Below, in pieces: positions 1-64,000 of a DNA stretch of 64,000 nucleotides. The notes beneath the pieces were generated by a model that did not search any database, was not told where the DNA came from, and saw only the letters and a list, made by a program, of their open reading frames with translations. Location of the stretch: positions 2,605,232 to 2,669,231 of the forward strand of contig OZ242013.1 in the NCBI GenBank assembly GCA_965204805.1. The letters are read 5' to 3'. Positions within the stretch are counted from its first letter, which is position 1. The number at the start of each line of letters is the position of its first letter. Source of the DNA: Dehalococcoidia bacterium. Lineage in GTDB: Bacteria; Chloroflexota; Dehalococcoidia; Lucifugimonadales; UBA3495. Both the position numbers and the translations under genes were made by a program.

Positions 1-2
1 CT

Positions 3-530
3 CCCAGGGGTAGAGGGAGTGAGCCGGAACGCGCGCCGCCGCCACGTCCCGACCGGCCACCGCCCCGCGAGCGCCCGGCACCGACGGAGACTCGCGGCCC
101 CGCGCGTCAGCCCGCCGGAGCAGGCGGCGGACAGGCGGGCGGCGGCTCCAACGAGCTGTGGGTACAATGGAACGACACGGTTAAGTCCCTGTCGCGGCAC
201 AAGGGCAGGAAGTACAATCTGGGGGCGCTGCTGCGGGACTGCAAGGTCAACAGCATCTCGCTGGACGGCAAGCGGCTGGTGTTGCCCTTCACCAATAAGG
301 CGAATTATGAGCGAATGCAGGAAGAACTGGAGGACCCGGCGTCTCGCAAGCGAATGGCCGACGCGCTGACGCAGTTCTTCGGGGAAGGATGCGAATACGA
401 GTTGACCCTGGCCAACGGACAGCAGGCCAACGGCAACGCCAACAAGACGGCCCAGCAAAGCCCACTGGTCCGCGCCGCCCTGGGGATGGGGGCGCGAATC
501 CTCCAGGAGCAAGAGGTGGAAGAAGAATGA
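3..530 (+). CDS. dnaX: DNA polymerase III gamma/tau subunit, C-terminal part (5' end outside the window)
   Basis: Frame 3 is open from the window edge. A Pro/Arg-rich linker is followed by 'WNDTVKSLSRHKGRKYNLGALLRDCKVNSISLDGKRLVLPFTNKANYERMQEEL', typical of DnaX C-terminal domains. The TGA stop overlaps the ybaB ATG (ATGA). The gene sits in the conserved dnaX-ybaB-recR context. Confidence 0.7.
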   Translation, partial: PRGRGSEPERAPPPRPDRPPPRERPAPTETRGPARQPAGAGGGQAGGGSNELWVQWNDTVKSLSRHKGRKYNLGALLRDCKVNSISLDGKRLVLPFTNKANYERMQEELEDPASRKRMADALTQFFGEGCEYELTLANGQQANGNANKTAQQSPLVRAALGMGARILQEQEVEEE

Positions 531-826
531 ACCGGAACATGATGCGGCAGGCCCAGCGGCAACTGGCCCAACTGCAAAAGATTCAGGAAGAACTGGAAAC
601 CCTCACCGTCGAAGGCACCGCCGGCGGCGGCGTGGTCAAAGTCGTGATGACCGGCAAGCAGGCGGTTGAGTCCGTCGAAATAGACCCGGAAGCGGCGGAG
701 GACATCGAACTGCTGCAGGACATGATGGTCGCCGCCTTCAACGACGCTGCAACCAAGGCACAGGAAATGGCCGCCAGCAAGATGAGCGTCATCACCGGCG
801 GCATGAACATACCAGGGCTGACTTAG
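527..826 (+). CDS. ybaB: YbaB/EbfC nucleoid-associated protein
   Basis: 'MNRNMMRQAQRQLAQLQKIQEELETLTVEGTAGGGVVKVVMTGKQAVESVEIDPEA...LQDMMVAAFNDA' matches the YbaB family pattern. I trimmed the start to the ATG at 527; the track start at 389 lies inside dnaX. Confidence 0.9.
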   Translation: MNRNMMRQAQRQLAQLQKIQEELETLTVEGTAGGGVVKVVMTGKQAVESVEIDPEAAEDIELLQDMMVAAFNDAATKAQEMAASKMSVITGGMNIPGLT

Positions 827-838
827 GGGGCAAATCAA

Positions 839-1084
839 ATGTTGAGCGACTTGGAATTGGTCTACCTGTGGCGCCAATTCTCGGAAGAGCATTATTGTGC
901 GAGCTGGATGCTCGTAGAACCCGGCACGCTAAAACAATTCAAGAATTGGCTGGATGGGCGGGGTAGCGATGGGGGAGAGCGAACTCTTGAAGATTATGAG
1001 CAAGAAGGCTTGCCTGCAATCCGTGAAGCCTATCAATCCAGAAGCGGCGAAGTTGCCGGCAATGTTGGGCTGGCATCGTCTTGA
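839..1084 (+). CDS. hypothetical protein (positioned like an antitoxin upstream of the PIN gene)
   Basis: 81-aa ORF located 8 nt upstream of the PIN-domain gene. I recognised no motif. Confidence 0.35.
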   Translation: MLSDLELVYLWRQFSEEHYCASWMLVEPGTLKQFKNWLDGRGSDGGERTLEDYEQEGLPAIREAYQSRSGEVAGNVGLASS

Positions 1085-1091
1085 TTAGGAG

Positions 1092-1560
1092 ATGTCTCGC
1101 CCAACCGGAAGCGATACCACTGCGGAACCTCTGTCGAAACTGATTTTCATGGAGGATGTGGTTGCGGATTCCAGCCTGTTGGTGGCCTATTTTCTCGAAT
1201 CCGATGTGTTCCACCAGTGGGCGCGGGAATTTATGGCCGAGTTGGATAGCGGCGGCCACAAACTTCACTTGCCTATGCTCGTAATGGGTTGAGACCATCT
1301 CCGCCATCCAACGCAGACTTGGGCAAAGCTCGCAAACCACGGTAAATGACACTTTTGCTACTATCTATCAGTGGGAACGGCAGGAAAAGGTAGTATTCTA
1401 CTCCCTGAACCGGGAGCGTATGGAGGCAGCTATGGAACTGGCCGAAGGAAATGCGCTCAGAGGAGCAGATCCGATTGTAGCCGCTCTCTCCCAAGAGTTG
1501 GGTATCGCCCTTAAAACCTACGACAACGAAGTCTTGCGCAGGTTCCGGCGAGCCATCTGA
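1092..1560 (+). pseudogene. PIN-domain (VapC-like) toxin, frameshifted
   Basis: The N-terminal half is in frame 3 ('FMEDVVADSSLLVAYFLESDVFHQWA...LPMLVMG*'). The C-terminal half is in frame 1 from about 1288 ('VETISAIQRRLGQ...LRGADPIVAALSQELGIALKTYDNEVLRRF'). Removing one G of the GGG at 1286..1288 restores a continuous PIN fold. The stop overlaps the recR ATG (TGATG). Confidence 0.65.
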
Positions 1561-2174
1561 TGACCTCCGACAGCCTGCCCTCCGCCTCACCGTCCCTGGC
1601 CCGGCTGGTGCAGGAGCTTAACCGGCTGCCCGGCATCGGGCCCAAGAGCGCGCAAAGGCTGGCTTACCATATCATCCGGTTGCCTGCGGAGGAAGCCTAT
1701 GCCCTGGCCGAGGCCGTGACCGCCGTGAAGCAGAACACCGTCTACTGCGGCGAGTGCCAGAACCTGGCCGAGGCCACGCCCTGCCCCATCTGCGCAGACT
1801 CCCGCCGCAACCGTTCCATCATCTGCGTGGTGGAAGAGCCGTTGGACGTGCTGGCCCTGGAGAGAACCCGCAGCTTTCGCGGGCTGTATCACGTGCTGCA
1901 CGGCGTCATATCGCCCATCAACGGCATCGGCCCCGACGACTTGAAGCTGCGGGAACTGCTGTCTCGGCTTTCCGACACGGAAGTCACGGAACTGGTGGTA
2001 GCCACCAACCCCACGCTGGAAGGTGAAGCCACCGCTATGTACATCCGCCGCCACCTCACCCGCGATGACCTTCGCGTGACCCGCCTGGCCCGCGGTTTGC
2101 CCGTGGGCGGCTCGCTGGAGTACACCGACGAGACCACCCTGAGCCGCGCCTTCCAGGGACGGCAGGACTTGTAG
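1560..2174 (+). CDS. recR: recombination protein RecR
   Basis: Helix-hairpin-helix 'LPGIGPKSAQRLAYHI', zinc finger 'CGECQNLAEATPCPIC', and a Toprim region 'ICVVEEPLDVLALERT'. Confidence 0.95.
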   Translation: MTSDSLPSASPSLARLVQELNRLPGIGPKSAQRLAYHIIRLPAEEAYALAEAVTAVKQNTVYCGECQNLAEATPCPICADSRRNRSIICVVEEPLDVLALERTRSFRGLYHVLHGVISPINGIGPDDLKLRELLSRLSDTEVTELVVATNPTLEGEATAMYIRRHLTRDDLRVTRLARGLPVGGSLEYTDETTLSRAFQGRQDL

Positions 2175-2176
2175 CC

Positions 2177-2962
2177 GTGGCGCCGCCCCGTACCTACCGC
2201 TGCGAGGGACTGACCCTGCGCAAGGCGGCCATCGGCGAGGCCGACTTGGTGGTTACCGTATTCACCGCCGAGCACGGCAAGCTGCGGGCTGTGGCCAAGG
2301 GCGCGCGCCGCTCCAGCAGCAAGCTGGTGGGCCACCTGGAGCCGTTGACCCTGGTCAGGCTTTCGCTGGCCCGCGGGCGGGAACTGGAAATCATCACCCA
2401 GGCACAGGTTACGGAAGGCTTTGCCTTCCTCAAGGAAGACTTATCGTCAATAACCCGGGGGCTGTACGTGGCCGAACTACTGGACGGCTTCGGGCCGGAG
2501 GACAACCCTTCGCCCGATCTGTTCCGGCTGGCAACGGGTGTGCTGCGAGAACTTCCCCAGGCAAAGGACCCAGAAGCACCTTTACGCTATTTCGAGTTTC
2601 ACCTGCTGCGGCTGACCGGCGTGCTGCCCGAGCTGTACCAATGCGTGGAGTGCGGGGCGGAAATTGCTCCCGACTCCCACAGGTTCAGCGTCAACCTCGG
2701 TGGCGTCCTTTGCCCCGCCTGCACCCCGGCGGAGGCGTTGGTGCGCCCCCTGTCGCTGCGGGCCATGAAGGTGTTGCGGCTGATGCACCGGGGCAGCTTG
2801 GCCGAAACCTCCGCTCTCACCATCAACCCGTCTCTCTCGGGGGAACTCAAATCCGTCCTGTCTCACACCGTACGCTACTGGCTGGGCAAGGAAATTCGTT
2901 CCAACTACTTCTTGGCACAACTGGACGAGGAAAGACGCAACGAGATACCCGCAAAGGCATAA
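2177..2962 (+). CDS. recO: DNA repair protein RecO
   Basis: OB-fold N-terminus 'GLTLRKAAIGEADLVVTVFTAEHGKLRAVAKGARRSSSKL' and Cys pairs 'CVECG...CPAC'. The gene follows recR by 2 nt. Confidence 0.9.
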   Translation: MAPPRTYRCEGLTLRKAAIGEADLVVTVFTAEHGKLRAVAKGARRSSSKLVGHLEPLTLVRLSLARGRELEIITQAQVTEGFAFLKEDLSSITRGLYVAELLDGFGPEDNPSPDLFRLATGVLRELPQAKDPEAPLRYFEFHLLRLTGVLPELYQCVECGAEIAPDSHRFSVNLGGVLCPACTPAEALVRPLSLRAMKVLRLMHRGSLAETSALTINPSLSGELKSVLSHTVRYWLGKEIRSNYFLAQLDEERRNEIPAKA

Positions 2963-3092
2963 ATCCGCAACCTGAAAGCAATGCGTATTTACCGGGTTGA
3001 TGGTACTATGTTCGGTCAAATAGCACTGCCTTTTAGTCGATGTCCGACGTAATTCGGGCATCAGTGGTGAAAATCAGGGGAGGGGTGCGCCG

Positions 3093-4697
3093 ATGTTTTC
3101 CAAGGTATTGATAGCAAACCGTGGAGAAATCGCCTGCCGGGTGATACGCGCTTGCCGGAAACTGGGCATCAAGACCGTAGCAGTGTATTCGAACGTGGAC
3201 GCCGGTTCGCTCCCGGTGCAGCAGGCCGACGAATCGGTGCCGCTGGGCAGCGCGGCCCCTCAAGAGAGCTATCTGAATATACGCAAGGTGCTGGCTGCCG
3301 CCCAGCTCGCCGGGGCCGACGCGATTCACCCCGGCTACGGTTTTCTGTCAGAAAATCCCCGGTTCGCCCGTGAATGCCAGCAGGCTGGCGTCACCTTCAT
3401 CGGCCCCAGGCCTGAGGTGATGGAGCAGATGGGGGACAAACTCCATGCACGCCAACTGGCAAGAGAAGCCGGGATGCCTCTGCTGCCCGGGACGGACGAC
3501 GCTGTTCCGGACGACCAGGCCGCGGAGACGGCGTGGAACCTAGGCTACCCCCTGATGGTCAAGGCGGCCGAGGGCGGCGGTGGCATGGGTATACACGTCG
3601 TTGAATCCAGGGAGGATCTGATTCCCCTCATCGAACGGGCCAGGCAGGTGGCCTCCGGCGCCTTCGGAAGCGCCCGCCTTTACTTCGAGCGCTACCTGAA
3701 AGACGCGTCGCACATCGAGGTGCAACTGCTGGGCGACAATCACGGCAACCTGGTCCACCTGTTCGAGCGCGACTGCTCAGTGCAGCGGCGCAACCAGAAG
3801 CTCATCGAGGAAACCCCGGCCTCCGCCAAGCTGACCCCGCAGACCAGGCGGCGGCTAGCGTCGCTGGCCCTCACCTTGGGCCAGCGCATCGGCTACAACA
3901 ACACCGGGACGGTGGAGTTCCTGGTCTCCCGGGAGGGCGAAGTCTACTTCCTGGAAATGAACACCCGCCTACAGGTGGAACACGGGGTGACCGAGCTGGT
4001 CACCGGCCTTGATCTGGTGGAGTTGCAACTGCGGGTGGCCGCTGGCGAACCGCTGCCAATAACGCAGGAAGACGTCGTCAGCAGCGGTCACGCCATCGAA
4101 GCCCGCATCTATCCTGAACACCCGGAAACCTTTATGCCCGACGCCGGTCAGCTCACCGACATACATCTTCCCCCCAACGACGACAACGTGCGCGTGGACT
4201 CGGCCCTTTGCGATGGCTACACGGTTGGGTTAGACTACGAGCCGCTGATGGCCAAGGTGATGGCCTGGGGCGAAGACCGGGAGCAGGCTATCAAGACATT
4301 ACAGCGGGCCTTGCTGGAAATGCGGCTGGAGGGCGTCACCCACAACGTGCCACTGCTCCAGAGCATCCTTGCCAGCAAGGAATTCACCGACGCGACCTAT
4401 CATACCGGGTCGGTCCCGCACTGGGTGAACGAATTGCGTCAAAGGAACCTGGCCCATCAGCCCGGCGGCGCGGGCCACCTCTACCTGCATCATAGAACGG
4501 AAATCGGCGAAAGCGTGTCCGGTGAAAGCAGCCCTTCGACTAACTCAGGGCGGGCGGAGAAAGAGACCGCCGCCGCCATCGGTGTTGCCTTGGTGATGGC
4601 GATGAAGTCGTCGGCGCCGGAATCCAGCGGGTGGAAGTCCCAGCGACGCCGCGAGCAACTCCACTCCCGGAGCATAGGGAGCCGAGGTTGGCGATAA
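3093..4697 (+). CDS. accC: biotin carboxylase (ATP-grasp) with an ~85-aa C-terminal extension
   Basis: 'MFSKVLIANRGEIACRVIRACRKLGIKTVAVYS', 'IHPGYGFLSEN', 'GGGGMGIHVV' and 'EMNTRLQVEHGVTE'. The canonical domain ends near 'ATYHTGSV' (about nt 4420). Confidence 0.9.
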   Translation: MFSKVLIANRGEIACRVIRACRKLGIKTVAVYSNVDAGSLPVQQADESVPLGSAAPQESYLNIRKVLAAAQLAGADAIHPGYGFLSENPRFARECQQAGVTFIGPRPEVMEQMGDKLHARQLAREAGMPLLPGTDDAVPDDQAAETAWNLGYPLMVKAAEGGGGMGIHVVESREDLIPLIERARQVASGAFGSARLYFERYLKDASHIEVQLLGDNHGNLVHLFERDCSVQRRNQKLIEETPASAKLTPQTRRRLASLALTLGQRIGYNNTGTVEFLVSREGEVYFLEMNTRLQVEHGVTELVTGLDLVELQLRVAAGEPLPITQEDVVSSGHAIEARIYPEHPETFMPDAGQLTDIHLPPNDDNVRVDSALCDGYTVGLDYEPLMAKVMAWGEDREQAIKTLQRALLEMRLEGVTHNVPLLQSILASKEFTDATYHTGSVPHWVNELRQRNLAHQPGGAGHLYLHHRTEIGESVSGESSPSTNSGRAEKETAAAIGVALVMAMKSSAPESSGWKSQRRREQLHSRSIGSRGWR

Positions 4698-5128
4698 CCA
4701 GACTTCGCGTCCGGGTCGGCGGCAACTGGTACAACGTCGAAGTGGGCGACCTGGACCGGCCGCCGGTGCAGGTGACGGTCGATGGCGAGACCTTCACCAT
4801 AGAGGTAGAGGGTCTGCCGGGCCAGATACCGGCCCGCCCCCGTCGTGGCCGCACGCAGACCCCGGGCATCCTTGTGCCGCCTCCGGCCAGCCGGGTCAAC
4901 CCCACCAGCGGCGACGGCAACTTCATCCGCTCCCCCATGCCGGGCCGCGTCATCTCCATCTTGGTGCGCCCCGGTGACATCGTGTCCGTCGGCCAGGAGG
5001 TGTGCGTGGTGGAGGCCATGAAGATGGAACAGAGTATCCGCTCCCCCCAGAACGGAGTGGTCAAGGAGATCCGAGTCCAGCCCATGGACTCCGTCCGCAC
5101 CAACGACCCGTTGATGGAATTGGAGTAG
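4688..5128 (+). CDS. biotin/lipoyl-attachment (BCCP-like) protein
   Basis: Biotinylation motif 'VVEAMKMEQSI' with a Pro-rich linker. The start is uncertain: TTG 4688 is preceded by GGGAG, and GTG 4631 is the alternative. It overlaps the accC stop. Confidence 0.7.
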   Translation: MAITRLRVRVGGNWYNVEVGDLDRPPVQVTVDGETFTIEVEGLPGQIPARPRRGRTQTPGILVPPPASRVNPTSGDGNFIRSPMPGRVISILVRPGDIVSVGQEVCVVEAMKMEQSIRSPQNGVVKEIRVQPMDSVRTNDPLMELE

Positions 5129-5222
5129 GCTGGACGAATCGCTGACAGCAGGGCATTGCCCGGCAGCAGGCTGATATAGTGAAATAGTCCAGCACTCATT
5201 ATCCGTTAGCGCGGGAACGTCA

Positions 5223-6029
5223 TTGGTGTATCGGGAATCAGCCAGCGCCAGCCAACTGTCCTTCCGGTCAAACATCGGGCAGCCGGGGGACAACACTTTC
5301 CTGGACGGCAACCGCCTGTATTGCGGGGACTCGCGTACCCTGTTACGGCAAATTGAGCCGGAAGCGGTTGCCCTGAGCTTCTGGTCTCCTCCCTACTTCG
5401 TGGGGAAAAGCTACGAAAGGCACCTCTCCTTTGAACAGTGGCAGGACTTGCTCCGAGAAGTAATCCGGCTTCACTTCAACGTTATCGCGCCCGGCGGGTT
5501 CCTGGCCGTCAACATAGCCGACATTCTGGCCTTCCCTGACCCCGAAATGCCCCGCATCCAGGCCGACAACATATCGTCCAAACGGTCGGGGATCACCAGA
5601 GAGCAGGTTCTTTCGGCACAGCGGGAACACCCGGACTTCAACCGCTACCAGCTCGCCGAGCTGCTGGGTTGCAGCGAGCAGACCATTGACCGCCGCCTGA
5701 GCCGGGAAGAATGGAGCGAATGGGGTTCCCGAGCCGTCTGGCACATACCGTCGGTAAGGAACAACAGCGAACACGAAGCCCAATTCCCCCTCGAACTACC
5801 CCGCCGGGTAATTCGCATCTTCTCTGGTGATGGAGATTTGGTACTGGACCCGTTCATGGGGTTGGGTACAACGGCGGTTGCAGCAATCCGGGAAGGCAGA
5901 CGGTATATCGGCATTGACTACATGGCCGAATACGTGGAGAAAGCGGCGGGGAGAATCTCCTTAATGCCCTGCGACGATGAGGCTCGCTATCATAATAGTT
6001 TCCCGTTCCAGGGGCGGGATTGTGTATAA
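5223..6029 (+). CDS. beta-class N4-cytosine/N6-adenine DNA methyltransferase (orphan)
   Basis: Motif IV 'SFWSPPYFVGKSY' lies upstream of motif I 'VLDPFMGLGTTAVAAIREGRRYIGID'. There is an HTH-like insert 'YQLAELLGCSEQTIDRRL'. No endonuclease gene is adjacent. Confidence 0.8.
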   Translation: MVYRESASASQLSFRSNIGQPGDNTFLDGNRLYCGDSRTLLRQIEPEAVALSFWSPPYFVGKSYERHLSFEQWQDLLREVIRLHFNVIAPGGFLAVNIADILAFPDPEMPRIQADNISSKRSGITREQVLSAQREHPDFNRYQLAELLGCSEQTIDRRLSREEWSEWGSRAVWHIPSVRNNSEHEAQFPLELPRRVIRIFSGDGDLVLDPFMGLGTTAVAAIREGRRYIGIDYMAEYVEKAAGRISLMPCDDEARYHNSFPFQGRDCV

Positions 6030-6063
6030 TGGGCTACCTTTCATCCGAACCTGTAGCGGCGCG

Positions 6064-6425
6064 ATGGCGTGAGAAATCGAAAGTTCCGTCGAATACGATG
6101 AATGGTGGCGAGAGCTTACGCCAGCGCAACAGAGGGCAGTAGATCACCGAATCGAGCAACTCGCGGAAAGTGGAACAAACCTTGGCTATCCACTCTCTTC
6201 GGGAGTGCGCTCATCCCACCATAGCCATATGCGCGAGTTAAGAGTGCAAAGCAGCGGAAGACCACTCCGAGTTTTTTTGCCTTTGACCCATTGCGGACTG
6301 GGATACTGCTGATAGGAGGAAACAAGACCGGCAACAACCGCTTTTACCGGCAATTTGTGCCAGTGGCAGACCGCATCCATGACCGGCATCTCGATGATTT
6401 ACGTCGGCGAGGTTTGATTCCATGA
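6064..6425 (+). pseudogene. HigB/RelE-superfamily (Gp49-like) toxin with an in-frame TGA and a homopolymer frameshift
   Basis: 'MA*EIESSVEYDEWWRELTPAQQRAVDHRIEQLAESG...MRELRVQSSGRPLRV', then after the T7 run (6272..6278) the frame switches to 'FAFDPLRTGILLIGGNKTGNNRFYRQFVPVADRIHDRHL'. The TGA at 6070 sits where Trp (TGG) is expected. The stop overlaps the next ATG (ATGA). Confidence 0.6.
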
Positions 6426-6751
6426 CTATACCTTATTCCGAGCTAACCAAGCACTTCACTGATGAAGACCGCCAAATAGTTGCCAAAATGCGGAAGCGCT
6501 CGGATGTCAAGATTCAGATAGCGGAGGCCATCGGCGAAGAGCTGCTCCGCCAAAACGATGAGCTCTCCGACCTGCTGTGCGAAGTGGAGCTGGACTTCTC
6601 CGACACGGAGTTGGTTCAGGCCATCGAGAAGCAGGTCGCGGCGGTTGCCGGAACGGCTGGGGATTTCAAGCCGACGCAACGTAAGCGCATCGAAGAACTT
6701 ACCGATGAAGTGCGCGGCTGGATTGCTTTGGCCAAATCCGTCAAAGTCTAA
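6422..6751 (+). CDS. hypothetical protein, putative cognate antitoxin (no recognisable HTH)
   Basis: 109-aa acidic ORF translationally coupled to the toxin remnant. Its N-terminus 'MTIPYSELTKHFTDEDRQIVAKMRKR' resembles HigA-type N-termini only loosely. Confidence 0.4.
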   Translation: MTIPYSELTKHFTDEDRQIVAKMRKRSDVKIQIAEAIGEELLRQNDELSDLLCEVELDFSDTELVQAIEKQVAAVAGTAGDFKPTQRKRIEELTDEVRGWIALAKSVKV

Positions 6752-6801
6752 ATCTATCCGAATCAACGGGAACGCCCCAAAGACTCAAAGGAGGTTCACG
6801 C

Positions 6802-8367
6802 ATGAAGTACGACTACATCGTTGTGGGGGGAGGTTCGGCAGGGTGTACCATCGCCACCCGGCTATCGGAAGACCCGAACAATTCGGTGCTGCTGCTGGAA
6901 GCGGGGCCGGACTATCCAGACTTTGAGGCGCTGCCTGATGACCTCAAGCTGGGCAACAACGTCTGGCTGTCGGCCTACGGCCCTCACAGCTGGGCCTACC
7001 GGGGCCACATCACCGACGAGCAGCCCGACCTGGAGATTCCTCGCGGCAAGGCCACCGGCGGCTCCAGCGCCATCAACGGCCAGGTTCTGTATCGCGGCAT
7101 CCCCGACGACTACAACCGCTGGGCCCAGTGGGGCAACGACGAGTGGGGCTTCACCAACTGCCTGCCCTATTTCAACAAGATGGAGACCGATCTGGACTTC
7201 GGCGGCAGCGACTTTCACGGCTCAGATGGCCCGGTGCCTGTCCGCCGCGCCCCGCGCAGCGAGTGGCTGCCCCATGCCAACGCCTTCGAGCGGGCGGCCC
7301 TGGCCGAGGGCTTCGAGATTTCCGAGGACATGAACGACCCGGAGTCCACCGGCGTGTCGCCCCGTGCCCGCAACACCCTCAACTTCAAGGGTAGCACCGG
7401 CGTGCGGATGAGCATGGCCCTGAACTACCTCGACATGGCCCGCCACCGCCTCAACTTCACCATCCGCGGCAGCGTCATCTGCCGGCGCGTCCTGTTCGAC
7501 GGCAATAAGGCAGTCGGCGTCGAGGCCGAGAGCGGCGGCGAGGTATTCGTTGTCGAGGGCGAGGAAATCATCCTCTCCAGCGGGGCCGTCGCATCGCCCC
7601 AGATTTTGATGCTTTCCGGGGTTGGCCCCAGGGCGCACCTGGAGAGCCTGGGCATTCCGGTGGTCCACGACTCCCCCGGCGTGGGCAAGAACCTGCGCGA
7701 CCATCCGTCGGCAGCGGCAATCTACCAGGCCCACGGCGACCCGCCCGACGTGCAAGCGCCGGTAATCCAGGTGGGCCTGCGCTACCAAGTGCCAGGCAGC
7801 CCGCTGGAAAACGATATGCAGCTCTCGCCGATGCTGATGACCAGCGAACACCGCCCGGCGCAGATTACCATAGACGACGACCTCAACTACATCGGCATGA
7901 GCGCCAGCCTGCAACTGGCCTTGGGACAGGGCGAGCTGACCCTACAGTCCGCTGACCCCCACGAGCAGCCTTTCATCAACTACAACTACTACCAGGAACC
8001 GGAGGACCTGCGCCGGATGCGCGAGGCCATCCGCCTGGGCGTCCGCATGGCCGAGAACCACGAATTCTACCGGGACATCGTAATCGAGCGGGTAATGCCC
8101 ACCGACGACGAGCTGGCTGACGACGACGCCCTGGACCTGTGGCTGAAGCGCAACTCAGGCACCTCCCATCACATCTCCGGCACCTGCAAGATGGGCCCGG
8201 ACAGCGACCCGCTGGCCGTGGTGGACCAGCACCTCCACGTCAAGGGCATCGAGGGCCTGCGCGTCGCCGACGCCTCCATAATGCCCGACTGCATCCGCGC
8301 CAACACCAACGCCACCACCATAATGATCGGCGAGCGCTGCGCCGACTTCATCAAGGACGGGAAGTAG
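6802..8367 (+). CDS. GMC-family FAD oxidoreductase (choline dehydrogenase-like), paralog 1
   Basis: 'MKYDYIVVGGGSAGCTIATRLSEDPNNSVLLLEAGPD', 'GGSSAINGQV', 'SGTSHHISGTCKMG' and 'LRVADASIMP'. An AGGAGG-like RBS precedes the ATG. Confidence 0.9.
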   Translation: MKYDYIVVGGGSAGCTIATRLSEDPNNSVLLLEAGPDYPDFEALPDDLKLGNNVWLSAYGPHSWAYRGHITDEQPDLEIPRGKATGGSSAINGQVLYRGIPDDYNRWAQWGNDEWGFTNCLPYFNKMETDLDFGGSDFHGSDGPVPVRRAPRSEWLPHANAFERAALAEGFEISEDMNDPESTGVSPRARNTLNFKGSTGVRMSMALNYLDMARHRLNFTIRGSVICRRVLFDGNKAVGVEAESGGEVFVVEGEEIILSSGAVASPQILMLSGVGPRAHLESLGIPVVHDSPGVGKNLRDHPSAAAIYQAHGDPPDVQAPVIQVGLRYQVPGSPLENDMQLSPMLMTSEHRPAQITIDDDLNYIGMSASLQLALGQGELTLQSADPHEQPFINYNYYQEPEDLRRMREAIRLGVRMAENHEFYRDIVIERVMPTDDELADDDALDLWLKRNSGTSHHISGTCKMGPDSDPLAVVDQHLHVKGIEGLRVADASIMPDCIRANTNATTIMIGERCADFIKDGK

Positions 8368-8395
8368 GCGGCAGGGGATGCAATTGCAATCCAAT

Positions 8396-8434
8396 AGCAG
8401 GGGCGGGTTGATGACCCGCCCCTGCTGTGTTTTG
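8396..8434 (+). terminator. rho-independent terminator after GMC paralog 1
   Basis: Perfect 13-bp stem AGCAGGGGCGGGT/ACCCGCCCCTGCT with a 5-nt loop, followed by GTGTTTTG. Confidence 0.6.
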
Positions 8435-8513
8435 TCTCAATTGCTTGTCCCCTCGGCAGTTTGTCAAGACTGTCAATCACCGTTAAACTGCCGGTCACTC
8501 TTAGAACATAAGG

Positions 8514-8990
8514 TTGAAAATAGAAATCATAAACATTCCTATTGAGCGAATCCACATATCCGGGCTGAACACGCGCAGGGACTTACAGGCTGGCACAGAA
8601 GACGCATCGCTAGATGACTTGACGGCAAGCATCCAGGAAAAGGGGATCCTCAACCCCGTCGAGGTAAAGTCGCATGACAACGAAAGGTTCGACCTAATCG
8701 CCGGTCAAAGAAGATTCCTAGCTTGCCAGAGGATCGGCTATACGGAAATTCCTGCCATCGCCAGAGAGAACTTAGACGATACCCAAGCTGTAATTATTTC
8801 GCTCATTGAGAACGTCCAAAGAGCGGAAATGAACCCTATAGACAAAGCGCGAGCCTACCAGCGAATCTACGAGAGCGTTGGGTCATACCAAGAAGTTGCA
8901 AGGCAAGCGGGCGTAAGTCCAGACACGGTGCGACGCTACACTGCGCTATTAAACTTGGCTCCCTCCATCCAAGAGGTTGAATTCTGCTGA
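8514..8990 (+). CDS. ParB-like N-terminal domain protein, short/truncated (158 aa)
   Basis: 'LNTRRDL', 'GILNPVEV', 'LIAGQRRFLACQRIG' (ParB box) and HTH 'SYQEVARQAGVSPDTVRRY'. TTG start. The region is visibly more AT-rich than the flanks. Confidence 0.65.
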   Translation: MKIEIINIPIERIHISGLNTRRDLQAGTEDASLDDLTASIQEKGILNPVEVKSHDNERFDLIAGQRRFLACQRIGYTEIPAIARENLDDTQAVIISLIENVQRAEMNPIDKARAYQRIYESVGSYQEVARQAGVSPDTVRRYTALLNLAPSIQEVEFC

Positions 8991-9181
8991 AAAACAGTGT
9001 GTAAATTATACGATACGCAGGCCACATGATGGACAGCGGCAGTCTGCTATAATCGCCGGGCATGGCAGGGTTGCCGAGGCGCCGCCGGGCGGTCGTGGTA
9101 CAGGCGGAACGTGATAATCCCTCTCACGCTAGGACGTGCAGTCACTCAGGACAGATTGCCCATTCCCTTACAAGGTGAACG

Positions 9182-9667
9182 ATGACCATAGAAACCCCGC
9201 TGCTCACCGCCTTTGCCGCCACCGCGGGCGCTGTCCTGATAGCCGTCATCGGCCTGATAGCCAGCGTCCACTACCGGCTGGGCAAGCTGGAAAAGGGTCA
9301 AGAAGCCCTGGCCCAGGAAGACGCCCACACCCGGGAGATGGTGGCCCAAGAAAACGCCCATACCCGGGAATTGATTGCCCAAACCCAAGAGATAATAACT
9401 CAGGGAAACGCCCAAACCAGAGAACTGATCGCCCAAACGCGGGAGATGGCAGCACAAGGAGACGCGCAAAACCGGGAATTGATCGCCCATACCCGGGAAT
9501 TGATAGTGCAGGAAATCGCCGCCTTGCGTGATCGCTCCGACGCCCAGCACGCGGAAATGATGGCCGCCATCCAGCGCCTTACCGACGCCTTCCTGTCCCA
9601 CAGCCACGACACCGACGGCACCATCCGGTTCAGCATTCCACCCCCGCCCACGCCATCGCCGGAGTAG
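9182..9667 (+). CDS. membrane-anchored repeat protein (degenerate ~11-aa AHTRELIAQ repeats)
   Basis: N-terminal TM segment 'LLTAFAATAGAVLIAVIGLIASV'. Repeats read 'AHTREMVAQEN AHTRELIAQTQ ...AQTRELIAQT REMAAQGD AQNRELIAH TRELIVQE'. The C-terminus is 'HSHDTDGTIRFSIPPPPTPSPE'. Confidence 0.5.
   Translation: MTIETPLLTAFAATAGAVLIAVIGLIASVHYRLGKLEKGQEALAQEDAHTREMVAQENAHTRELIAQTQEIITQGNAQTRELIAQTREMAAQGDAQNRELIAHTRELIVQEIAALRDRSDAQHAEMMAAIQRLTDAFLSHSHDTDGTIRFSIPPPPTPSPE
9310..9515 (+). repeat. coding tandem repeat (irregular ~24-33 nt units, GCCCAYACCCGGGARWTG core)
   Basis: Repeated GCCCA(C/T)ACCCGGGA(G/A)(A/T)TG and related units, visible directly in the DNA of ORF 9182..9667. Confidence 0.6.
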
Positions 9668-9800
9668 CGGTCCCATTGTCCAACCGGCGGCCCGCCCCAC
9701 GGACGAAAGGTAATGAAACGCAGCGAGACACGCATCCTGACCACTCACATCAAAATTGTCCTCTGCGCTTTTTGCAATCCAAGACATTAGGAGGATCCCG

Positions 9801-11348
9801 ATGAGATATAACTACATCGTAGTCGGCGGTGGTTCGGCGGGTTGTGTCATGGCGGCGCGGTTGTCAGAAGACCCGGACGTTACCGTTCTGTTATTGGAGG
9901 CGGGGCCGGACTATCCCGTGTTTGAGACTCTCCCCGACGACCTGAAGCTGGGCAACAACGTGTTCCTCTCCGCCTATGGCCCGCACAGTTGGGCCTACCG
10001 CGGCCACATGACCGACGAAATGACCGACCTGGAAATCCCCCGCGGCCGGGCCACCGGCGGCTCCAGCGCCATCAACGGGCAGGTGCTGTTGCGCGGCATA
10101 CCCGAGGACTACGACCGCTGGGCCGAGTGGGGCAACGACGAGTGGGGCTTCACCCAGTGCCTTCCCTACTTCAACAAGATGGAGACCGACCTCGATTTCG
10201 GCGGCGGCGACTTTCACGGCAACGACGGGCCGGTACCGGTGCGCCGCTACCCGCGCGCTGAGTGGATGCCCCACGCCGTGGCCTTCGAACAGGGCTGTAT
10301 CGCCGAGGGATACCCAGTCCACGAGGACCAGAACGACCCAGAGTCCACCGGCATATCACCCCGCGCCCGCAACACCATCGAAGGAATGCGGATGAGCAAC
10401 GCCCTCAACTACCTTGACCCGGCGCGACACCGCCTCAACCTCACCATCCGCGGCAGCGTCACGACCCATCGCGTCCTGTTTCAGGGCAGGCGCGCCGTGG
10501 GTGTGGAAGCCGAGAGCGGCGGAGAGATGTTCACCGTGGAGGGCGACCAGATCATTCTTTGCAGCGGCGCGGTGGCGTCGCCCCAGTTGCTGATGCTCTC
10601 CGGCGTCGGCCCAGCCGACCATCTGCAGAGCTTCGGCGTCGATGTGGTTCACGACTCGCCCGGCGTGGGCAAGAACCTGCGGGACCATCCGTCGGCGGCG
10701 GTCTTGTACCGGGCGAAAGGGGAGCGGCCCGACGTGCAGGCGCCGATGACCCAGGTCGGCCTGCGCTACACCGCTACTGATTCGCCTCTGCGCAACGATA
10801 TGCAGCTCCAGCCCATGCTGATGACCAGCGAGCACCGGCCGGCGCAGGTGGAAATCGACGACGACGCAAACTATATCGGCATGAACGCCAGCCTCCAGCT
10901 CGCGCTGGGACAGGGGGAGCTGACCCTTCAGTCCACCGACCCTCACGTCCAGCCCTACATCCACTACAACTACTACCGCGAGGAGGAGGACCTGCGCCGG
11001 ATGCGCGACGGGATTCGCCTCGGCGTCCGCGTTGCCGAGCAGCCGATGTACCAGGACCTTCTCGAGGAACGGGTAACCCCCACCGACGAGGATCTCGCCA
11101 CCAACGAGGCCCTGGACCAGTGGCTGCTGCGCAACTCAGGCACGTCGCACCACATCTCCGGCACCTGCAAAATGGGGCCGGACAACGACCCGATGACGGT
11201 GGTAGACCAGTACCTCAAGGTCAAGGGCGTGGAGAACCTGCGCGTAGCTGACGCCTCGGTCATGCCCGACTGCATCCGAGCCAACACCAACGCCACCACC
11301 ATCATGATCGCCGAGAAGCTGGCCGACTTCATCAAGACCGGGAAGTAG
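9801..11348 (+). CDS. GMC-family FAD oxidoreductase, paralog 2
   Basis: 'MRYNYIVVGGGSAGCVMAARLSEDPDVTVLLLEAGPD'. It is collinear and highly similar to 6802..8367 along its full length. I trimmed the start to ATG 9801, which follows TAGGAGGAT. Confidence 0.9.
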   Translation: MRYNYIVVGGGSAGCVMAARLSEDPDVTVLLLEAGPDYPVFETLPDDLKLGNNVFLSAYGPHSWAYRGHMTDEMTDLEIPRGRATGGSSAINGQVLLRGIPEDYDRWAEWGNDEWGFTQCLPYFNKMETDLDFGGGDFHGNDGPVPVRRYPRAEWMPHAVAFEQGCIAEGYPVHEDQNDPESTGISPRARNTIEGMRMSNALNYLDPARHRLNLTIRGSVTTHRVLFQGRRAVGVEAESGGEMFTVEGDQIILCSGAVASPQLLMLSGVGPADHLQSFGVDVVHDSPGVGKNLRDHPSAAVLYRAKGERPDVQAPMTQVGLRYTATDSPLRNDMQLQPMLMTSEHRPAQVEIDDDANYIGMNASLQLALGQGELTLQSTDPHVQPYIHYNYYREEEDLRRMRDGIRLGVRVAEQPMYQDLLEERVTPTDEDLATNEALDQWLLRNSGTSHHISGTCKMGPDNDPMTVVDQYLKVKGVENLRVADASVMPDCIRANTNATTIMIAEKLADFIKTGK

Positions 11349-11349
11349 C

Positions 11350-11384
11350 GGCTTGGGGGCGGGTCTTATACCCGCCCCCAAGCC
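11350..11384 (+). terminator. hairpin after GMC paralog 2 (terminator-like, no T tract)
   Basis: 15-bp stem GGCTTGGGGGCGGGT/ACCCGCCCCCAAGCC. It shares the GGGGCGGGT...ACCCGCCCC core with the hairpin at 8396. Confidence 0.4.
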
Positions 11385-11421
11385 GTTCATCGCGGCAAAT
11401 CCGGTAGGGCAATGGCCGTTG

Positions 11422-12486
11422 ATGCTCAAACGCACCCTCATAGTTGCGCTCTCCCTGCTGCTACTAACAGCCTGCGCAACTCAGACTGAGACTGAGACTA
11501 AGCCGGAGTCGGAAGCAGACAAAATCGCGGCAGGGGTGGCAGCCACCCTCGAGGCCCGGAGGGTTGAGGCTGACATATCATCCACCCTGGAGGCTATTGC
11601 CACTTCCACCCCCGTTCCGACTCTCCAGCCTGATGTAATTGTCATCACAAATCCCTCTGGCGAAGACTACTCCTGGGGCTTACTTCACGCGAGGGTGGGG
11701 ACGCACAAGACCGATGCCGAGGCTCCATCGGCCCTCGACCTGGAACGGGAAGCCCTGGTCAGCCTGTTCCAGGCCACTGGGGGAGAGTCCTGGAACCTGA
11801 ACGACAAATGGCTGAGTGACAGGCCGGTCGGCGAATGGTTCGGCGTAACCACTGACGCCAATGGCCGAGTCACCGAACTGGACCTCCGCTACAACGTCCT
11901 GAAGGGCGAGCTTCCGCCGACATTGGGCAATTTGGCCCAACTCCTTGTTCTGAGCCTCGGCGGCACCGGATTGAGCGGTGAGATACCCCGCGAGTTGGGC
12001 ATCCTTACCAATCTCGTGGAACTGTGGCTATGGGGAAACGAATTAAGTGGTGAGATACCCCCGGAATTGGGACGCCTTGCCAACTTGGAAGTTCTGGACC
12101 TGAACGGCAACTTGCTGCAAGGCGAGATTCCCCCGGAACTGGGCAACCTCTCCAGCCTCAAACAGCTGAGACTTTGGGAAAACAGGCTCAACGGCGAAAT
12201 ACCGCCGGAGCTGGGGAATCTCTCCAGGCTGACAAGTTTGGGCCTCAGTTTGAACGGACTGAGCGGGGAGTTGCCGCAGGAGTTGGGAAACCTCACCGAG
12301 CTGGAATGGATGGACATTTCCAATAACCAGTTGGCAGGAGAGGTTCCGATGGAGTTCGGCAATCTGTCGAACCTGGAAGAGTTATACCTCTTCGGAAACC
12401 AGTTGAGCGGGTGCCTGCCGGCCTCCCTGCAAAGCCAGTTGACCAACGAAGCAGAGCTGTCATTTTGCCCCGCCACCAACCCATAG
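11422..12486 (+). CDS. lipoprotein with plant-type (24-residue) leucine-rich repeats
   Basis: Signal/lipobox 'MLKRTLIVALSLLLLTAC'. About 8 consecutive repeats of LxxLxxLxLxxNxLxGEIPxELGN, for example 'GEIPPELGNLSSLKQLRLWENRLN'. I trimmed the start from 11353. Confidence 0.8.
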   Translation: MLKRTLIVALSLLLLTACATQTETETKPESEADKIAAGVAATLEARRVEADISSTLEAIATSTPVPTLQPDVIVITNPSGEDYSWGLLHARVGTHKTDAEAPSALDLEREALVSLFQATGGESWNLNDKWLSDRPVGEWFGVTTDANGRVTELDLRYNVLKGELPPTLGNLAQLLVLSLGGTGLSGEIPRELGILTNLVELWLWGNELSGEIPPELGRLANLEVLDLNGNLLQGEIPPELGNLSSLKQLRLWENRLNGEIPPELGNLSRLTSLGLSLNGLSGELPQELGNLTELEWMDISNNQLAGEVPMEFGNLSNLEELYLFGNQLSGCLPASLQSQLTNEAELSFCPATNP

Positions 12487-12588
12487 ATGGCAAGAAAACG
12501 CCCAGGAGCGCTCTGATTGGAGAGCGTGTGCGACATCCCTTCCTATCCTGGGGAAGGGAAATCAATATTCCGAGATGAATTGCCGGCC

Positions 12589-13734
12589 ATGAAACGCAGT
12601 GAAGCGCGCATCCTGACCACCCACACCGGCAGCCTGCCCCGGCCCGAGGGGCTGGTGGCGATGCTGGGCGCCGTTTCGCGGGGCGAGCCGGTAGACGAGG
12701 CAGCTTTGGCGGACGCGGCGCGGGCTGCAGCCGCTGACGTGGTGCAAGCCCAAGCGGACGCGGGGGTCGACGTCATCAACAGCGGCGAACAGTCCCGCAT
12801 CAGTTTCTCCACTTATGTCACCCAGCGGATGTCCGGCTTCGGCGGCTCCTGGACCCGGCGGGGACACCGTGACCAGAACGAGTTCCCCTCCATCGTGCGC
12901 CCCCGCGTAGTACAGCTCATGCGGGACGTGCCCATGTGCGTCGGCCCCCTATCCTACGACCGCCTGGACATCGCTGAGCAGGAATGCGACGACTTGATTG
13001 GTGCAGTGAGCGGTTCAGGTGCGGCCCATAAGGAACTGTTCATGACCGCCGCCTCTCCCGGCATCATCACCCTGACCATGAAGAACGGCCACTACCCAAC
13101 ATACGAAGATTACGTGTACGCCGTGGCCGAGGAGATGCGCAAGGAGTACGAATTGGTGGTGTCCAAGGGGTTGGTCCTGCAACTGGACTGCCCAGATCTG
13201 GCCATGGAGCGGCACATTTCCTACCAGGACGAGCCACTGGAAGTCTTCCAGGCAGTGGTAGAGCTGCACATCGACGCCATCAATCGCGCCCTGGTGAACA
13301 TCCCCCGCGACCGAGTGCGGCTGCACGTCTGCTGGGGCAACAGCGAAGGGCCGCACCACCACGACGTGCCGCTGGAGGACATCCTGTCCATCATCTACCA
13401 AGCCAACGTCGGAGCGCTGGTGATGGAGATGGCCAACCCGCGCCATGCCCACGAGCATCGCGTTTATCGCGACCTTCCCCTCCCCGACGGGACGCTGCTG
13501 GTGGCCGGCGTGATAGACACGAAGACTAACTACGTGGAGCATCCCAGGCTGGTGGCCGACCGGCTGCACCAGGCGGTGACCGCCGCGGGCGGCGACCCGA
13601 CCCGCGTGCTTGCCGGCACAGACTGCGGCTTCGACACCTCCGCCGGCTCCAACCGGGTGGATGCCGGTATCGTCTGGCTCAAGCTGCGCGCCATGCGGGA
13701 AGGCGCCGACATCGCCAGCCATGAGCTGTTCTAG
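12589..13734 (+). CDS. cobalamin-independent methionine synthase (MetE C-terminal)-like protein
   Basis: 'MKRSEARILTTHTGSLPRPEGLV' and 'VCWGNSEGPHHHD', typical of the MetE-like/UROD-like family. I trimmed the start to ATG 12589. Confidence 0.7.
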   Translation: MKRSEARILTTHTGSLPRPEGLVAMLGAVSRGEPVDEAALADAARAAAADVVQAQADAGVDVINSGEQSRISFSTYVTQRMSGFGGSWTRRGHRDQNEFPSIVRPRVVQLMRDVPMCVGPLSYDRLDIAEQECDDLIGAVSGSGAAHKELFMTAASPGIITLTMKNGHYPTYEDYVYAVAEEMRKEYELVVSKGLVLQLDCPDLAMERHISYQDEPLEVFQAVVELHIDAINRALVNIPRDRVRLHVCWGNSEGPHHHDVPLEDILSIIYQANVGALVMEMANPRHAHEHRVYRDLPLPDGTLLVAGVIDTKTNYVEHPRLVADRLHQAVTAAGGDPTRVLAGTDCGFDTSAGSNRVDAGIVWLKLRAMREGADIASHELF

Positions 13735-13754
13735 GAGTGCGTGGAAAGGCCGCG

Positions 13755-13887
13755 CCGTTTGTCCTGAGCTTGTCGAAGGGCGGGAAATTAGGCGGTGGAC
13801 GGTTGCCTGGCGAGTGTCAACGTTTGCGAGGCAGGCGCTCTGGCAACCCAAACCCGTTCATCCTTCGACAAGCTCAGGACGAACGGG
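13755..13887. repeat. inverted pair of an 'FDKLRTNG/PELVEG'-type element between convergent genes
   Basis: CCGTTTGTCCTGAGCTTGTCGAAGG (13755-) pairs with CCTTCGACAAGCTCAGGACGAACGG (-13887), about 24/25 matches. A nested GGTTGCC...GGCAACC pair lies inside. A half copy is at 4531..4557. Confidence 0.6.
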
Positions 13888-13914
13888 TTTTGCGATAACA
13901 ATTGCAGAGTCAAC

Positions 13915-14883
13915 CTAATGCAGGTAGCAGGCCACGTAGTGCCCGGGGGAAACTTCCTTCAGTTCCGGCTCGTCTTGTGAGCAGTGGCTCATCACGAAGG
14001 GGCAGCGGGGGTTGAAGCGGCAGCCGGGCGGCACGTTCAGCGCGCTGGGCACTTCGCCGGTTATGGTCTCTTCCTCCTGCTCCTCATCGGGGCTAGAGGG
14101 CAGCGCCGCCGCGAACAGCGCCCTGGTGTACGGGTGGAGCGGGTTCTCGCAAAGCTCCTGGCTTTCGGCCAGCTCCACGATCTTGCCCAGGTACATCACG
14201 GCGATGCGATGGCTCATGTGGGCAACGGTGGCCAGGTCATGGCCGATGAAGAGATAAGACACCCCCAGCTCGGCCTGCAGCTCTTCCAGCAGGTTGATGA
14301 TCTGGGCGCGGATGGATACATCCAGGCCAGAAACCGGCTCGTCCAGCAATATCAGACGGGTCTCGGTGGCCAGGGAGCGGGCGATGGCTATGCGCTGCCT
14401 CTGTCCGCCGCTGAACTCGTGAGGGAACAGGGGAGACATGTCGGGCTGCAGCCCTACCAGTCGCATCACCTCGCCGACCCGGTCGTAGATTGCGCTGCGC
14501 GACAGGTCGGTATGGATTTCGAGCGGCTCGGCGATAATATCGCGTATACGCATACGGGGACTCAACGAACTGAAGGGGTCCTGGAACACCACTTGCACCG
14601 ATCCCCGGTAATTCTTGAGCTGGCTGCCGCTGAGATTGGTTACGTCCTCGCCGTCGAAGTTTATCGACCCCTCGGTGGCTGCCTCCTGAAGCAGCAGCAG
14701 CTTCGCCGTAGTGGTTTTCCCGCAGCCCGATTCACCGATGACGCCCAGCGTCTCACCAGGATAGATTTCGAAGTCTATCCCATCGACGGCCTTCACATAC
14801 GCGCTGGGGCGCCAGAAGACCATCCCGTCGGTCACCGGGAAGTATTTTTTGAGACCTTCAACTTTAAGTAGCGGCTCCGGCAC
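13915..14883 (-). CDS. oligopeptide/dipeptide ABC transporter ATP-binding protein (OppF/DppF-like)
   Basis: Walker A 'GESGCGKTT', signature 'FSGGQRQRIAIAR', Walker B 'LILLDEP', and a C-terminal Cys-containing oligopeptide-transporter tail. Confidence 0.9.
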   Translation of the reverse strand: MPEPLLKVEGLKKYFPVTDGMVFWRPSAYVKAVDGIDFEIYPGETLGVIGESGCGKTTTAKLLLLQEAATEGSINFDGEDVTNLSGSQLKNYRGSVQVVFQDPFSSLSPRMRIRDIIAEPLEIHTDLSRSAIYDRVGEVMRLVGLQPDMSPLFPHEFSGGQRQRIAIARSLATETRLILLDEPVSGLDVSIRAQIINLLEELQAELGVSYLFIGHDLATVAHMSHRIAVMYLGKIVELAESQELCENPLHPYTRALFAAALPSSPDEEQEEETITGEVPSALNVPPGCRFNPRCPFVMSHCSQDEPELKEVSPGHYVACYLH

Positions 14884-15865
14884 CCTGCATCTCCTCCTTC
14901 TGGTTCGCCAACCAGCACATAGCTTCCCAGCCTCCCCCGCGGCTGATCATGGGCGGTTCCTCAACTTTGCAGCGGTCCATCACCTGGGGGCAGCGGGGGT
15001 GGAAGTAGCACCCCTGGGGCAGCGAGGCCAGGTTGGGCGGCTGCCCGGGTATTGCGAACAGCGGGTCCTTGCTGCCAATCTTGGGGATGGAACCCAAGAG
15101 GGCCTGGGTGTAGGGGTGCTGGGGATTGCGGAAGATTTCCCTCACACTCCCCTGCTCCACTATTTGCCCCGCGTACATCACGGCCAGCTTATCGCACATC
15201 TTGGCAACGATGCCCAGGTTGTGGGTCACGAATATCAGACCCACCCCGGTTTCCCGCTGGATGTCCCGGAGCAGGTTCAGGTACTGGGCCTGGATGGTGA
15301 CGTCGAGGTTTGTCGTTGGCTCGTCGGCGATAATCAGCCTCGGCCCGCCGGCGAGGGCGATGGCGCCCACGATGCGCTGGCGCATACCGCCGCTCATCTG
15401 GTGGGGGTATTCCTTCATCCTTGTTTCCGGGGACGGGATGCGCACCGACTGGAGCAGGCTTCTGACCCTCTCCCTCAAAGCCCGGCCGTGCAGGTCCTGG
15501 TGGTAGTAGGCCGGCTCCCCTACCTGCGTGCGAATGCTGAACAGGGGGTTAAGAGAGGCCATGGGGTCCTGGAGAATCATCGCAATGCGGCTGCCACGAA
15601 TGCGGCGCATCTCGCTCGCGGACTTGGGAACGATGTCATCCCCGTCGAACTCGATGCTGCCTTCCACGATTCGGCCCGCGGGCGGCAACAGGCGTACCAG
15701 CGAGAGGCAGGTGGTGGTCTTGCCGCACCCCGACTCGCCCACCAGCCCCATCGTCTCGCCTTCTTCCAGCGTGAAATCTATGCCGTCAACCGCCTTCACC
15801 ACCCGCGTTCCGCGGAAGGTGAAGAAGTGGGTTTTCAGGCCCGATACTTTCAGCAAGGGAGGCAT
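14864..15865 (-). CDS. oligopeptide/dipeptide ABC transporter ATP-binding protein (OppD/DppD-like)
   Basis: 'GESGCGKTT', 'MSGGMRQRIVGAIALA' and 'LIIADEPTTNLD'. Confidence 0.9.
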   Translation of the reverse strand: MPPLLKVSGLKTHFFTFRGTRVVKAVDGIDFTLEEGETMGLVGESGCGKTTTCLSLVRLLPPAGRIVEGSIEFDGDDIVPKSASEMRRIRGSRIAMILQDPMASLNPLFSIRTQVGEPAYYHQDLHGRALRERVRSLLQSVRIPSPETRMKEYPHQMSGGMRQRIVGAIALAGGPRLIIADEPTTNLDVTIQAQYLNLLRDIQRETGVGLIFVTHNLGIVAKMCDKLAVMYAGQIVEQGSVREIFRNPQHPYTQALLGSIPKIGSKDPLFAIPGQPPNLASLPQGCYFHPRCPQVMDRCKVEEPPMISRGGGWEAMCWLANQKEEMQGAGAAT

Positions 15866-15880
15866 AATCCGCTTCCTAAC

Positions 15881-15976
15881 TGTCTGAACTATGATTCGTG
15901 TGATTAAATGATTGCCTTGATTCAGATGCGCCCTTAATCAGGGTAATCACTGAATCAAATAAATCACAGTTCAGAC
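15881..15976. repeat. ~90-bp palindromic intergenic element (family 2, GTCTGAAC...GTTCAGAC ends), copy 1
   Basis: TGTCTGAACTATGATT...AATCACAGTTCAGAC. Related copies are at 36227..36302 and 42462..42550. Confidence 0.65.
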
Positions 15977-16881
15977 TAAAGATTTCTCAACTGCGGGTCC
16001 AGCTTAACTCGGAGCCAATCGCCCATTATCTGGGTGGCTAGCACCACCAGCATGATGGCCAGGCCGGGGAACACCGTCAGCCACCACCGGCCGGTCAGCA
16101 GCGTGGGCCGCGCCTCCGCCAGCATGGAACCCCATGCCGGAGCCGGGGGCGGCACGCCCACGCCCAAGAAGCTCAGGGACGCTTCTGCGATGATGACCAC
16201 TCCGATGGTGAGGCTGGCCAGCACGATGGTGGTGTTCATCACGTTGGGCACGATGTGGCGAACCATCACCCGGAACTTGCTGGCCCCGGCCACTTCGGCC
16301 AGCTTCACGAACTCCCGCTCCCGCAGGGAAAGCACCTCGCCGCGGATTACCCTAGCGTACCTGGTCCAGAACACCGCCCCCAGGATGATGACGATGTTCC
16401 ACATACTCGGCCCCACCAGAGTCGCCAGGAATATGGCGAAAATCAGGGCGGGAAGGGCCAGCCAGGCGTCGGTTATGCGCATGATAACCGTGTCCACCCA
16501 CCTCCCCAGGTAGCCGGACAGCACCCCCATTGCGGTGCCGATGGCTGCGGCGGCGAGGGTGCCCACCAGCCCCACGATGATGGAGACACGGCTCCCGTGA
16601 ATCAGGCGGCTGAACACGTCGCGCCCCTGGAAGTCGGTGCCCAGAATGGCGGTCGAGCTACCCCCTTCCAACCACATGGGAGGCGCAAAGAACGCGGGCT
16701 GGACATTCTCCACGGGCAACGTCGGGTCATGGGGGGCTATGACATCTGCGAAGATGGCCAGGATACCCAATAGCGCGAGGATTACGACCGCCGCAATGGG
16801 CATTTCCCGGAAGGCCCGCCATCCCGCTTTCAAGGCCTGAGTTGTCTGGTCAGCTCTCGCTGGCGCAGCTACGGTTGCCAT
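15976..16881 (-). CDS. ABC peptide transporter permease (OppC/DppC-like)
   Basis: Multi-TM protein with the binding-protein-dependent transport signature region 'REFVKLAEVAGASKFRVMVRHIVPNV'. Confidence 0.9.
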   Translation of the reverse strand: MATVAAPARADQTTQALKAGWRAFREMPIAAVVILALLGILAIFADVIAPHDPTLPVENVQPAFFAPPMWLEGGSSTAILGTDFQGRDVFSRLIHGSRVSIIVGLVGTLAAAAIGTAMGVLSGYLGRWVDTVIMRITDAWLALPALIFAIFLATLVGPSMWNIVIILGAVFWTRYARVIRGEVLSLREREFVKLAEVAGASKFRVMVRHIVPNVMNTTIVLASLTIGVVIIAEASLSFLGVGVPPPAPAWGSMLAEARPTLLTGRWWLTVFPGLAIMLVVLATQIMGDWLRVKLDPQLRNL

Positions 16882-16903
16882 AAGCGCTCATCCTTCAAGA
16901 AAT

Positions 16904-16939
16904 CCCCTCTCCCTCTGGGAGAGAGTTAGGGTGAGGGCG
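16904..16939. repeat. REP-like element family 1 (CCCTCTCCC-loop-GGGAGAGGG hairpin plus TTAGGGTGAGGG tail), copy A
   Basis: CCCCTCTCCCTCTGGGAGAGAGTTAGGGTGAGGGCG, located between two permease genes. Confidence 0.7.
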
Positions 16940-16941
16940 TT

Positions 16942-17865
16942 CTACCGCGTGAGACGGATTCGAGGGTCAATGTAGGCGTACAGGATATCCACGAAGAAGT
17001 TCACGACCACAATCAGGAAGCCGATGACGATGACTGCTCCCTGCACCAGAGGGAAGTCCCGCTGGAATATGCCGGAATAGAGCAGGCTGCCCACACCCGG
17101 CCAGGCGAAGATGACCTCGATGACCACCGCGGTATTCAGCAGCAGCACGAGGTAGATTCCCGCCCAGGTCACCACTGGTATCAGGGCGTTTTTGAAGGCG
17201 TGCTTGCCGATGACCACGTAGTCGGGCATACCCTTCAGCCGCGCCAGCTTGATGTACTCGCTGCCCAATACCTCCAGCATACTGGAGCGGGTCAGGCGCA
17301 TGAACGAGGCGGCGAAATACCACCCCAAGGCTATGCAGGGCAGGACAAGGTGGCTGAAACCTCCCTTGCCGGCCACCGGCAGCCAACTGAGATACAGCCC
17401 GAACACTATGAGCAGCACCAGCGCCAGCCAGAAGTTGGGAATGGATAGCCCAAGCAGGGCGACTATCTTCCCCAGGCTGTCCCACCAGGTATTCAGCTTG
17501 ACCGCAGAGAGGATGCCCAGGGGAATTCCGACGGCCATAGCCACAATCAGGGCGCCGGCGGCAAGCTGGAGGGAAGCCGTGAACCGCTGGAAGTAGAGCT
17601 CCCGCACCGGCCGGTTGAACTGGAACGACTGGCCAATGTCTCCCTTGAACACGTTGCTCATAAAGGAGAAATACTGTTCGGGATAGGACTTGTCCAAGCC
17701 CCACTGGGCCCGCATCCTGGCCAGGTCCTCCTCGCGGGCACCGGGCTCAGTATAGAGCCGCGCCGGGTCTCCGCCTGCTATCCGCACCAGGCTGAAGATG
17801 GTGATGCTGATTATCAGGAGGGTAATAATGCTGTAAAAGAAGCGCCGTATGATGAACTGTCGCAC
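16942..17865 (-). CDS. ABC peptide transporter permease (OppB/DppB-like)
   Basis: 'MRQFIIRRFFYSIITLLIISITIF' N-terminus and 'SEYIKLARLKGMPDYVVIGKHAFKNALIPV'. Confidence 0.9.
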   Translation of the reverse strand: MRQFIIRRFFYSIITLLIISITIFSLVRIAGGDPARLYTEPGAREEDLARMRAQWGLDKSYPEQYFSFMSNVFKGDIGQSFQFNRPVRELYFQRFTASLQLAAGALIVAMAVGIPLGILSAVKLNTWWDSLGKIVALLGLSIPNFWLALVLLIVFGLYLSWLPVAGKGGFSHLVLPCIALGWYFAASFMRLTRSSMLEVLGSEYIKLARLKGMPDYVVIGKHAFKNALIPVVTWAGIYLVLLLNTAVVIEVIFAWPGVGSLLYSGIFQRDFPLVQGAVIVIGFLIVVVNFFVDILYAYIDPRIRLTR

Positions 17866-17885
17866 TTTACCCCTTCCTTTTAATT

Positions 17886-17927
17886 CTCCCTCTCCCTTAG
17901 TAGGGAGAGGGTTGGGGTGAGGGTGAG
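17886..17927. repeat. REP-like element family 1, copy B
   Basis: CTCCCTCTCCCTTAGTAGGGAGAGGGTTGGGGTGAGGGTGAG. Confidence 0.7.
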
Positions 17928-17975
17928 TCTTTCGCTTAAAGAACCGTTACCCTGCCGCCGCTGTTCTCTGATAGT

Positions 17976-18010
17976 CCCCTCTCCAGCCGGGGGAGGGTTG
18001 GGTGGGGGCG
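17976..18010. repeat. REP-like element family 1, copy C
   Basis: CCCCTCTCCAGCCGGGGGAGGGTTGGGTGGGGGCG. Confidence 0.7.
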
Positions 18011-18045
18011 TCCCAGGCCTCACGGGCCCGTTAAATCTCGAAGTC

Positions 18046-18504
18046 TCATTCCCGGTCGATGATGAGCTGGCGGCCAATGTCCCAGCTCTCATCCATCACT
18101 CCCATGACCACGTTGGTTTCATACGTCATATTCACGACCACACGGTGCGGTGTGGTGATGTCCCTCAACGGCTGTACTCCCGTGCGGTCTCCGACGCCGG
18201 GGTGTCTGCTCTCGAAGTAGAAGGTGTATTCGTAGCATCCCGGGCAGAACTCGATGGCGCGGCTGGACTCCAGCTTGAAGGTTTCCTCGATTCCGTCAAA
18301 ACGGAAAGTAGGCGAATTTCGGACGAATCCCTCGGCAGCCTGAATACTGGCAGGACTGCCGACGGGCCCTGGCCCTGTAAGAGGATAGTAGGCCGCCGCG
18401 GCCGCGCCGCCCAAGACCAGCAATACGGCCAGCAGCGGTATGTGCCGGAATCGCCGGTCAAACAGTCGTATCCGACCGCCTATGTCCACCAGTTGCGCCT
18501 TCAA
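18046..18504 (-). CDS. hypothetical membrane-anchored protein inserted between the SBP and permease genes
   Basis: 152-aa ORF with a TTG start (GTG 18489 is an alternative). TM segment 'IPLLAVLLVLGGAAAAAYY', then a soluble domain containing 'CPGCYEYTFYFESRHPG'. No family recognised. Confidence 0.4.
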   Translation of the reverse strand: MKAQLVDIGGRIRLFDRRFRHIPLLAVLLVLGGAAAAAYYPLTGPGPVGSPASIQAAEGFVRNSPTFRFDGIEETFKLESSRAIEFCPGCYEYTFYFESRHPGVGDRTGVQPLRDITTPHRVVVNMTYETNVVMGVMDESWDIGRQLIIDRE

Positions 18505-18537
18505 CCCTTCTCTTTCCTGCTTACAGTGTCATCTATT

Positions 18538-18560
18538 CTCCCTCTCCCAGCGGGGGAGGG
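18538..18560. repeat. REP-like element family 1, copy D (hairpin only)
   Basis: CTCCCTCTCCCAGCGGGGGAGGG. Confidence 0.55.
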
Positions 18561-18597
18561 AACTTTGGGAAAGCCCTTCTCTTGTCGTTGGCCCGGC

Positions 18598-20388
18598 CTA
18601 ATTGTCTACCAGCTTCCAGTTCTCCCAAGGCGGCCCGTAGAACTCCATCTGCGGGTTGGCGAAGATTTCCTTGCCTTCGCCCCATTGGTCGCGGTTGGCT
18701 ATGCGCGGGCCAACGGCGTTGATGAAGCTGAACCAGTAAATGGGGATTTTGTAGAATTTTTCGGACAGCAACGCCTGGGCATCGGCGGCCAACCGCTCGC
18801 GCTCGCCGGGGTCAACCGACGCCTTGTATTGGTCCGTCAGCGCGTCGATTTCAGGATCGCACATCCGGGATGAGGCGGCCTCGCACCCGACGTAGGCGTC
18901 GAAGCGGGCGATGAACGCGCCGGCGGTTCCGGTGCCAACCAGCAGTATCTGCGTTTCCGCTCCCCAGGCATCATTGCGCTCCTGCCAGGTATCGCCCTCG
19001 GCCAGCCGGTCGAAGAAAGTGCCGCGCTCCATCGTCTGCAACTTGGCGGTAATACCGATGCGCCCAATCTGGCTGATTACCCGCTCACCCAGGCTGAAGT
19101 AGTTGGGAATGGGGCTGAGCCATTCAACCTCGAACCCGTCGGCGTACCCAGCTTCGGCCATCAGCGCCTTGGCCCGGTCCAAGTCTTCCTCGGGCGCTCC
19201 GTGGGGCGGGGCCAGCAGGATGTTGGGCGGTATCCAGTAATTCGCGGGCTTGGAGTGTCCACTGGTCTCCGCGTCGCTAATGGCCTGCCGGTCCAGGGCA
19301 AGACCCACCGCTTCGCGCACCCTGGCGTCGCTGAAGGGGTTATCAGGGTTGTGCATATGCGGGAATTCCAGCCAGAAGACGGCGGTGGTATTCGTCGGAA
19401 CCAGGACCAGGTCTTCGTTGGACTCGACCCGCGGGATCAGCTCGCCCGCAATGTTGTACGCAATGTCAACGTCACCCGCTTCCAGAAGGGCCAAGCGGGT
19501 GGTCGCTTCCTGCACCGAGCGCATGGTGAATTCCTTGACGTGCACCGGACGGTGGTAGTTCTCGAAAGCCTCGAACCGCAGGCTGTCGCCGGGGATTTCT
19601 TCCAGCAGCTTGTAGGGGCCTGCGCCTATCGGCGCCTGGATAAACCCCTCGTTGCCGACCTCCTGGTAGTAAGCCGACGGCACGACAAATCCCGCGCCGC
19701 TGGAGAAAGTGCCGTAGAGCAACAGGAAGTCCAGGAAAGGCTCGTTGAAGTTGAAGCGGATGGTGCTGGGGTCGACCAGGTCTACCCCCGCGTTAGCTCC
19801 GTGCAAAATATCAGCTTGGGCGCCGCTGTAGTTCTCAAAGGTGAACTTCACGTCCTCGGTCGTGACCGGCTCTCCGTTGTGGAAGGAGGTGCCGGGCCGC
19901 ATCTGGAACGTGATGCTGGAGAAGTCGTCGGCCCACTCCCAGCTCTCGGCCAAGCTGGGCGTGTTAAGAGCCTGGGGCATTATCTTCACCACCGCGTCGT
20001 GCAGCGCGTAGGCGAAGTTGTACGGGGTGGCCATGGCCGGGTTGTCCTGGGGGTCAAGCCAGCTCGACGAGAGACCGGCGTGCCACGCCAGGGACATCTT
20101 GCCCGAGGCAACCACGCTGGGCTGAGCCGGCGCCGGGGCCTCCGTGGGCGCAGCGGCGGGCGTGGGCGCGCTGGGAGCGGCGGCGGTGGCGGCAGGGGCT
20201 GTCGTGGCCGCCGGAGCCGCTGTGGCGGCAGGGGCAGCGGTGGGCGCCGGCGCAGACGTGGCGGCCGGTGCGGCCGTCGCCTCCGGTTCGTCGGTGGCGG
20301 CTCCGCCACAGCCAAGAGCTGTCAAAAAGACCAGCGCCAGGGCTGCCAACAGTAATAACGCGGGGTTTCTGAACCGGCTTCGCATCAT
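18598..20388 (-). CDS. ABC peptide/nickel-type substrate-binding lipoprotein (family 5 SBP)
   Basis: Lipoprotein signal 'LLLLAALALVFLTALGCGG', a long Ala/Pro/Thr linker, then a family-5 SBP body. It heads the transporter operon. Confidence 0.9.
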   Translation of the reverse strand: MMRSRFRNPALLLLAALALVFLTALGCGGAATDEPEATAAPAATSAPAPTAAPAATAAPAATTAPAATAAAPSAPTPAAAPTEAPAPAQPSVVASGKMSLAWHAGLSSSWLDPQDNPAMATPYNFAYALHDAVVKIMPQALNTPSLAESWEWADDFSSITFQMRPGTSFHNGEPVTTEDVKFTFENYSGAQADILHGANAGVDLVDPSTIRFNFNEPFLDFLLLYGTFSSGAGFVVPSAYYQEVGNEGFIQAPIGAGPYKLLEEIPGDSLRFEAFENYHRPVHVKEFTMRSVQEATTRLALLEAGDVDIAYNIAGELIPRVESNEDLVLVPTNTTAVFWLEFPHMHNPDNPFSDARVREAVGLALDRQAISDAETSGHSKPANYWIPPNILLAPPHGAPEEDLDRAKALMAEAGYADGFEVEWLSPIPNYFSLGERVISQIGRIGITAKLQTMERGTFFDRLAEGDTWQERNDAWGAETQILLVGTGTAGAFIARFDAYVGCEAASSRMCDPEIDALTDQYKASVDPGERERLAADAQALLSEKFYKIPIYWFSFINAVGPRIANRDQWGEGKEIFANPQMEFYGPPWENWKLVDN

Positions 20389-20863
20389 GCTGGACCTCCC
20401 GAGTATAACGAATCCAGTGGCAGTGTTTGTGGCGTTTTTCGTAATTCTCCCTTAGCTTACTGAATGTCGGCGTAAATTATCACGCTGCCAGACAAGATGT
20501 CAACTATCATTTATGCCTTACCAATTCATGATAGGAAATCGTAAATAGTATCAGGCATACGAATGAACCACAGGCATTGGCCAGCAAAAACCGGCGTCAT
20601 GCCCCATACAGGAAGTGAGGCATCCCGGCACTGGCAAGACATACGTGGAAATGTTACAACCACCAGTGTAGACCGACGTAGCGAAATAATCCCGGGCAGC
20701 TCGTCGGTAACATTTGTCGAATGCGGGAAGGGGGTACGACAGCATCACCATAAACCGGCAAAGGAACGATAGCCCAGTCCATGGAGTCCCGGTGAACGGG
20801 AGGTATACCTCCCACAGCCGGGGCGGTAAAGTAAATGGTCAACCAAGCCAGCGTGAGAGAAGC

Positions 20864-21301
20864 ATGACGAACCGAAACGAAACCGACGAGGAAAAGCTCG
20901 AACGCCAACTGAGGGCGGTCGCAGACCTGCGGCTGGAACAGGAAGCAGACGAAGAGACTCTCAGAGCAGTGATTCAGGAGGCAGCCCACAGGGGCACCAT
21001 GGACAACTGGCCCGAGATGCCTGAGGATGAGCGACAGCGCGAGGTGGATACGGTCGTGGGCCTGGAAGCGCTCAAGTTCCAATTGGCAATCTTCAAGCGC
21101 GGCTGGTCCCAAGGCCAGGGCGCGGAAAGAATCCGGTTGGACCCGGAAATCGCAGGGCCGAGGATACTGGTCAGGGCCTACGCAACGGCAGAGGCGGATA
21201 CAGTCAGGATGAGAAGCCAGGCAGAGGGGCAGTCATCTGAGGCAGGGCAGCGGCCCAGCCTGGAGGACAGAATCCGCCGGTACCTGCGCCCCGAAGAGTA
21301 G
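20864..21301 (+). CDS. hypothetical acidic protein
   Basis: 145-aa ORF from ATG 20864 ('MTNRNETDEEKLERQLRAVADLRLEQEADEE...'). No motif recognised and the RBS is weak. Confidence 0.3.
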   Translation: MTNRNETDEEKLERQLRAVADLRLEQEADEETLRAVIQEAAHRGTMDNWPEMPEDERQREVDTVVGLEALKFQLAIFKRGWSQGQGAERIRLDPEIAGPRILVRAYATAEADTVRMRSQAEGQSSEAGQRPSLEDRIRRYLRPEE

Positions 21302-21488
21302 ACAACGGCTACCGATTCGCTCATAACCGACGATGCTATCGAGTGTCGGAAGGCCCGAGGTCCCACGACACCGGAGCGGGTGTCTCATGCCGCTGGCAAG
21401 GCTCACGCGAACCCAAGAAAAGAGACGCGCAACAGTGCGCCATCATCTCCGTTCGGGATGAAATCAACCCGGCGACCCTTGATGAAGG

Positions 21489-22479
<991 letters not shown>

Positions 22480-22496
<17 letters not shown>

Positions 22497-23457
22497 GCAT
22501 CCAGCACCGGGCTATATGACCCGGTTCGACCTCGAACTCAGGCGGGTATTCCTCGCATTTGCCGAAGACGTAGGGACAGCGGGGGGCGAAACTGCATCCT
22601 GGCGGCAGGTCATCCAGGGAAGGCGGCTGGCCCTCTATTGACGGGAGGTAGTCGGCTTGGTCATCCAAGTCAGGCACCGAGCGCAGGAGGGCTTCGGTGT
22701 AGGGATGAGAGGGGCTATCGAACAGTTGCAGTACATCGGCTTGTTCCACAATCTTGCCGGCATACATGACCGCCACCCGGTCGCACATCCGGGCCACGAT
22801 GCCAAAATCGTGGGTAATGAATATGATGGCAGCTCCCGTCTGAGCCTGAATTTCCTTCAGCAGAGAGAGATATTGGAGCTGAATGGTGGCATCGAGGGAG
22901 GTGGTGGGCTCATCCGCGATCAGTATGTTCGGCCCCCGGGACATGGCTATCGCGCCCACAACCCGCTGGCGCATCCCCCCGCTCATCTGGTGCGGGAAGG
23001 AAGCCAGTCTCCTCTCCGGGGCTGGAATGCGAACGCTGCTCAGAATCTCGATGGCTCGCTGCTTCAGGTTTCCCCTGGACTGCCTGGAATCCATGTTCAG
23101 GGTCTCGTAAACCTGGTTGCCAATGGTGAACACCGGATTCAGGGAGGTGGAGGGGTCCTGCATGACCATGCAGATTCCCTTGCCCCTTATCTCGCGCATT
23201 TCCGCAGGGCTTTTCTCCAGCAGGTTCTCTCCCTGGTAGAGAATCCTCCCCCCCACGATGCGGCCTGCCGGTTGTGGAACCAGACCGAGAATTGACCAGG
23301 CGGTCATGCTCTTGCCGGAACCCGACTCGCCCACGATGCCCAGCGTTTCCCCGCGACGCAGCTCGAAGCTGATGCCGTCCACCGCCTTTACGACGCTGGA
23401 ACGGTTGAAGAAATGGGTTTGCAGATCTTCAACCTTGAGAATTGGTTCGTTTTCCAA
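22480..23457 (-). CDS. oligopeptide/dipeptide ABC transporter ATP-binding protein (OppD-like), second system
   Basis: 'GESGSGKSMT', 'MSGGMRQRVVGAIAM' and 'ILIADEPTTSLD'. I trimmed the start to TTG 23457 ('MENEPILKVEDL') because the track start at 23592 overlaps the upstream permease. Confidence 0.85.
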
Positions 23458-23477
23458 CAGTCCCGCCTCTCTGTCAC

Positions 23478-24365
23478 CTATTGGGCCTGTCGTAATCTGG
23501 GGTCGAGTGTGTCCCGGAGCCAATCGCCGAAGAAGTTGAATGCCAGCACTACAATGGTAATCGCCAGACCAGGGAATAGGGAGAGCCACCACACTTCAAT
23601 CAGGATATCCCGGCCCTCCGCCACCATTATGCCCCATGCCGGCGCTCCTGGGGCCAAGCCCAAACCCAGGAAGCTCAGAGCCGCCTCTAGGAGGATGATT
23701 TGACCAACCATCAGACTGGATATGACCGTCAAGGTGTTGACAACATTCGGAAATATATGCCGCCATATCACCACCGGCGTGCTGACTCCGGTGATTTGCG
23801 CCAGGGTCACGAAGTCCTGAACCTTGACCGATAGTACGTCTCCGCGGGCCATACGCGCGAATCGAGCCCAAAACGTCAGGGCTACGGCGAGGATGATGTT
23901 TATAGTGCCAGTCCCCAGAAACACCACAATTACCATTGCAAGCAGGACGGTAGGGAATCCCAATGCGGCGTCGACGAGACGCATTATGATAGCGTCTACC
24001 CAGCCGCCCCAATAGCCGGAAATCAGGCCCAGCACCGTCCCGACAACCGCGCCGGCCAAGAGTGAAACAAAAGAGATTATTACAGTGGTGCGAGCGCCAT
24101 AAATCAGCCTGCTAAGGATGTCCCTCCCCAAACTGTCTGTACCCAATAGGTGAGAAGAGGATTCCCCAGGCGCCATATGCTTGTTCAGCACATTGATCTT
24201 GAGTGGGTCGTGCGGGGCGATAAACTCAGCAAACGCCGCGCAAATCAGGATTACCAGCAAAATAAGAATGGGAATCCACGGCAGACGGGCCTGATGCAGC
24301 CTGACGACATAGCGCCAAGGACTTGCTGACCCGGTTTCAAGCGCATTCGGTGTGCTGGCAACCAT
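23478..24365 (-). CDS. ABC peptide transporter permease (OppC-like), second system
   Basis: Multi-TM protein with 'QDFVTLAQITGVSTPVVIWRHIFPNV'. Confidence 0.9.
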   Translation of the reverse strand: MVASTPNALETGSASPWRYVVRLHQARLPWIPILILLVILICAAFAEFIAPHDPLKINVLNKHMAPGESSSHLLGTDSLGRDILSRLIYGARTTVIISFVSLLAGAVVGTVLGLISGYWGGWVDAIIMRLVDAALGFPTVLLAMVIVVFLGTGTINIILAVALTFWARFARMARGDVLSVKVQDFVTLAQITGVSTPVVIWRHIFPNVVNTLTVISSLMVGQIILLEAALSFLGLGLAPGAPAWGIMVAEGRDILIEVWWLSLFPGLAITIVVLAFNFFGDWLRDTLDPRLRQAQ

Positions 24366-24372
24366 ACCTTGA

Positions 24373-25296
24373 CTACTCGTTATAACGAATTCTCGGGTCT
24401 ACATAGGCGTAAAGGACATCGATTATCAGGGACAAAGCGATGTAAAAGAAACCCGATGCAAGAACGGCCGCTTGGACCACGGGGAAATTCCGCGCTTGGA
24501 CGCCGTCCAGCAGCATTCGGCCAATGCCAGGCCAAGCGAATACCACTTCGACTACGATAGCGCCGTTCAACAGCCCGGCCAAGCTGATTCCTCCGAATGT
24601 AAGCAACGGGACCAGGGAGTTTCTAAGGGCATGCTTCCATAGGACCAATCTTTCGCGCAAACCTTTGACTCGGGCGAATTTAATGAATTCGCTATCCAGT
24701 ATCTCCAACATACTGGACCTTCCCAACCGCATCATGCCTGCCATTATGGACCAAGCCAGCACAAAGGCTGGCAAGACGAATGAATCCGGTCCGCCTCGCC
24801 CGAAGGTTGGCAACACCTTGAATATCGCGCCAAACACCAGGATGAACATTATGGCCACCCAAAACTGGGGAGCCGCCATTCCCAGGACGGCGAAAATCTT
24901 GCCGATCTTGTCGAAAATTGAGTCGCGCTTTATGGCGGATAAAATTCCCAGCGGCACGCCAAACAAAATGGCCAGGCCCATGCCGGCCGCAGCTAATTGC
25001 AGTGTGGCCGGTAATCGTGAAGCCAGAATGTCCCGAGCGGGGCGGCGGTCAGTGATCGAGGTGCCGAAATCTCCTTGAAGCGCGTTCTTAAGGAATATGC
25101 CGTACTGCACGACCATGGGCTTGTCGAGGCCGAGCTGCTTCTGAAAAGCCTCGTAGTCTGCCTTGCTCGAAGCGTCGATGGGCATGAGGAAGATCGCGGG
25201 GTCTCCGGTAAGGCGGACGCTGACGAAAACAATAACCGTGAGCGCCCATAGGGTGAAGATGCCTTGCCCCAATCTGATTATGATGTACTTCTGCAT
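24373..25296 (-). CDS. ABC peptide transporter permease (OppB-like), second system
   Basis: 'MQKYIIIRLGQGIFTLWALTVIVF' and 'SEFIKFARVKGLRERLVLWKHALRNSLVPL'. Confidence 0.9.
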   Translation of the reverse strand: MQKYIIIRLGQGIFTLWALTVIVFVSVRLTGDPAIFLMPIDASSKADYEAFQKQLGLDKPMVVQYGIFLKNALQGDFGTSITDRRPARDILASRLPATLQLAAAGMGLAILFGVPLGILSAIKRDSIFDKIGKIFAVLGMAAPQFWVAIMFILVFGAIFKVLPTFGRGGPDSFVLPAFVLAWSIMAGMMRLGRSSMLEILDSEFIKFARVKGLRERLVLWKHALRNSLVPLLTFGGISLAGLLNGAIVVEVVFAWPGIGRMLLDGVQARNFPVVQAAVLASGFFYIALSLIIDVLYAYVDPRIRYNE

Positions 25297-25365
25297 GGTT
25301 TAAGAGGATGACCCCGGAGAAAGATGCCCGCCTGTTGGGGGGAGAGGTCCTGCTCGGGTTAGGAG

Positions 25366-25395
25366 AAAGGGGCGAGGACTGTCCCCCGCCCCTTT
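25366..25395. terminator. intra-operon hairpin between the SBP and first permease gene
   Basis: 9-bp stem AAAGGGGCG/CGCCCCTTT with a 12-nt loop. It may act as a partial terminator or mRNA stabiliser after the SBP gene. Confidence 0.35.
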
Positions 25396-25420
25396 GCTCT
25401 GGTTCTCTGCTCCGGTCAGG

Positions 25421-27364
25421 CTACTCGTTAATACGAATGGTCCAGACGCCGGTGAGATAGGCCACCAGCGGCCACGGCTCCCAAGTCTCTATTCTCGGCG
25501 ACACGCCGTAGAGGGAGTGGGTTATACCGGTGGTCCACTCGTAGTGCTCTTCTCTCAAGAACATCCAAGCGTCCGCAAGAACATCCTGCCGGAGTGCCGG
25601 GTCCACGACCGACGTGGCCTCCAGAACCCGATCCACGATGTCCTGGCGTTTGCCCGCTATGTGGGCCGCACGTTCGGGGTCTCCATAGAGGGACAGCATA
25701 CCGCCCGCGGTATCCCATCGGCTCTCATTGGGCCGCAGCAGATACTCACCATCCAGTTGGCCGCCGAACCATCGTTCCCGGGTCGCAACCTCCTCGCCAA
25801 CTTTCACCTCGGCATCAATGCCCAGATTGTCCCGCCACATCTGGGCGATCAGCTGGGCTTGCTCCGGCAGGAAGGGCACGTCGCCGGCAACCCAGGTGTT
25901 GATGATCTGCGTGGGCAGTCCCTGGCCTCCGGGGTAGCCTGCCTGGGCCAGCAGTTCCCGAGCCTTATCAGGGTCATAAGGGAAGGGGTCCAATCCTGGG
26001 GAATAGCCGAGGCTGCTGGGAAAGACGAAGCTGAAGCCCTTCACCTCAGCCACGTCCGGCCCGTAGAGCTGGTCCACGATCAGCTGTTTGTCGACGGCAT
26101 AGTCCATAGCCTGGCGGAATTCCTTCTTGTTGCAGGGAAGGGCGGTGTCATGGCAGCCCGGCATGAACATCCACATGTAGGCCGCCTCTTTGGCGATAAC
26201 GATCCGGTTTCCGGAATCCTCAATCTGGTTCATGACCTGTAGGTTGGCGTCGACGATATCCGCCTGACCGGCTATCAGCGCCGATACCCTGGTGCTTGCC
26301 TCCGGGACCAGCCGCATATGCAGGGTCCTGAAGCTGGAGAGCCGTGAGGGATTCCAGTATTCGTCGAAGCGCTCCAACACCATTTCGTCATTGAATGTGT
26401 GGCTCAGGAGGCGGAACGGACCGGCGCCTATGGGGGCGCCATCGTAGCCATCGCGGCCCACCTCTCCGAAGTAATCCTTGGGCATGAGGGCGCCGTTGTT
26501 GTTGGTAGCCATGTCAGTCAGGATGAAGGGCAGATATGCCAAGGGCTGGGTGTGGGTGACCTTGAAGCTTTCCGGGCCCACGGCCTCTATGCTTTCAGTA
26601 GCCCGCGCCACGGTGAGCACGTTCTGGCCGCCCTGCTCCTTGGCATCCCACACAGTGCCATCCGGCAGCGTTATCGTGCCGTAGGTTGCGTTCATGGTGA
26701 AGACAGCGTCGTCAATGTTGAACTCATGCCCGTTGTGGAACTTGATCCCATCCCTGATGGTGAATATCCAACTGAGACCGTCGGGCGCGACTTCCCATGT
26801 CGTGGCAGCGCCAGGCAGTATCTCGACGTCTTTGCTGCCGATCATCCAGTAGGAATGGATCTGGCGGTTGTAGCCCATCACCTCGCCCCAGGCCCAGTTG
26901 GTGAACAACTCAGGACCCCAGACGGTGTTCAGGACCGTGACCGTGCCTGGGTTGACTAGAGCCGCTTCCCGTATCGCCTCGGCGCTGATTGCGGTGGGTG
27001 TCGGCACTGGAGTAGGTACGGCGGCCCTCACGATTTCGGCGATTTCCGCTTCCGTCAGCGGCTCTGGCGCGTCAGCCTGCGCTGCGGCCACCGCGCTCGC
27101 CACGATCTGCTGAACCTCCGCCTCGGTCATCCCTTCCGGGACTTCTATACCGGACACCGCGTCGGAGATGGACCTTTGCAGTTCCGACGTGATGGCCGAC
27201 AAGTCCACCGGCGTAGGCGTCGGGGCCGCCGTAGGGACGACGGCTGTTGGCGCTGCTGGCGCAGTAGTGTCGTCTCCGCCGCAGGCGACTACGAATATCG
27301 TCGCAAGTATGAGGAAGAATATCGCTGTTCGAGAAACTGTCCGGCATATTTGTTCGAGGTACAT
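25421..27364 (-). CDS. ABC peptide-type substrate-binding lipoprotein (family 5 SBP), second system
   Basis: Signal 'IFFLILATIFVVACGG', a Pro/Ala/Thr linker, then a long family-5 SBP body (647 aa). Confidence 0.9.
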   Translation of the reverse strand: MYLEQICRTVSRTAIFFLILATIFVVACGGDDTTAPAAPTAVVPTAAPTPTPVDLSAITSELQRSISDAVSGIEVPEGMTEAEVQQIVASAVAAAQADAPEPLTEAEIAEIVRAAVPTPVPTPTAISAEAIREAALVNPGTVTVLNTVWGPELFTNWAWGEVMGYNRQIHSYWMIGSKDVEILPGAATTWEVAPDGLSWIFTIRDGIKFHNGHEFNIDDAVFTMNATYGTITLPDGTVWDAKEQGGQNVLTVARATESIEAVGPESFKVTHTQPLAYLPFILTDMATNNNGALMPKDYFGEVGRDGYDGAPIGAGPFRLLSHTFNDEMVLERFDEYWNPSRLSSFRTLHMRLVPEASTRVSALIAGQADIVDANLQVMNQIEDSGNRIVIAKEAAYMWMFMPGCHDTALPCNKKEFRQAMDYAVDKQLIVDQLYGPDVAEVKGFSFVFPSSLGYSPGLDPFPYDPDKARELLAQAGYPGGQGLPTQIINTWVAGDVPFLPEQAQLIAQMWRDNLGIDAEVKVGEEVATRERWFGGQLDGEYLLRPNESRWDTAGGMLSLYGDPERAAHIAGKRQDIVDRVLEATSVVDPALRQDVLADAWMFLREEHYEWTTGITHSLYGVSPRIETWEPWPLVAYLTGVWTIRINE

Positions 27365-27856
27365 TTCCTTTTCCTATTGTGTGATATGTAATTCTCTTAG
27401 ATCAGAACCAAGAGATTGCCGCATTCTAGCCAACGGAAACCGCAAAGTCAAACGGTAATATATCGACTTTTCCAACAAGTACCGACGCTGGATTAGTCGA
27501 GTGATAATTGAGGATGCAGTGAATTTGCGAAATACGTTGCTGCCACCGCTCAGGGTCATGCCGGAAGGGAATGCAGAGACCCTGATGCTGCCTAAATGCG
27601 CCCGCCTAATTGTGTCCTCCGGCAGGCAAGCAGCCCGCCCATTGCCAGCAATGCCGGGCTATCTTCACTTACGTTAAGCCCGGCGGTCTCTCCAACCCAA
27701 AGGGTCGAGAAACGGCAGCAGCGAGGTAGATGTTGGGCGGCAACAGGAGGGGCGCCGGCCATCTGCCGGAAATCTAGGGATGCGAGTACTTTACTTGGCA
27801 GTGATAGAGCAGCTGGTCCACATCGGCCGCGTGTTCCCGGCGCGGTAAGGGGCGAG

Positions 27857-28324
27857 TCAGAGGACGGCGAGCGCGTCTTCGGGCGAGACGACGTTGAGGC
27901 CATAGCGTGCCTGGATGCTGGACGAAGCAAGGTCGTCGCAGAGTGCTTCGTCAGCTGTCACCAGCGTCGCGCCGGATTCCACGGAAAGCCGCACGATGAA
28001 CTTGTCATCCTGGCTGCCCTGTGGAATTTCCGTCTCCTCGGCAAAGGGTGGAGACTCCCTTAGGTACTCCAGCTTGCCGGGCCTGAATATGGCCTGCCCC
28101 AAGGTGCGCAGGATTGCCGAGTCGAATCCGCGATGCTGATGGGCCGGATGGTTCAACTGGCGCTGGATTTTTTCGTAAAGGACGGAGTCGAAGACAATTG
28201 GATGGCAGATATCCAGTATTCCATGCAGTAGATCGAGACAAGTGGGGTCGGGTTCCTCTCGGACATTGGTTTCCAGTTGAGCGAAGATAAAAACGTTTTC
28301 GTCCAGGATGAACCGTTGGGTCAT
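27857..28324 (-). CDS. small PIN-like protein (weak assignment), partner of the upstream ATPase
   Basis: 155 aa. N-terminal acidic motif 'FILDENVFIFA' and C-terminal 'DDKFIVRLSVESGATLVTADEAL' resemble the first and last acidic strands of PIN-fold nucleases. The start overlaps the ATPase stop by 4 nt. Confidence 0.4.
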   Translation of the reverse strand: MTQRFILDENVFIFAQLETNVREEPDPTCLDLLHGILDICHPIVFDSVLYEKIQRQLNHPAHQHRGFDSAILRTLGQAIFRPGKLEYLRESPPFAEETEIPQGSQDDKFIVRLSVESGATLVTADEALCDDLASSSIQARYGLNVVSPEDALAVL

Positions 28325-29301
28325 TGGGACTGCCTCAGTGCCTTGACCAGACGGTCCAATGTTTCCAGGTTGTTAGCATAGAAATCCGTAAGCCCGCCTT
28401 CCACCTGGCCGCTGTCCGTTACTTTGATGTCCGAAGCGGAGCACTCGCCCTTGTCATCCTTTGCGAAGGAGTAAATCGCCAGGTCGTCGGGGGTCAGTGT
28501 ACCCTCAGCTACCAGCAGGAGCAGGCGTTCTACCAGGTGCTCGCTGTGGGTCGTCATGATTATCTGCTTGTCCTCAGCCTTCGCCAACTCCGCCAGCACC
28601 TCCGCCAACTCCGCCTGCGCCTTCGGGTGCAGGTGGATTTCCGGTTCCTCAATCAGGATGGTTGCGCCACTATATGCGGCTATTAGTTGGTAAAGAAGCT
28701 GGATTAGAGCATTTGCTCCAAATCCTTCGGCCGCGATGTTAACCCACCCCTCGGGGATAATTGACCTCGCTACGACCTGCCGAGGCGGAGAAGGCAGCAC
28801 GCGCACGCCGGTTCCCGTTACCCTCTTTAGCATATTTGATAGTTCTTCTTGCGAATCGACGTTGTAAGCAAGATTTGTAGCCAATTGTTCTTCCTGAAAG
28901 TCTAGACCCTGCTGGGTCGGTATATGCTGTGGTATGTCATCACCCAAATCATACACACCCCTAACCAATCCTCTCGCTGCAGGCACATACGCCAGTAGTC
29001 CAAGCGCAGATCTTCGTGCAGCAGACAACTCTTTGGAATCGCTAACATTGACGTCGATTTTGAATTCTGGAGGTTGACGAATGAAATTAGGCGATTCGTT
29101 AATGTAATTACTGATGAGTTTGGGTTCTTTTTCGCGCTCGAACGGGTCGATGCCCACCTCCAAGTGCCTGAGTAGCAACAGCGCCTGCAGCACGCTGGAC
29201 TTCCCTGTGCCGTTAGGGCCGATCAGCACCGTCAGCAGCTTCGGGTTGATGCTGACGTGACGGAAGCACTTGAAGTTCTCCAGCGTGATGTTCGTAATCA
29301 T
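28321..29301 (-). CDS. AAA15/AAA21-type (ABC/OLD-like) ATPase, 326 aa
   Basis: 'ITLENFKCFRHVSI...LTVLIGPNGTGKSSVLQAL' (Walker A), 'ILIEEPEIHLHPKAQ' (Walker B/D-loop), 'IMTTHSEHLVERL' (H-loop), and a DUF3696-like tail 'LAIYSFAKDDKGE...'. Confidence 0.8.
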   Translation of the reverse strand: MITNITLENFKCFRHVSINPKLLTVLIGPNGTGKSSVLQALLLLRHLEVGIDPFEREKEPKLISNYINESPNFIRQPPEFKIDVNVSDSKELSAARRSALGLLAYVPAARGLVRGVYDLGDDIPQHIPTQQGLDFQEEQLATNLAYNVDSQEELSNMLKRVTGTGVRVLPSPPRQVVARSIIPEGWVNIAAEGFGANALIQLLYQLIAAYSGATILIEEPEIHLHPKAQAELAEVLAELAKAEDKQIIMTTHSEHLVERLLLLVAEGTLTPDDLAIYSFAKDDKGECSASDIKVTDSGQVEGGLTDFYANNLETLDRLVKALRQSQ

Positions 29302-29362
29302 GGCGACGCCTTCCCGCCATCAATTGTATCAGGCAGGCCTTCGGCGACGGTGAGTGGGGAGA

Positions 29363-29398
29363 CGCCCTCACCATGGACCTCTCCCGGAAGGAGAGGGG
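29363..29398. repeat. REP-like element family 1, degenerate copy J
   Basis: CGCCCTCACCATGGACCTCTCCCGGAAGGAGAGGGG. It shares GGGGAGACGCCCTCACC with copy H. Confidence 0.45.
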
Positions 29399-29546
29399 AC
29401 AGTCTGTGTCAGCGAGGGGTGTCGCCGCCCGCCAGCACCGGCCCCGCGCGGACCACCGCCCCGTCCGTGAGCACCACCCCGTCGGCGCAGTACGCCTCGA
29501 TGCGCCCCTCGTTGTACTGCTCGGCGTACAGCCGAGTATAGATGCC

Positions 29547-31364
29547 TCAACGTTCCAGCAACTCCGCGTGGGTGCCGTAGTCGTGGATCCTGCCGCCGCT
29601 GATGGTGAAAATAACGTCCGCCGCCATGATGGTCGACAGCCGGTGCGCTATGACCAGCGTCGTGCGGCCCTGCACCAGCGGCGCCAGCGCCGATTGCAGC
29701 CGCCGCTCACTGGCCGTGTCCAGCGCCGATGTCGCCTCGTCCAAGATCAGGATGCGCGGCTGGTGCAGCAGGGTCCGGGCGATGGACAACCGTTGCCGCT
29801 CGCCGATGGACAGTCCGAACCCCCGCTCGCCCACCACGGTCCCATACCCGGCGGGCAGCTCCATGATTCGGTCGTGGATATACGCCGCCCTGGCCGCCGC
29901 CGTGACCTCTTCGCGCGTGGCGTCGGGCTTGGCGTAGCGCAGGTTCTCCTCGATGCTTGTCTGCATCAGGAAGCTCTCTTGAGTAACGAACCCCACCACA
30001 TCCGACAGGTCGGCCAGCCTCACCTGCCGCACGTCCCTCCCGTCGATGGACACCGATCCTTCCGTCACATCGTACAGCCGCGGCACCAAGGCTGCGATGG
30101 AGGTCTTGCCAGCGCCGCTGGGCCCCACGAAAGCCGCCAGTTGCCCCGGTTCGATGCGGAAGCTGACGCCGTCCAGCGCCCACTGCCGCGTCTGGCCGTT
30201 CTCTTGCAGGTCACCGGCACTCCCGTGGTATCTGTTGTTGTCCACCCGCACCGAGTCGAACACCACCTCTCCCAGGACCTTGTCGCGCTCCAGCCGTACC
30301 GCGTCGGGAGCGTCCGTAATCTCCTGCTCCAGGTCCAGGTAGCCGAATATCCGCTCGAACAGCGCCACCGACGACTGCAACTCCACCGATACTTGGAGCA
30401 GCCGCTCCACCGGACGGTACAGCTGCGCCTGCAACGCCGTGAACGCGATGATAGTCCCCGCCGTTGCCGCTCCCGCTCCGCCCATGAATATCAGGTAGCC
30501 CGCCAGCAGGTACACCAATGCCGGCGACAGCGTCAGGAAGGCGGACGCGGCGGCGTAGAAGCTCTGCGCGATCATCTGCTGCCGGACGGCGAAACGCGAC
30601 AGCTCCTCGTTGTGCCGCCGGAAGTGGTGCAGCTCGTCGTGCTGACGCCCGAACAGCTTGGCCAGCAGGATGCCGGGCAGAGACAGCGTTTCCTCGGTAA
30701 TCGCCGTCACTTGCGCCATCGAGCTTTGTGCGCTGGCCATTACCTCGCGCCGCTTGCGTCCCACCCAGCGCGTCAGCACGAAGAACACCGGCAGGATCGC
30801 CATTGCCACCAGAGTGAACTCCCACGAGAGAAACAGCATGGCCACCACCACGGCAATCAGCGCCGCGACGCTGGAAGCCGAGTCGGCGAAGGTGCTGGTT
30901 ACGACCGGCTCGATGCCGTTGATGTCGTGGGAAACCCGCGACTGCATCTCCCCGGTCCGGGTCCGCGCCAGGAAGCTCAGCGACATTCCCAGCAAGTGGT
31001 CATAGACCGCCTCCTGCAAGTTGCCGGTAACGTCCTGCCCCACCTTGCTGGTCAGGTAGGTCTGGGCAATGTTCAGCGCTCCCCCCGCTACGGCAATGGC
31101 CGCCATCAGCCCGGCGAGCAGCCACAGCAGCGTCAGGTTCAGCCCGCCGCCGGTGGGAAACAGCGCCGAGTCGAACACCTCCTTGACCAGCACCGGATTG
31201 GCCACGCCTGCAACGGAGTTGACCGCTATCAGCAGGCCAATTGCCGCTACCGGCAGCTTGTACGGCCCGAACAGACCGATGATCCTGCGCGGCAGGCCGT
31301 GCCGGCCCCGGTTGTAGAGTTCACGGTGATGGTGGGGTTCCGTCGAGTGCGCCATCACCCCCAT
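29547..31364 (-). CDS. ABC exporter, fused permease/ATPase half-transporter (MsbA/LmrCD-like), subunit 2
   Basis: Six-TM ABC_membrane region, then 'GPSGAGKTSIAALV', 'LSIGERQRLSIART' and 'ILILDEATSALD'. Confidence 0.9.
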   Translation of the reverse strand: MGVMAHSTEPHHHRELYNRGRHGLPRRIIGLFGPYKLPVAAIGLLIAVNSVAGVANPVLVKEVFDSALFPTGGGLNLTLLWLLAGLMAAIAVAGGALNIAQTYLTSKVGQDVTGNLQEAVYDHLLGMSLSFLARTRTGEMQSRVSHDINGIEPVVTSTFADSASSVAALIAVVVAMLFLSWEFTLVAMAILPVFFVLTRWVGRKRREVMASAQSSMAQVTAITEETLSLPGILLAKLFGRQHDELHHFRRHNEELSRFAVRQQMIAQSFYAAASAFLTLSPALVYLLAGYLIFMGGAGAATAGTIIAFTALQAQLYRPVERLLQVSVELQSSVALFERIFGYLDLEQEITDAPDAVRLERDKVLGEVVFDSVRVDNNRYHGSAGDLQENGQTRQWALDGVSFRIEPGQLAAFVGPSGAGKTSIAALVPRLYDVTEGSVSIDGRDVRQVRLADLSDVVGFVTQESFLMQTSIEENLRYAKPDATREEVTAAARAAYIHDRIMELPAGYGTVVGERGFGLSIGERQRLSIARTLLHQPRILILDEATSALDTASERRLQSALAPLVQGRTTLVIAHRLSTIMAADVIFTISGGRIHDYGTHAELLER

Positions 31365-31377
31365 CCATGTTTATTTG

Positions 31378-33399
31378 TCAGGGGCGCCCCGTCGTGGCGG
31401 GTTCCTGTTCTTGGGCTTCCAAGGGGACTATGCTGCCGTCCCTGTAAACCACGCCGTCCCGGAAGCGGGCCTCGATGCGTCCGCTGTCGTACTGCTCCCG
31501 ATAGAGGCGGGCATACAAGCAGTCGTTGGACAGCAACTCATCGTGAGGGCCCGACTCCACGATCTTGCCCTGGTCTACCACGTATATCACGTCTGCGGAC
31601 ATTATGGTGGAAAGGCGATGGGCGACGACCAGCGTGGTGCGTCCTTGCATCAGCGGTTGCAGCGCCGCCTGCACGTAGCGTTCGCTGGCCGTATCCAGCG
31701 ACGAGGTCGCTTCATCCAGAATCAGCACCCGCGGCTGATGCAGGATTACGCGGGCGATGGACAGTCTCTGCCTCTCGCCGCCCGACAGCCGGAAACCGCG
31801 CTCGCCGACGATGGTGTTATAGCCCTCGGGCAGTTCCATTATGCGGTCGTGTATGAAGGCCGCCTTGGCCGCATCCACTACTTCATAGCAGGAGGCGTGG
31901 GGATTGGCATACAGCAGGTTCCTCTCCATGCTGGCGTGGAACAGGTAGCTCTCCTGTGTGACATAGCCGATGATTTCCGAAAGGTCCGCCAGCCGGATTT
32001 CCCGCACGTCAATCCCGTCGATGCGCACCGACCCCTCGGTGACGTCGTACAGCCGAGGCACCAGCGATGCGATTGTCGTCTTGCCTGCGCCGCTGGGACC
32101 GACGAAGGCGGCCATCTGCCCCGGCGGGATTCGGAAGCTGACGCCGTCCAGCGCCCATTGCCGGTCGTCGTCAGCCGTCTCTCCTTCACGGGCGCCCAGC
32201 TCCTCAATCTCGCCGCGCCGGTAGTTGACCCGCACCGAGTCGAAGGTGATTTCCCCGGCAACCTTGCTTGCGGGCATCGGACGGGCGTTGGGTGAATCGG
32301 TGATTTCCTGCCTCATGTCCAGGTAACCGAAGATACGCTCGAACATAGCCAGGGACGATTGAAGCTCCACCGACACTTGCAGCAGCCGCCCCACCGGAAA
32401 GTACAGGCGGTTTTGCAGGACGGTGAATGCGATGACAGTGCCTGCGGTAATCACCGAAGGGCCGCCCCCGGCCATGATGTACCCCGCCAGCAGGTAGATG
32501 GCTACCGGGCTGGCGGAAAGGAAGGCCATCACCACCGCAAAGAAGGAATGCCCTATCATCTGCTGGCGCACCGTCAGGTCGGAAAGCTCCTGGTTGTGGC
32601 GGCGGAAGTTCGCCATCTCCTCGTGCTGCCGCCCGAAGAGCTTGGCCAGCATGATTCCCGAAACCGACAGCGTTTCCTGGGTGATGACCGTCATCTCGGC
32701 CATGGACTTCTGGGTCTTGGAAGTAATCTCCCGTCGCTTCCGGCCCACCCACTGGGCCATGAAGAAGTAGAGAGGCACCGTCGCCACGGCCACCAGGGTC
32801 AACTGCCACGACAGGAAGAGCATGGCGCCGAGGGTGCTGGCGAGGATGGCGATGTTGGCAATGGTGTCGCTGAGGGTGGTGGTCACTACTTGCTGGATAC
32901 CGCCCACGTCGTTGGACACCCGGGACTGTATCTCGCCGGTGCGGGTGCTGGTGAAGAACCGCAGCGACATCCCCTGAAGGTGAGCGTACACGGCGTCGCG
33001 CAGGTCGCGCATCACGTACTGCCCGACCTTGTTGGTCATGTAGGTCTGGAAGATGCCCATGGCCGCGTTGGCCGCGGCGATAGCCACCATCACGCCGCCT
33101 AGAATCCACAGCAGCCGGATGTCCGGGCCGCCGCTCCCCGGCGCTATTCCCAGCCCGTCGTCGAACACCACCTGTATGAGCATGGGGTTGACCACGCCTA
33201 GGCCCGAGGTGCACAGGATGAAGAACACCACGACGGCCACATGGAACTGATAGGGCCTGAAGAGCCACACCACGCGCGGCACCAAGTTGCCCCCGGCGTT
33301 TGTCGCCGGTTCCTGAGGTGGCAGTCCTCCAGTCAGCGGGAGACCGCGATGTGACGGAATCCTGACCATCGCGCTACTTCCGGCTTTCAGCCAACACAA
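31378..33399 (-). CDS. ABC exporter, fused permease/ATPase half-transporter, subunit 1
   Basis: 'GPSGAGKTTIASLV', 'LSGGERQRLSIARV' and 'VLILDEATSSLD'. The N-terminal start is uncertain (ATG 33369 is an alternative). It is adjacent to a paralog, so a heterodimer is likely. Confidence 0.9.
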   Translation of the reverse strand: MCWLKAGSSAMVRIPSHRGLPLTGGLPPQEPATNAGGNLVPRVVWLFRPYQFHVAVVVFFILCTSGLGVVNPMLIQVVFDDGLGIAPGSGGPDIRLLWILGGVMVAIAAANAAMGIFQTYMTNKVGQYVMRDLRDAVYAHLQGMSLRFFTSTRTGEIQSRVSNDVGGIQQVVTTTLSDTIANIAILASTLGAMLFLSWQLTLVAVATVPLYFFMAQWVGRKRREITSKTQKSMAEMTVITQETLSVSGIMLAKLFGRQHEEMANFRRHNQELSDLTVRQQMIGHSFFAVVMAFLSASPVAIYLLAGYIMAGGGPSVITAGTVIAFTVLQNRLYFPVGRLLQVSVELQSSLAMFERIFGYLDMRQEITDSPNARPMPASKVAGEITFDSVRVNYRRGEIEELGAREGETADDDRQWALDGVSFRIPPGQMAAFVGPSGAGKTTIASLVPRLYDVTEGSVRIDGIDVREIRLADLSEIIGYVTQESYLFHASMERNLLYANPHASCYEVVDAAKAAFIHDRIMELPEGYNTIVGERGFRLSGGERQRLSIARVILHQPRVLILDEATSSLDTASERYVQAALQPLMQGRTTLVVAHRLSTIMSADVIYVVDQGKIVESGPHDELLSNDCLYARLYREQYDSGRIEARFRDGVVYRDGSIVPLEAQEQEPATTGRP

Positions 33400-33483
33400 T
33401 CAGGGTAGCCAAGGACTTCTAAACCATATTGTATAGCAATATCTTATATCAACAGATTAATATGAGAGAAAAGTGAAAGAGAA

Positions 33484-33508
33484 CCCTCTCCCTTCTCAGG
33501 GAGAGGGG
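33484..33508 (-). terminator. REP-family hairpin (copy E) acting as a likely terminator of the monooxygenase gene
   Basis: On the minus strand, CCCCTCTCCC-TGAGAA-GGGAGAGGG is followed by TTCTCTTTCACTTTTCTCTC. Confidence 0.45.
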
Positions 33509-33535
33509 TAGTGATTAGCCTTCAGCTTGGGCAGG

Positions 33536-34666
33536 CTACCAGTCCCTGATGACCGGCAGCACCTCCTTGCCGAAAAGTCCAATGTTGGACATAGTGGCGT
33601 CATGGGACATCTTGGACTCCTGGCCGTACATGATCAGGTGGTCCATGCCCAGACGCTTGTGGATGTACTCCAGCTTCTCCAACACCTGGTCCGGCGTGCC
33701 GCAGACGATGTGGTAGTTCTCCTTCAGTTCCTCGTAGGTCTGGTTCGCCAGGGGCTTGACCGTGCGGCGTGCGGCGATGGACGCGCTGGCCTGGGAGCGG
33801 TAGCCCACCGGGTTCATGTACTCCCGCGGCGCGCGGGTGGTTGCGCCCATGCGCCAGACGAAGTGCCGGGCTTCCTCGTCGGCCTTCGCCGGGTCCTTGT
33901 CCACGTAGCAGCACAGCAGGTATCCGAAGTTGTCGGGCGTGGTCTCCCGTCCCTCCTCGGCGGCGGCCTGACGGTACATACCGAACAGCTCCTCGGTCAC
34001 GTCCACGTCCGTCAGGAAGGCGACGTAGGTATAGCCGTGGCGTCCGGCCCACTCCGCGGTTTCGGGGCTGGACGTGCCGGGCACCCACACCGGCGGATGC
34101 GGCTTCTGGATAGGCACCATCCACGGGTTGACCGCCCGGTAGTTGTAGTGCTTGCCTTCCCAGCGGAAGGGGCCGGGCGTAGTCCACGTCTTGATTAGCA
34201 GGTCGTGGCACTCCTCGAACCGCTCCCGGTTCTCCACCGGGTTCATGTTGGTGGACACGGTTTCGACACCGGTCCCGCGCACCATGCCGGATATGACCCG
34301 CCCGCCGGAGATGACGTCAATCATCGCAATCTCTTCCGCCAGCCGCACCGGGTTCTCGTGGATGGGCAGGATGTTGCCCAGCAGCAGAATCCGCGCGTTC
34401 TGCGTAGTGCGGGCCAGCACGGCCGCGGTAAGGTTGCAAGAAGCGTTCATGCACGACGGCGTGCTGTGGTGCTCATTGACCATGATGCCGTCATAGCCCA
34501 GCTCGTCCACATACTGGCACTCGTCAAAATACCGCTTGAACAGCCCGTTGGCGGTATCCGGGTCAAAGTTGCTGTTGGGAAAGGTAAGCCGGATCGAAGG
34601 GTACTTGAGACTCTCCTCGTCGGAGTACTCGTGGTAGGGAAACTCGCTGAAGTAGTAGACCTTCAT
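33536..34666 (-). CDS. luciferase-like (LLM class) flavin-dependent monooxygenase
   Basis: 'MKVYYFSEFPYHEYSDEE...YDGIMVNEHHSTP', typical of LLM oxidoreductases. I trimmed the start to the ATG preceded by AGGAGA. Confidence 0.8.
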   Translation of the reverse strand: MKVYYFSEFPYHEYSDEESLKYPSIRLTFPNSNFDPDTANGLFKRYFDECQYVDELGYDGIMVNEHHSTPSCMNASCNLTAAVLARTTQNARILLLGNILPIHENPVRLAEEIAMIDVISGGRVISGMVRGTGVETVSTNMNPVENRERFEECHDLLIKTWTTPGPFRWEGKHYNYRAVNPWMVPIQKPHPPVWVPGTSSPETAEWAGRHGYTYVAFLTDVDVTEELFGMYRQAAAEEGRETTPDNFGYLLCCYVDKDPAKADEEARHFVWRMGATTRAPREYMNPVGYRSQASASIAARRTVKPLANQTYEELKENYHIVCGTPDQVLEKLEYIHKRLGMDHLIMYGQESKMSHDATMSNIGLFGKEVLPVIRDW

Positions 34667-34767
34667 GGGGGTGATTTCTCCTAGATAACCCATTTGGTGG
34701 GTCATTGCTGTGCCTGTATTCGTGCAGTACAGGATACCACTGAGACGACGCCGAAAGTCGTAACTGA

Positions 34768-35691
34768 CTAATCCAATTGCAGTTCGACGATCGATGGGTC
34801 GATGCGGAAGTGTTGGAGTAGGAGCGTGCTAGATTTGACTATTGCCTCCGAACTCTGTTTTGCCCTGATGTATATGCCCCCAGAAACCTCCTTGGGTTGC
34901 TCGAAGGGCTTCCCGCTCGGACCGAAGGGAGAGGAGTTAATGGAGGCTATTCCCATAATCGGCAGTTTGTCGGCAGTGAGTGTTCCACGCTGAACCAGCC
35001 ACTCGGCGATTTCATGGAATACTTGCCACCATGCTCCGATATCATGCGGGTTGTCGTTGCTAAACTTGATAGCTTTGGGAGGTTTTTGACCTTTAACATT
35101 TGTTATTTGGCTCAACGGAATTCGATTTCCGGGAACCGGGGGCATGGGACTCGGTTCGGGTGGAGCTGGTTCGGGGAGTGGTTCAGGTATAACCGGCTCG
35201 CTGGCCGCCACTGGCTGCCCCGACGACAGGTTGGGCCGCCAGAGCAGCAGCAGTTTCAGAGCCGCCTCGTGAGTTGGAGTATCTGTCAAGGTCACTTGTA
35301 GGATAGTGCGGTCATTGTCTGCAATCTTTGTTAGGTCAACGAAATACCAACGGTTGCCATCGGTCAGACCCGCGTATCTAACTTTCAGACTCCAAGCATA
35401 ATCGAAAATTTGCTTTTCGTGGTTTTCCAGAGATTCACCCAAACGCTTGGCTTCGATGGAAGCAACTAGCTGACCGTTAGACCCTAACAGTCCGTAATCA
35501 GCTCGACCAGAGCCCGCGTTATATTCAGGTCTAACAGACGCTGGGTCTGCCGCGTTCCATACTATTGCTGCCAGCAGCGGGTCAATCAATGCGACACGGG
35601 TGCGGATTTCGTTTTCTCGCAGTACATGACCATGAGTGTCAATGCGCTCTTTGAGTAGCTCGATTACTCCAACCAAATCTTCCAACAGCAT
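34768..35691 (-). CDS. HsdR_N-like (PD-(D/E)xK-type) N-terminal domain protein with an unknown C-terminal domain
   Basis: 'ENEIRTRVALIDPLLAAIVWN...RPEYNAGSGRADYGLL...ASIEAKRLGESL...QIFDYA...GLTDGNRWYF' matches the type I restriction enzyme R N-terminal domain pattern. A Pro-rich linker and ~130 aa of unknown sequence follow. The region is visibly AT-richer than the flanks. Confidence 0.6.
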   Translation of the reverse strand: MLLEDLVGVIELLKERIDTHGHVLRENEIRTRVALIDPLLAAIVWNAADPASVRPEYNAGSGRADYGLLGSNGQLVASIEAKRLGESLENHEKQIFDYAWSLKVRYAGLTDGNRWYFVDLTKIADNDRTILQVTLTDTPTHEAALKLLLLWRPNLSSGQPVAASEPVIPEPLPEPAPPEPSPMPPVPGNRIPLSQITNVKGQKPPKAIKFSNDNPHDIGAWWQVFHEIAEWLVQRGTLTADKLPIMGIASINSSPFGPSGKPFEQPKEVSGGIYIRAKQSSEAIVKSSTLLLQHFRIDPSIVELQLD

Positions 35692-35770
35692 CGCGGCACC
35701 TTCAGGTAGGCGTTTGACTATTGTAGCAAATCGTCCACCGCCAGCCACACACCGAGCAAAGTCTGGCTGG

Positions 35771-36205
35771 TCATGCCGCCAGTCCCTCCACCGCCGGATT
35801 GCAGCCCAGCAGTTCCAAGGCCTCCATCACTTCGTTTATCGAGCTTTTGTAGTCCAGCGAAAGCAGCCTCTTGACGTGCGCTTCCGGCAGGTTCAGCCGC
35901 CGAGCCAAGTCTGAGACGGTGACGCCCTGCTCACGCATAGCAACGTACAAATCCAGTTGGGCGGCGATGAGCGGCTGGACGGTCAAAAGCTCTTGACCCT
36001 TTGACCAACGGCTGGGCGTGGGCAGTTCCTCTTGACAATCCGCGTAAGACGCCAGGGATACGACCAAGCAGTCCTCGGCCATGATGATGGCCTCTTTGAA
36101 AGTAAAGCCGCCGGTGTTGGCCCCCTTCAGGTCGGAGAATTTTACGGCGAATCCATCCCCATCGTCTTCGTCGCCTATGATGTCGCATGGGAATGTGTAT
36201 CGCAT
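35771..36205 (-). CDS. hicB: HicB-family antitoxin (full-length type with C-terminal HTH), no adjacent hicA
   Basis: 'MRYTFPCDIIGDEDDGDGFAVKFSDLKGANTGGFTFKEAIIMAEDCL...LPTPS' plus HTH 'VTVSDLARRLNLPEAHVKRLLSL'. It is collinear with E. coli-type HicB. Confidence 0.8.
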   Translation of the reverse strand: MRYTFPCDIIGDEDDGDGFAVKFSDLKGANTGGFTFKEAIIMAEDCLVVSLASYADCQEELPTPSRWSKGQELLTVQPLIAAQLDLYVAMREQGVTVSDLARRLNLPEAHVKRLLSLDYKSSINEVMEALELLGCNPAVEGLAA

Positions 36206-36226
36206 CTTCAGAACTTCCTCCTAAAT

Positions 36227-36302
36227 TGTCTGAATCAGGATTATCAAGATTAAAGGATTTTCAGGATAAAGACCTGGCATCCTGAAAATCCTGATTCAGA
36301 CA
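36227..36302. repeat. palindromic intergenic element family 2, copy 2
   Basis: TGTCTGAATCAGGATTATCAAGATTAAAGGATTTTCAGGAT...ATCCTGAAAATCCTGATTCAGACA. Confidence 0.65.
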
Positions 36303-36316
36303 TAATCAGCTATCCT

Positions 36317-38248
<1,932 letters not shown>

Positions 38249-38260
38249 GTTACGGCTCCT

Positions 38261-38464
38261 TTACTGCCTGTTTTCTCGGCCGATTATGGGGATAGAGAGT
38301 CTGCGACATATACCGCGAGCAGTCTGGTTGTCGATCTTTGTATGTCTTGGCACTGGGTTGGTTTCTCTTGTATTTGGGTTGACCCAAATCGAATGAGCTC
38401 TGCCTTCTCGAAGCAATCGGCACCCGTGCTCCTCAAGGTGACGAATCAAGTCTCCACGTTTCAC
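38261..38464 (-). CDS. hicA: HicA-family mRNA interferase toxin
   Basis: 'MKRGDLIRHLEEHGCRLLREGRAHSIWVNP', 67 aa. It overlaps the upstream HicB-like stop by 4 nt. Confidence 0.85.
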   Translation of the reverse strand: MKRGDLIRHLEEHGCRLLREGRAHSIWVNPNTRETNPVPRHTKIDNQTARGICRRLSIPIIGRENRQ

Positions 38465-38751
38465 TGGACGACAATCACCTCTCGGACGGCTTCGATAGGA
38501 ACTTCGCGCAGTCTTTCTTCCCGCTCGACTTCCAGCATCAGCAAAATCGCCTCCGCCAGATTCTCCAGCACGTCCTCCCTAGTCTTACCTTGACCGAGAG
38601 CGCCAGGAACTTCCAGGCAATGAGCGACTAGCCACTCCTCGCCCTGTTCAATGACCGCAGTGAATTCGTTGCACACCAAGAACTCCTGCTTTCTGTAGGT
38701 GAATGTCGCCTGTGTACCACCGGGCATCAATTCTTTGGTTAACTGTTTCAT
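38461..38751 (-). CDS. HicB-like (UPF0150) antitoxin, copy 1
   Basis: 'CNEFTAVIEQGEEWLVAHCLEVPGALGQGKTREDVLENLAEAI'. I trimmed the start to ATG 38751 ('MKQLTKEL'). Confidence 0.75.
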   Translation of the reverse strand: MKQLTKELMPGGTQATFTYRKQEFLVCNEFTAVIEQGEEWLVAHCLEVPGALGQGKTREDVLENLAEAILLMLEVEREERLREVPIEAVREVIVVQ

Positions 38752-38809
38752 GGTTTGCCCTCCAACCAGTAAAAAGCGATAACCAATAGCACCAAAACGG
38801 CCTTCCATA

Positions 38810-39100
38810 TCAATACAGGGAAATGGTTTCCTGTACAGCAATGACCTCCTGCGTGGCATCGGTCGGAAGATCGAACAGAACGTCTTCCATGGTTTTCTCA
38901 CGTCGGGCCTGTAGTGCGTGTTTTATCGCTTCGGACAGATTCTCCCGGACTTCATCCATCGTATTGCCTTCCGCGTTGGCTCCGGGCACCTCAATGCAGT
39001 AGGCGAAATAGCGCGGCTCTTCCCCGCTGTCGTCCAACTCAAATATCGCCGTAAACTCGTTTCGCACTACGACCTCCTGATTGCTCCCTCCCTTCCTCAA
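38810..39100 (-). CDS. HicB-like (UPF0150) antitoxin, copy 2
   Basis: 'RNEFTAIFELDDSGEEPRYFAYCIEVPGANAEGNTMDEVRENLSEAI', a paralog of 38461..38751. Confidence 0.7.
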   Translation of the reverse strand: MRKGGSNQEVVVRNEFTAIFELDDSGEEPRYFAYCIEVPGANAEGNTMDEVRENLSEAIKHALQARREKTMEDVLFDLPTDATQEVIAVQETISLY

Positions 39101-39327
39101 ACAGAGGGTTATGATAAGTAGGGAACTGCATCTACTCTACTGTAATATAATGCGGCCCGCCCCAGCCCAAAGCCCGGGACGGGCCGACGCATTTTGTTAC
39201 ATTCTAGCTTTCGAGATTGGCAGCAGCAAGGTGGACTCCACCCTCGCGTTGACCCTGTTCGCGCCCGTAACCTACAATCTCTGAAACCACCGGAACATCC
39301 CGAATCAGATAAGGAAAAGGGGGAACG

Positions 39328-40155
39328 ATGGCCCACGAGGACTATACCCACCCCGAATACCTAGTGGAACCCGAGTGGCTGGCCGCCCACATAAACGACG
39401 CCAACGTCGTGGTGGTGGACTGCGACGTGGACGCCGCCTACAACCGCGGTCACATCCCCGGCTCGGTGGTGGTGCCCGACAACTTCGAGAAAGACCCCGA
39501 CACCGGGCGGGTGCACCTGATGAACCCGGAGCAGTTCCAGGCCATGTGCCAGCATCTCGGTATCGGCGACGACACGCTGGTCATCAGCTACGACAACTCC
39601 CAGAGCCTCTACGCCGCCCGGCTCTGGTGGGCGCTAAATACCTACGGACACGGCAACGCCAAGGTGCTCAACGGCGGCTGGCGCGGCTGGATTACCGCCG
39701 GCAACGGCGTGGGACTGGAACGCCCGGCTCCGGCCCAAGGTGTGACCTTCACCCCCAACCGCGACGAGTCCCTGCTGGTGAAGGTGGACGAACTGAAGGA
39801 AGCCTGCAACCTCGACGATGCCGTCATCTGGGACGTCCGAAGCGACGGCGAATGGGACGGCAGCGAGCCTCGCGGGAACCAGCGGGCGGGACACATACCC
39901 GGCGCGGTCCACCTGGAATGGTTCAACGTGATGGACCGCCAGACCCACCGCTTCAGGCCCGCCAGCGAAATCCGGCAGCTTCTCGCCGACCACGGGATCA
40001 CGCCCGACAAGAATGTTTACACCTATTGACAGGGCGGCATCCGTGCGGCGCACGGCGTGTTCGTCCTGCAACTGGTGGGCTACAACCAGACCAAGAACTA
40101 CGATGCCTCCATGGGAGAGTGGGCCAACCGCGACGATACCTCGCTGACGCTCTGA
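39328..40155 (+). CDS. two-domain rhodanese/thiosulfate sulfurtransferase with an in-frame TGA (40027..40029) at the catalytic Cys position: candidate selenoprotein, or a nonsense pseudogene
   Basis: The 233-aa ORF ends '...DKNVYTY*'. The same frame continues 'QGGIRAAHGVFVLQLVGYNQTKNYDASMGEWANRDDTSLTL*' to TGA 40153. Joined, it gives the C-x-x-G-x-R active-site loop and a normal ~275-aa length. Confidence 0.6.
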
Positions 40156-40171
40156 GCATCCTCCCCAAAAT

Positions 40172-40207
40172 CCCCTCCCCATCAGGGGGAGGGTCAGGGT
40201 GGGGGTG
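40172..40207. repeat. REP-like element family 1, copy G
   Basis: CCCCTCCCCATCAGGGGGAGGGTCAGGGTGGGGGTG, between the convergent rhodanese and kinase genes. Confidence 0.7.
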
Positions 40208-40228
40208 AAAACCCGGCTACTGCACAGT

Positions 40229-41155
40229 CTATCCCCCAAAGCACTCCCGCAGCTTGGCGCCGTACTCCGCCTGCGTGTAGCGGTAGGTCTGCGTGCCGTT
40301 GACCTGCACCGCGTAGTAACCGCAGACCGCTCCCATCTGCACCGCGCGCTTGATGCCCGCGCCGTGGGCGAGGCCCTTGATCAGCCCGCCGCGGAAGGCG
40401 TCGCCCGCCCCGGTGGGGTCAACAGCGTCGGCGGGGACTACCGGAACCCTCTCGGATGCGCCCTCGGAGTGAAACTCCGCGCCCTCCGCGCCCAGCGTCA
40501 CCACCAGGTGATCCACCATTCCGGCCAGTTCCTCCCGCGAGAGTCCGGCGCTGTTGGTAATCATCCCCAGCTCGTACTCGTTGCAGATGAGCATATTGGA
40601 CTGCCCGATACAACTAGAGAGGGCTTCCGGTTCCCATATCGGCAGTGACTGCCCCGGGTCGAATATGGTATAGATACCCAGTTCATTGTTCTTGGCGGTG
40701 AACTCCATCATGTCGGCCAGGTTGCCCGGCCCCACGATGGCCATGGTGTCGGAAACATCGACTCCATCGTGGTTGAAGCCGGCCTGGTGTTTCATGGCTC
40801 CCGGGTTGAAGCCGGTGAACTGGTTCGAGTTGAGGTCAGTGGTGATATACGCCCCTGCGGTCAACTCGTCCTCCACGATGCGAATATCGTCCGTGCTTAT
40901 CCCGCATCGGTCCAGCCATTCGAAGTACCGGTGATAGTCCCGGCCCATGCTGGCCAGAATTCGGGGCTTCTCGCCCAGCAGGGACAGCGAATAGGCGATG
41001 TTGCCCGCGGTGCCTCCGATATGCTCCGTCAGGCTGTCCACCAGGAGGCTGATGTTGATGTTGTCCAGTTGGTCGGGCAGGATGTGGTCGCTGAACCGCC
41101 CGTTGAAGTTCATTATGCGGTCATACGCCATCGAGCCGGAAACCAGAATATCCAT
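40229..41155 (-). CDS. PfkB-family carbohydrate/nucleoside kinase
   Basis: 'GGTAGNIAYSLSLLG' and 'DPTGAGDAFRGGLIKGL' (PfkB signatures). Confidence 0.85.
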   Translation of the reverse strand: MDILVSGSMAYDRIMNFNGRFSDHILPDQLDNINISLLVDSLTEHIGGTAGNIAYSLSLLGEKPRILASMGRDYHRYFEWLDRCGISTDDIRIVEDELTAGAYITTDLNSNQFTGFNPGAMKHQAGFNHDGVDVSDTMAIVGPGNLADMMEFTAKNNELGIYTIFDPGQSLPIWEPEALSSCIGQSNMLICNEYELGMITNSAGLSREELAGMVDHLVVTLGAEGAEFHSEGASERVPVVPADAVDPTGAGDAFRGGLIKGLAHGAGIKRAVQMGAVCGYYAVQVNGTQTYRYTQAEYGAKLRECFGG

Positions 41156-41221
41156 CAGAAACGCACCTTTCCTTTTCCTTTAGAAGTAGCCGAATAGAAG
41201 TAGCCGAAAATTCAGGGGAGA

Positions 41222-41257
41222 CGCCCTCACCCTAACCCTCTCTCAGAGGGAGAGGGG
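41222..41257. repeat. REP-like element family 1, copy H (opposite orientation)
   Basis: CGCCCTCACCCTAACCCTCTCTCAGAGGGAGAGGGG. Confidence 0.7.
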
Positions 41258-41270
41258 ACGCTAGGCTAGG

Positions 41271-41765
41271 TCAGCAGCCGTACTGCCCCTCAAGGGGGCC
41301 CAGGAACTCCACCCGCTCGCCCGGCGACAGTCCGGCCCGCGCCCACTCTCCGGCGTTCAACTCCAGCACGTATTGGGCGGGCAGGGGCGACTGCGCCTTT
41401 GGGATCTCCTCGTTGCTTGCATTGGGCGGCGGGGTTGGCACGTCGGCGGCCACATCAATCAGGCGGCATTGGCCGTCAATCCAGATGATGTCCAGGGGGA
41501 AGCGCATATCCTTCATCCAGAATTGCAGCGGCTGCTCCTCCTCGAACAAGAACAGCATCCCGGCGTCCTGAGCCATGGTCTCACGGCCCGACAGTCCCTG
41601 CTGCCGCTCATCGCGCGTCACCGCCACATCGACAGCATAGACGACATCGCCGCCGATGCGCACCGATGCCACGCCCGGCGAGTCCGTCGGCTCCGGGGCC
41701 GCCGTCAGCCCTCCGCCACCGCAGGACAGCAGGGTCAGCAGCAACAGGATTAGCGTAACCGGCAT
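41271..41765 (-). CDS. DUF192-domain lipoprotein
   Basis: Signal 'MPVTLILLLLTLLSCGG', then 'GLSGRETMAQDAGMLFLFEEEQPLQFWMKDMRFPLDIIWID'. Confidence 0.75.
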   Translation of the reverse strand: MPVTLILLLLTLLSCGGGGLTAAPEPTDSPGVASVRIGGDVVYAVDVAVTRDERQQGLSGRETMAQDAGMLFLFEEEQPLQFWMKDMRFPLDIIWIDGQCRLIDVAADVPTPPPNASNEEIPKAQSPLPAQYVLELNAGEWARAGLSPGERVEFLGPLEGQYGC

Positions 41766-41881
41766 CGGACAATCCCCGCAGTCATCGCCCGCCATGTTAT
41801 CTCACTGGACGCATCCCGCTCAACCCGGTGCTTCCGGTTGACGAATCCGTCGGGGCTGGGGTAGGCTTGCCCCGTACTCGC

Positions 41882-42460
41882 ATGGAGGAAATGGCTATGA
41901 CTCAGCAGGTCCAGCACGACACCGAGTCGGCCCTCACGCCGGAAGTCCGCGCGATGATCGGCGTGTCCGGCGAAGTGGTCGAATCCTGGGGCTACGTGGA
42001 CGAGGAATACCTGCGCCGCTTCACCCAGGCGGTGATGGACCCCGACCCCCGCTATTGGGACAAGGAATTTGCCGAGGGAACCAAGTTCGGCGGCGTCATC
42101 GCCCCGCCCATCATGGTCAGCTACATGGTGAGCCGCCACCGGCCCGAGCAGGAAGACCCCATCACCCGCGCTTTCCAGGAGAACCCGGAGTCCGACGGCA
42201 TCGGCAGCGTAGAGCGCCCCGGCGCACTGCCCTCAGTGCCCACCAACCTGGTGCGGGTGCTCAACGCCGGCAACGAAATCGAAGTCTATAAATACCCCAG
42301 CGTCGGCGACAAGATTTACTTCCAGAACCGCTACTCCGACATCCGCGAGCGCTCCGGGCGCGACGGGCAGGCCTTCCTGATAATCACCGTCGAAACCAGC
42401 TTCACCAACCAGAACAACGACCTGCTCTGCATCACCCGCCAATCGTCCATCCGGCGGTAG
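41882..42460 (+). CDS. MaoC/FAS1-like dehydratase, N-terminal-type hotdog subunit
   Basis: 'EEYLRRFTQAVMDPDPRYWDKEFAEGTKFGGVIAPP'. I trimmed the start to ATG 41882. Confidence 0.7.
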   Translation: MEEMAMTQQVQHDTESALTPEVRAMIGVSGEVVESWGYVDEEYLRRFTQAVMDPDPRYWDKEFAEGTKFGGVIAPPIMVSYMVSRHRPEQEDPITRAFQENPESDGIGSVERPGALPSVPTNLVRVLNAGNEIEVYKYPSVGDKIYFQNRYSDIRERSGRDGQAFLIITVETSFTNQNNDLLCITRQSSIRR

Positions 42461-42461
42461 T

Positions 42462-42550
42462 TGTCTGAACTATGATTTTTATGATTAAGGGATGGGCATG
42501 ATGGGGGGAATCAGGGAAATCCTCTAATCCTATAAATCACAGTTCAGACA
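42462..42550. repeat. palindromic intergenic element family 2, copy 3
   Basis: TGTCTGAACTATGATTTTTATGATTAAGGGAT...AATCCTATAAATCACAGTTCAGACA. Confidence 0.65.
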
Positions 42551-42572
42551 AAAATAAAAAGAGAGAACGAAC

Positions 42573-43133
42573 ATGAGCGTAAAACTGGAAGAGCTGCTGC
42601 AAATGGCCCCGGAGCAGATTCTCGCCCACAACGAGCGGCCCAGCGGCGAGCAGTTGCGCAACAAGCAGCAGATATACTACGAGGACGTGGCAGTGGGCGA
42701 CGAGCTGCCCAAGTACATCTACGCCCCCACGCCCACCCACCTGTTCCGGTGGAGCGCGGCCATAGAGAACTTCCACCGGATTCATTACGATCTGGACTTC
42801 GGCCTGAACCACGACAGGAACCCCAGCCTGCTGGTGCACGGCTCGTGGAAGCAGAGCGTGGTGCCGCAGTACCTGAAGGACTGGACGCTGCCCGGCGGCT
42901 GGCCCTGGAAGGCGCGCTTCGAGCACCGGGCCATGCTGGTGCCCGGCGACGTGCTGATAATGTGGGGCACGGTCACCGGCAAGGAGGAAAAGGGCGGCAT
43001 GGGCCTGGTAGACCTGGAAATCGGCATGAAGACGCAGGACGGCATCGAAAGTATGCCCGGCTCGGCCACGGTGGCCCTGCCCCTGCGCGACGGGCCGCCC
43101 ATCCCCTACCCCTTCGTCCCACCCCAGGATTAG
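42573..43133 (+). CDS. MaoC-like (R)-hydratase hotdog subunit
   Basis: 'FRWSAAIENFHRIHYDLDFGLNHDRNPSLLVHGSW'. Confidence 0.75.
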   Translation: MSVKLEELLQMAPEQILAHNERPSGEQLRNKQQIYYEDVAVGDELPKYIYAPTPTHLFRWSAAIENFHRIHYDLDFGLNHDRNPSLLVHGSWKQSVVPQYLKDWTLPGGWPWKARFEHRAMLVPGDVLIMWGTVTGKEEKGGMGLVDLEIGMKTQDGIESMPGSATVALPLRDGPPIPYPFVPPQD

Positions 43134-43138
43134 TTTCA

Positions 43139-43205
43139 CCACAGAGAACACAGAGCGCACAGAGAGAAATAAAGATAATCTCTGTGTACTCTGTGCCCTC
43201 TGTGG
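43139..43205. repeat. long imperfect hairpin built of CACAGAG units (family 3)
   Basis: CCACAGAGAACACAGAGCGCACAGAGAG - 13 nt - CTCTGTGTACTCTGTGCCCTCTGTGG. Confidence 0.6.
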
Positions 43206-43234
43206 TTTATAAACGACAAAGAGGTGACATCGGC

Positions 43235-43516
43235 ATGGCCAGGTTTCTAGCCACGCACAGCATATCGGGACTGACCGAAGAAGAACTCCGCAGCAAGCTG
43301 GGGGCCTACACCGGCGGCGTGAGCAAGTGGCGCCCCGACCGCCGCACGACCATACTGAAGGTCTACGCCGACACGTCCAGCGGCAAGCTCTTCACCGAGT
43401 GCGAGGCCGTGGAGCAGTCGCACTTCGAGGACTGGATGAACATGGTGGGCTGGCCCGCCGAGGAGGTCCGCCAGGTGGACCTGATATTCCAGACCGGCGA
43501 TATGTGGCGGGTGTAA
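43235..43516 (+). CDS. small DUF4242-like protein
   Basis: 93 aa. 'MARFLATHSISGLTEEELRSKL...KLFTECEAVEQSHFEDWMNMVGWPAEEVRQV' shows loose family resemblance. An RBS AAAGAGG lies upstream. Confidence 0.4.
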   Translation: MARFLATHSISGLTEEELRSKLGAYTGGVSKWRPDRRTTILKVYADTSSGKLFTECEAVEQSHFEDWMNMVGWPAEEVRQVDLIFQTGDMWRV

Positions 43517-43568
43517 AAGAGAGGGGCGGTCCGATGGCCGCCCCTGTCCGTTTGTGCGCCAGAGTATT

Positions 43569-45467
43569 CTAGCCACGCCGCCCGTGGCGGTAGGGACTGT
43601 CTACCCCCTCAATATGTCCCTGTTCCGATGGGGTTCTGTAGCCCTCGACAAAAGAAGATGCTCTAATAGATTCGACCACTTGCCCCGTTTCTGTCGGTTC
43701 ACGCTGCAAGTCAGGTTCCGTAGCTTCCCGTTGCAAGTCGGTCTGCCATGGCGGGGCATCAACAATCAAGTCCACCTTTGTCCACGGCAACCCCGGCCCA
43801 CTCGAATGCTTCTCGACACCCACCCGTCCGTACCTGTCGATAATCAAACGCAGGCTGGTTGCGGGAAGCCGTGACGAGCTGCCTTCCTGCCCCGATTCCA
43901 AATACCCGTCAATGGTGTAACGTGCTGGACGAGTATTGTCTTGAGGATCCTGAATGAAGACACCATTCGGATAGGTGATTGTTAATTCGTATTCGTGCGG
44001 CTCCGAATTTTCCTGTAGCAGAGGCTCAGACACAAATGGCTCGAACGGATTTGAGTCCCGAATGGGCCGACGCTCCGTATCGCCGTCATCTTGCTTGTGC
44101 TTGTAGTTGAAGTGCCGATACGGCTCGTACTCGACGTTCGCTCCTGTCTGCAAATCTTGCAGCACTATGCGAGCGGGTATTCGGTTAAGGTATAGAGGGG
44201 CATACGGCTCCTCATAGCTGTAGCAAGCCCCCATGCTGATGCTGACCAATTCCAAGTTGGGCGTTCCAATCAAGGTGGGTAACAGCTCGGTAGCCGTTAT
44301 TATCTTTTCCTCTCCAAACCATTCGGCAAGCTCTCTGGGGAAGTAGCCAGCTTTTGTAGGGCCTCCAACCAGGATGATCTTGTCAATGTCGCGGGCGATG
44401 TCTTCCCACATCAGTTGCCAAACAAATCGCATCTCCCCTGTATTCTTGTCTTGCGTGGCAATTTCCCCTATTGGTGGAACATCCTCACTTTCGTCGCGCT
44501 TCCACAGCACCTTGGCGCCGACATATGCGTCCCTAGTAGTTGAGATTGACTTCTGAGAAAAATTTTTCTCGCGCAGTACCATTTCCACTTGGTCCAAAGT
44601 GATGACGCTCCCATCACCCAAGACTTCGGACGGATTTTCTGGAGATAGCCGCTCCTTGGCCCGTCTTAATAAATTTGGCTGTCCTTTATAGGCTACTTTT
44701 TCGGTAAGCCCATCGTCTACGTCTGAACCACCCAGTAGCGGGTGCCCATCAGCCCCGTATACCAGCATTTCGTCTTCTTTGACCTCTACTAAGGCACAGT
44801 CGAACGAACCCCCACCTAGATCGTAAACGAGGTATGATCCATCTGTAAGGTCGCCAAGTCTGCGGGCAAGCGTCAGAAACAGGATGGGTTCTTCAGCTAT
44901 CCAGGCAACATTGGCTTTCCCTGTTACCTTAAGCAGTGATTGAGCCAAACCTTCACGGTAAGACATATCAGCGTGTACCGGGCAACCTGCCCGCCATTCG
45001 AAGTCACCGATAATGCCAGAGCGCCGGAATGCTTCAGCCAGGATGCGGCGAATTAAATCCCAAACCGGAAACTCTTCACCCCATACCCTGAAACACCGTT
45101 CCACAGGGTCCCACTCTTTCTGAGGCCAATCGAGAGGTTTCTCTTTGGCCGCTTCCTGAGACTTTCTGACATTCAAATGCCAGCCTACGTAGGCATCGCT
45201 GGACAAGGCGTTCCGTTTGATGTTGCGAATCACCAGAGTCTTGTTTTCTTCATTTAGGAGATCATCGGCATCTTCTCCAACAATGATGTCGATGTTCCCA
45301 GCTTGGTTTTTCTGAAATGCGACCACCGCAGGCATGGTAGTGGTGCCCTGCTCAGTAGTGGTGCCCTGCTCACCTATCCGTTTGACGTCAGGTGGAAGGG
45401 TTTGGTCAGAATCCCAAGTTGAAATCCGAACATTTGTTGTGCCGAAATCTACACCGACAACCTGCAT
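43569..45467 (-). CDS. non-canonical Hsp70/actin-fold ATPase with an unrelated ~220-aa C-terminal region
   Basis: Phosphate-1 'VGVDFGTTNVRIS', phosphate-2 'YLVYDLGGGSFDCALVEV' and adenosine motif 'KIILVGGPTKAGYFP'. There is no Hsp70 substrate-binding domain. The ATG overlaps the upstream stop (TAATG). Confidence 0.75.
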   Translation of the reverse strand: MQVVGVDFGTTNVRISTWDSDQTLPPDVKRIGEQGTTTEQGTTTMPAVVAFQKNQAGNIDIIVGEDADDLLNEENKTLVIRNIKRNALSSDAYVGWHLNVRKSQEAAKEKPLDWPQKEWDPVERCFRVWGEEFPVWDLIRRILAEAFRRSGIIGDFEWRAGCPVHADMSYREGLAQSLLKVTGKANVAWIAEEPILFLTLARRLGDLTDGSYLVYDLGGGSFDCALVEVKEDEMLVYGADGHPLLGGSDVDDGLTEKVAYKGQPNLLRRAKERLSPENPSEVLGDGSVITLDQVEMVLREKNFSQKSISTTRDAYVGAKVLWKRDESEDVPPIGEIATQDKNTGEMRFVWQLMWEDIARDIDKIILVGGPTKAGYFPRELAEWFGEEKIITATELLPTLIGTPNLELVSISMGACYSYEEPYAPLYLNRIPARIVLQDLQTGANVEYEPYRHFNYKHKQDDGDTERRPIRDSNPFEPFVSEPLLQENSEPHEYELTITYPNGVFIQDPQDNTRPARYTIDGYLESGQEGSSSRLPATSLRLIIDRYGRVGVEKHSSGPGLPWTKVDLIVDAPPWQTDLQREATEPDLQREPTETGQVVESIRASSFVEGYRTPSEQGHIEGVDSPYRHGRRG

Positions 45468-47254
45468 TAGCAAACCTCTGTTTCAGTTGACACGCTGGCC
45501 TTGAGGATTACCCGCTCGCCGACAACTACACCCGGAGCCGCTAGGCGCACCTTCGCTCCAGTGGGAATTGCTTCCGGCGAGTGGTGTAGCTTTGGATCAT
45601 ATTTCACTGTATCGCCAACCATACCTAAAGTCTCAGCTCCACCCTCGCGCAAAGCGTTGGGCAGAGTTGCTATCACGTTGCCAAGCCGATCGTCAGCATT
45701 CTTACCCTGGAGATACGCTCTCTGAAGGGCATCGCCTACTGCCAGCAACATATCCCACCGGATTTCAAGTCTAGATTCCTCACGCCCTGATTTCATTTGG
45801 GCGTCTAAGGATTCAACTTGCTGCCGTAACCGCTCCTGCTCCCACTGCCTCTGTTCCATATCAGCCTCGTGGAGCTGGCGCAAGGCTACCTTTTCTTCCT
45901 CAATACGGACATGAGTCGCGTGATAGAGTGCGTGAGCGGCGGTATCAGATGTAGTGAGAGCGGTATCCAATTCCTGCGACGCTTGGATCGCAAACTCGCC
46001 CGTGCCGTCGGTCAGCAGTAAGGTCGCCAGCACAAGCAGGTTCAGACGGTCCGGGCCTGTAGAGTAGCGGCTGTTAGCAATGTAATTAAGCAATTTGTTC
46101 TTGTCATCCTGCCCTGATGGTGCGGTTAGGGCAATCATCTCTTGTATCCGCTGTGCGCCTTTGCCCTCGGTCACGTCATCTAAGATGCGGTCCAGTTCGT
46201 CGAGGTCTGGATACCGGCGCGGAGAATCATCTATACGGAGAGCAGCTAAAGCAATTTCCCGCGCTAGTTCCGCACGGTTCTGGTGGCCTAGTAGATCAGA
46301 TACGACGCGAAACAGATTGCGGCGATTGCGGCGGGCATTGTTGTCGGATTCCTGAACTGCCGTCCACACGCCAGCGGCGAATCCCTGCTGCCATTCCTCC
46401 GGCTGACCACTCAACGCACCTGCCAGCAACAACCACTCACCGGACTTGGAGTATCCGACAGTTTGGGACAGCGGCATCAAAATCTCGGTAACTTGGGGGG
46501 CGAGATAACTTCTATCGAACAGCCCTACGCACTCATGCCAGCGCAACGACGCCCTCCCTACTGATTCCATCCAACCCGCGGCTGCCGGTTTGGCGGGCCG
46601 TTCAGACGCCAAAAACACTCTGGCACCTTGCAGCATCTTCTCCAACGCATATTGGATGGTCTCGGATGGCCAGTCGGCAAGAGCATTGGCTACGGCCTTT
46701 GGTGGATATCGTCCCGGCGGGGGTTCGTCCTGGTACGAATTGATCCACTCTTTCCATAGCTCAACTGGACTGGGATTTGGTGGAGGCGTCCAGTTCCTAG
46801 GCACAGCGTCAACAGCAGATAGGAGAGTGTATTCATTGCCTCCCTTAGCTTTATCAACCCTGAAGTGCTCCGGCAAGCTGCCCAACGGCTTGGTGCGCTT
46901 GCTCCACCAATTCTTCCACTTGCCGTCCTCGATTACCCAGCCGTCCAGCTTTTCACGGATGTCGGCGGACTTGCCGCTGTTGCCACCGACCGAGAGGGCC
47001 ACCGCCGTCAGTTTCAAGGGCGCTTCCTCGGCCCATGAAGCCAGTTCGCCAGGCCGTTCCCACAACAGGGCTTCAGCGGCGCCGTCAGGCAACGGCTCCA
47101 GAAAGCGTTGCGGCACTGAAACATTGGTAGAGTCCCAAAACTCAACCTGCGCATCCTCGCCGTTGAGTTCCAAGACTCTCCCGACTTCCGGTTTCGGGGC
47201 GCTGGGGCGATTGTTCCGAACAAACATCCCCGCCTGGATTCCTGATTCACTCAC
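45467..47254 (-). CDS. large protein with a coiled coil and a GrpE-like C-terminal domain (putative dedicated nucleotide-exchange factor)
   Basis: The C-terminus reads 'MLLAVGDALQRAY...LGNVIATLPNALREGGAETLGMVGDTVKYDPKLHHSPEAIPTGAKVRLAAPGVVVGERVILKASV'. It parallels GrpE 'LLPVIDSLDRAL...FGVEVI...PLDPNVHQAI...GYTLNGRTIRAAMV'. It is preceded by the long helix 'EEEKVALRQLHEADMEQRQWEQERLRQQVESLD'. The N-terminus is SH3/Tudor-like: 'GMFVRNNR...VGRVLELNGEDAQVEFWD'. Confidence 0.6.
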   Translation of the reverse strand: MSESGIQAGMFVRNNRPSAPKPEVGRVLELNGEDAQVEFWDSTNVSVPQRFLEPLPDGAAEALLWERPGELASWAEEAPLKLTAVALSVGGNSGKSADIREKLDGWVIEDGKWKNWWSKRTKPLGSLPEHFRVDKAKGGNEYTLLSAVDAVPRNWTPPPNPSPVELWKEWINSYQDEPPPGRYPPKAVANALADWPSETIQYALEKMLQGARVFLASERPAKPAAAGWMESVGRASLRWHECVGLFDRSYLAPQVTEILMPLSQTVGYSKSGEWLLLAGALSGQPEEWQQGFAAGVWTAVQESDNNARRNRRNLFRVVSDLLGHQNRAELAREIALAALRIDDSPRRYPDLDELDRILDDVTEGKGAQRIQEMIALTAPSGQDDKNKLLNYIANSRYSTGPDRLNLLVLATLLLTDGTGEFAIQASQELDTALTTSDTAAHALYHATHVRIEEEKVALRQLHEADMEQRQWEQERLRQQVESLDAQMKSGREESRLEIRWDMLLAVGDALQRAYLQGKNADDRLGNVIATLPNALREGGAETLGMVGDTVKYDPKLHHSPEAIPTGAKVRLAAPGVVVGERVILKASVSTETEVC

Positions 47255-47333
47255 GCCTGTTTACCCGCCTGTCATCGCAGCCGCTTCTAGTCCCATTCTA
47301 TTTTATTACATAACGCGCCCTTTGTTAAATACT

Positions 47334-47912
47334 TCAGCGCACCCGTCCCCACTCCTTTGGCGGCCAGATGCGCAGCCAGGCGCGGCCGATGATACGGTCA
47401 GCAGGGACAGGGCCGAAGGCGCGGCTGTCGGTGCTGCGGGAGGGGTTGTCCCCGAGAACGAAGTATTCGTCGGGCCCGTTCCACCAGTTGCCGTTTATTT
47501 TGCCGTCCGGGCCTGCGGGGATGTAGTCGGGGATTAGCAGGAGGTCATCGGCATACAGCCGTCCGCCGTCCAGGACAATGGACTCGTCGGGCATTCCCAC
47601 CACGCGCTTGATGAACCAGCCCCACGGCGGCGTCAACTGCCTGAATACCACCACGTCGCCCCGCCGCAGCCTACCACGATGAAGGAAGGGCGGCATCAGA
47701 AGCACATATTGGCCGTCCTCAAGAGTCGGGGCCATACTGTCGCCCTCAACTCGAAACCGCACCGGCGAGTCTTTGGCATCAGACCTTCCCATATTCACCG
47801 CCGGAGTAAATTGAGCGCCGAGTACGCCGAGAATTATACTGGAAAACCCCCTATCCCCTCGGCGCTCCCGGCGTACTCGGCGTTTAACTTCCCCATGATA
47901 GAATTGGCCCAC
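47334..47912 (-). CDS. lepB: signal peptidase I
   Basis: 'GDSMAPTL' (Ser box), 'IKRVVGMPDE' (Lys box) and 'GDNPSRSTDSR'. Confidence 0.9.
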   Translation of the reverse strand: MGQFYHGEVKRRVRRERRGDRGFSSIILGVLGAQFTPAVNMGRSDAKDSPVRFRVEGDSMAPTLEDGQYVLLMPPFLHRGRLRRGDVVVFRQLTPPWGWFIKRVVGMPDESIVLDGGRLYADDLLLIPDYIPAGPDGKINGNWWNGPDEYFVLGDNPSRSTDSRAFGPVPADRIIGRAWLRIWPPKEWGRVR

Positions 47913-47938
47913 ACCATATATGTCGAGGAGTCTCTCTG

Positions 47939-49000
47939 ATGCAGAACGGAATCATCCGCGTCGGCCTTATAGGGGCCGGGGCCAACACCCGCCTTCGCCA
48001 CATTCCCGGCTTCCGCGAGCAGCGCGACGTGGACATTGTCGCCGTCGCCAACCGCAGCCGGGAGTCAGGCGAGCGTATCGCCGCCGAGTATGAGATTCCC
48101 AAGGTCTACGACAATTGGGTTGACCTGCTGGACGACGACAGCATAGACGCCGTCTGCGTCGGCACCTGGCCCTATATGCACCGCAACCTGGTGATAGCAT
48201 CACTGGTGGCCGGCAAGCATGTGCTCACCGAGGCCCGCATGGCGATGGACGCCGACGAGGCCCACGAGATGCTGGACGCCAGCCGCCTGCACCCTGACCT
48301 AGTGACGCAGATCGTCCCGGCCCCGCAGACGCTGGAGGTGGACAACACGGTCATCGAGCACGTGGGCAACGGCTACCTGGGCGACATCCTGGCCGTGCGC
48401 CTGCGGGTATGCGACTACCACGGGCGCAGCAACCGCGCCGATACCTTCATAGACACCGAAGCGCCGCTGCACTGGCGGCAGGACCGCACCCTGAGCGGCT
48501 ACAACATCCTGGGCATGGGCATCTGGTACGAGACTGTGATGCGCTACGTCGGCCCGGCCACCAAGGTGTCGGCCATGACCCGCACCTTCGCCAACCGCCG
48601 CCCCGACGAGAAGGGCGTGATGCAGGCTGTCACCGTGCCCGACCACGTGAACGTGCTGGCCGAGATGGGCTGCGGGGCCGCCGCCGATTTCAGTTGGAGC
48701 GCGGTCACCGGACTGCAAACCGGCACCGACTTCTGGATTTTCGGCACCGACGGCACCATCAGCCTGCAGGGCCCACCCTTCAACAAGGTGCTGGGCGGCA
48801 AGCGCGGCGACGAGGCCCTCTCCGAGCTGCCCATTGTGAACCGGGGCAAGTGGCGGGTGGAGGAGGAGTTCATCAACGCCATCCGCGGCGAGGAACCCAT
48901 AACCCACACCCCCTTCGACATCGGCGTACAGTACATGGAGTTCACCGAGGCCGTAACCCGCAGCGCCCAGACAGGCCAGGCGGTGGCCCTGCCGCTTTAG
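47939..49000 (+). CDS. Gfo/Idh/MocA-family oxidoreductase, paralog 1
   Basis: Rossmann 'IRVGLIGAGANTRLRHIPGF' and 'GKHVLTEARMA'. Confidence 0.85.
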   Translation: MQNGIIRVGLIGAGANTRLRHIPGFREQRDVDIVAVANRSRESGERIAAEYEIPKVYDNWVDLLDDDSIDAVCVGTWPYMHRNLVIASLVAGKHVLTEARMAMDADEAHEMLDASRLHPDLVTQIVPAPQTLEVDNTVIEHVGNGYLGDILAVRLRVCDYHGRSNRADTFIDTEAPLHWRQDRTLSGYNILGMGIWYETVMRYVGPATKVSAMTRTFANRRPDEKGVMQAVTVPDHVNVLAEMGCGAAADFSWSAVTGLQTGTDFWIFGTDGTISLQGPPFNKVLGGKRGDEALSELPIVNRGKWRVEEEFINAIRGEEPITHTPFDIGVQYMEFTEAVTRSAQTGQAVALPL

Positions 49001-49012
49001 GAGAAGCATCAG

Positions 49013-49369
49013 ATGGGAGAGTTTTATTGGCGCGTCGGTGTCTGGAGCGCCGACGGCGAGCGCATGGGAACTGTTGATGCGCTGGTAGACACCGGCGCGT
49101 CGTACTCGCTGTTCCCGCGAAGCATGCTTGAACGGTTGGGTATTGTTCCTATCGGACAGCGCGGGTTCGAGCAGGCCGATGGCAGTGTAATCTACCGCGA
49201 TATTGGCCGGGCAATGTTGCGGATTAACGACGACGAAGATGTTCAGAGGGTGATATTCGGCGAAGATGATGCCGAACCCCTTATAGGAGCGGGAACCCTG
49301 CAAGGGTTTCTGCTGCTGGTAGACCCGGTAGCAGAGGAGCTGGTGCCGCGGACGGGCAGGCTGAAGTAA
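49013..49369 (+). CDS. single-domain retropepsin-like aspartic protease, copy 1
   Basis: 'MGEFYWRVGV...VDALVDTGASYSLFP...PLIGAGTLQGFLLLVDP' carries the D-T-G-A catalytic motif; 118 aa. Confidence 0.7.
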   Translation: MGEFYWRVGVWSADGERMGTVDALVDTGASYSLFPRSMLERLGIVPIGQRGFEQADGSVIYRDIGRAMLRINDDEDVQRVIFGEDDAEPLIGAGTLQGFLLLVDPVAEELVPRTGRLK

Positions 49370-49386
49370 TGAAGGAAAGGGAGCAG

Positions 49387-49785
49387 ATGGGAACTTTCCA
49401 CCATGAAATGCAGATTTTCAGCGCGAACGGGGATAGATCCGAGATGGTGGATGCCCTAGTTGATACTGGCGCGTCATATTCTCAGATTCCCGCTTCCGTA
49501 CTGCAACGCTTGGGAATTCTGCCCACTGACACAGTGGAAGCTGTATTGGCAGACGGCCGGGTGGTTGAGGACCTTGCCGCCGAAATTCGGGTTCGGATTG
49601 ACGGGCTTGAAACGTTTACATGGGTTACATTCGGGCCTGAGAACGTCGCTTCACTTATGGGAGCTCATGCTTTGGAAGGAGTGAGGCTTGCGGTTGATCC
49701 GCTGCGCCGTCTCTTGGTGCCCACCCGGATATTGCGAATGCGGAACGAACAAATAGATGATTTAACCGGGCAGTCTGGACAATAA
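49387..49785 (+). CDS. single-domain retropepsin-like aspartic protease, copy 2
   Basis: 'MGTFHHEMQIF...VDALVDTGASYSQIP...SLMGAHALEGVRLAVDP'. An ATG at 49369 is an alternative start. Confidence 0.7.
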   Translation: MGTFHHEMQIFSANGDRSEMVDALVDTGASYSQIPASVLQRLGILPTDTVEAVLADGRVVEDLAAEIRVRIDGLETFTWVTFGPENVASLMGAHALEGVRLAVDPLRRLLVPTRILRMRNEQIDDLTGQSGQ

Positions 49786-49817
49786 TGCGGCAACAACTGG
49801 GAAAGCGAGGAATGACC

Positions 49818-50173
49818 ATGGGAACCTTCTACTGGCCGGTAGAGGTAGGCAGCATGGATGGCAATACCTTCGAGATCGTAGATGCGATGGTGGACACCGG
49901 AGCTTTCTATACCAATCTGCCGGCCAGTCAGCTCCGCCGCATCGGCGTAGTTCCCAGCCGTCGCAGGCGGTTCAGGCTGGGCGACGGGAGAATTGTCGAG
50001 CGTGAAACCGGGCCGGCCATTGTTCGCGTTGCCGGAGAGGAAACGTATACAATCGTTGTGTTCGGCGAAGAGGACACGCGCCCCTCTTGGGCGCATATAC
50101 CCTGGAGGGAGCCGCCTTGGTGGTAGACCCGCAAGGACAACTTCTGGCTCCTGCCGATAATTTGATGCTGTAG
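49818..50173 (+). pseudogene. retropepsin-like aspartic protease, copy 3, frameshifted at a C4 run
   Basis: 'MGTFYWPVEV...VDAMVDTGAFYTNLP...VVFGEEDTR' is followed, after CCCC 50081..50084, by the family C-terminus 'PLLGAYTLEGAALVVDPQGQLLAP' in the -1 frame (stop 50171..50173). Confidence 0.6.
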
Positions 50174-50249
50174 CGCAACGCAAATGCGGCATGGCGCACA
50201 GCGATGTTCATTAGCACTATCAGCGCAAACTCGTGAATGGAGAAACAAC

Positions 50250-51287
50250 ATGGCTGACGAAGGCATACGAATCGGGCTTATCGGCGCGGGGCGGAACACC
50301 CGCGACCGGCACATCCCCGGGTTCCACGATGTTGACGGGGTGGAGATTGTGGCGGTGGCCAACCGCTCCCGCGAGTCGGGGCAGGTGGTGGCCGACCAGT
50401 TCAACATCCCCGCGGTCTACGACAGTTGGCAGGAGCTGCTGGAAGACGAGTCCATCAACGCCGTCTGCATCGGCACCTGGCCGTATATGCACCGAACCCT
50501 GACCATCGCCGCGCTGGAAGCGGGCAAGCACGTCCTGACCGAGGCTCGCATGGCGTCGTCGGCCGCCGAGGCGCGGGAGATGCTGGACGCTTCTCGGTCC
50601 CGCCCCGGCCTGGTCACCCAGATTGTGCCGTCTCCCCTGACCTTCAAGGTGGACAATTTGTTGACGCAGAAGATTGCCGAGGGGTACGTGGGCGACGTGC
50701 TGGCGGTGTCGGTGCAATCGCTGACGCCGGGGTTCGCCGACACCGGCGGGCCGATGCACTGGCGCAACGACCGCGACCTCAGCGGCTACAACATCCTCAA
50801 CATGGGCATCTGGTACGAGGCGATGATTCGCTGGGTCGGCCCGGCGACGCGGGTGATGGCCAACACCAAGGTCAACGTGAGGCAGCGCCGCGACGAGGAC
50901 GGGCAGCCGGTTCCGGTGACCATCCCCGACCACGTGGACATTCTGGCCGACCTGGCGTCCGGGGCGCAGGCCAATATGCGGTTCAGCGCGGTGACCGGGT
51001 TCGGCCCCGGCAACGAGGTCTGGATTTACGGCAGCGAGGGTACGCTGCGCGTGGACCCGGCCCTGAACGTCTACGGCGGGCAGCGGGGTGACAGCGCGAT
51101 GACCGAGATACCCAACCCGCCCGAAGGCCAGGCCTACTGGCGCGTGGAGGAGGAGTTCTGTAGCGCGATTCGCGGGCAGGAGCGCATCACCCGCACTCCC
51201 TTCGACGTGGGCGTTCACTACATGGAGTTCACGGAGGCCGTAACCCGCAGCTCCCAGACTCGGCAGGTGGTGTCGCTGCCGCTGTAA
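50250..51287 (+). CDS. Gfo/Idh/MocA-family oxidoreductase, paralog 2
   Basis: 'MADEGIRIGLIGAGRNTRDRHIPGF...GKHVLTEARMA', collinear with 47939..49000. Confidence 0.85.
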   Translation: MADEGIRIGLIGAGRNTRDRHIPGFHDVDGVEIVAVANRSRESGQVVADQFNIPAVYDSWQELLEDESINAVCIGTWPYMHRTLTIAALEAGKHVLTEARMASSAAEAREMLDASRSRPGLVTQIVPSPLTFKVDNLLTQKIAEGYVGDVLAVSVQSLTPGFADTGGPMHWRNDRDLSGYNILNMGIWYEAMIRWVGPATRVMANTKVNVRQRRDEDGQPVPVTIPDHVDILADLASGAQANMRFSAVTGFGPGNEVWIYGSEGTLRVDPALNVYGGQRGDSAMTEIPNPPEGQAYWRVEEEFCSAIRGQERITRTPFDVGVHYMEFTEAVTRSSQTRQVVSLPL

Positions 51288-51345
51288 CATAGACGCAATC
51301 GCGCTTGTGTTAAACTGGCGCCGAACCGGGATCAAAGGGGGCATC

Positions 51346-51711
51346 ATGGGGCTGTTTACTTGGCCTTTCGAGATTGGAAACCTCAGCGGCGACAACTTTG
51401 AGTGGGTGGAGGGCCTGGTGGATACCGGGGCGACCTACAGCTTAGTGTCGGCCGCCGTTCTCTACCAGTTGGGGGTTGAACCGACGGAAACTATAGAGTT
51501 CGACCTAGCCGATGGCAGCACTATTGAAAGGAAAGTTGGCGACGCACGGGCCCGGGTGGAAGGGAAAGAAGTTATAACGGCTGTCATTTTTGGAGAGGAA
51601 GGTGATTCGGCGCTGCTGGGGGTTTACACTCTGGAACGGACCGGGCTGGGTGTTGACCCTTTCGGGCAACGTCTGATTCCGGTTCGCGCTTCGCTAAAAC
51701 AGATTTCATAA
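51346..51711 (+). CDS. single-domain retropepsin-like aspartic protease, copy 4
   Basis: 'MGLFTWPFEI...VEGLVDTGATYSLVS...ALLGVYTLERTGLGVDP'. Confidence 0.7.
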   Translation: MGLFTWPFEIGNLSGDNFEWVEGLVDTGATYSLVSAAVLYQLGVEPTETIEFDLADGSTIERKVGDARARVEGKEVITAVIFGEEGDSALLGVYTLERTGLGVDPFGQRLIPVRASLKQIS

Positions 51712-51724
51712 TACTCCGAATGAG

Positions 51725-52957
51725 ATGCTTACCTTGACCGATGACGCCACGTTCCCGCCGCCGATAACTCATGGCCCGCTGGACGGGGTGAAGGTGCTGG
51801 ACCTGAGCGAGGACATCGCCGGGTCTTTCTGCGCCCGCCTGCTGGCCGACTACGGGGCCGAGGTGCTGAAGCTGGAGCCGCCCGCCGGGGCCGCCCTGCG
51901 GCGGATGCCGCCCTTCTTCGACGACGATCCGCACCCGGAGAAGAGCCTGTTCTTCCTGGCTATGAACCTGAACAAGAAGTCTGCGACGCTGAACCTGAAG
52001 ACCGCCGCCGGGAGAGAGTTGTTCCGGGAGCTGATTCCTCATGTGGACGTAGTGGTGGAGAGCTACCGGCCGGGGTATCTGGCTGACCTGGAACTGGGAT
52101 ACAAGGCGCTTGAAGCCATCAACCCCGGGCTGGTAATGACTTCTATCACTCCCTTCGGGCAGACGGGTCCTTATAGCCAGTATGCCGGAGAGGAGATAGT
52201 CAACTACGCCATGGGGCTGATTATGAGCATCAGCGGGCTACAGGACCGCGAGCCGCTGAAGCATGGCGGGTTCCAGGCGCAGTACGAGGGCGGACTGAAC
52301 GGCGCGGCGGCCACGGCCATGGCCCTGTTCATGCAGGGCAACACCGGCGAGGGGCAGCATATCGACGTGTCGGTCACCGAGTGCGTGGCCTCGACGATGA
52401 TGGCGACCCAGTCCATGTATCCCTTCATCGGGGGGACACAGCCACGGCGACGGCCTTCGGGCAGCAACTTCGGGCATCCGATGGCGTGCAAGGACGGCTG
52501 GATCATCGTGCAGACCGGCGGCGGAGCAACCTGGGAGACCATCGCCAACTTCTTCCGCGACCCTCGGCTGCACGAGGAGCGGTTCACCGACACCGCGCAG
52601 CGCAACCGCAACGGCGAGGAGCTGGACCGCATCGTGCTGGAGTCCATCGGCGAGCGGGGGAAGTGGGAGCTGTTCACCGAGGCGGCCACCTCGCGGATGC
52701 TTTTCGGTCTGGTGCAGACGCCGTCGGAGCTGGCCGAGTGCCCGCAGCTTGAGTCGCGGGACTTCTACCGGGAGATTGAGCATCCGGTCATCGGGAAGAT
52801 CAAGGTGCCGGCGGTTCTGTTCAACCTCTCCCTTACGCCCTACCAGTATGTTGGCCCGGCCCCGACGCTGGGCCAGCACAACCGCGAGATATACGTGGAC
52901 GGCCTGGGCCTCACTCCCAAGGACCTGACCGTGCTTCGGCAGACGGATGCTATCTGA
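51725..52957 (+). CDS. CaiB/BaiF family III CoA-transferase
   Basis: 'GPLDGVKVLDLSEDIAGSFCARLLADYGAEVLKLEPP'. Confidence 0.85.
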   Translation: MLTLTDDATFPPPITHGPLDGVKVLDLSEDIAGSFCARLLADYGAEVLKLEPPAGAALRRMPPFFDDDPHPEKSLFFLAMNLNKKSATLNLKTAAGRELFRELIPHVDVVVESYRPGYLADLELGYKALEAINPGLVMTSITPFGQTGPYSQYAGEEIVNYAMGLIMSISGLQDREPLKHGGFQAQYEGGLNGAAATAMALFMQGNTGEGQHIDVSVTECVASTMMATQSMYPFIGGTQPRRRPSGSNFGHPMACKDGWIIVQTGGGATWETIANFFRDPRLHEERFTDTAQRNRNGEELDRIVLESIGERGKWELFTEAATSRMLFGLVQTPSELAECPQLESRDFYREIEHPVIGKIKVPAVLFNLSLTPYQYVGPAPTLGQHNREIYVDGLGLTPKDLTVLRQTDAI

Positions 52958-52958
52958 T

Positions 52959-54377
52959 ATGACCGCTTCTGACTCACACGCTCACCCCCACCCTGACCCT
53001 CCCCCTGAGGGGGAGGGGAATGGCAGGCTGCCGCTGGAAGGCATCAGGGTGCTGGACTCGACCTATGTGTTTGCGCTGCCATATGCCGGTGGGCTGCTGG
53101 CGGATATGGGAGCGGAGGTTATCAAGCTGGAGGGGCCGGGGCGGCCCGACGTGACCCGCACCGGTGGCTACTTCGGCGTCTTCGCCGAGAACGACCCGGG
53201 CGAGGACTGGTGGAACCGTCCTTCGACTTACAACCTGATCCACCGGGGCAAGCAGTCCATCACTCTGGACATGACCGACGAGCGTGGGCGGGACCTGTTC
53301 CGGGAGCTGGTGATAGTCTCCGACGTGGTGATGGAGAACTTCACGCCGCGGGTGATGCGGAGCTGGGGGCTGGACTACCCCAATATGCGTAAGCTGCGGC
53401 CCGATGTCATCCTGGTGTCCAACACGGGCTACGGCCACGGCGGCGGCCCGTACTCCAGCTACCCGGCGCAGGCTACGACACAGGAGGCGACCCACGGGCA
53501 CTGCTGGGTCACCGGATATCCCGGCGATGGGCCGGCCAAGGCCGGGGCGTCCTTCGTGGACTTCCTTTCGACGTGGACGGCGCTGTTCGCCATCGGGGCG
53601 GCGCTGCGCTACCGCGCCCGCACCGGGCTGGGGCAGTGGGTGGACATGGGTATGTACCAATCAGGAGTGATGTTCCTGTCGGAGTACATCTTGGACGCCA
53701 TCGCCAACGGGCGTGAGGGCGGCCGCATCGGCAACCGGCACCCGTGGCGGGCGCCGCAAGGATGCTACCCGGCGGCGGGCGATGACCAGTGGGTCACGCT
53801 GTCGGTGGGCGACGACGCCCAGTGGCGGTCGCTATGTCAAGTGATGGGCCAGCCGGAACTGGTGTCGGACCCGCGCTTCAACACCGTTGGGGGCCGTCGC
53901 AGCAACCACGACGCTCTGGACGAGACAATATCGGCCTGGACGATGACGCGAGACCGGTACGACACGATGCACGCGCTACAGGCGGAGGGCATCCCGTCGG
54001 GGCCAGTGCTGACCGGGCGGGACGTCCACTATGACCCGCACTACAAGGGCCGCAACTTCCTGGAGCGGGTGCAGTACCCGCCGGAGCGCAAGCTGGGCGA
54101 GCGGATGTTCCTGAGCCGCCCGTACAAGTTCTCCAAGAGTCCGCTGCGCATCCAGGGGCCGTCGCCGGCCTTCGGTGAGCATAACGGGCCGGCCCTGAAA
54201 GACCTGCTGGGCGTGCCTGAGGCGACATACCAGCAACTGGTGGAGGACGTAATCATCACCACGGTGCCGACCTCCGGAGAGCCTTCGCCGGTGGTGCTAC
54301 AGCCGGAGGCCCTGGAGCGCGGCACCATCGCGGCCTGGGATCCCGACTACCTCGAGCGCCTGGGGCTGGACGGGTAG
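52959..54377 (+). CDS. CaiB/BaiF family III CoA-transferase, second copy, with a REP-derived N-terminal peptide
   Basis: 'MTASDSHAHPHPDPPPEGEGNGRLPLEGIRVLDSTYVFALPYAGGLLADMGAEVIKLEGP'. An ATG at 52947 is an alternative start. Confidence 0.85.
   Translation: MTASDSHAHPHPDPPPEGEGNGRLPLEGIRVLDSTYVFALPYAGGLLADMGAEVIKLEGPGRPDVTRTGGYFGVFAENDPGEDWWNRPSTYNLIHRGKQSITLDMTDERGRDLFRELVIVSDVVMENFTPRVMRSWGLDYPNMRKLRPDVILVSNTGYGHGGGPYSSYPAQATTQEATHGHCWVTGYPGDGPAKAGASFVDFLSTWTALFAIGAALRYRARTGLGQWVDMGMYQSGVMFLSEYILDAIANGREGGRIGNRHPWRAPQGCYPAAGDDQWVTLSVGDDAQWRSLCQVMGQPELVSDPRFNTVGGRRSNHDALDETISAWTMTRDRYDTMHALQAEGIPSGPVLTGRDVHYDPHYKGRNFLERVQYPPERKLGERMFLSRPYKFSKSPLRIQGPSPAFGEHNGPALKDLLGVPEATYQQLVEDVIITTVPTSGEPSPVVLQPEALERGTIAAWDPDYLERLGLDG
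52982..53019. repeat. REP-like element family 1, copy I, inside the CoA-transferase 5' coding region
   Basis: CTCACCCCCACCCTGACCCTCCCCCTGAGGGGGAGGGG, read as AHPHPDPPPEGEG. Confidence 0.75.
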
Positions 54378-54409
54378 GCCGCGCTTCCCGTGGTCGAAGG
54401 GGTACAACC

Positions 54410-54724
54410 ATGATAGTCAGCAACACAGAGACCGTGCCCGGACGCGAGATCGCCGAGATCCTCGGACTGGTTACCGGGAACATTGTGCAGGCCAGGAACA
54501 TCGGCCGGGATATCCAGGCGGGACTGCGAAGCGTAGTCGGCGGCAACGTCGGGGTCTATACCGAGATGCTGGCCACGGCCCGCGCCGAGGCAACGCAACT
54601 GATGGTCCAGGATGCCGAGAAGCTCAACGCCGACGCCGTGGTCAACGTGCGCTACACCACCAGCGCCATCAGCCAGGGCATGTCGGAAATCCTGGCGTAT
54701 GGGACGGCGGTCAGATTCCGGTAA
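54410..54724 (+). CDS. ybjQ: YbjQ/UPF0145 family protein
   Basis: 'ETVPGREIAEILGLVTGNIVQARNIGRDIQAGLRSVVGG...ADAVVNVRY'. Confidence 0.85.
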   Translation: MIVSNTETVPGREIAEILGLVTGNIVQARNIGRDIQAGLRSVVGGNVGVYTEMLATARAEATQLMVQDAEKLNADAVVNVRYTTSAISQGMSEILAYGTAVRFR

Positions 54725-54793
54725 GCGCACAGGCCACCCGGCCCGGCCAAAGCCACGCCCTTTCCTTGACACCGCAAAAGGGCGGGGCATAAG

Positions 54794-55093
54794 CTAGAAG
54801 TGCAGGGGGCCATGTTGAATGCCCCTCCGCAGGACGTCGATGATTCCGCGGTTCCCTATCTCCCGCTTGAGGCGGTCTAGGAATCGATTGCGGGCCGGGC
54901 TGTCGGCGTCTAAGGATAGTGCAGTTGCGGTCTCGGGCTGGGTGGCTTGGAGAAAGGTGGAAAGGTGGCTCAGGTCTACGCCTTGGGATCGCAGGTAGTC
55001 CTGCGGGTTTCCGGGGAGCCACCCGTTGGTGGTCAGGGATTTGGCGATCAGGGTCTCAAGGCCCTTCTCGGTCGTGTCGGTGACCATGCTCAT
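54794..55093 (-). pseudogene. hsdR: type I restriction enzyme R subunit, N-terminal 99-aa fragment
   Basis: 'TEKGLETLIAKSLTTNGWLPGNPQDY...LSTFLQATQPE...FLDRLKREIGNRGIIDVLRRGIQHGPLHF*' is a typical HsdR N-terminus. The helicase and nuclease body is absent. Confidence 0.65.
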
Positions 55094-55234
55094 TTCCTCT
55101 GGGATCGTTGCCTGCGGTATTGTCTTCTATATCTTCCTGGCAGTCGGGGGGCAGGTCAACCTCCGGTTGCAACCTTTCCAGTTTGATGCGGATGACCCCT
55201 GATAGGCTCCCTTCTTTGTCGTCTGAACTCGGCT

Positions 55235-55768
55235 CTACGCTTTGGCTACTTCCTCAGAAATTGCTTCTTTCAGGATGCGGAGGCACTCCTCTCCATTGGA
55301 ACTTCTCTTATATTGCCTCTTTTGCTTGTGGCTTGAAAGGCTGCGAGGTACATGTTTCTTCTCCCAAGGAAAGCTCAGGTCTGACATAAAACCACCGTGC
55401 TGAGCTACGGTCAGTGTGTCACCTAGGAAAGCCTCATAATCCATGAGCAACTTGTGTAGTTTCTTCGGCAAGTACGGCTTTTGGCGTTCGTCTTCTTGCC
55501 AGAAGATAGCAGACTGTTGATGGAAGTCATCACTCTGAGTCCTTTTTATGGGGAAGTTTTCCCTGATGAGTTTCTTGTTTTTCTCGTAGTCGTCATTATT
55601 CTTGTCTTGGTATGTAAATAGTCTGGCCTCAAGGGGTAGTGCTCTTTCGATGTCCAAAGTTACTTGCCACATCGCTTTCGCGGCTTCGCTTCTATTCTTA
55701 CCCCTCGTTTCTTTGGAAGAGGGAGTTATTGAAAAACCGAAGATTGAAATGGGGAATATGCTGAACAT
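55235..55768 (-). CDS. hypothetical protein (AT-rich, between the hsdS and hsdR remnants)
   Basis: 177-aa Lys/Glu-rich ORF with no recognisable motif. An internal Met ('MWQVTLDIERAL') is an alternative start. Confidence 0.3.
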   Translation of the reverse strand: MFSIFPISIFGFSITPSSKETRGKNRSEAAKAMWQVTLDIERALPLEARLFTYQDKNNDDYEKNKKLIRENFPIKRTQSDDFHQQSAIFWQEDERQKPYLPKKLHKLLMDYEAFLGDTLTVAQHGGFMSDLSFPWEKKHVPRSLSSHKQKRQYKRSSNGEECLRILKEAISEEVAKA

Positions 55769-55785
55769 CTAAGCACCCATCTGGC

Positions 55786-57103
55786 TCATTGAACATCCAA
55801 TTTCCCGGTGACTACGTCGGCAATTAACCGGGTTCGGTATTCCTCCATGAGTTCGATCTGGTTGCGCGTTCGTAAGATAGCTTCTGAGGTCTTCTTGGTC
55901 GCCCTTGTCAACTCTGTGAGCAGTTCTCTCTGCTCCGTGATAGGTGGAAGCGTGACTGCTATCCGCTCCATGGCATTCATTGCTAGGTTTGGCTGAGTAC
56001 CGTAGGACCAATGGTCCTCAACTTGCTGTTGCACATAGCCAGCTTGTAGGGCCACGAAGAGGAGGCCGGGAAGCACTTTCTGTGGGTCGACGCGAATCAG
56101 TGCTAGTGGGGACCACACGCTGAACTCATCGGCAGTGTCTACTATGACAACTTTCCCGGTTGTTGCCCCGGATTTGCACATGAAGATGTCATCAATCTGG
56201 GGGCGACCTTACGGCAATAGATTTCGTGCTGCTCTCGTGAAATCAACCCTCGACGTCGGTTGAAATCCAAATGTCCTCCCACCATAGATTCTGCCGACAT
56301 GAAAGGGATTCCGCGGTCAAGAAAGTCTGGAGATTCGTGAGGTCCGTCGGTTATCTTCGTTGAGACCCACCTCTTTAACGGTCGTATCTCCCAGTGTTCC
56401 GGCACGTCGCCCAGCCACTCACGCCAGAGGGCTTCAATTTCACGTTGGCGTTAAGGCCCCGGGTTACGGCTTGGTGGATGATAGCCTGCCGCTCCTCCTC
56501 CAGCAGGGCGATGAGCCTCTCCTTGGCGCTCACGTAGGCCCGGATGCGCTGGTCGGCGTCGTCCAGGTAGCGGACTATGGCGGCCTGCTCGGCTAGGGGC
56601 GGGACACAGACCTGTAGGGACCCGAATCGGCTTTCCGCAATAGCGGGGTATGCTATGCCAACGGATTCGGCAGTCACCATATCAGTGAATATGTTGCTCT
56701 GAACCACGTAGCTCACGAACTTGGAAATGGTCTCTTCCTGTGGCGTCAGCACTGCGAAACCCGTTGAGCATATCAAGTCTCTGATAGTCTTGTCGGCAAA
56801 CCATACGGCCTTTAGGTAGGTTCGCACGGTTGAAATGATAGTGTCCCCATTCTTGACAACTCGCCTGGCCCTCGACGGAGCATCAGAGAAACGGATTCTG
56901 TCGGGTTCTTGTATCAGTTCGCCATTGTCTATTGCGCCGATTTCCAAGTATGGAAACTCAAATTCCGGGTCGGTTGTCTCCGGCAAGACGGATTCGTTTA
57001 TGCCTACCCAATGCTTCAGTCGCCTCACATCCCAATGCCACGGCACGTCGCCGAGCCAGGGGACGCCGGAGGGCTTGTAGGCAGGGTATGAGTATAGGCC
57101 CAT
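55786..57103 (-). pseudogene. hsdS: type I restriction specificity subunit split into three frames
   Basis: TRD1 plus the central helix lies in 56375..57103 ('...PPLAEQAAIVRYLDDADQRIRAYVSAKERLIALLEEERQAIIHQAV'). TRD2 is split over 56142..56405 ('PEHWEIRPLKRWV...') and 55786..56181 ('MCKSGATTGKVVIV...LPPITEQRELLTEL...LIADVVTGKLDV'). The junctions are near 56418..56425 and at the G5 run 56200..56204. Confidence 0.75.
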
Positions 57104-57312
57104 AGTTGTGTCTCCGAATCAGTCGGCAAGAATCTGGTCAAGCACTGCCTTCATTCCAATGGGTTGGTAATTGGCATTCAGCATTTGACTAATAACCAAC
57201 TCGCGAAAGTATTCGTACCTCATGCCAGGGAGGTACAGCCCCGCAAATTCTCGCAAGATGTCCCGTCCGCGGAAGTGTTTCCGCCAATCCTCTGTAGCTA
57301 AAGCCGTACTAA

Positions 57313-58233
57313 GTAACTATCTCAAAACTCTGAGTTGCCATTGCCGCCGGTACCAGATTAGCGCGCAGGCCAGTTGGATCAGGCCTATGTAGTTGGATGC
57401 CTTCTTGTCGTACCGGACCAGAATTGCCCGGCACTTTGATAGCCAAGCCAAGGTGCGTTCCACCACCCACCTCCGGGCGGGATAGCGTTTCTTGCCCGTG
57501 GCGTCCAGCTTCTCCTCCCCTATCCGCCGGATGTGCCCCCGGTACCCGTGAGCCGCCACCGCCTCGTGGCCCGTTGGATTGTCGTATCCCTTGTCCAAGC
57601 ACAGATGCTGGGTCCCGGTATCAGGACGCTCTACCACTATGTCATTCAAGGTCATGTCCAGCAGCTTGGTGTCGTGAACATTGGCTCCGGCAACCACCAG
57701 GCTCAATGGCCCTCCACCCCGGTCGACCAAGATACTCCGCTTGCTGCCCGCCTTGCCCCGGTCCGTGGGATTGCGGCCTATTGAATCCCCCCAAAACGGG
57801 CCTTGCCCATGGCGCAATCCGCAGCCTGCCACTCCCAATCCAAACCACCAAGTTCCTCGCACTCCGCGACCAACTCCGCCCAGATGCGCCCCAGCACACC
57901 CAACTCCACCCAGCGCTGGAAAGTGCGGTGAATGGTGCTGTCGTCGCCCAGTTCCCGGGGCAACCGGTTCCAGTGGCAGCCGGTGCGCATGCGGAATATG
58001 ATGCCCTCCAGGATTCGCCTCGGATGAACCCGTTTGCGTCCCGTAGCCTTGGGAGGGTCCATCTCCAGAATCACCGGGTGAAGCTGTTCCCACAGATCGT
58101 CCGGAACCTCCCAAATAGTTGCCAAAGTCTCGCTCTTTCCCGTCATCATCCACCGCCTCACCAGATTTCCCTTTATCCTAACCGAACCGGATTATCTCTC
58201 TCCCTTTCAACCTCTCCCGTTTTGAGATAGTTT
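57313..58233 (-). mobile_element. IS5-family insertion sequence (~921 bp) with 14-bp terminal inverted repeats and a CTAA target duplication
   Basis: IR AACTATCTCAAAAC (57315..57328) pairs with GTTTTGAGATAGTT (58219..58232). CTAA occurs at 57309..57312 and again at 58234..58237. Confidence 0.8.
57317..58161 (-). CDS. IS5-family DDE transposase in two overlapping frames (likely -1 programmed frameshift)
   Basis: orfA (to 57778) reads 'WEVPDDLWEQLHPV...RMRTGCHWNRLPRELGDDSTIHRTFQRW...GKARFGG'. orfB reads 'DSIGRNPTDRGKAGSKRSILVDRGGGPLSLVVAGANVHDTKLL...CLDKGYDN...RWVVERTLAWL'. The slippery T4G6 on the coding strand is at 57787..57796. Confidence 0.8.
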
Positions 58234-58488
58234 CTAAGTATGATGAGAACGCCCGCCGGTTAGCAGGATGCTCCCTGCACCAGGGTTCAGGGTGACTTGG
58301 CAGACTGCCATTCCTTGCAGACTGCCTCTTGTTGACAGGCGTTCGGCAACATTTAGGCTGGCGAACACCGACACTCCGCGGGCCTGGCACTCGCTAACGT
58401 CGCGAAAGACCCGGTCCGGCCTTTCCGCCCGTTGAGACCGGAAATCGTCGTCGGTGGGCGGGTTGTTGCGGACCAGACGATAGACCAC
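58234..58488 (-). CDS. hypothetical small protein
   Basis: 84 aa with a GTG start: 'VYRLVRNNPPTDDDFRSQRA...ARGVSVFASLNVAERL...'. Its TAG stop lies within the IS target duplication. Confidence 0.35.
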   Translation of the reverse strand: MVYRLVRNNPPTDDDFRSQRAERPDRVFRDVSECQARGVSVFASLNVAERLSTRGSLQGMAVCQVTLNPGAGSILLTGGRSHHT

Positions 58489-58761
58489 TCTCGTCGCGGC
58501 GATTTCTTCCGCATCGTCCGGCGGGCAAGGATTCGCGGTAGGTCATAGGCTTGGTGTTTCCGTTACTCTCCAGTCTAGTTTGATGGGTGCCCAGCGTCAA
58601 AATGGGCCGACATCCTAGCTGTGGATCAGTTCCAGTGCCTGCATCACCTTTGGAGGTAAGCGGCGTATTCCTCACTGGTTTGTTCGTGCGGGCGGGGTGA
58701 ACACGGTTCAAGCGACGGCAGCGGTATGGTCACGGCAGTCCCTTGATTGCGTCCTTCGCAG

Positions 58762-59211
58762 TTACCCGCCGCGCAGCCGCCGGTTCTCCTCTTCCAGTTC
58801 GCGGATCCGGGCCTCGTCGCGACGTTGCTCCGCCATTCTGGCCTCGCGTTCGTTCTCTACCTGCTCTTCGGCCCTCAGACGCGCCTCCCGCTCGGTGTTG
58901 CGTTCCGCTTCGGCAGCAGCCCAGGCCTCCATCTCTTCAATGCGGGCCTCACGCTCTGCAAGATGGCCTTCGCGCTCAGCATCAGCCCGAGCCCGCTCGC
59001 CCTCGAACGTGGCTATGTGCCGGCCTGTCGCCGGGTCGTGGCAGGCCAACCGGCCCTGCTCCCAGCGCCAGTTCAGGTTCAATACCGCGCTGTACCCTTG
59101 CAGGGTTCCGTCCGCCAGCTCCTCGATGGCGATGGATTCGTACCGGCCCTCCACCAGCCGGTCGCCGCCTCCATGCCGGGTTCTGTGCTCAGTAGCTTGG
59201 GTGAGGCACAC
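58762..59211 (-). pseudogene. Uma2-family (DUF820) endonuclease, C-terminal fragment
   Basis: 'RLVEGRYESIA...LNLNWRWEQGRLACHDPATGRHIATFEGERARADAERE...RIRELEEENRRLRG' is the characteristic Uma2 tail. The N-terminal nuclease core is missing. Confidence 0.5.
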
Positions 59212-59229
59212 GCCGTTGGCACCCAGCTT

Positions 59230-59475
59230 TCATGTCCTCCGCCTATTGCGGGACCAAAAGATGTTGATCAGGGGTCCTGTGCAGGCCAGAATTCCACCCG
59301 CCACAAGGGTCCAACCTAAGCCGGACTCTCCATTTGACAGAGAGTTCACGGCTGCGACTATTACCACTGCTGCGATGATGACTCCACCCGCTAGGGTGAT
59401 CTTGTCTACGAACGAGAATGGCCTATTCCCCCGACGTTCATCCCGAGGTTGTCGATCGTTCTCTCCATTAGTCAT
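59230..59475 (-). CDS. small membrane protein (2 TM)
   Basis: 'ITLAGGVIIAAVVIVAAV...GWTLVAGGILACTGPLINIFW', 81 aa. Confidence 0.35.
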   Translation of the reverse strand: MTNGENDRQPRDERRGNRPFSFVDKITLAGGVIIAAVVIVAAVNSLSNGESGLGWTLVAGGILACTGPLINIFWSRNRRRT

Positions 59476-59547
59476 GATCGCTCCGGCATGATGCCTTGGC
59501 TTGGTGTGTCACGGCTTCACTGGCTTGGCTGGGATCTCCACGCTGCA

Positions 59548-59775
59548 TCAACCGGCCAGGTACCCGAGCAAGGCACCGGTGGATCCTTTCAGGAGCCAGT
59601 CAGTTGCCTCCAGAAACTTCCTCTCCGCAGGGGAGGGATCGGACGATGCTACCCGCGCCTGCCAGATCATTCCGGCGACACTGGCGACTATCAAGAATAG
59701 CAGGACTCCTGTCACTACGTACTGGCTCATTCTTGACTCGCTGGTTCCTGTTAGGTTCAGGTATGGTTGGGCCAT
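59548..59775 (-). CDS. small membrane protein
   Basis: 'YVVTGVLLFLIVASVAGMIW', 75 aa. Confidence 0.35.
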   Translation of the reverse strand: MAQPYLNLTGTSESRMSQYVVTGVLLFLIVASVAGMIWQARVASSDPSPAERKFLEATDWLLKGSTGALLGYLAG

Positions 59776-59776
59776 G

Positions 59777-59950
59777 TCAGTACAGTGCTAACATGACTCC
59801 TCCGCCGACGGCAAGAATGGACCCGCAGAACGTGACGGATTGGGCGGCTCCTGTATTCTGGTTCCCTGTGCTTTGGAATTCGGTCCAAATCCACGTTCCC
59901 ACGAGGAACAGGCATACTCCGACCAAGGCGGTGATGCCCAGTATCCACAT
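59777..59950 (-). CDS. small membrane protein (57 aa, below the ORF-track cutoff)
   Basis: My own translation is 'MWILGITALVGVCLFLVGTWIWTEFQSTGNQNTGAAQSVTFCGSILAVGGGVMLALY*'. Its stop is 1 nt from the next ORF start. Confidence 0.3.
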   Translation of the reverse strand: MWILGITALVGVCLFLVGTWIWTEFQSTGNQNTGAAQSVTFCGSILAVGGGVMLALY

Positions 59951-60057
59951 GGCGGACGCCTCCTTGCGGAAAGGATGGGAGATCCACGGGCCTTGCCCTC
60001 ATTGTACTACCGGCAAGACCGATCTGGGACCGGTCGTCTCTACTCCGCTAGGGATAT

Positions 60058-60213
60058 TTAGCGATGTCTTAACCGGTCCGGGTGGTAGGCATTGTCGTTG
60101 CCGCTGAGCTGGTCGAAGCTGTGCATGTCGTCAAGCTCGCGCTCCGGCGGGTCCGGCAAGACGAACCGCTCTCCGGTCTTCGGCTGCTTGGCTGCAGTGT
60201 CGGGCGTGGTCAT
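60058..60213 (-). CDS. small hypothetical protein (51 aa, below the ORF-track cutoff)
   Basis: My own translation is 'MTTPDTAAKQPKTGERFVLPDPPERELDDMHSFDQLSGNDNAYHPDRLRHR*'. An AGAGG lies upstream. Confidence 0.25.
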   Translation of the reverse strand: MTTPDTAAKQPKTGERFVLPDPPERELDDMHSFDQLSGNDNAYHPDRLRHR

Positions 60214-60430
60214 AGTGAACCTCTGGGGATGGCAGCGTTGGAGCGTTCACGGCCTGGTTGGCGGGATTATATGGCATTCGGCTAGACCCTGCGAGACTGC
60301 GGACTGTCAGCGCCCGGCGGTTACACCCTGCCCGCCGGGGCGCACGGCGCTCGGGGTAGCCCCGGTTCAGGGGTCCAGTCGCAGCTCTACGCCGTACCAG
60401 GCTCCGGCACGGACACCGTCCCGCTCTGTC

Positions 60431-61132
60431 TCAGGCTGCGCAGCAGGCGGCCCTACAGGAACTCAGGCCGAACAGGCAGGACCGGCAGGAGCACAGTTGC
60501 AGGTCGCCGGGGCGTCCACTCCCGCGAATCCCCGCCAGTCCCTCCCGAAGCAGCCAGGGGACCAGCAGCAGGGCCGTTACCGCATCCAGCCACCACCAGC
60601 CCAGCGCGGCGTTGGCCACCAGTCCAATAAGCAGAGTCAGGGAGAGGACCCCGCAGGCCAGTGTCTCTTTGGCCTCGATGGCAATGGACTGCAGGTTGCC
60701 CCGGGCCGCGATGCGAAGCTTCCAGACCGCTATCAGGGGCATCAGGGTGACCGAGGCCAATGCCAGCCCGATGCCCACCAGGGATTCCTCGGCGCCACTT
60801 CGTTGCGAAAGGGCCCATATCGACTGCAACACGATGGCGGATGACAGGGCGATAAACGTCCAGCCAATGAACCGGATTACCCGCTGCTCCACGGCCTCGG
60901 CGTGCTCACCATCCGTGATGCCCACCCTCCAGAGCACAAGGGAGGCGGCCGCCACCTCGATGCAGCTGTCGGCCCCGAAAAAGACCAGGGCGAAGCTGCC
61001 GGCAACGATCCCGGACCAGACGGCAATTGTACCCTCTGCAACATTGTAGAGAATTGTGAACAGGAGCAGAAATCTTGCGGTATTGAGCAATGCGACTGAT
61101 GCTCCCTGCCTGGATGGAGAGGGTTTTAACAC
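60431..61132 (-). CDS. cation-diffusion-facilitator-like membrane protein (transmembrane domain only) with a Cys-rich tail
   Basis: Six predicted TM segments, 'FGADSCIEVAAASLVLW', and the C-terminus 'CSCRSCLFGLSSCRAACCAA'. Confidence 0.45.
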   Translation of the reverse strand: MLKPSPSRQGASVALLNTARFLLLFTILYNVAEGTIAVWSGIVAGSFALVFFGADSCIEVAAASLVLWRVGITDGEHAEAVEQRVIRFIGWTFIALSSAIVLQSIWALSQRSGAEESLVGIGLALASVTLMPLIAVWKLRIAARGNLQSIAIEAKETLACGVLSLTLLIGLVANAALGWWWLDAVTALLLVPWLLREGLAGIRGSGRPGDLQLCSCRSCLFGLSSCRAACCAA

Positions 61133-61410
61133 AAGAGCCTTTGCCAGTCCAGTGTCGAGCAGCGCCAGTTGCGTGGACTGTTCCGTACCGAGGCTGGAGG
61201 CCGGGTTTCCGTCCCGGCCCCTTTCGGTCTGTTCCTGGAGTTGACGAAGGGACGCCGCCGTTTAAGGGCGGGATTCTTAGCTCTGCAACAGGTTTGGCAT
61301 CCGCTCTGGCGCACTGCGTCACCCTTGCGTATCCGCATCAGTCGTGCGCGAGACGGCGGCCGGGGAACCGTGGCTTACCGCTGTATTCTCCAGTTGGCTC
61401 CGCTGACGGG

Positions 61411-62070
61411 TCAAAAGTCGTCCGTGGTCGCTGCTACTGCCTGTGGCTCCCCTTCCATTCTCTCCGGGCAGTCAGCCCTCGTGATGTCGCAGAACCGGCA
61501 CTCGCCGACGGACGGCACCCGCCGGGCCGGTCTATCTCCTCCCAGACGCTGCACCAGGGCACCCAGGTTCCTCACGAACTCCCGGCCCACGGCCTCCGGG
61601 GGTATTTCGACCGCGTGGTCCGTATACGCTATCTGCCCGCGGAACTCCAGCCCCCTGTACCTTTCCACGCCCTTGGGAACGGCGTACTGGTAGATCATTA
61701 CCTGCGCGCTGTGGGAGGGCTGGGGTTTCCCTGTCTTGGCGTCGATGATGACCGCCTCTTTGTCCCTCAGCGCGATAAGGTCCGGCTTCCCGGCGAGAGT
61801 CGCTACGTTCCCCCGGAGCACGAAACTGTTTTGGCCCTCGGCGGTTACGGTATAGCCGTTGTCCTCCCACTCCGCCTGGAGTTGGTTCACCAGGGCGGTG
61901 TGTTTCATCATCCAGCCCGCTTGGTCAAACCCGGAACTGACCTTCTGCCAACTCCAGCTTTCATGCTGGGCCTTGAACCAGGCCGCCCACTCGCAGGAGT
62001 TTTCCCCGGTCAGCAGCTTGGCGGCCCACGTGACCCAGATGTATGGTCCTGACGAGCGCAGTCGGGCCAC
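61411..62070 (-). CDS. Cas4/RecB-like PD-(D/E)xK nuclease with a 4-Cys cluster
   Basis: 'GKPDLIALRDKEAVIIDAKTGKPQPSHSAQVMIYQY' (D...D/E-x-K...Q-x-x-x-Y). An N-terminal Cys ('ENSCEW') plus C-terminal 'CRFCDITRADC' fits Cas4-type Fe-S ligands. Confidence 0.65.
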   Translation of the reverse strand: MARLRSSGPYIWVTWAAKLLTGENSCEWAAWFKAQHESWSWQKVSSGFDQAGWMMKHTALVNQLQAEWEDNGYTVTAEGQNSFVLRGNVATLAGKPDLIALRDKEAVIIDAKTGKPQPSHSAQVMIYQYAVPKGVERYRGLEFRGQIAYTDHAVEIPPEAVGREFVRNLGALVQRLGGDRPARRVPSVGECRFCDITRADCPERMEGEPQAVAATTDDF

Positions 62071-62452
62071 GGGCGACCTCCGGCGGGATGACTGGGGACA
62101 TAAAGGTCATTATCCTCCAGTCTACCGGGCCCTGTCGGGAAAGGCGTCAACGGGCAACTGTCATCAGTCGCCCCAGCTGCGGTGCGCAGTGCCCGAAGGT
62201 ACTGCCTATTGCCCGCGTGTGCCGACGTTCCGGAATGAACATTGATGCTCCACTTCTCAGCGGGCTGAGGCAGCACTGGCGCACTTCAGCGTCTCACAGG
62301 GTTCCGTCGCCCACGTGGCCCAAGGCGGCCTGGTGTGCAAGTGTCTCATGTGGGCGTAATCGCCTGCCCTCAGGCGCGTCAGCATCGTCTACTGCGACGC
62401 CGCCATTGCCGTCTCCGCGTACAGCTCCACCTTCACCGTCCCAGGGCCGGAG

Positions 62453-63061
62453 CTATGTTGCTGCTCCTCTGGACCTTCTGGCCTTTTCCCTGGAGCGCTT
62501 GCGGTATTCCCGGCGCTTTTCGGCACAGGTTTGACATCTGGTCTGCCCCTCGATGGCTTTGTTTGGGCAGGTCACACACTTTCCTGCTTCCTTGGCTTCC
62601 CGGGCCTTCTCTAGGGCGCGCCGTTTCAGGTACTCCTTACGCTCGGGGCTTTGCCGTCTTTCTCGCTCGTATTCCCTACGCTGTTCGGGCGTTTGTCTTG
62701 CCTTAGGAACGACTGGTTCCGATTCGGATTGCTGTGCTAGGGTTTCCTTCCGGGCTTTCGCCTTGCGGCGGTATTCTCTTTGTCTTTCGGCGCACCTTTC
62801 GCATCTGGCCTGTCCGGGTAAAGGGGGATTCTTGCAATTCAGGCACGGTCCGCCTTCCCTGGCTCTTCGCAGTCGTTCTTTTTGATAGCGTGCCTTGTAT
62901 TCCCTATACCATTTTTGCCACTTAGGGTCATTGGCTCTCTTGAGCCGTTGTTTTCGGTGTCCTTCCCTGCTGTGCAGCTTTCTGCGGCGCTCCGCTTCCT
63001 CCTGTTCCTCCCGCGTTGGCTTTGATTTCGAAGGGATGGAGAAGGTATACTGGAACCGGAT
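62453..63061 (-). CDS. highly basic protein with two Zn-ribbon repeats; no canonical start codon
   Basis: My own translation is '...KPTREEQEEAERRRKLHSREGHRKQRLKRANDPKWQKWYREYKARYQKERLRRAREGGPCLNCKNPPLPGQARCERCAERQREYRRKAKARKE...EAGKCVTCPNKAIEGQTRCQTCAEKRREYRKRSREKARRSRGAAT*'. The frame is open up to the tRNA. There is no in-frame ATG/GTG/TTG before residue ~160, which explains its absence from the track. Confidence 0.4.
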   Translation of the reverse strand: MRFQYTFSIPSKSKPTREEQEEAERRRKLHSREGHRKQRLKRANDPKWQKWYREYKARYQKERLRRAREGGPCLNCKNPPLPGQARCERCAERQREYRRKAKARKETLAQQSESEPVVPKARQTPEQRREYERERRQSPERKEYLKRRALEKAREAKEAGKCVTCPNKAIEGQTRCQTCAEKRREYRKRSREKARRSRGAAT

Positions 63062-63079
63062 TCTTTTGGAACAATACAG

Positions 63080-63151
63080 GGGCCCGTAGCTCAGTGGTAG
63101 AGCAGCCGGCTCATAACCGGCTGGTCGTTGGTTCGATCCCAGCCGGGCCCA
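63080..63151 (+). tRNA. tRNA with CAT anticodon (elongator Met, or Ile2 if lysidine-modified); CCA not encoded
   Basis: Hand-folded cloverleaf: acceptor GGGCCCG/CGGGCCC, D arm GCTC-AGTGGTA-GAGC, anticodon arm GCCGG-CTCATAA-CCGGC, T arm GTTGG-TTCGATC-CCAGC, discriminator A. Positions 1:72 are paired, so it is not an initiator. Confidence 0.9.
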
Positions 63152-63289
63152 CTTGGTCTCGTAACAAGTGCTTCGAGTTACGCCGGTGGTGAGTGGTGGA
63201 TAGGATTGTGCCTACCCCAACAACTCGAGAGCTGTGGGGTAGGTGCGAAACTTTCTGACTAGACATGCTAACAAGGAGGACGATCGATA

Positions 63290-64000
63290 ATGACGCAGCG
63301 CACAAAACGCGAGGAAGAATCAGCGGCGATCATCGAACCTTTTATCGAAGAGTGGCTCTCACGTACTGGGTCTCATTTCGCAGCATTCAGGAATTGGGCT
63401 GTTGGTCAAGTTCTGTGGGACGAAAACCTGTCTGACGAGCAAATTGAAGAAGCGGTCACTGTGGACGGTCCTGGTGATATGGGAATAGATGCATGGCATC
63501 TAGCGGACGATGACTCAATAAAAGTGCTTTATCTTGTTCAGTCCAAGGACACCAGAGCTACTAAGAACGATCTTGACAAACTGAAGAACGGATTCCTAGA
63601 TCTCTTCGATCCCAGCAAAAGCGTCAACGCCAATACCGAGGTGAGGATGCGGGCTGCAGAACTTCAATCGCAAGTGAATGATGGCCTAACAATTGAGATG
63701 CATTTGGTAACATCTAAACTCGTTTCGCGAAATCTTCGAACCGACGGCCAGCCATTGTGGACCGAAAACATCTCCTTCTTGGGCAGTACGTTCGCAACAG
63801 CCTTTTATGTGCATGATGTTGAATCACTAGCTGCGAACATACGAGTAATCCAAGAACAACCTATCACTGCTCGATTCCACCTTGGCAAAGATGACTATTT
63901 CGAGTACCAAACCGAAAGCAAATACTTGACCGTTTCCGCTGCAATAAGAGCTGACGAATTAGCACATTTGTTCAATCAGAATAGGCTAAATCTATTCCGA
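63290..64000 (+). CDS. AIPR-family abortive-infection protein, N-terminal part (runs off the window)
   Basis: The ATG follows AAGGAGGA. 'AFRNWAVGQVLWDENLSDEQIEEAVTVDGPGDMGIDAWHLADDDSIKVLYLVQSKDT' matches the AIPR N-terminal pattern (DG-x-x-D-x-GID ... QSK). The region is AT-richer and lies directly 3' of the tRNA. Confidence 0.65.
   Translation, partial: MTQRTKREEESAAIIEPFIEEWLSRTGSHFAAFRNWAVGQVLWDENLSDEQIEEAVTVDGPGDMGIDAWHLADDDSIKVLYLVQSKDTRATKNDLDKLKNGFLDLFDPSKSVNANTEVRMRAAELQSQVNDGLTIEMHLVTSKLVSRNLRTDGQPLWTENISFLGSTFATAFYVHDVESLAANIRVIQEQPITARFHLGKDDYFEYQTESKYLTVSAAIRADELAHLFNQNRLNLFR

Follow-up and report, generated by a model that had tools for sequence, protein, structure and literature searches.

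An ABC-type ATPase gene overlapping a PIN-fold nuclease gene in a Dehalococcoidia bacterium: a probable compact and distant relative of the HEC-03 module

The window analysed in this work is a stretch of 64,000 nucleotides from a Dehalococcoidia bacterium. Two overlapping genes are located on its minus strand, one coding for an ABC (AAA_15-type) ATPase and the other for a small standalone PIN-fold nuclease. A first-pass annotation of this DNA had already placed both ORFs; their coordinates, strand and sizes (326 aa and 155 aa) are confirmed, and all the motifs quoted in it (GPNGTGKSS, ILIEEPEIHLHP, TTHSEH, ILDENV and ATLVTADEAL) were found. The features of the locus are the following:

29309..29315, minus strand: Shine-Dalgarno-like GGGAAGG, 7 nt upstream of the ATPase ATG (read from the sequence).
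28321..29301, minus strand: gene of the ABC (AAA_15-type) ATPase, 326 aa (ORF, Pfam, PADLOC, hhalign and AF2).
29194..29220, minus strand: Walker A, GPNGTGKSS, residues 28-36 (read from the translation).
29002..29166, minus strand: Insert-1, residues 46-100, hypervariable (conservation, indels and low pLDDT).
28717..28728, minus strand: EGFG, equivalent of the ABC signature, residues 192-195; its G-x-G form is the usual one in NsnB and HEC-03 ATPases.
28639..28662, minus strand: Walker B, TILIEEPE, residues 214-221, with the canonical acidic pair E218-E219 retained.
28537..28554, minus strand: H-loop, TTHSEH, residues 250-255, common to NsnB and HEC-03 ATPases.
28324..28503, minus strand: C-terminal tail, residues 267-326, a beta-hairpin and a long helix equivalent to DUF3696 (hhalign).
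28321..28324, minus strand: ATGA stop/start overlap of the two genes, read as ...cag tcc caATGAcc caa cgg...
27857..28324, minus strand: gene of the standalone PIN-fold nuclease, 155 aa (ORF, AF2, Foldseek, conservation and hhalign).
28301-28303, 28004-28006 and 27950-27952, minus strand: predicted catalytic residues D8, D107 and D125 of the PIN protein, together with T123.

The 4-nt overlap between both genes, also proposed in the first-pass annotation, is read directly as ATGA and implies that their translation is coupled. In 58 related loci the ATPase gene ends at, or a few codons from, the PIN start. The ATPase is found directly upstream of the PIN in the 58 assessable Dehalococcoidia loci (58/58) and in all the look-ups of distant PIN relatives (10/10), one of which is located on an archaeal-looking contig. 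The early description of the locus as an ATPase accompanied by a separate small PIN nuclease is borne out. Identity between PIN proteins correlates with that between ATPase cores (r = 0.77), whereas the identity of the neighbouring gene is not tracked by the pair (r = 0.17 and 0.05). The two genes are strictly linked and co-evolve with each other, and the pair evolves independently of its neighbours. No sigma-70-like promoter was found in the 245-bp spacer upstream of the ATPase, and promoter/terminator and Rfam scans around the pair revealed nothing attributable to it.

The ATPase matches the Pfam families AAA_15 (2.2e-33) and AAA_21 (1.6e-26); Pfam's own label on the latter is 'putative AbiEii toxin, Type IV TA system'. 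Only AAA_15/AAA_21-type matches are detected by Pfam and no nuclease domain is fused to the protein. The absence of Toprim or HNH domains, remarked upon at first for the ATPase, extends to both proteins in Pfam and PADLOC scans. The predicted fold is that of an ABC protein (AF2, pLDDT 84), with PtuA, Rad50 and SMC heads as top Foldseek matches and PtuA as the best solved structure. The top PADLOC model is NsnB, from the Menshen system, which covers the full length of the protein (2.2e-46, 157 bits); AriA and the HEC-03 ATPase model come next. For all the partner ATPases of the family NsnB also ranks first and the HEC-03 ATPase second, and AriA and PDC-M55A come after them, close to each other. 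The match of the HEC-03 ATPase model to the window ATPase is partial (4.6e-32, best stretch at residues 190-316) and lies below that of NsnB. When plasmids were searched with the window ATPase (tblastn), no match was obtained at E 1e-8, and only DUF3696-type and generic AAA ATPases appeared at E 1e-3.

HEC-03 (Hma-embedded candidate 03; Payne et al. 2024, bioRxiv 10.1101/2024.01.29.577857), whose reference genes are those of Pseudomonas cichorii WP_025259138 and WP_025259137, is composed of a DUF3696 ABC ATPase of 461 aa and an overlapping VapC-like PIN protein of 157 aa. This system has been validated against phages, both genes being required, and it is toxic when induced (bioRxiv 10.1101/2024.01.29.577857). 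Regarding nomenclature, the 458-position PADLOC model called 'HEC-03B' is the one that matches the ATPase, while the preprint calls the ATPase HEC-03A. The window ATPase aligns with the HEC-03-family ATPases by hhalign (99.85%, E 1.5e-30, 333 columns), and BLASTP against the HEC-03 ATPase gives an E value of 2e-17 over the region from Walker B to the H-loop.

The catalytic motifs of the ATPase are highly conserved. Among 64 family members, Walker A residues G28, P29, N30, G31, G33, K34, S35 and S36 are invariant and T32 nearly so, and in the EGFG motif E192, G193 and G195 are invariant and F194 nearly invariant; G[FY]G is also present in NsnB and HEC-03-family ATPases. Walker B TILIEEPE, which overlaps the stretch ILIEEPEIHLHP (residues 215-226), is invariant across the Dehalococcoidia clade. 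In the H-loop, T250, T251, H252, S253 and E254 are invariant and H255 nearly so, and the Q-loop position is occupied by an Arg that is invariant or nearly invariant in the family. In contrast to the catalytic core, where the mean majority fraction is 0.88-0.94, this value drops to 0.39 in Insert-1, a site at which relatives show indels of 0 to ~100 aa and where the pLDDT of the model is lowest. Insert-1 is a candidate for the surface that senses a trigger.

The C-terminal tail (residues 271-326) pairs with positions 401-454 of the HEC-03-family ATPases in hhalign, and in one of these ATPases (L072) Pfam places DUF3696 at residues 400-444, i.e., in the region aligned to the tail. DUF3696 is not detected by Pfam in the window ATPase, even when the tail is scanned directly; in L066, an ATPase paired with a distant PIN relative, it scores above the cut-off (28.1 bits versus 22). 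Judging from its sequence, the ATPase appears to be a compact member of the DUF3696-tailed subclade to which Menshen NsnB and the HEC-03 ATPase also belong. The tail is predicted to be the docking site for the PIN partner, by analogy with the AlphaFold 3 models of NsnB-NsnC reported in PMC12065111.

The PIN fold that had been suspected from the termini of the 155-aa protein is borne out by its AF2 model (pLDDT 89.9, pTM 0.86) and by Foldseek, whose PDB matches include the VapC 7vwo_A (1.7e-4), the HARP 7og5 and PAE2754 (1v8o), with a probability of 1.0 each. The motifs ILDENV and ATLVTADEAL correspond to residues 6-11 and 119-128. The acidic residues expected of a PIN nuclease are present as well: in 113 diverse relatives, D8 is conserved in 95%, D107 in 98% and D125 in 99%, and T123 in 88%, most relatives without Thr at this position having Ser. 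These residues are maintained in relatives down to ~25% identity. D46, the second canonical acidic position of PIN domains, is conserved only in the Dehalococcoidia clade and varies among D/S/N/T elsewhere. The small ORF has 214 homologs of equal length and 343 cluster representatives (exhaustive profile search), numbers that, together with the ATPase that always precedes it, place it beyond chance. A C-terminal extension is found in none of the best 150 representatives of the family. An RNase P identity, suggested by the HARP-like fold match, was considered and rejected; HARPs are longer than the PIN protein, which has the ATPase as its obligatory partner.

A probable homology between the PIN protein and its HEC-03 counterpart emerges at the family level. 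Against a profile of the HEC-03 PIN family made up of only seven sequences and built from plasmid homologs, hhalign gives 86-87% (E 4-5e-6) over the full length of the protein (136-148 columns), and the Asp positions fall in register. The alignment to the single HEC-03 PIN sequence is also in register, but non-significant (E 0.006-0.08, probability <6%). The PADLOC HEC-03 models match neither the window PIN nor 67 relatives; in 11 of the latter there is a weak match to the N-terminal part of PDC-M11A. The PIN is matched by none of the models of PADLOC, Pfam, NCBIfam or PHROG, and therefore current tools would call no system here. PADLOC, proposed at the outset as a check on the pair, gives matches for one half of it, the ATPase (NsnB best), and leaves the PIN unmatched.

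In the whole GTDB-based collection the family is carried by 59 species-level genomes, all of them Dehalococcoidia/Chloroflexota, a restriction that is partly due to the narrowness of the pattern used (FILDEN[VI]xI). The window gene upstream of the ATPase codes for an ABC exporter, and the pair lies downstream of an ABC-exporter pair in 18 of the 59 Dehalococcoidia species loci, being found in at least four distinct genomic contexts. Its neighbours in Dehalococcoidia are ordinary metabolic and transport genes and not defence islands. At one syntenic locus divergent alleles exist: PIN proteins are 45-88% identical and the exporters ~80% identical, the divergence of the pair being bimodal. Some distant members adjoin transposases, type I restriction-modification (R-M) systems, a Bil-like module, a DUF499 gene or an integrase, and a HEC-02-like ATPase+NERD pair is present beside some of them. 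Searches of IMG/VR viral contigs with the family patterns gave no relatives; the PIN has no PHROG match, and nothing convincing was matched in BFVD. When metagenomes were scanned with the adjacent exporter as seed, only distant single-copy exporters (46-58% identity) were retrieved, devoid of the pair.

The first-pass annotation had described the pair as AT-richer than its flanks and had proposed its horizontal acquisition between two unrelated operons. The GC contents of the two genes (0.533 and 0.566) are indeed lower than those of the exporter genes (0.656 and 0.628) and the SBP gene (0.608). However, this is not so with respect to the permeases of the downstream transporter operon (0.541 and 0.555) and several other ORFs of the window (mean over ORFs 0.613, sd 0.039). 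A recent horizontal acquisition is not supported either, because the exporter-adjacent locus is syntenic in 18 species, which indicates that there has been no recent insertion in this genome.

This distribution could be taken to mean that the pair is a domesticated, lineage-specific housekeeping module of Dehalococcoidia, in which an ATP-regulated PIN ribonuclease would serve the maturation or quality control of RNA, by analogy with HARP, the PIN-fold RNase P. The restriction of all 59 genome matches to Dehalococcoidia/Chloroflexota, the synteny beside the exporter in 18 species, the metabolic neighbours, the strongly conserved ATPase core, the presence of HARP RNase P among the top fold matches and the absence of the family from the viral contigs searched are in agreement with it. 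Nevertheless, such a role is quite improbable: carriers are just 59 species-level genomes, with a taxonomic restriction in part created by the search pattern, and the pair occupies at least four contexts. Moreover, it diverges independently of its neighbour and in a bimodal way at one locus, Insert-1 is hypervariable with large indels, and distant members adjoin transposases, an integrase and R-M systems. The hypervariability of Insert-1, the divergent alleles at a single locus and the mobile or R-M neighbours of distant members argue for a defence-like behaviour.

The pair is probably best explained as a divergent and compact member of the two-gene ABC-ATPase/PIN conflict modules, of which HEC-03 is the validated example and NsnB a relative. 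The two proteins have the ABC and PIN folds, respectively, and keep conserved catalytic motifs; the ATPase is homologous to the HEC-03 family and the PIN probably so, and it is from this homology that we infer a role in defence. In the mechanism that we propose, the ATPase and the PIN would be co-produced by translational coupling and form a complex, in which the ATPase, dimeric or tetrameric like other ABC ATPases, would hold the PIN through its DUF3696-like C-terminal tail and keep it inactive. The hypervariable Insert-1 would sense the trigger, for which a phage protein or nucleic acid is the likeliest candidate, and this would alter the cycle of ATP binding and hydrolysis. The PIN, once released or activated, would then cleave RNA (tRNA, rRNA or mRNA) and stop translation in the infected cell, following the logic of abortive infection. 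PIN-domain nucleases are known to target RNA. An RNA ligase gene is located directly downstream of the PIN in five of the six HEC-03-like plasmid loci, and these two facts together point to RNA as the probable substrate.

The same set of observations can be read, with less probability, as a selfish toxin-antitoxin or addiction module, with the PIN as a VapC-like toxin and the ATPase as the antitoxin or regulator that stabilizes the locus, without a dedicated anti-phage role. The PIN is closest in structure to a VapC toxin that forms part of a toxin-antitoxin complex, the genes form a compact, overlapping and translationally coupled pair scattered among housekeeping genes in Dehalococcoidia and not in defence islands, HEC-03 is toxic upon induction, and the Pfam label of AAA_21 names a Type IV system. 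What makes this reading unlikely is that the homologous HEC-03 protects against phages and needs both genes to do so, that a VapB-like DNA-binding antitoxin is absent, and that the conserved catalytic motifs and hypervariable insert of a 326-aa ATPase far exceed the needs of an antitoxin. It should be said that the toxin-antitoxin and abortive-infection readings are compatible with each other. With respect to VapBC systems themselves, the pair shares the VapC-type PIN fold and the D...D...T-x-D acidic residues. However, it has no VapB-type antitoxin, since the two genes overlap and leave no small ORF between them, the partner is an upstream ABC ATPase of 326 aa, and the PIN matches no Pfam PIN family.

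The ATPase also resembles those of PARIS (AriA/AriB), Septu (PtuA/PtuB), Gabija (GajA) and OLD, in which an AAA_15/ABC ATPase regulates a nuclease effector. The AriA, PtuA, GajA and OLD models all match the ATPase motifs, although these matches are partial and limited to two motif-centred stretches. In these systems the effectors are Toprim or HNH nucleases and not PIN proteins, and the DUF3696-type tail is absent.

Closer to the pair is Menshen (NsnA-NsnB-NsnC), reportedly described by Millman and co-workers in 2022. Both ATPases have an AAA_15 core with a DUF3696-type tail, G-x-G instead of SGG and Arg instead of the Q-loop Gln, and in both cases a PIN-fold domain lies at the N-terminus of the product of the downstream gene. 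The replacement of SGG by GxG has been described for NsnB, and the N-terminal part of NsnC proteins is a PIN-like domain, which binds the tail of NsnB, lacks catalytic residues and is inactive, being fused to a C-terminal toxin (PMC12065111). Since the survey of Menshen was seeded on NsnA (PMC12065111), pairs lacking NsnA could not be found by it. The window pair might be considered a decayed Menshen that has lost the NsnA sensor gene and the NsnC toxin domain, as NsnB is the best PADLOC match of the ATPase (157 bits, full length) and NsnC begins with a tail-binding PIN-like domain. This is highly improbable and is largely refuted by several results. In real Menshen loci a DUF262 gene is found directly upstream of the ATPase, whereas no DUF262 gene, the mark of NsnA (ParB-DUF262 + ParBDB), is present in the window or in ~70 related loci. 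The window partner is a standalone PIN that keeps its acidic residues, which NsnC PIN domains have lost; it has no NsnC-type toxin domain, C-terminal extensions are missing from the best 150 representatives, and its comparison with three real NsnC proteins revealed no similarity in sequence (E 0.23-0.30). The Walker B of the window ATPase carries E-E and not the E-N or D-S of NsnB. In a neighbour-joining tree of the ATPases the window family forms its own clade in 144 of 200 replicates and groups with NsnB in 7 of 200; distances are saturated and deep nodes weak, so that only the separateness of the window clade is moderately supported.

A more speculative and rather doubtful proposal is that the family, with its E-E Walker B and its intact PIN, represents the ancestral-type core of the DUF3696-ATPase/PIN partnership, from which HEC-03 and Menshen were elaborated. 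If so, HEC-03 would have acquired an E-Q Walker B and often an RNA ligase, and Menshen an E-N Walker B, a PIN degraded to an adaptor for a fused toxin and NsnA as a DNA sensor. Dehalococcoidia would hold a fixed chromosomal hotspot at which divergent alleles, differing mainly in Insert-1, are exchanged, providing a natural series for mapping how the sensor specificity of an ABC ATPase changes. Hundreds of family clusters are missed by PADLOC v2, Pfam and NCBIfam. If the pair is active, it would extend to Chloroflexota and archaea-like contigs a validated but mechanistically unexplored defence based on an ABC ATPase and a PIN. The compact 326-aa ATPase with minimal Insert-1, its canonical catalytic glutamate and the allelic series at a syntenic locus would make the pair a convenient minimal model of how a DUF3696-tailed ABC ATPase controls a bound nuclease, and also of the possible origin of the inactive PIN adaptor of Menshen.

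It is HEC-03 that the pair resembles most in its organization. In both, an ABC ATPase gene is followed by that of a standalone VapC-like PIN of ~155 aa whose start overlaps the ATPase stop, and the ATPases are homologous from end to end, including the DUF3696-type tail, G-F-G, E-x-PEIHLHP and THSEH. The differences are nevertheless considerable. Identity is only ~26% between the ATPases and 13-18% between the PINs, the window ATPase is ~135 aa shorter, nearly all of it within Insert-1, and its Walker B is E-E instead of the E-Q of the HEC-03 family. Unlike the six HEC-03-like plasmid loci, the window pair has no RNA ligase or HNH gene downstream; it is chromosomal and belongs to Dehalococcoidia, whereas HEC-03 is carried by plasmids of Proteobacteria or Actinobacteria or lies within Hma systems. 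The first-pass annotation could not assign the effector combination to any named system, but HEC-03 is already an ABC ATPase with an overlapping PIN of ~157 aa. The pair opens no new category of system. It constitutes a divergent, compact branch missed by PADLOC, Pfam and NCBIfam models and, as far as sequence comparisons indicate, it is a distant relative of HEC-03 rather than an unprecedented combination.

The two genes are consecutive on the minus strand:

28321..29301, minus strand: ATPase ORF, 326 aa (ORF translation)
27857..28324, minus strand: PIN ORF, 155 aa (ORF translation)

Both ORFs, all the motifs quoted in the first-pass annotation and the 4-nt overlap are confirmed. The overlap reads ATGA, four bases common to the ATPase stop and the PIN start, which implies translational coupling of the two genes. 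A Shine-Dalgarno-like GGGAAGG is located 7 nt upstream of the ATPase ATG. The pair is present once within the 64-kb window, flanked by a peptide ABC importer operon and a heterodimeric ABC exporter. A spacer of 492 bp (27365-27856) lies between the PIN stop and the beginning of the peptide transporter's SBP gene; neither a terminator-like site after the PIN gene nor an Rfam match was found in it. This spacer contains a sigma-70-like promoter match (27451-27423, minus strand, 10/12 positions) that presumably belongs to the SBP operon. The initial description of the pair as AT-richer than its flanks holds in part. Its GC contents, 0.533 and 0.566 (window ORF mean 0.613, sd 0.039), are below those of the upstream exporter genes (0.656 and 0.628) and the SBP gene (0.608) but similar to those of the downstream transporter operon permeases (0.541 and 0.555) and several other window ORFs.

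Elsewhere in the window, two overlapping low-GC ORFs (43569-47254, minus strand) form a cassette of atypical composition:

43569-45473, minus strand: 634-aa ORF, GC 0.521; partial Hsp70 match only (residues 213-261, 3e-10)
45467-47254, minus strand: 595-aa ORF, GC 0.565; no Pfam match

Neither ORF has a PADLOC match. A further 326-aa ORF (34768-35748, minus strand), whose GC3 of 0.514 is among the lowest in the window, lacks Pfam domains and weakly matches a PADLOC type I restriction enzyme model (3.2e-6, residues 35-119).

The larger protein of the pair belongs to the DUF3696-tailed subclade of ABC ATPases. Pfam gives AAA_15 (2.2e-33) and AAA_21 (1.6e-26) matches and no nuclease, in agreement with the earlier remark that no nuclease domain is fused to it. 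The solved structures closest to it are PtuA (Septu and retron effectors), Rad50 and SMC heads; its AlphaFold2 model has pLDDT 84 and pTM 0.85. Among 64 relatives, little or no variation is seen at the key positions of the Walker A (GPNGTGKS), Walker B (LIEEPEIHLHP), signature-equivalent (EGFG) and H-loop (TTHSE) motifs or at the Q-loop Arg (R110). Conservation is strongly uneven along the protein, as indicated by the mean majority fraction of each region:

Residues 1-45: 0.94
Residues 46-100 (Insert-1): 0.39
Residues 101-190: 0.65
Residues 191-266: 0.88
Residues 267-326 (tail): 0.76

Insert-1 is hypervariable, with indels of 0 to ~100 aa; members of the family are between 320 and 431 aa long.

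The smaller protein is recognized by no model in Pfam, PADLOC, NCBIfam or PHROG. It has 214 homologs, each of ~155 aa, and a profile searched exhaustively against 1.84 billion representatives recovered 343 clusters (E ≤ 1e-3); the top 150 of these are standalone in every case (full-length ones ~145-186 aa). The AlphaFold2 model, obtained from a 45-sequence alignment (pLDDT 89.9, pTM 0.86), has strands and helices alternating in the canonical PIN manner. Foldseek matches in the PDB (probability 1.0, TM 0.5-0.6) include VapC of a Mycobacterium tuberculosis TA complex (7vwo_A, 1.7e-4), the PIN-fold RNase P HARP (7og5), PAE2754 (1v8o) and more VapCs. D8, E9, N10, D46, E97, D106, D107, T123 and D125 are invariant in the close clade. 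Among 113 diverse relatives, with identities down to ~22-35%, conservation is as follows:

D8: 95%
E9: 89%
D46: variable (D/S/N/T)
D107: 98%
T123: 88%, most others Ser
D125: 99%

In the model, D8 ends strand 1, D107 is at the N-terminus of the long helix and T123-x-D125 follows strand 4. This secondary-structure map and motif alignments to PIN-like PDB chains suggest that D8, D107 and T123-x-D125 stand at canonical PIN acidic positions one, three and four, respectively. The small protein is thus a PIN-fold nuclease by prediction, and its active site looks intact; the fold, at first a guess from its termini, is borne out by model, structural matches and conserved Asp residues. The N-terminus of PADLOC PDLC04421 (PDC-M11A, positions 2-143 of 486) weakly matches the window PIN (E 0.059) and 11 of 67 distant PIN relatives (best 2.7e-5); this hints that PDC-M11A, an untested defence candidate, is longer and begins with a related PIN domain.

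ATPase and PIN are obligately paired and co-evolve. Scanning a single genome for each GTDB species gave 59 loci, all from Dehalococcoidia/Chloroflexota MAGs. In 58 of them the ATPase immediately precedes the PIN gene; the remaining locus starts 152 nt ahead of that gene. The same holds for ten distant PIN relatives (BLASTP identity 17-31% to the sequence heading the PIN-family query alignment, where an alignment was reported): each is directly preceded by an AAA_15 ATPase (419-497 aa) or, where the contig ends, by the C-terminal fragment of one. The linkage between the two genes is therefore found in 58/58 assessable loci and 10/10 distant relatives. DUF3696 matches the ATPase in five of these ten look-ups (P0410, P0422, P0413, P0407 and L066, the last with 28.1 bits, over the Pfam cut-off of 22).

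Neighbour clustering of the related loci places the pair in at least four synteny groups, with no third conserved gene. The neighbours, assigned by inspection of sequences, are metabolic or transport genes (gamma-glutamyltranspeptidase-like, glycine-cleavage T/H-like, luciferase-like oxidoreductase, molybdo-hydroxylase-like, MFS), and on several contigs distant members lie amid housekeeping genes. Such settings would suit a domesticated housekeeping RNase module, a quite improbable explanation; other distant members have neighbours of another kind. For instance, one identical distant-branch pair occurs in three contexts (L061, L062 and L063; ENA samples ERZ25069191 and ERZ25068966) flanked by DDE, rve and IS21 transposases, a type I R-M system and a ThiF/Multi_ubiq/BubE (Bil-like) module, so it looks mobile in that organism. 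One distant pair is two genes away from a DUF499 protein, and another adjoins a phage-type integrase on a contig that also carries an archaeal-type Cbf5. At L107 (929-3967), a distant pair adjoins an oppositely oriented AAA_15/AAA_21 ATPase of 288 aa, with a NERD-domain protein (269 aa) ~1.4 kb beyond it on the same strand; these two resemble HEC-02. A search of viral contigs did not find the PIN/ATPase family. A purely selfish TA-like module, with which the VapC matches would agree, is unlikely; the probable homology of both proteins to a defence pair, described below, points to defence.

Horizontal acquisition of the pair had been proposed. Since the order exporter-exporter-ATPase-PIN is common to 18/59 species loci, a recent gain in the window's genome is not supported. 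Within this synteny group, however, the pair evolves separately from its surroundings: PIN identity correlates with ATPase-core identity (r = 0.77) but neither correlates with exporter identity (r = 0.17 for the PIN and 0.05 for the ATPase core), although a few of the exporter comparisons may mix paralogs. PIN identities are bimodal (40-55% and 70-95%), and loci whose exporter is ~80% identical to that of the window differ in ATPase length and have PINs that are 45% to 88% identical. This pattern at a fixed locus fits allele exchange or rapid diversification.

In PADLOC, Menshen NsnB matches the window ATPase best (2.2e-46, full length); AriA, the HEC-03 ATPase model and PDC-M55A come next, in that order. 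The ranking is uniform for all partner ATPases, near and distant: NsnB 150-180 bits, HEC-03 ATPase 100-131 bits, and then AriA and PDC-M55A, close together. PADLOC PDLC04148, which matches the ATPase, is called HEC-03B (458 positions), while in the HEC-03 passages of the preprint the ATPase is HEC-03A and the PIN HEC-03B. Menshen is composed of NsnA (a ParB-DUF262 sensor), NsnB (AAA_15 plus DUF3696, with Walker B E-N, G-x-G and a Q-loop Arg) and NsnC, in which a PIN without catalytic activity is fused to a toxin and docks on the NsnB tail (PMC12065111). NsnB is a relative of the window ATPase and shares its Q-loop Arg. However, that the pair is a decayed Menshen is highly improbable: the PIN family has no detectable similarity to the NsnC proteins of three real Menshen loci (E 0.23-0.30), and no ParB/DUF262 protein is present among the inspected neighbours. 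In a crude neighbour-joining tree, the ATPases partnering this PIN family form their own clade (144/200 replicates), which groups with HEC-03 in 79/200 and with NsnB in 7/200. The Menshen survey was seeded on NsnA, so NsnA-less pairs fell outside its scope (PMC12065111). The Walker B pair also differs among these ATPases:

E-E: the window's Dehalococcoidia clade, plus L060 and L069; canonical AAA_15 form, catalytic Glu kept
S/A-E: distant members L061, L066 and L068
E-Q: HEC-03-type ATPases
E-N or D-S: NsnB

According to its HEC-03 passages, the preprint of Payne et al. describes HEC-03 as a system of two genes, an ABC ATPase and a VapC-like PIN protein, both needed to reduce plaquing by several orders of magnitude; the system was toxic on induction (bioRxiv 10.1101/2024.01.29.577857). 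The source pair, from Pseudomonas cichorii, comprises WP_025259138 ('DUF3696 domain-containing protein', 461 aa) and the overlapping WP_025259137 (157 aa). Compared directly, the ATPases share 42% identity across Walker B to H-loop (E 2e-17), and the window PIN aligns in register with the single HEC-03 PIN sequence, not significantly. HEC-03-family profiles were therefore built from plasmid pairs of Acinetobacter, Aeromonas, Azotobacter, Tistrella and Rhodococcus. Profile-profile comparison aligns the ATPases end to end (99.85% probability, E 1.5e-30, 333 columns), residues 271-326 with the Pfam DUF3696 region; nearly all the length gap falls within Insert-1. The PINs align over 136-148 columns (86-87% probability, E 4-5e-6), with D8, D107 and D125 opposite conserved Asp residues. 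Both window proteins are thus very probably homologous to a validated defence pair, and the combination, formerly regarded as unplaced, has a named counterpart. In five of six HEC-03-type plasmid loci (L072-L076; Aeromonas, Azotobacter, Tistrella, Rhodococcus) the PIN gene is directly followed by an RNA ligase gene (PF09414, 2.2e-33; 'RNA ligase family protein'), and in the Acinetobacter locus (L071) by an HNH endonuclease gene. The HEC-03 passages of the preprint do not mention this third gene (bioRxiv 10.1101/2024.01.29.577857). Its presence suggests an RNA damage/repair logic.

As read from sequence, the ATPase shows a full catalytic motif set and the PIN conserved predicted catalytic residues. 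By analogy with AlphaFold 3 NsnB4-NsnC2 models and the PtuA-PtuB and AriA-AriB complexes (PMC12065111), the ATPase oligomer would hold the PIN by its DUF3696-like tail. An infection cue may be sensed by Insert-1, given its variability and the argument made for HEC ATPases in passages of Payne et al. (bioRxiv 10.1101/2024.01.29.577857). ATP binding or hydrolysis would then release or activate the PIN, which would cut RNA and arrest the cell. RNA is the target of VapC-type PINs and, together with the ligase gene at HEC-03-type loci, this points to RNA as the substrate. The defence mechanism as a whole is somewhat favoured.

The pair is invisible to current HMM libraries. Its alleles have diversified at one syntenic locus, which makes it useful for study, and it extends the ABC-ATPase/PIN kind to Chloroflexota with a minimal ATPase retaining the canonical catalytic Glu. 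By its homologies, it is a divergent, compact branch of the two-gene kind known from HEC-03, from which it differs in the E-E instead of E-Q Walker B pair and in having no accompanying RNA ligase gene.

Follow-up and report, generated by a model that had tools for sequence, protein, structure and literature searches.

The Sargasso Sea survey of 2005 reported a new selenoprotein family under the name 'Rhodanese-related sulfurtransferase, COG2897', with 3 sequences (PMC1088965), and the GOS survey of 2008 listed a 'Rhodanase-related sulfurtransferase, cd01449' with 8 sequences (PMC2398784); the figure of 3,367 in the last column of the latter entry is taken here to be the number of Cys homologues. 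A selenocysteine (Sec)-containing rhodanese with the motif UxxG is also listed as 'form 4', with MCY3690685.1 as its exemplar (PMC13188914). The remaining forms, namely form 1 (UxxS), form 2 (COG0607, UxxG), form 3 (rhodanese_LYCAU, NF041203, CxU) and form 5 (TsoB), are likewise selenoproteins with a rhodanese domain.

Here we analysed a stretch of 64,000 nucleotides of Dehalococcoidia DNA (the window), in which a frame of 233 codons for a sulfurtransferase ends at a TGA. An earlier reading of the sequence alone had proposed that this TGA encodes Sec and had mentioned reports of Sec-rhodaneses in marine metagenome surveys; the 2005 and 2008 reports are the surveys in question. Our results indicate that the gene very probably encodes one two-domain rhodanese of 275 residues, the catalytic residue of which would be Sec specified by UGA 40027-40029, with the hairpin that follows serving as SECIS. 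The motif UxxG of form 4 is present as U-Q-G-G. The protein also shares with the catalogued Sec rhodanese-related sulfurtransferase the PF00581 fold, the two-domain COG2897/cd01449 architecture, a UGA at the position of the catalytic Cys, marine origin and abundant Cys homologs; as far as the two can be likened by architecture, Sec position and motif, nothing demonstrable sets them apart. Forms 1, 2, 3 and 5, in contrast, consist of a single domain or are fusions, and their motifs are others, whereas the window protein is of the two-domain TST/MST type.

The Sec-rhodanese family is thus already described (2005, 2008), and it is routinely mis-annotated as a 233-aa protein, as in MCH8279673.1, a 233-aa 'sulfurtransferase [Chloroflexota bacterium]'. 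Our additions are incremental: we assign a lineage, survey how broad the family is, measure selection on the tail and distinguish two hairpin classes. The published Sec-rhodanese entries come without a lineage, a SECIS description or a clade survey, which we supply here (SAR202/Dehalococcoidia, two hairpin classes).

Gene organization and protein architecture

The features of the rhodanese locus, in window coordinates, are the following.

39249-39278, plus strand: candidate sigma-70-like promoter, TTGACC-18 nt-TACAAT, about 50 nt upstream of the ATG
39328-40026, plus strand: rhodanese ORF, codons 1-233, starting with ATG 39328; inactive N-terminal domain and most of the catalytic C-terminal domain, ending in ...DKNVYTY
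40024-40026, plus strand: Tyr codon TAT directly 5' of the UGA
40027-40029, plus strand: in-frame TGA, putative Sec codon (residue 234) at the catalytic-Cys position; motif U-Q-G-G-I-R
40030-40152, plus strand: 41-codon tail with the rest of the active-site loop and of the catalytic domain, QGGIRAAHG...NYDASMGEWANRDDTSLTL
40041-40055, plus strand: SECIS-like hairpin core, CCGUGC (40041-40046), loop GGC (40047-40049), GCACGG (40050-40055)
40047-40065, plus strand: alternative hairpin register, G21-G28 with U32-C39, loop GCG; imperfect in the window, with a C.U mismatch
40153-40155, plus strand: true terminal stop, TGA in the window and variable in orthologs

The coordinates agree with those of the sequence-only reading: the 233-codon ORF ends at TGA 40027-40029, and the same frame stays open for 41 further codons, translated as QGGIRAAHGVFVLQLVGYNQTKNYDASMGEWANRDDTSLTL, to TGA 40153-40155. 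By codon usage the two parts are alike, with a score of 0.68 both for the 233 N-terminal codons and for the tail. Just 5' of the ATG there is a purine-rich AAGGGGG. The promoter at 39249-39278 is a candidate by consensus match, agreeing with the sigma-70-like consensus at 10 of 12 positions (1 site against 0.3 expected in shuffles). The gene looks monocistronic. Its downstream neighbour, encoding a PfkB-family kinase, is convergent, its upstream neighbour, an acetyl-CoA-synthetase-like gene, lies on the opposite strand, and no neighbour indicates a specific sulfur or selenium pathway.

A Pfam search with the 275-aa product returned PF00581 (E=1.5e-36) in two rhodanese stretches. The class that best explains the protein is a thiosulfate/3-mercaptopyruvate sulfurtransferase, that is, a two-domain rhodanese of COG2897/cd01449 with 275 residues. 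The arguments concerning the fold come from sequence alignments to PDB entries. Full-length alignments were obtained with 1UAR, 1E0C, 3HZU and 1URH. Among the Cys-type enzymes of known structure, 1UAR from Thermus thermophilus (E=1.6e-42, query residues 6-267), RhdA from Azotobacter vinelandii (1E0C, E=3e-37) and mycobacterial SseA/CysA (3HZU and 3AAX) span E=1.6e-42 to 8e-33, at an identity of about 35-45% as judged by eye. They share with the window protein the order of domains, the loop pattern C-x-x-x-x-R-[SA]-[SA]-H and the NYDGSxxEW segment. A restored length of about 275 aa, considered normal for two-domain sulfurtransferases in the sequence-only reading, is indeed that of a protein aligning end to end with the solved two-domain enzymes. 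Two tandem rhodanese domains, the C-terminal one catalytic, are thus present, as is a nucleophile position opening a C-x4-R-type loop and followed by the ...YDGS..EW segment.

The difference from the solved enzymes lies in the nucleophile itself. When the protein is aligned with 1UAR and 1E0C, the TGA takes exactly the place of their catalytic Cys, so that the loop UQGGIRAAH of the window protein stands opposite CRIAERSSH of 1UAR (UQGGIR opposite CRIAER), and the nucleophile is a residue encoded by UGA, predicted to be Sec, instead of Cys. The tail then continues the alignment, QGGIRAAHG...NYDASMGEWAN matching CRIAERSSH...NYDGSWTEWGN, with NYDASMGEW opposite NYDGSWTEW. Both elements of the earlier proposal, a TGA in place of the catalytic Cys and a tail that supplies the missing end of the catalytic domain, therefore find support in these alignments. 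Since the TGA occupies the catalytic position and the tail is the remainder of the domain, the 233-aa product alone would be without a nucleophile and without the end of its fold. Among NCBIfam models, no selenoprotein-specific one scored above its cutoff for the rhodanese protein; the match to NF041203 is weak (35 bits against a cutoff of 115).

Conservation of the in-frame TGA

Databases list the protein in its truncated form. The best 120 relatives, ranging from 96% down to 67% identity, were all but two called at 232-237 aa (the exceptions being 267 and 200 aa), with a query coverage of about 85% (73% in one case), and all 29 of the relatives that were sampled and aligned terminate at Y-[T/A]-Y. 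On the DNA level, a scan of one genome per species produced 80 loci with tblastn matches running through residues 1-275. All but one belong to MAGs named Dehalococcoidia, SAR202-cluster or Chloroflexota, the exception being titled only 'uncultured bacterium', and the sources are mostly marine or sponge-associated.

With the window and a second copy in one genome (L060) counted in, 83 gene copies, corresponding to 82 distinct sequences, could be compared. At 65-96% protein identity, the catalytic position is TGA in 83 of 83 copies and never TAA, TAG, TGC or TGT. Unlike the internal TGA, the terminal stop varies freely: in 77 orthologs it is TAG (36), TAA (23) or TGA (18). The TGA is also kept in distant homologs (six loci, five sequences) that are only 32-47% identical and come from contigs of 34-57% GC, and in all five sequences it is followed by a conserved tail of 40-42 residues. 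Collecting orthologs had been suggested along with the original proposal as a way of distinguishing Cys from TGA with a conserved hairpin, and the outcome is unequivocal for the codon; the hairpin is present too, though in one subclade a different hairpin takes its place (see below).

For a wider view, the 233-aa part was searched against about 15 billion proteins clustered at 50% identity, each cluster being represented by one sequence. At the catalytic site, the best 150 cluster representatives have Cys in 99 cases, Ser and Gly in one case each, and end exactly there in 29, the other 20 being fragments. At least 29 separate 50%-identity clusters therefore contain gene calls that stop at the site, and for five of these the DNA confirmed a TGA and a conserved tail. 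In a rough NJ tree, the SAR202 clade falls within a pure stop-at-site clade of 14 leaves, and other stop-at-site forms are interspersed among Cys forms. This suggests that Sec and Cys may have been exchanged repeatedly in the rhodanese family, a pattern for which so crude a tree is not to be relied on. What is expected of a Sec-rhodanese, an in-frame UGA at the catalytic Cys that is kept in orthologs and has Cys opposite it in homologs, is thus what we found.

Selection on the tail

The 41-codon tail is translated and is under purifying selection as strong as that on the rest of the gene. Its dN/dS is 0.129, compared with 0.141 for the 75 codons upstream of the TGA. For tail codons +11 to +41, where dS reaches 1.56 and synonymous sites are saturated, dN/dS is as low as 0.09. 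The tail is in frame in every ortholog locus and contains neither a frameshift nor a stop. Accumulation of further disabling mutations in the 3' segment, which the sequence-only reading had named as evidence against recoding, has therefore not taken place. Nor did any of the orthologous copies show TGC or TGT at the codon, another observation that it had named as refuting.

The downstream hairpin and constraint on the RNA

Bacterial SECIS elements, of which that of E. coli fdhF is the paradigm, are stem-loops that lie in the coding sequence right behind the UGA and have a G in the apical loop. The sequence-only reading had noted an imperfect hairpin in the corresponding place. We recovered its core, its apical GGC loop 18-20 nt after the UGA and the unpaired C at 40056 beside the core, but not its extent, as the minimum-energy stem reaches from 40027 to 40070 and takes in the UGA itself. 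The 64-nt fold has a dG of -32.1 kcal/mol, against -23.8 +/- 2.9 for shuffled sequences (z=-2.83), and 2 of 200 shuffles fold equally well. Like the fdhF element, the hairpin is a stem-loop in the coding sequence directly 3' of the UGA and has a G in its apical loop about 20 nt downstream. It differs from the fdhF SECIS in sequence, which is unrelated, and in its build, a G+C-rich stem of 6 bp capped by a 3-nt GGC loop. An Rfam search, at both gathering and E-value thresholds, returned no relevant family.

Right behind the TGA, the constraint on the nucleotides exceeds what the protein demands. The first 10 codons after the TGA have a dS of 0.33, whereas dS is 1.56 for the remaining tail codons and 1.22 for the upstream part, so that synonymous change is suppressed about 4-5-fold. 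The same is evident from individual codons. Tyr -1 is TAT in 82 of 82 sequences, although TAC predominates at other Tyr positions of this gene, by 63:7 and 60:12. Arg +5 is CGT in 66/82, a codon used in only 6/75 at codon -18 of the same gene. Ala +6 and Ala +7 are GCG (80/81 and 82/82, respectively), GCC being preferred elsewhere in the gene, and His +8 is CAC in 64/64. The five distant homolog sequences have near-identical nucleotides after the TGA, UGACA[A/G]G..GG.AU.CGUGCGGCGCACG, even at 34% GC, and keep the core CGUGC-GGC-GCACG at protein identities of 32-47% and on contigs of 34-57% GC, those of 34-43% GC included.

Covariation contributes little. In stem 1, the window-type hairpin, 89.8% of cells are paired and there is one compensatory change, from G-C to U-A (L080). 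In neither hairpin register is covariation significant, because the region hardly varies; the stem 1 score was matched by 92 of 500 shuffles. The argument at the RNA level therefore rests on the suppression of synonymous change and on conservation across GC backgrounds. Nor is the window-type hairpin universal in the family. One subclade of about 14-16 orthologs (for example L035, L039, L043, L054 and L082), which we call Asn-Ser, has lost stem 1 and folds GGCGAACA-GUG-UGUUCGUC about 8 nt further downstream, the sole hairpin left there; its register corresponds to 40047-40065 of the window, where it can form only imperfectly. A single universal SECIS structure can therefore not be drawn. Because of where it lies, how stable it is and how constrained its nucleotides are, and not because of covariation, we regard the hairpin as a probable SECIS.

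Evidence for Sec decoding in the lineage

Using tblastn with E. coli SelA, SelB and SelD together with ARAGORN, we found no selA, selB, selD or tRNA-Sec either in the window of 64 kb or in the ortholog flanks, which total about 1.6 Mb, a search that is uninformative because it covered about 20 kb per genome. The database BSepDB, which admits only species in which SelA, SelB and SelD are found by tblastn, ranks two relevant genomes among the bacteria richest in selenoprotein genes: Dehalococcoidia bacterium UBA1141, with 49, and isolate 10f4566d-ab44-49ae-b774-fc9f760c6436, with 46 (PMC13326102). Both carry the TGA-rhodanese (loci L054 and L043, respectively), and both belong to the Asn-Ser subclade.

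Further indications come from a codon-usage scan of the ortholog flanks. At five loci, a gene about 3 kb from the rhodanese reads ...HATAE-TGA-GSCTSC... and aligns with the full length of the profile NF041046 ('UGSC family (seleno)protein'; E=3.7e-32; 111 bits, with the cutoff at 125), the TGA coinciding with the U of UGSC. Other in-frame TGAs in the flanks, such as ...RREF-TGA-TMKYAYPC (L005, L014 and L015), seem, judging by the sequence, to separate neighbouring genes that share a frame and were not counted as Sec candidates. In the window, the scan picked out just two in-frame TGAs flanked on either side by coding signal, one in the rhodanese and one in an ABC exporter. Taken together, the BSepDB listing, the UGSC genes and the second gene with an in-frame TGA support Sec decoding in the lineage that carries the rhodanese.

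A global reassignment of TGA was also considered and rejected. As the sequence-only reading had stated, TGA is a genuine stop elsewhere: it terminates three window genes whose coding signature is clean (31378-33399 on the minus strand, 41271-41795 on the minus strand and 51725-52957 on the plus strand), as well as the rhodanese gene itself and 18 of its 77 orthologs.

An ABC exporter with an in-frame TGA

The second conserved in-frame TGA of the window (29549-29547) belongs to the ABC exporter gene at 31355-29409 on the minus strand, where it interrupts ...GTHAELLER-TGA-GIYTRLYAEQYNEGRIEAYCADGVV.... The best 120 relatives of this protein (92-77% identity) all end at the TGA site. CGT-TGA-GGC and a perfect CUCGGC-UGUA[C/U]-GCCGAG hairpin are present in five distinct sequences, which come from the window, L028 and L171-L176 (L173-L176 being identical over the region compared). 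A conserved tail of 44-45 residues follows; in L028 the contig ends after 38 of them. The dN/dS of the tail is 0.16. Where homologs lack the TGA, the site is occupied by Gly, Glu, Asp or Asn, and once by Cys. A metagenome scan for orthologs of the tail returned none, its matches being swamped by generic ABC motifs. ABC exporters of this TMD-NBD type are not in the list of the 2026 selenoprotein review, and no selenoprotein-specific NCBIfam model scored above its cutoff for the protein. The exporter may be absent from current catalogues and may be the more novel item of the window.

Discussion

The earlier proposal of a Sec-containing sulfurtransferase has gained considerably from comparison with relatives. 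TGA in 83 of 83 copies, purifying selection on the tail and nucleotide constraint after the TGA all point the same way, and the recoding of UGA 40027-40029 is strongly supported, if by indirect evidence. What the data show is the TGA at the catalytic position, its exclusive use in the clade, selection on the tail, constraint on the RNA, the hairpin, the Cys homologs and, by indirect lines, Sec decoding in the lineage. From these we infer the insertion of Sec and the binding of SelB to the hairpin, and, with similar reserve, what the substrates and the physiological role of the rhodanese may be.

Three other explanations have to be weighed. The one that survives best, although we consider it improbable, is that the UGA is recoded to a residue other than Sec: either to Cys, by a tRNA-Sec-like tRNA charged with Cys, or to Trp, by near-cognate read-through. 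A tRNA(Cys) route has reportedly been described in work on the 'facile recoding of selenocysteine'. From comparison it is clear that the codon is read through, not which residue goes in, and Cys at this site would be fully functional. On the other hand, the genomes in question are reported to have SelA, SelB and SelD along with 46-49 selenoprotein genes, and an established selenoprotein family, UGSC, is found in the same genomes. Trp would result in a dead enzyme, and a UGA with a hairpin would offer Cys no obvious advantage over a plain TGC.

Even less probable is the possibility that the UGA is a conserved true stop, with the 233-aa product functional without its catalytic residue, for example in regulation or binding, and with the conservation downstream due to an RNA element or a separate peptide. 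Inactive rhodanese domains do occur in nature, the exclusive use of TGA could reflect regulatory read-through or a termination signal, and the hairpin could be an attenuator. However, amino-acid constraint extends along all 41 codons of the tail, including the stretch from +11 to +41 with its high dS and low dN/dS. Moreover, the tail is precisely the missing active-site loop together with the last strands and helix of the fold, and the 99 Cys homologs continue past the site. A separate peptide would also have to start without a Met at the head of the tail, the first Met being at tail residue 13 or 28 (only Met positions were tabulated).

Finally, a pseudogene created by a recent TGC/TGT-to-TGA nonsense mutation, or by a sequencing error, in an ordinary Cys-rhodanese, the alternative that the sequence-only reading had itself offered, would take a single transversion (TGC or TGT to TGA) and would agree with the 233-aa protein of gene callers and public records, but its probability is negligible and we regard it as excluded, because the tail has no frameshift or stop and a dN/dS of 0.129 against 0.141 upstream, because the TGA is kept in every copy at 65-96% identity and in five distant homologs, and because an independent assembly (L001) codes for an identical 233-aa N-terminal product.

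If the UGA indeed specifies Sec, the hairpin directly 3' of it, with its core at 40041-40055, would act as a bacterial SECIS and recruit SelB.GTP.Sec-tRNA(Sec). Sec would then be inserted at UGA 40027-40029 in place of termination, and translation would run on to 40153-40155. Catalysis would presumably follow the usual double-displacement mechanism of rhodaneses: the Sec selenolate, held in the U-Q-G-G-I-R cradle, would accept sulfane sulfur from a donor to form a persulfide-like Se-S intermediate, from which the sulfur would be handed to an acceptor.

A more far-reaching scenario, which we find rather doubtful when all its parts are taken jointly, combines two ideas. The SECIS would be family-specific and unusually deeply conserved (from 34% to 60% GC and down to about 32% identity), and would have been relocated by 8 nt in one SAR202 subclade through coupled His-to-Asn and Gly-to-Ser codon changes; the enzyme, in turn, would serve selenium trafficking, delivering Se towards SelD, and not ordinary sulfur transfer. 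The shift of the hairpin is observed; that the shifted hairpin acts as a SECIS is inferred. A role in selenium relay, in a lineage with about 46-49 selenoproteins, is speculation. If the scenario is true, the Asn-Ser subclade would be a natural example of SECIS relocation inside a coding sequence.

SAR202 is an abundant deep-ocean lineage. Genomes of the window type are dense in recoded genes, with two in 64 kb. Every public record that we looked up lists a 233-residue 'sulfurtransferase' without its catalytic residue; therefore, metabolic reconstructions of SAR202 contain a defective enzyme and overlook a need for selenium.

An ABC exporter with an in-frame TGA

Besides the rhodanese TGA, we found a second conserved in-frame TGA in the window, located near the end of a gene for an ABC exporter (PF00664 + PF00005), where the context reads ...GTHAELLER-TGA-GIYTRLYAEQYNEGRIEAYCADGVVLTDGA...:

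29409-31355, minus strand: ABC exporter gene, in-frame TGA at 29547-29549
29412-29546, minus strand: ABC exporter tail, continuing past the in-frame TGA
about 29520-29536, minus strand: hairpin, beginning 11 nt past the UGA codon

All of the best 120 relatives (92-77% identity) are truncated at the TGA site. The called length of these relatives in protein records is ~602 aa. At the DNA level, CGT-TGA-GGC is present in the window and in the homologous loci L028 and L171-L176, which together represent five distinct sequences (L173-L176 are identical across the region compared). The same set shares a perfect hairpin, CUCGGC-UGUA(C/U)-GCCGAG, 11 nt past the UGA, and a conserved tail of 44-45 aa, which in L028 ends at 38 aa, at the contig end. 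The dN/dS value for the tail is 0.16. Where homologs carry a sense codon at the TGA site, it specifies Gly, Glu, Asp or Asn, and Cys in one case; Sec in the exporter would therefore occupy a variable, non-catalytic position. Since no family of this kind is present either in the 2026 review list of selenoprotein families or in NCBIfam, the exporter is possibly an uncatalogued selenoprotein.

Both recoded TGAs are directly preceded by a fixed, T-ending codon that is otherwise disfavoured:

29550-29552, minus strand: Arg CGT, 5' of the ABC exporter TGA
40024-40026, plus strand: Tyr TAT, 5' of the rhodanese TGA

This Arg is encoded by CGT in every exporter ortholog seen. In rhodanese orthologs, the Tyr before the TGA is TAT in 82/82, and elsewhere in the gene TAC is favoured about 5-9:1. 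The fixed codon may represent a context effect on UGA recoding.

Sec-rhodanese copies, hairpins and annotation

Some genomes have two Sec-rhodanese copies, and both retain the TGA and the hairpin core. In locus L060 one copy follows the other in tandem at a distance of 944 bp, with TGAs at 9747-9749 and at 10691-10693, and the upstream one has the motif U-Q-A-G-L-R; in MAG ALOHA_A2.5_21 the copies reside on two contigs, L035 and L036. The CCGUGC/GCACGG stem has been lost from a subclade in which Asn-Ser replaces His-Gly at residues +8 and +9 (L035, L036, L039, L040, L043, L046, L054, L055, L058, L062, L064, L068, L070, L072, L075 and L082). Members of this subclade, among them the two ortholog-bearing genomes given as selenoprotein-rich in BSepDB, have a different hairpin, GGCGAACA-GUG-UGUUCGUC, 8 nt farther from the UGA. 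The SECIS appears to have moved to a new site inside the coding sequence.

Public protein records systematically cut the rhodanese at the Sec codon, leaving a 232-237-aa 'sulfurtransferase' or 'thiosulfate/3-mercaptopyruvate sulfurtransferase' (for example, MCH8279673.1, MCI0860081.1 and HIN06229.1).

Genomic neighbourhood

In five SAR202 genomes, a gene lying downstream of the rhodanese, ~3 kb from its TGA, reads ...MIHATAE-TGA-GSCTSCSVHDAM...:

L023, 13635-14267: UGSC-type gene
L027, 13367-13942: UGSC-type gene
L029, TGA at 13691: UGSC-type gene
L030, TGA at 13688: UGSC-type gene
L032, 13492-14124: UGSC-type gene

Its match to the NF041046 profile, 'UGSC family (seleno)protein', spans the entire model (E=3.7e-32; bit score 111, cutoff 125). 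This gene, absent from the window, is a second, established selenoprotein family within the same genomes as Sec-rhodanese.

In the window, the convergent rhodanese and PfkB genes are separated by a G+C-rich inverted repeat:

40170-40206: CCCCTCCCC-ATCA-GGGGGAGGG

The repeat is not accompanied by a T-run, and a terminator scan made no call there; weak, sub-threshold Rfam matches in this stretch are attributed to chance.

Directly downstream of the Sec-rhodanese at two distant loci, the neighbouring gene is arylsulfotransferase-like (L088:6870-8024) or of the metallo-beta-lactamase fold (L090:6838-7476); the latter, going by its Pfam name, could be a persulfide dioxygenase. These neighbours may represent sulfur-metabolism contexts of a kind that SAR202 loci lack.

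Stop-codon use

Among window ORFs of at least 90 aa (greedy choice), stops are TAG in 28, TGA in 26 and TAA in 13. Because many of the TGA-ending ORFs show a non-coding GC-position pattern, genuine genes in this genome (60% GC) appear to favour TAG as their stop, a preference that might be related to UGA serving heavily as a Sec codon.

What the first reader, a model, noticed from the sequence alone, without database searches (positions are those of the whole stretch)
43569..47254. Translationally coupled module: GrpE-like-tailed 595-aa protein plus a non-canonical Hsp70-like ATPase
The downstream gene (632 aa) has all three Hsp70/actin nucleotide-binding signatures ('DFGTTN', 'DLGGGSFD', 'LVGGPTK'). 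It lacks the Hsp70 substrate-binding domain. Instead it carries ~220 aa of unrelated sequence ending in short 'DLQRE(A/P)TE' repeats. The upstream gene (595 aa) ends in a long coiled coil followed by a segment collinear with the GrpE dimerisation/beta-domain ('LLAVGDALQRAY', 'YDPKLHHS', 'GVVVGERVILKASV'). It begins with an SH3/Tudor-like 'VGRVLELNGEDAQVEFWD' module and a large helical middle region of unknown function. The two ORFs overlap as TAATG. The ~3.7-kb segment is visibly AT-richer than its neighbours and is flanked by unrelated housekeeping genes (lepB and a convergent small gene). A dedicated exchange-factor/Hsp70-like pair with novel client-facing domains is not a standard chaperone operon: there is no DnaJ and no canonical DnaK. 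It could be a conflict/defence or specialised remodelling system, and I cannot match it to a named system.
Basis: partly seen in the sequence, partly recalled or inferred. Interest (0 to 1): 0.8.

Follow-up and report, generated by a model that had tools for sequence, protein, structure and literature searches.

The report
Dedicated Hsp70-like ATPase with GrpE-tailed adaptor
Two tightly coupled genes in a Dehalococcoidia genome encode a stripped-down Hsp70-type ATPase and a large partner protein that ends in a GrpE-like nucleotide-exchange module. Related genomes swap this pair as a cassette at one fixed chromosomal site, and its cellular job is unknown.

Summary
Two minus-strand ORFs (595 aa, 45467-47254; 632 aa, 43569-45467) overlap as TAATG. 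They lie between a promoter-like and a terminator-like site.

- **Gene B** has an Hsp70 nucleotide-binding domain with the nucleotide-binding motifs and the residues aligned to DnaK's catalytic Lys and Glu. It has no detectable Hsp70 substrate-binding domain.
- **Gene A** reads Tudor-like barrel, winged HTH (Pfam PF27167 'HTH_GRAD' in relatives), helical repeats, then a long helix, helical bundle and beta domain. Family profiles link that tail to solved GrpE (PDB 3a6m E=1e-4; hhalign 92%; Foldseek prob 1.0).
- **Linkage:** the pair is adjacent in all 41 other loci examined, all named ones Chloroflexota, in varied contexts that are mostly housekeeping. I found no J-domain, effector, PADLOC hit, phage or plasmid copy.

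New finding: in close relatives, flanking DNA is 88-90% identical up to the operon's edges. Inside, A and B are about 40-45% identical with saturated synonymous sites and a different GC content. A second breakpoint lies at the start of the GrpE-like module.

Best reading: a dedicated Hsp70/exchange-factor machine whose adaptor half and engine half are exchanged as cassettes. The client is unknown. I rate it a new variant of a known kind.

The parts
47300..47328 (-). Promoter-like site (TTAACA-17-TAAAAT, 10 of 12) between the S26 peptidase gene and gene A
   Evidence: Consensus scan only. It lies in the flank that stays 88-90% identical to L022/L014.
45467..47254 (-). Gene A: 595-aa modular adaptor with a GrpE-like tail. 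The start may instead be the ATG at 47227.
   Evidence: ORF. There are 84 close homologues and 489 representatives at E<=1e-3. Relatives carry PF27167 'HTH_GRAD'. AF2 mean pLDDT is 81.
47090..47227 (-). A residues ~10-55: small five-stranded beta barrel, Tudor/SH3-like of the PcrA/UvrD type
   Evidence: AF2 strands at 11-14, 24-31, 34-39, 44-48 and 52-54. The A3 profile hits PcrA/UvrD Tudor structures: 9dqs_A at E=0.0076, with 7egt, 7egs, 6yi2 and 9dci weaker. Pfam PF21196 matches 4 of 69 relatives, best E=7.6e-4. This evidence is weak.
46820..47077 (-). A residues ~60-145: helices plus a beta hairpin (winged-HTH-like). This is probably the PF27167 'HTH_GRAD' region, but the extent of that Pfam match was not returned. 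It is the most conserved N-terminal segment (W74, P79, L80, L82, W116, W117).
   Evidence: Secondary structure. Invariant columns. Pfam name from the context tables.
45950..46768 (-). A residues ~163-435: alpha-helical repeat region (HEAT/solenoid-like). It varies in length and is partly missing in some alleles.
   Evidence: AF2 helices. Foldseek and HMM hits go to helical-repeat proteins only. Relatives of 466-542 aa lack part of it. The most variable stretch lies just before the coiled coil.
45485..45943 (-). A residues ~438-590: GrpE-like module. It comprises a 51-residue helix, two bundle helices and a six-strand beta domain, with a 'DPxxH' motif at 553-557.
   Evidence: AF2 topology. Foldseek 3a6m_A prob 1.00, E=1.6e-2. 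A3 profile against 3a6m_A E=1.1e-4 and 4ani_A E=0.043. hhalign 92%, P=6e-7, against 0.3% for the reversed control. Pfam GrpE E=3.2e-5 in relative P0477. The module is 79% identical in L034, where B is 84% and the N-terminus of A only 45%.
43569..45467 (-). Gene B: 632-aa Hsp70-like ATPase. Its ATG overlaps the stop of A (TAATG).
   Evidence: AF2 pLDDT 81 and pTM 0.84. Foldseek top hits are full-length DnaK, E=2e-21.
44214..45467 (-). B residues 1-418: Hsp70 nucleotide-binding domain. D7/T10/T11 form phosphate-1. K84 aligns with DnaK K70 and E193-P194 with DnaK E171-P172. D216-G-G-G-S-F-D223 forms phosphate-2, and G368-G369 the adenosine motif.
   Evidence: Invariant columns. Alignments to DnaK.
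43758..44186 (-). B residues ~428-570: beta-rich domain in the position of the Hsp70 substrate-binding domain. Conserved motifs are NRLPARVTLEDLQTG, LRLVIDRxGRVGVE and PPWQT.
   Evidence: AF2 strands. No significant match to any solved structure, with an Hsp70 SBD (3dqg) only at E=1.8. hhalign against DnaK/HSPA1A/HscA SBD gives 0.1%.
43572..43757 (-). B residues 571-632: low-confidence variable tail. It contains the DLQREATE / DLQREPTE duplication (43689-43739).
   Evidence: pLDDT below 50 for 586-598 and 606-632. Motif positions. The tail is not conserved across A2.
43522..43545 (-). Terminator-like GC-rich hairpin with a T-rich tail, 24 nt after the stop of B
   Evidence: It coincides with the point where nucleotide identity to L022, L014 and L007 resumes.
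43548..47227 (.). Replaced cassette. DNA outside is 87-90% identical to the closest genomes. DNA inside is not alignable to them. An internal breakpoint lies near 45882 (A residue ~457).
   Evidence: blastn boundaries. Synonymous-site saturation. GC heterogeneity.

Best explanation
The two genes form a self-contained bicistronic operon that encodes a specialised Hsp70-type machine.

**Gene B** is the motor. It has an intact Hsp70 nucleotide-binding domain followed by a conserved beta-rich C-terminal domain that replaces, or is unrecognisably diverged from, the canonical substrate-binding domain.

**Gene A** is its dedicated partner. Its C-terminal long helix, helical bundle and beta domain form a GrpE-type module. 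By analogy with GrpE, this module would dimerise through the long helix and insert its beta domain into the nucleotide cleft of B to release ADP. The N-terminal two thirds (Tudor-like barrel, winged HTH, helical repeats) would act as a targeting scaffold that brings the motor to a particular partner, possibly a nucleoprotein or RNA polymerase complex.

**Status of each step**
- Shown: the operon structure, the domain homologies, the strict gene linkage, and purifying selection.
- Inferred: the physical A-B contact, the exchange activity, and the targeting role.
- Unknown: the client.

At the population level the operon behaves as an exchangeable cassette at a fixed chromosomal site. It has two separately swappable halves: the adaptor (A residues ~10-457) and the engine (the GrpE-like tail of A plus B).
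For: **B is an Hsp70-type ATPase**
- Pfam HSP70 39.4 bits against a cut-off of 20.6. Every PDB profile hit listed is an Hsp70, best E=1e-15. Foldseek to DnaK E=2e-21.
- The nucleotide-binding motifs are invariant across 42 homologues, as are the residues aligned to DnaK K70 and E171.

**The tail of A is GrpE-like**
- A3 profile against GrpE 3a6m_A E=1.1e-4.
- hhalign 92%, P=6e-7, against 0.3% for the reversed control.
- Foldseek 3a6m_A prob 1.00. AF2 topology matches GrpE.
- Pfam GrpE at E=3e-5 in relative P0477, which has the same architecture.

**Linkage**
- B follows A within ~10 nt in 32 of 32 genome loci, in L034, and in 8 of 8 distant contexts.
- TAATG overlap. Promoter-like and terminator-like sites bracket the pair.

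**Co-inheritance of the GrpE-like tail with B**
- In L034, A 458-595 is 79% identical and B 84%, while A 1-284 is 45%.
- Mantel r is 0.73 for the tail of A against the B NBD, and 0.29 for the tail of A against the N-terminus of A.
- The DNA breakpoint lies at window ~45882.

**Functional constraint**
- dN/dS is 0.11 for B and 0.11 for the tail of A.
Against: - The window protein itself has no Pfam or NCBIfam GrpE hit. The narrower A1 profile found no GrpE in the PDB. Homology appears only with the wider family profile.
- No complex model was possible, so the A-B interface is untested.
- Co-inheritance of the tail of A with B could reflect physical linkage on the DNA alone.
- Hsp70 cycles normally need a J-domain protein, and none is in the operon or nearby (a weak test).
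- The C-terminal domain of B has no demonstrable peptide-binding fold.
- The N-terminal Tudor and HTH assignments are weak (E about 1e-2 to 1e-3).
Confidence: 0.6

Rival explanations
1. The pair is a conflict or anti-phage (or anti-mobile-element) system. The variable adaptor half of A senses an invader component. The Hsp70-like engine then remodels or sequesters it, or a host target. Arms-race pressure maintains several deeply diverged allele classes that move between genomes by recombination.
For: - Genomes whose flanks are 88-97% identical carry A/B alleles only 40-46% identical, with saturated synonymous sites.
- Pair GC ranges from 0.50 to 0.68 while flanks stay mostly 0.58-0.64.
- There are five B allele classes at 60% identity. 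The adaptor half is swapped independently of the engine half.
- One distant locus (L044) sits among NYN, DUF4268, DUF1643 and DUF4326 genes.
- Hsp70-like modules are described in predicted conflict systems: CoCoNuT CnuD (PMC11090510) and GAP1-N2 systems with HSP70 plus GrpE (PMC7159879).
Against: - No PADLOC hit for either protein. PHROGs gave nothing for A and only a short match of B to a PHROG of unknown function.
- No nuclease, protease, TIR, pore or other effector domain in the pair.
- No homologues in phage or plasmid collections beyond giant-virus Hsp70s.
- Most contexts are housekeeping and syntenic. Two loci lie downstream of groES-groEL, directly in L042 and three genes away in L037.
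- The site always holds the same gene family rather than alternating systems.
- Selection is strongly purifying.
Confidence: 0.2
2. The pair is a lineage-specific housekeeping proteostasis module of Chloroflexota, a 'DnaK derivative' with its own exchange factor. It serves one endogenous client or stress condition. The allele replacement is neutral lateral exchange among relatives.
For: - The pair is widespread: 489 representative clusters at E<=1e-3.
- No second copy was found in the 64-kb window or in the ~17-kb stretch held for each genome locus.
- It is embedded in conserved metabolic synteny. In two loci it lies downstream of groES-groEL, directly in L042 and three genes away in L037.
- dN/dS is about 0.1.
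- A recent review notes that many bacteria carry uncharacterised DnaK-derived paralogues (PMC13580251).
Against: - Housekeeping genes rarely differ by 55-60% in protein sequence between genomes whose neighbouring genes differ by 3-10%.
- Neutral exchange does not explain breakpoints that coincide with the operon edges and a domain junction.
- Nothing explains the Tudor/wHTH adaptor under this reading.
Confidence: 0.3
3. B is not a chaperone. It is an actin/Hsp70-fold filament or scaffold protein, and the tail of A is only a coiled-coil dimerisation module that resembles GrpE by convergence.
For: - The C-terminal domain of B has no detectable Hsp70 SBD similarity.
- One relative shows a faint MreB_Mbl Pfam hit.
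- Much of the GrpE match runs through coiled coil, which attracts spurious hits.
Against: - All significant B hits are Hsp70, not MreB, FtsA or ParM.
- The GrpE alignment extends through the bundle and beta domain and includes the DPxxH motif. hhalign still gives 75% when the coiled coil is removed.
- The AF2 beta-domain topology matches GrpE.
Confidence: 0.08

Closest known systems
Canonical DnaK-GrpE (with DnaJ) chaperone system
   Same: Both pair an Hsp70-type nucleotide-binding domain with a protein whose long helix, bundle and beta domain are homologous to GrpE. The residues aligned to DnaK's catalytic and nucleotide-binding positions are retained.
   Different: B lacks a recognisable substrate-binding domain and lid, and scores ~55 bits against a 648-bit DnaK cut-off. 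The GrpE-like module is the last quarter of a 595-aa multidomain protein. No J-domain gene is linked. The operon is exchanged as a cassette.
All4144 of Anabaena PCC 7120, an HTH-GrpE fusion (bioRxiv 10.1101/2025.04.14.648684)
   Same: A GrpE module is fused to an N-terminal helix-turn-helix region. The authors report exchange-factor activity together with DNA binding.
   Different: All4144 is 214 aa, works with the canonical DnaK, and has no Tudor or helical-repeat region. Sequence relatedness of its HTH to A was not tested.
Myxococcus xanthus grpS-sglK pair and other 'DnaK derivatives' (grpS-sglK from my own recollection; the derivatives in review PMC13580251)
   Same: A dedicated GrpE-like gene lies immediately upstream of a specialised Hsp70 paralogue without a linked dnaJ. 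The review calls such paralogues largely unexplored.
   Different: As I recall it, SglK is a full-length DnaK homologue and GrpS a plain GrpE. No sequence comparison was made here.
Eukaryotic modular Hsp70 exchange factors (BAG proteins, HspBP1/Fes1/Sil1; textbook knowledge)
   Same: The logic is the same: an exchange module joined to targeting domains or helical repeats couples Hsp70 to a particular site or client.
   Different: These are unrelated folds for the exchange module (BAG three-helix bundle, armadillo repeats) and are eukaryotic. The parallel is an analogy only.
Hsp70-like components of predicted conflict systems: CoCoNuT CnuD (Hsp70-like NBD/SBD plus HEAT repeats; PMC11090510) and GAP1-N2 GTPase systems with HSP70 plus GrpE (PMC7159879)
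   Same: An Hsp70-like ATPase is combined with helical repeats or with a GrpE gene outside the standard chaperone operon.
   Different: No McrB/McrC, GTPase, FNIII or nuclease genes accompany the pair in any of the 41 other loci. The helical repeats are on the GrpE-like protein, not on the ATPase.

Membership tests
Hsp70 (Pfam PF00012), gene B | Actin/Hsp70-fold nucleotide-binding domain with phosphate-1, phosphate-2 and adenosine motifs and the catalytic Lys and Glu | tested here: met
   PF00012 scores 39.4 bits against GA 20.6. D7, T10, K84, E193, D216, G218-220, D223, G368 and G369 are invariant in 42 sequences, and T11 nearly so. They align to DnaK. Foldseek to DnaK E=2e-21.
Hsp70 (Pfam PF00012), gene B | Substrate-binding beta-sandwich and helical lid after a hydrophobic linker | tested here: not met
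   All HMM matches stop near residue 390. The C-terminal profile A4 finds no Hsp70 SBD, with 3dqg only at E=1.8. hhalign against three SBDs gives 0.1%. A beta-rich domain is present, and the motifs 'PLYLNRIPARIVL' and 'LIIDRYGRVGVE' resemble the linker/beta1 and 'FDIDANGIL'. That resemblance is by eye only.
DnaK / HscA equivalogs (NCBIfam) | Whole-protein score above the curated cut-off | tested here: not met
   The best is DnaK NF001413 at 55 bits against 648, and HscA TIGR01991 at 51 against 709.
GrpE (Pfam PF01025), C-terminus of gene A | Match to the GrpE profile at the curated threshold | tested here: not met
   The window protein has no hit. Among 69 relatives, 2 match at E<=0.01, the best being 24.1 bits against GA 25.8.
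GrpE (Pfam PF01025), C-terminus of gene A | Homology to solved GrpE detectable by profile methods, collinear through helix, bundle and beta domain | tested here: met
   A3 profile against 3a6m_A E=1.1e-4 over profile positions 458-595, and 4ani_A E=0.043. hhalign 92%, P=6.4e-7 over 129 columns, with the reversed control at 0.3%. Foldseek 3a6m_A prob 1.00.
GrpE (Pfam PF01025), C-terminus of gene A | Topology (long N-terminal helix, two bundle helices, small beta domain) and the conserved 'DPxxH' motif | tested here: met
   AF2 gives H438-488, H491-513, H520-537 and six strands in 541-590. YDPKLHHS lies at 552, and H557 is nearly invariant across A3.
GrpE (Pfam PF01025), C-terminus of gene A | Homodimer that binds an Hsp70 NBD and accelerates nucleotide release | not testable with these tools
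No biochemistry is available.
PcrA/UvrD Tudor domain (PF21196), N-terminus of gene A | Profile match and small beta-barrel fold | tested here: inconclusive
   4 of 69 relatives match at E<=0.01, best 7.6e-4 and below GA. A3 profile against 9dqs_A E=0.0076, with four further PcrA/UvrD Tudor chains at E=0.3-0.9. AF2 shows five short strands.
Known anti-phage defence systems (PADLOC-DB 2.0) | Match of either protein to a defence-system model | tested here: not met
   0 families for both proteins at E<=1.
CoCoNuT type III (CnuD Hsp70-like with McrBC-like genes) | Linked McrB-like GTPase and DUF2357/McrC-like gene | tested here: not met
   No such genes appear among the called or scanned neighbours in the window or related loci. 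Sequence similarity to CnuD itself was not tested.

The most novel reading that the evidence does not exclude
The pair is an effector-less, polymorphic Hsp70-based surveillance system.

- The exchangeable adaptor half of A (Tudor, wHTH and variable helical repeats) is a specificity determinant. It docks on a nucleoprotein machine such as RNA polymerase or an invader's replication or transcription complex.
- The co-inherited GrpE-like tail and Hsp70-like ATPase dismantle that complex.
- Allele classes are maintained and shuffled among Dehalococcoidia by conflict-driven balancing or diversifying selection.
Probability: 0.15. Interest if true: 0.85.

Novelty: new variant of a known kind. Interest (0 to 1): 0.62.

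Why it matters
Bacterial Hsp70 paralogues outside DnaK and HscA are largely uncharacterised (review PMC13580251). This pair offers a clean case with several useful properties:

- It is a two-gene unit with strict linkage.
- The exchange factor is built into a large targeting scaffold. That design is familiar from eukaryotic BAG and HspBP1 proteins, and I found no description of it for bacterial GrpE at this scale.
- The substrate-binding end of the Hsp70 has been replaced or remodelled.

The cassette-like replacement has breakpoints at the operon edges and at the junction before the GrpE-like module. This gives natural 'domain-swap' variants. They could be used to test which half sets specificity and whether the tail of A and the ATPase must match.

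If the diversification is conflict-driven, this would be a new kind of chaperone-based immunity. If it is not, the pair still defines a testable specialised chaperone in a large, uncultured bacterial group.

Tried and rejected
1. **Single-sequence and narrow-profile searches of A against the PDB** found no GrpE. Only the wider 69-sequence profile did.
2. **The third homologue search, spent on E. coli GrpE,** listed only enterobacterial GrpE. That was too shallow for a good GrpE profile. I used three diverse GrpE sequences taken from PDB alignments instead.
3. **Testing the C-terminus of B as a divergent Hsp70 SBD** was negative by hhalign and by PDB profile search.
4. **The meaning of 'GRAD' in PF27167 HTH_GRAD:** four literature searches found nothing. 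A fifth search, combining GRAD with anti-phage terms, also found nothing.
5. **Phage and plasmid collections:** no homologues of A. For B there were only giant-virus Hsp70s at 22-25% identity. The A3 alignment was too diverse for the viral locus scan.
6. **lepB as part of the system:** rejected. It is linked only in the syntenic Dehalococcoidia group and absent from the other contexts. It also lies outside the replaced cassette.
7. **A 'defence hotspot' with alternating cargo:** rejected. Extra DNA between lepB and A in L009 is an IS66-like transposase by eye, and the occupant is always the A-B pair.
8. **In-situ fast evolution as the cause of divergence:** rejected. Synonymous sites are saturated inside the cassette, while flanks have dS of 0.15-0.47.

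Full report
**1. What is in the sequence**

On the minus strand there are two ORFs. Gene A is 45467-47254 (595 aa, GTG start). Gene B is 43569-45467 (632 aa, ATG start). The junction reads GCTAATGCAG, so the TAA stop of A and the ATG of B share one base, and a GAGG lies about 7 nt upstream.

A promoter-like site (TTAACA-17-TAAAAT) lies at 47328-47300, between the upstream S26 signal-peptidase gene and A. A GC-rich hairpin with a T-rich tail lies at 43545-43522, 24 nt after the stop of B. Both are consensus matches only.

The pair has GC 0.543 against 0.604 for the rest of the window. Neighbours are a Peptidase_S26 gene, a 92-aa convergent ORF without a Pfam match, hot-dog-fold (FAS1_DH_region) genes, PfkB, DUF192 and GFO/IDH/MocA oxidoreductases. 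tblastn finds no DnaK, GrpE or J-domain elsewhere in the window.

**2. Gene B**

- Pfam HSP70 matches above threshold (39.4 bits, GA 20.6).
- The NCBIfam DnaK and HscA models score only 40-55 bits against cut-offs of 620-1019.
- A 42-sequence profile hits only Hsp70 chains among those listed from the PDB (best E=1e-15). Every match ends near residue 380-390.
- The AF2 model (pLDDT 81, pTM 0.84) finds full-length DnaK best (E=2e-21). TM-scores are barely higher than for NBD-only chains.
- Invariant columns across the family include D7, G9, T10, N12, K84, E193, P194, D216, G218-220, S221, F222, D223, G368 and G369. These align to the DnaK phosphate-1 motif, K70, E171, the phosphate-2 motif and the adenosine motif. 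B should therefore bind and hydrolyse ATP.

Residues 428-570 are beta-rich and well conserved (NRLPARVTLEDLQTG, LRLVIDRxGRVGVE, PPWQT). An 18-sequence profile of this part finds nothing significant in the PDB. An Hsp70 SBD fragment (3dqg) appears only at E=1.8. hhalign against three Hsp70 SBD sequences gives 0.1%.

Two motifs look SBD-like by eye, and a domain-level fold comparison is still needed. The last ~60 residues are variable and of low confidence. The 'DLQRE' repeat is a local duplication.

**3. Gene A**

AF2 (pLDDT 81) gives the following layout:

| Residues | Predicted structure |
|---|---|
| 11-54 | five-strand small barrel |
| 60-145 | helices plus a hairpin |
| 163-435 | helical repeats |
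| 438-488 | 51-residue helix |
| 491-537 | two helices |
| 541-590 | six short strands |

The protein alone has no Pfam, NCBIfam, PADLOC or PDB match. A 40-sequence profile found only coiled coils.

An exhaustive profile search showed that the family is large. There are 489 representative clusters at E<=1e-3 and 134 at E<=1e-30. With a 69-sequence alignment of this wider family (A3) the results were:

- Thermus GrpE 3a6m_A is hit at E=1.1e-4 over profile positions 458-595. Geobacillus GrpE 4ani_A is hit at E=0.043.
- hhalign against a three-sequence GrpE alignment gives 92% probability (P=6e-7, 129 columns). It still gives 75% without the coiled coil. A reversed control gives 0.3%.
- Foldseek with the whole model already ranked 3a6m_A fourth with probability 1.00.
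- A distant member with the same architecture (P0477) has a near-threshold Pfam GrpE match (E=3.2e-5, 24.1 bits against 25.8) at its C-terminus.
- The GrpE 'DPxxH' motif is present, and its His is nearly invariant.

The GrpE-like assignment is thus supported as remote homology. It is not membership at Pfam's threshold.

The N-terminal barrel gets weak but consistent PcrA/UvrD Tudor hits: 9dqs_A at E=0.0076, four more such chains at E=0.3-0.9, and PF21196 in 4 of 69 relatives. Relatives carry a precomputed Pfam family PF27167, named 'HTH_GRAD' in the context tables. By position I assign it to the 60-145 region, but the extent of the match was not returned. I found no paper explaining that name.

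**4. Linkage and distribution**

A scan of one genome per species returned 32 loci. All are Dehalococcoidia, Chloroflexi or Chloroflexia MAGs. In 32 of 32 a B homologue starts within about 10 nt of the end of A. The same holds for a Tara metagenome scaffold (L034). It also holds for eight distant family members sampled from the representative search.

Outside the syntenic group the neighbours are unrelated metabolic genes. Two loci lie downstream of groES-groEL, directly in L042 and three genes away in L037. One locus lies among NYN and DUF genes.

No third gene is conserved with the pair. tblastn with the E. coli J-domain found no match in the loci held at that point, L001-L041. No homologue of A was found in the plasmid collection. 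The viral scan, run with B only because the A3 alignment was too diverse to scan, found only giant-virus Hsp70s. Neither PADLOC nor PHROGs gave an informative hit.

**5. An unexpected property: cassette replacement**

About 30 of the 32 genomes share the order GFO - S26 peptidase - A - B - small ORF - hot-dog genes. The flanking proteins are mostly 80-97% identical to the window's. A is 34-60% identical and B 42-60%.

The two genomes with the most similar flanks (L022 and L014, 87-97%) have A at 40% and B at 45-46%. The genome with the least similar flanks (L029) has the best A and B among the species representatives (60% each).

At the DNA level, identity to L022 and L014 (87-90%) stops at window 43545-43547. 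It resumes at 47220-47228. That is exactly from the terminator-like hairpin to about codon 10 of A.

| Comparison (window against L022) | Synonymous divergence | dN |
|---|---|---|
| Inside the cassette (A, B) | saturated (pS 0.69-0.81) | about 0.5 |
| Flanking genes | dS 0.15-0.47 | 0.02-0.06 |

The divergence is therefore old and was imported. It was not produced by fast local evolution.

Pair GC ranges from 0.50 to 0.68 across loci, while flanks stay mostly 0.58-0.64. B falls into five classes at 60% identity. The window shares its class with L029 and L034.

Against L034, identity runs through B and the last 138 residues of A (79% protein identity; B 84%). It breaks at about 45882. The N-terminal 284 residues of A are only 45% identical, and the middle is missing.

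Across 33 loci, distances in the tail of A follow B (Mantel r = 0.73-0.75) much better than they follow the N-terminus of A (r = 0.29). Selection on the close pair is purifying (dN/dS 0.11 for B and for the tail of A). Within the main class the most variable parts of A are residues 1-75 and about 420-465.

**6. Interpretation**

The simplest account is a dedicated Hsp70-type machine. B is the ATPase. The GrpE-like tail of A is its exchange factor. The rest of A is a targeting scaffold.

The co-inheritance of the tail with B fits a matched interface, but physical linkage alone could also produce it. The PcrA/UvrD-type Tudor domain is known from other work to bind RNA polymerase. Together with a winged HTH it suggests a nucleoprotein target, but that is speculation.

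The cassette behaviour is what one sees at loci under diversifying or balancing selection, and it keeps a conflict role open. However, no effector, defence neighbourhood or mobile-element copy supports that role. I put the mechanistic core at 0.6. For the biological role I put housekeeping-specialised at about 0.3 and conflict at about 0.2, with the remainder unknown.

**7. Comparison with known systems**

- The pair works like DnaK-GrpE but fails the membership tests for DnaK and HscA, and for GrpE at the curated threshold.
- The nearest described parallels are an HTH-GrpE fusion in Anabaena and the grpS-sglK pair of Myxococcus (from my recollection).
- Eukaryotic modular exchange factors are an analogy only.
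- Hsp70-like parts occur in CoCoNuT and GAP1-N2 systems, but their defining partner genes are absent here.
- A 2026 review describes DnaK-derived paralogues as largely unexplored.

I rate the pair a new variant of a known kind.

**8. Limits**

- No complex model and no domain-level fold search were possible.
The E. coli GrpE sequence was confirmed at 99-100% against database entries.
- Loci were selected for carrying A, so I cannot say whether any related genome lacks the pair.
- Taxonomy beyond the 32 named MAGs is unknown.

Noticed in passing
window 45337-45372 (gene B residues ~33-44): A perfect 18-nt tandem duplication (GTAGTGGTGCCCTGCTCA x2) encodes EQGTTT-EQGTTT in a low-confidence loop of the NBD. 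Among the 21 A2 homologues displayed, the extra residues appear only in the window sequence, so it looks like a recent slippage event.
   Followed up: partly
window 49013-50126: Three tandem small paralogous genes (118, 138 and 113 aa) lie between two paralogous GFO/IDH/MocA oxidoreductase genes (47939-49000 and 50184-51287, ~58% identical). The first was scanned and matches retropepsin-like aspartyl protease families (gag-asp_proteas / Asp_protease_2). The number of these small genes varies from about 2 to 5 among related loci.
   Followed up: partly
window 47334-47912 and related loci: The S26 signal-peptidase-like gene upstream of A is much more variable among relatives (51-95% identity) than the other flanking genes (mostly 80-97%). 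It is called at only 133-169 aa in some loci, with a short and weakly hydrophobic N-terminus.
   Followed up: no
L009 6486-7823 (minus strand): A 445-aa ORF sits between the peptidase gene and gene A in one relative, which explains the longer spacer there. By eye it looks like an IS66-family transposase (HADETGW motif). It was not scanned against Pfam.
   Followed up: no
L042 2469-8268 and L037 1878-11641: In two distant loci the A-B pair lies downstream of groES-groEL (Cpn10-Cpn60) and next to a UbiA gene. In L042 it follows the chaperonin operon directly.
   Followed up: no
L044 1-11707: One distant A-B pair sits among NYN, DUF4268, DUF1643 and DUF4326 genes and many small ORFs. This looks like a variable or mobile region, unlike the housekeeping contexts elsewhere.
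   Followed up: no
window 43240-43516 (+): A conserved 92-aa convergent ORF (MARFLATHSISGLTEEELRSKL...) has no Pfam or PHROG match. It is present in 29 of 32 syntenic loci at 55-87% identity and lies outside the replaced cassette.
   Followed up: partly
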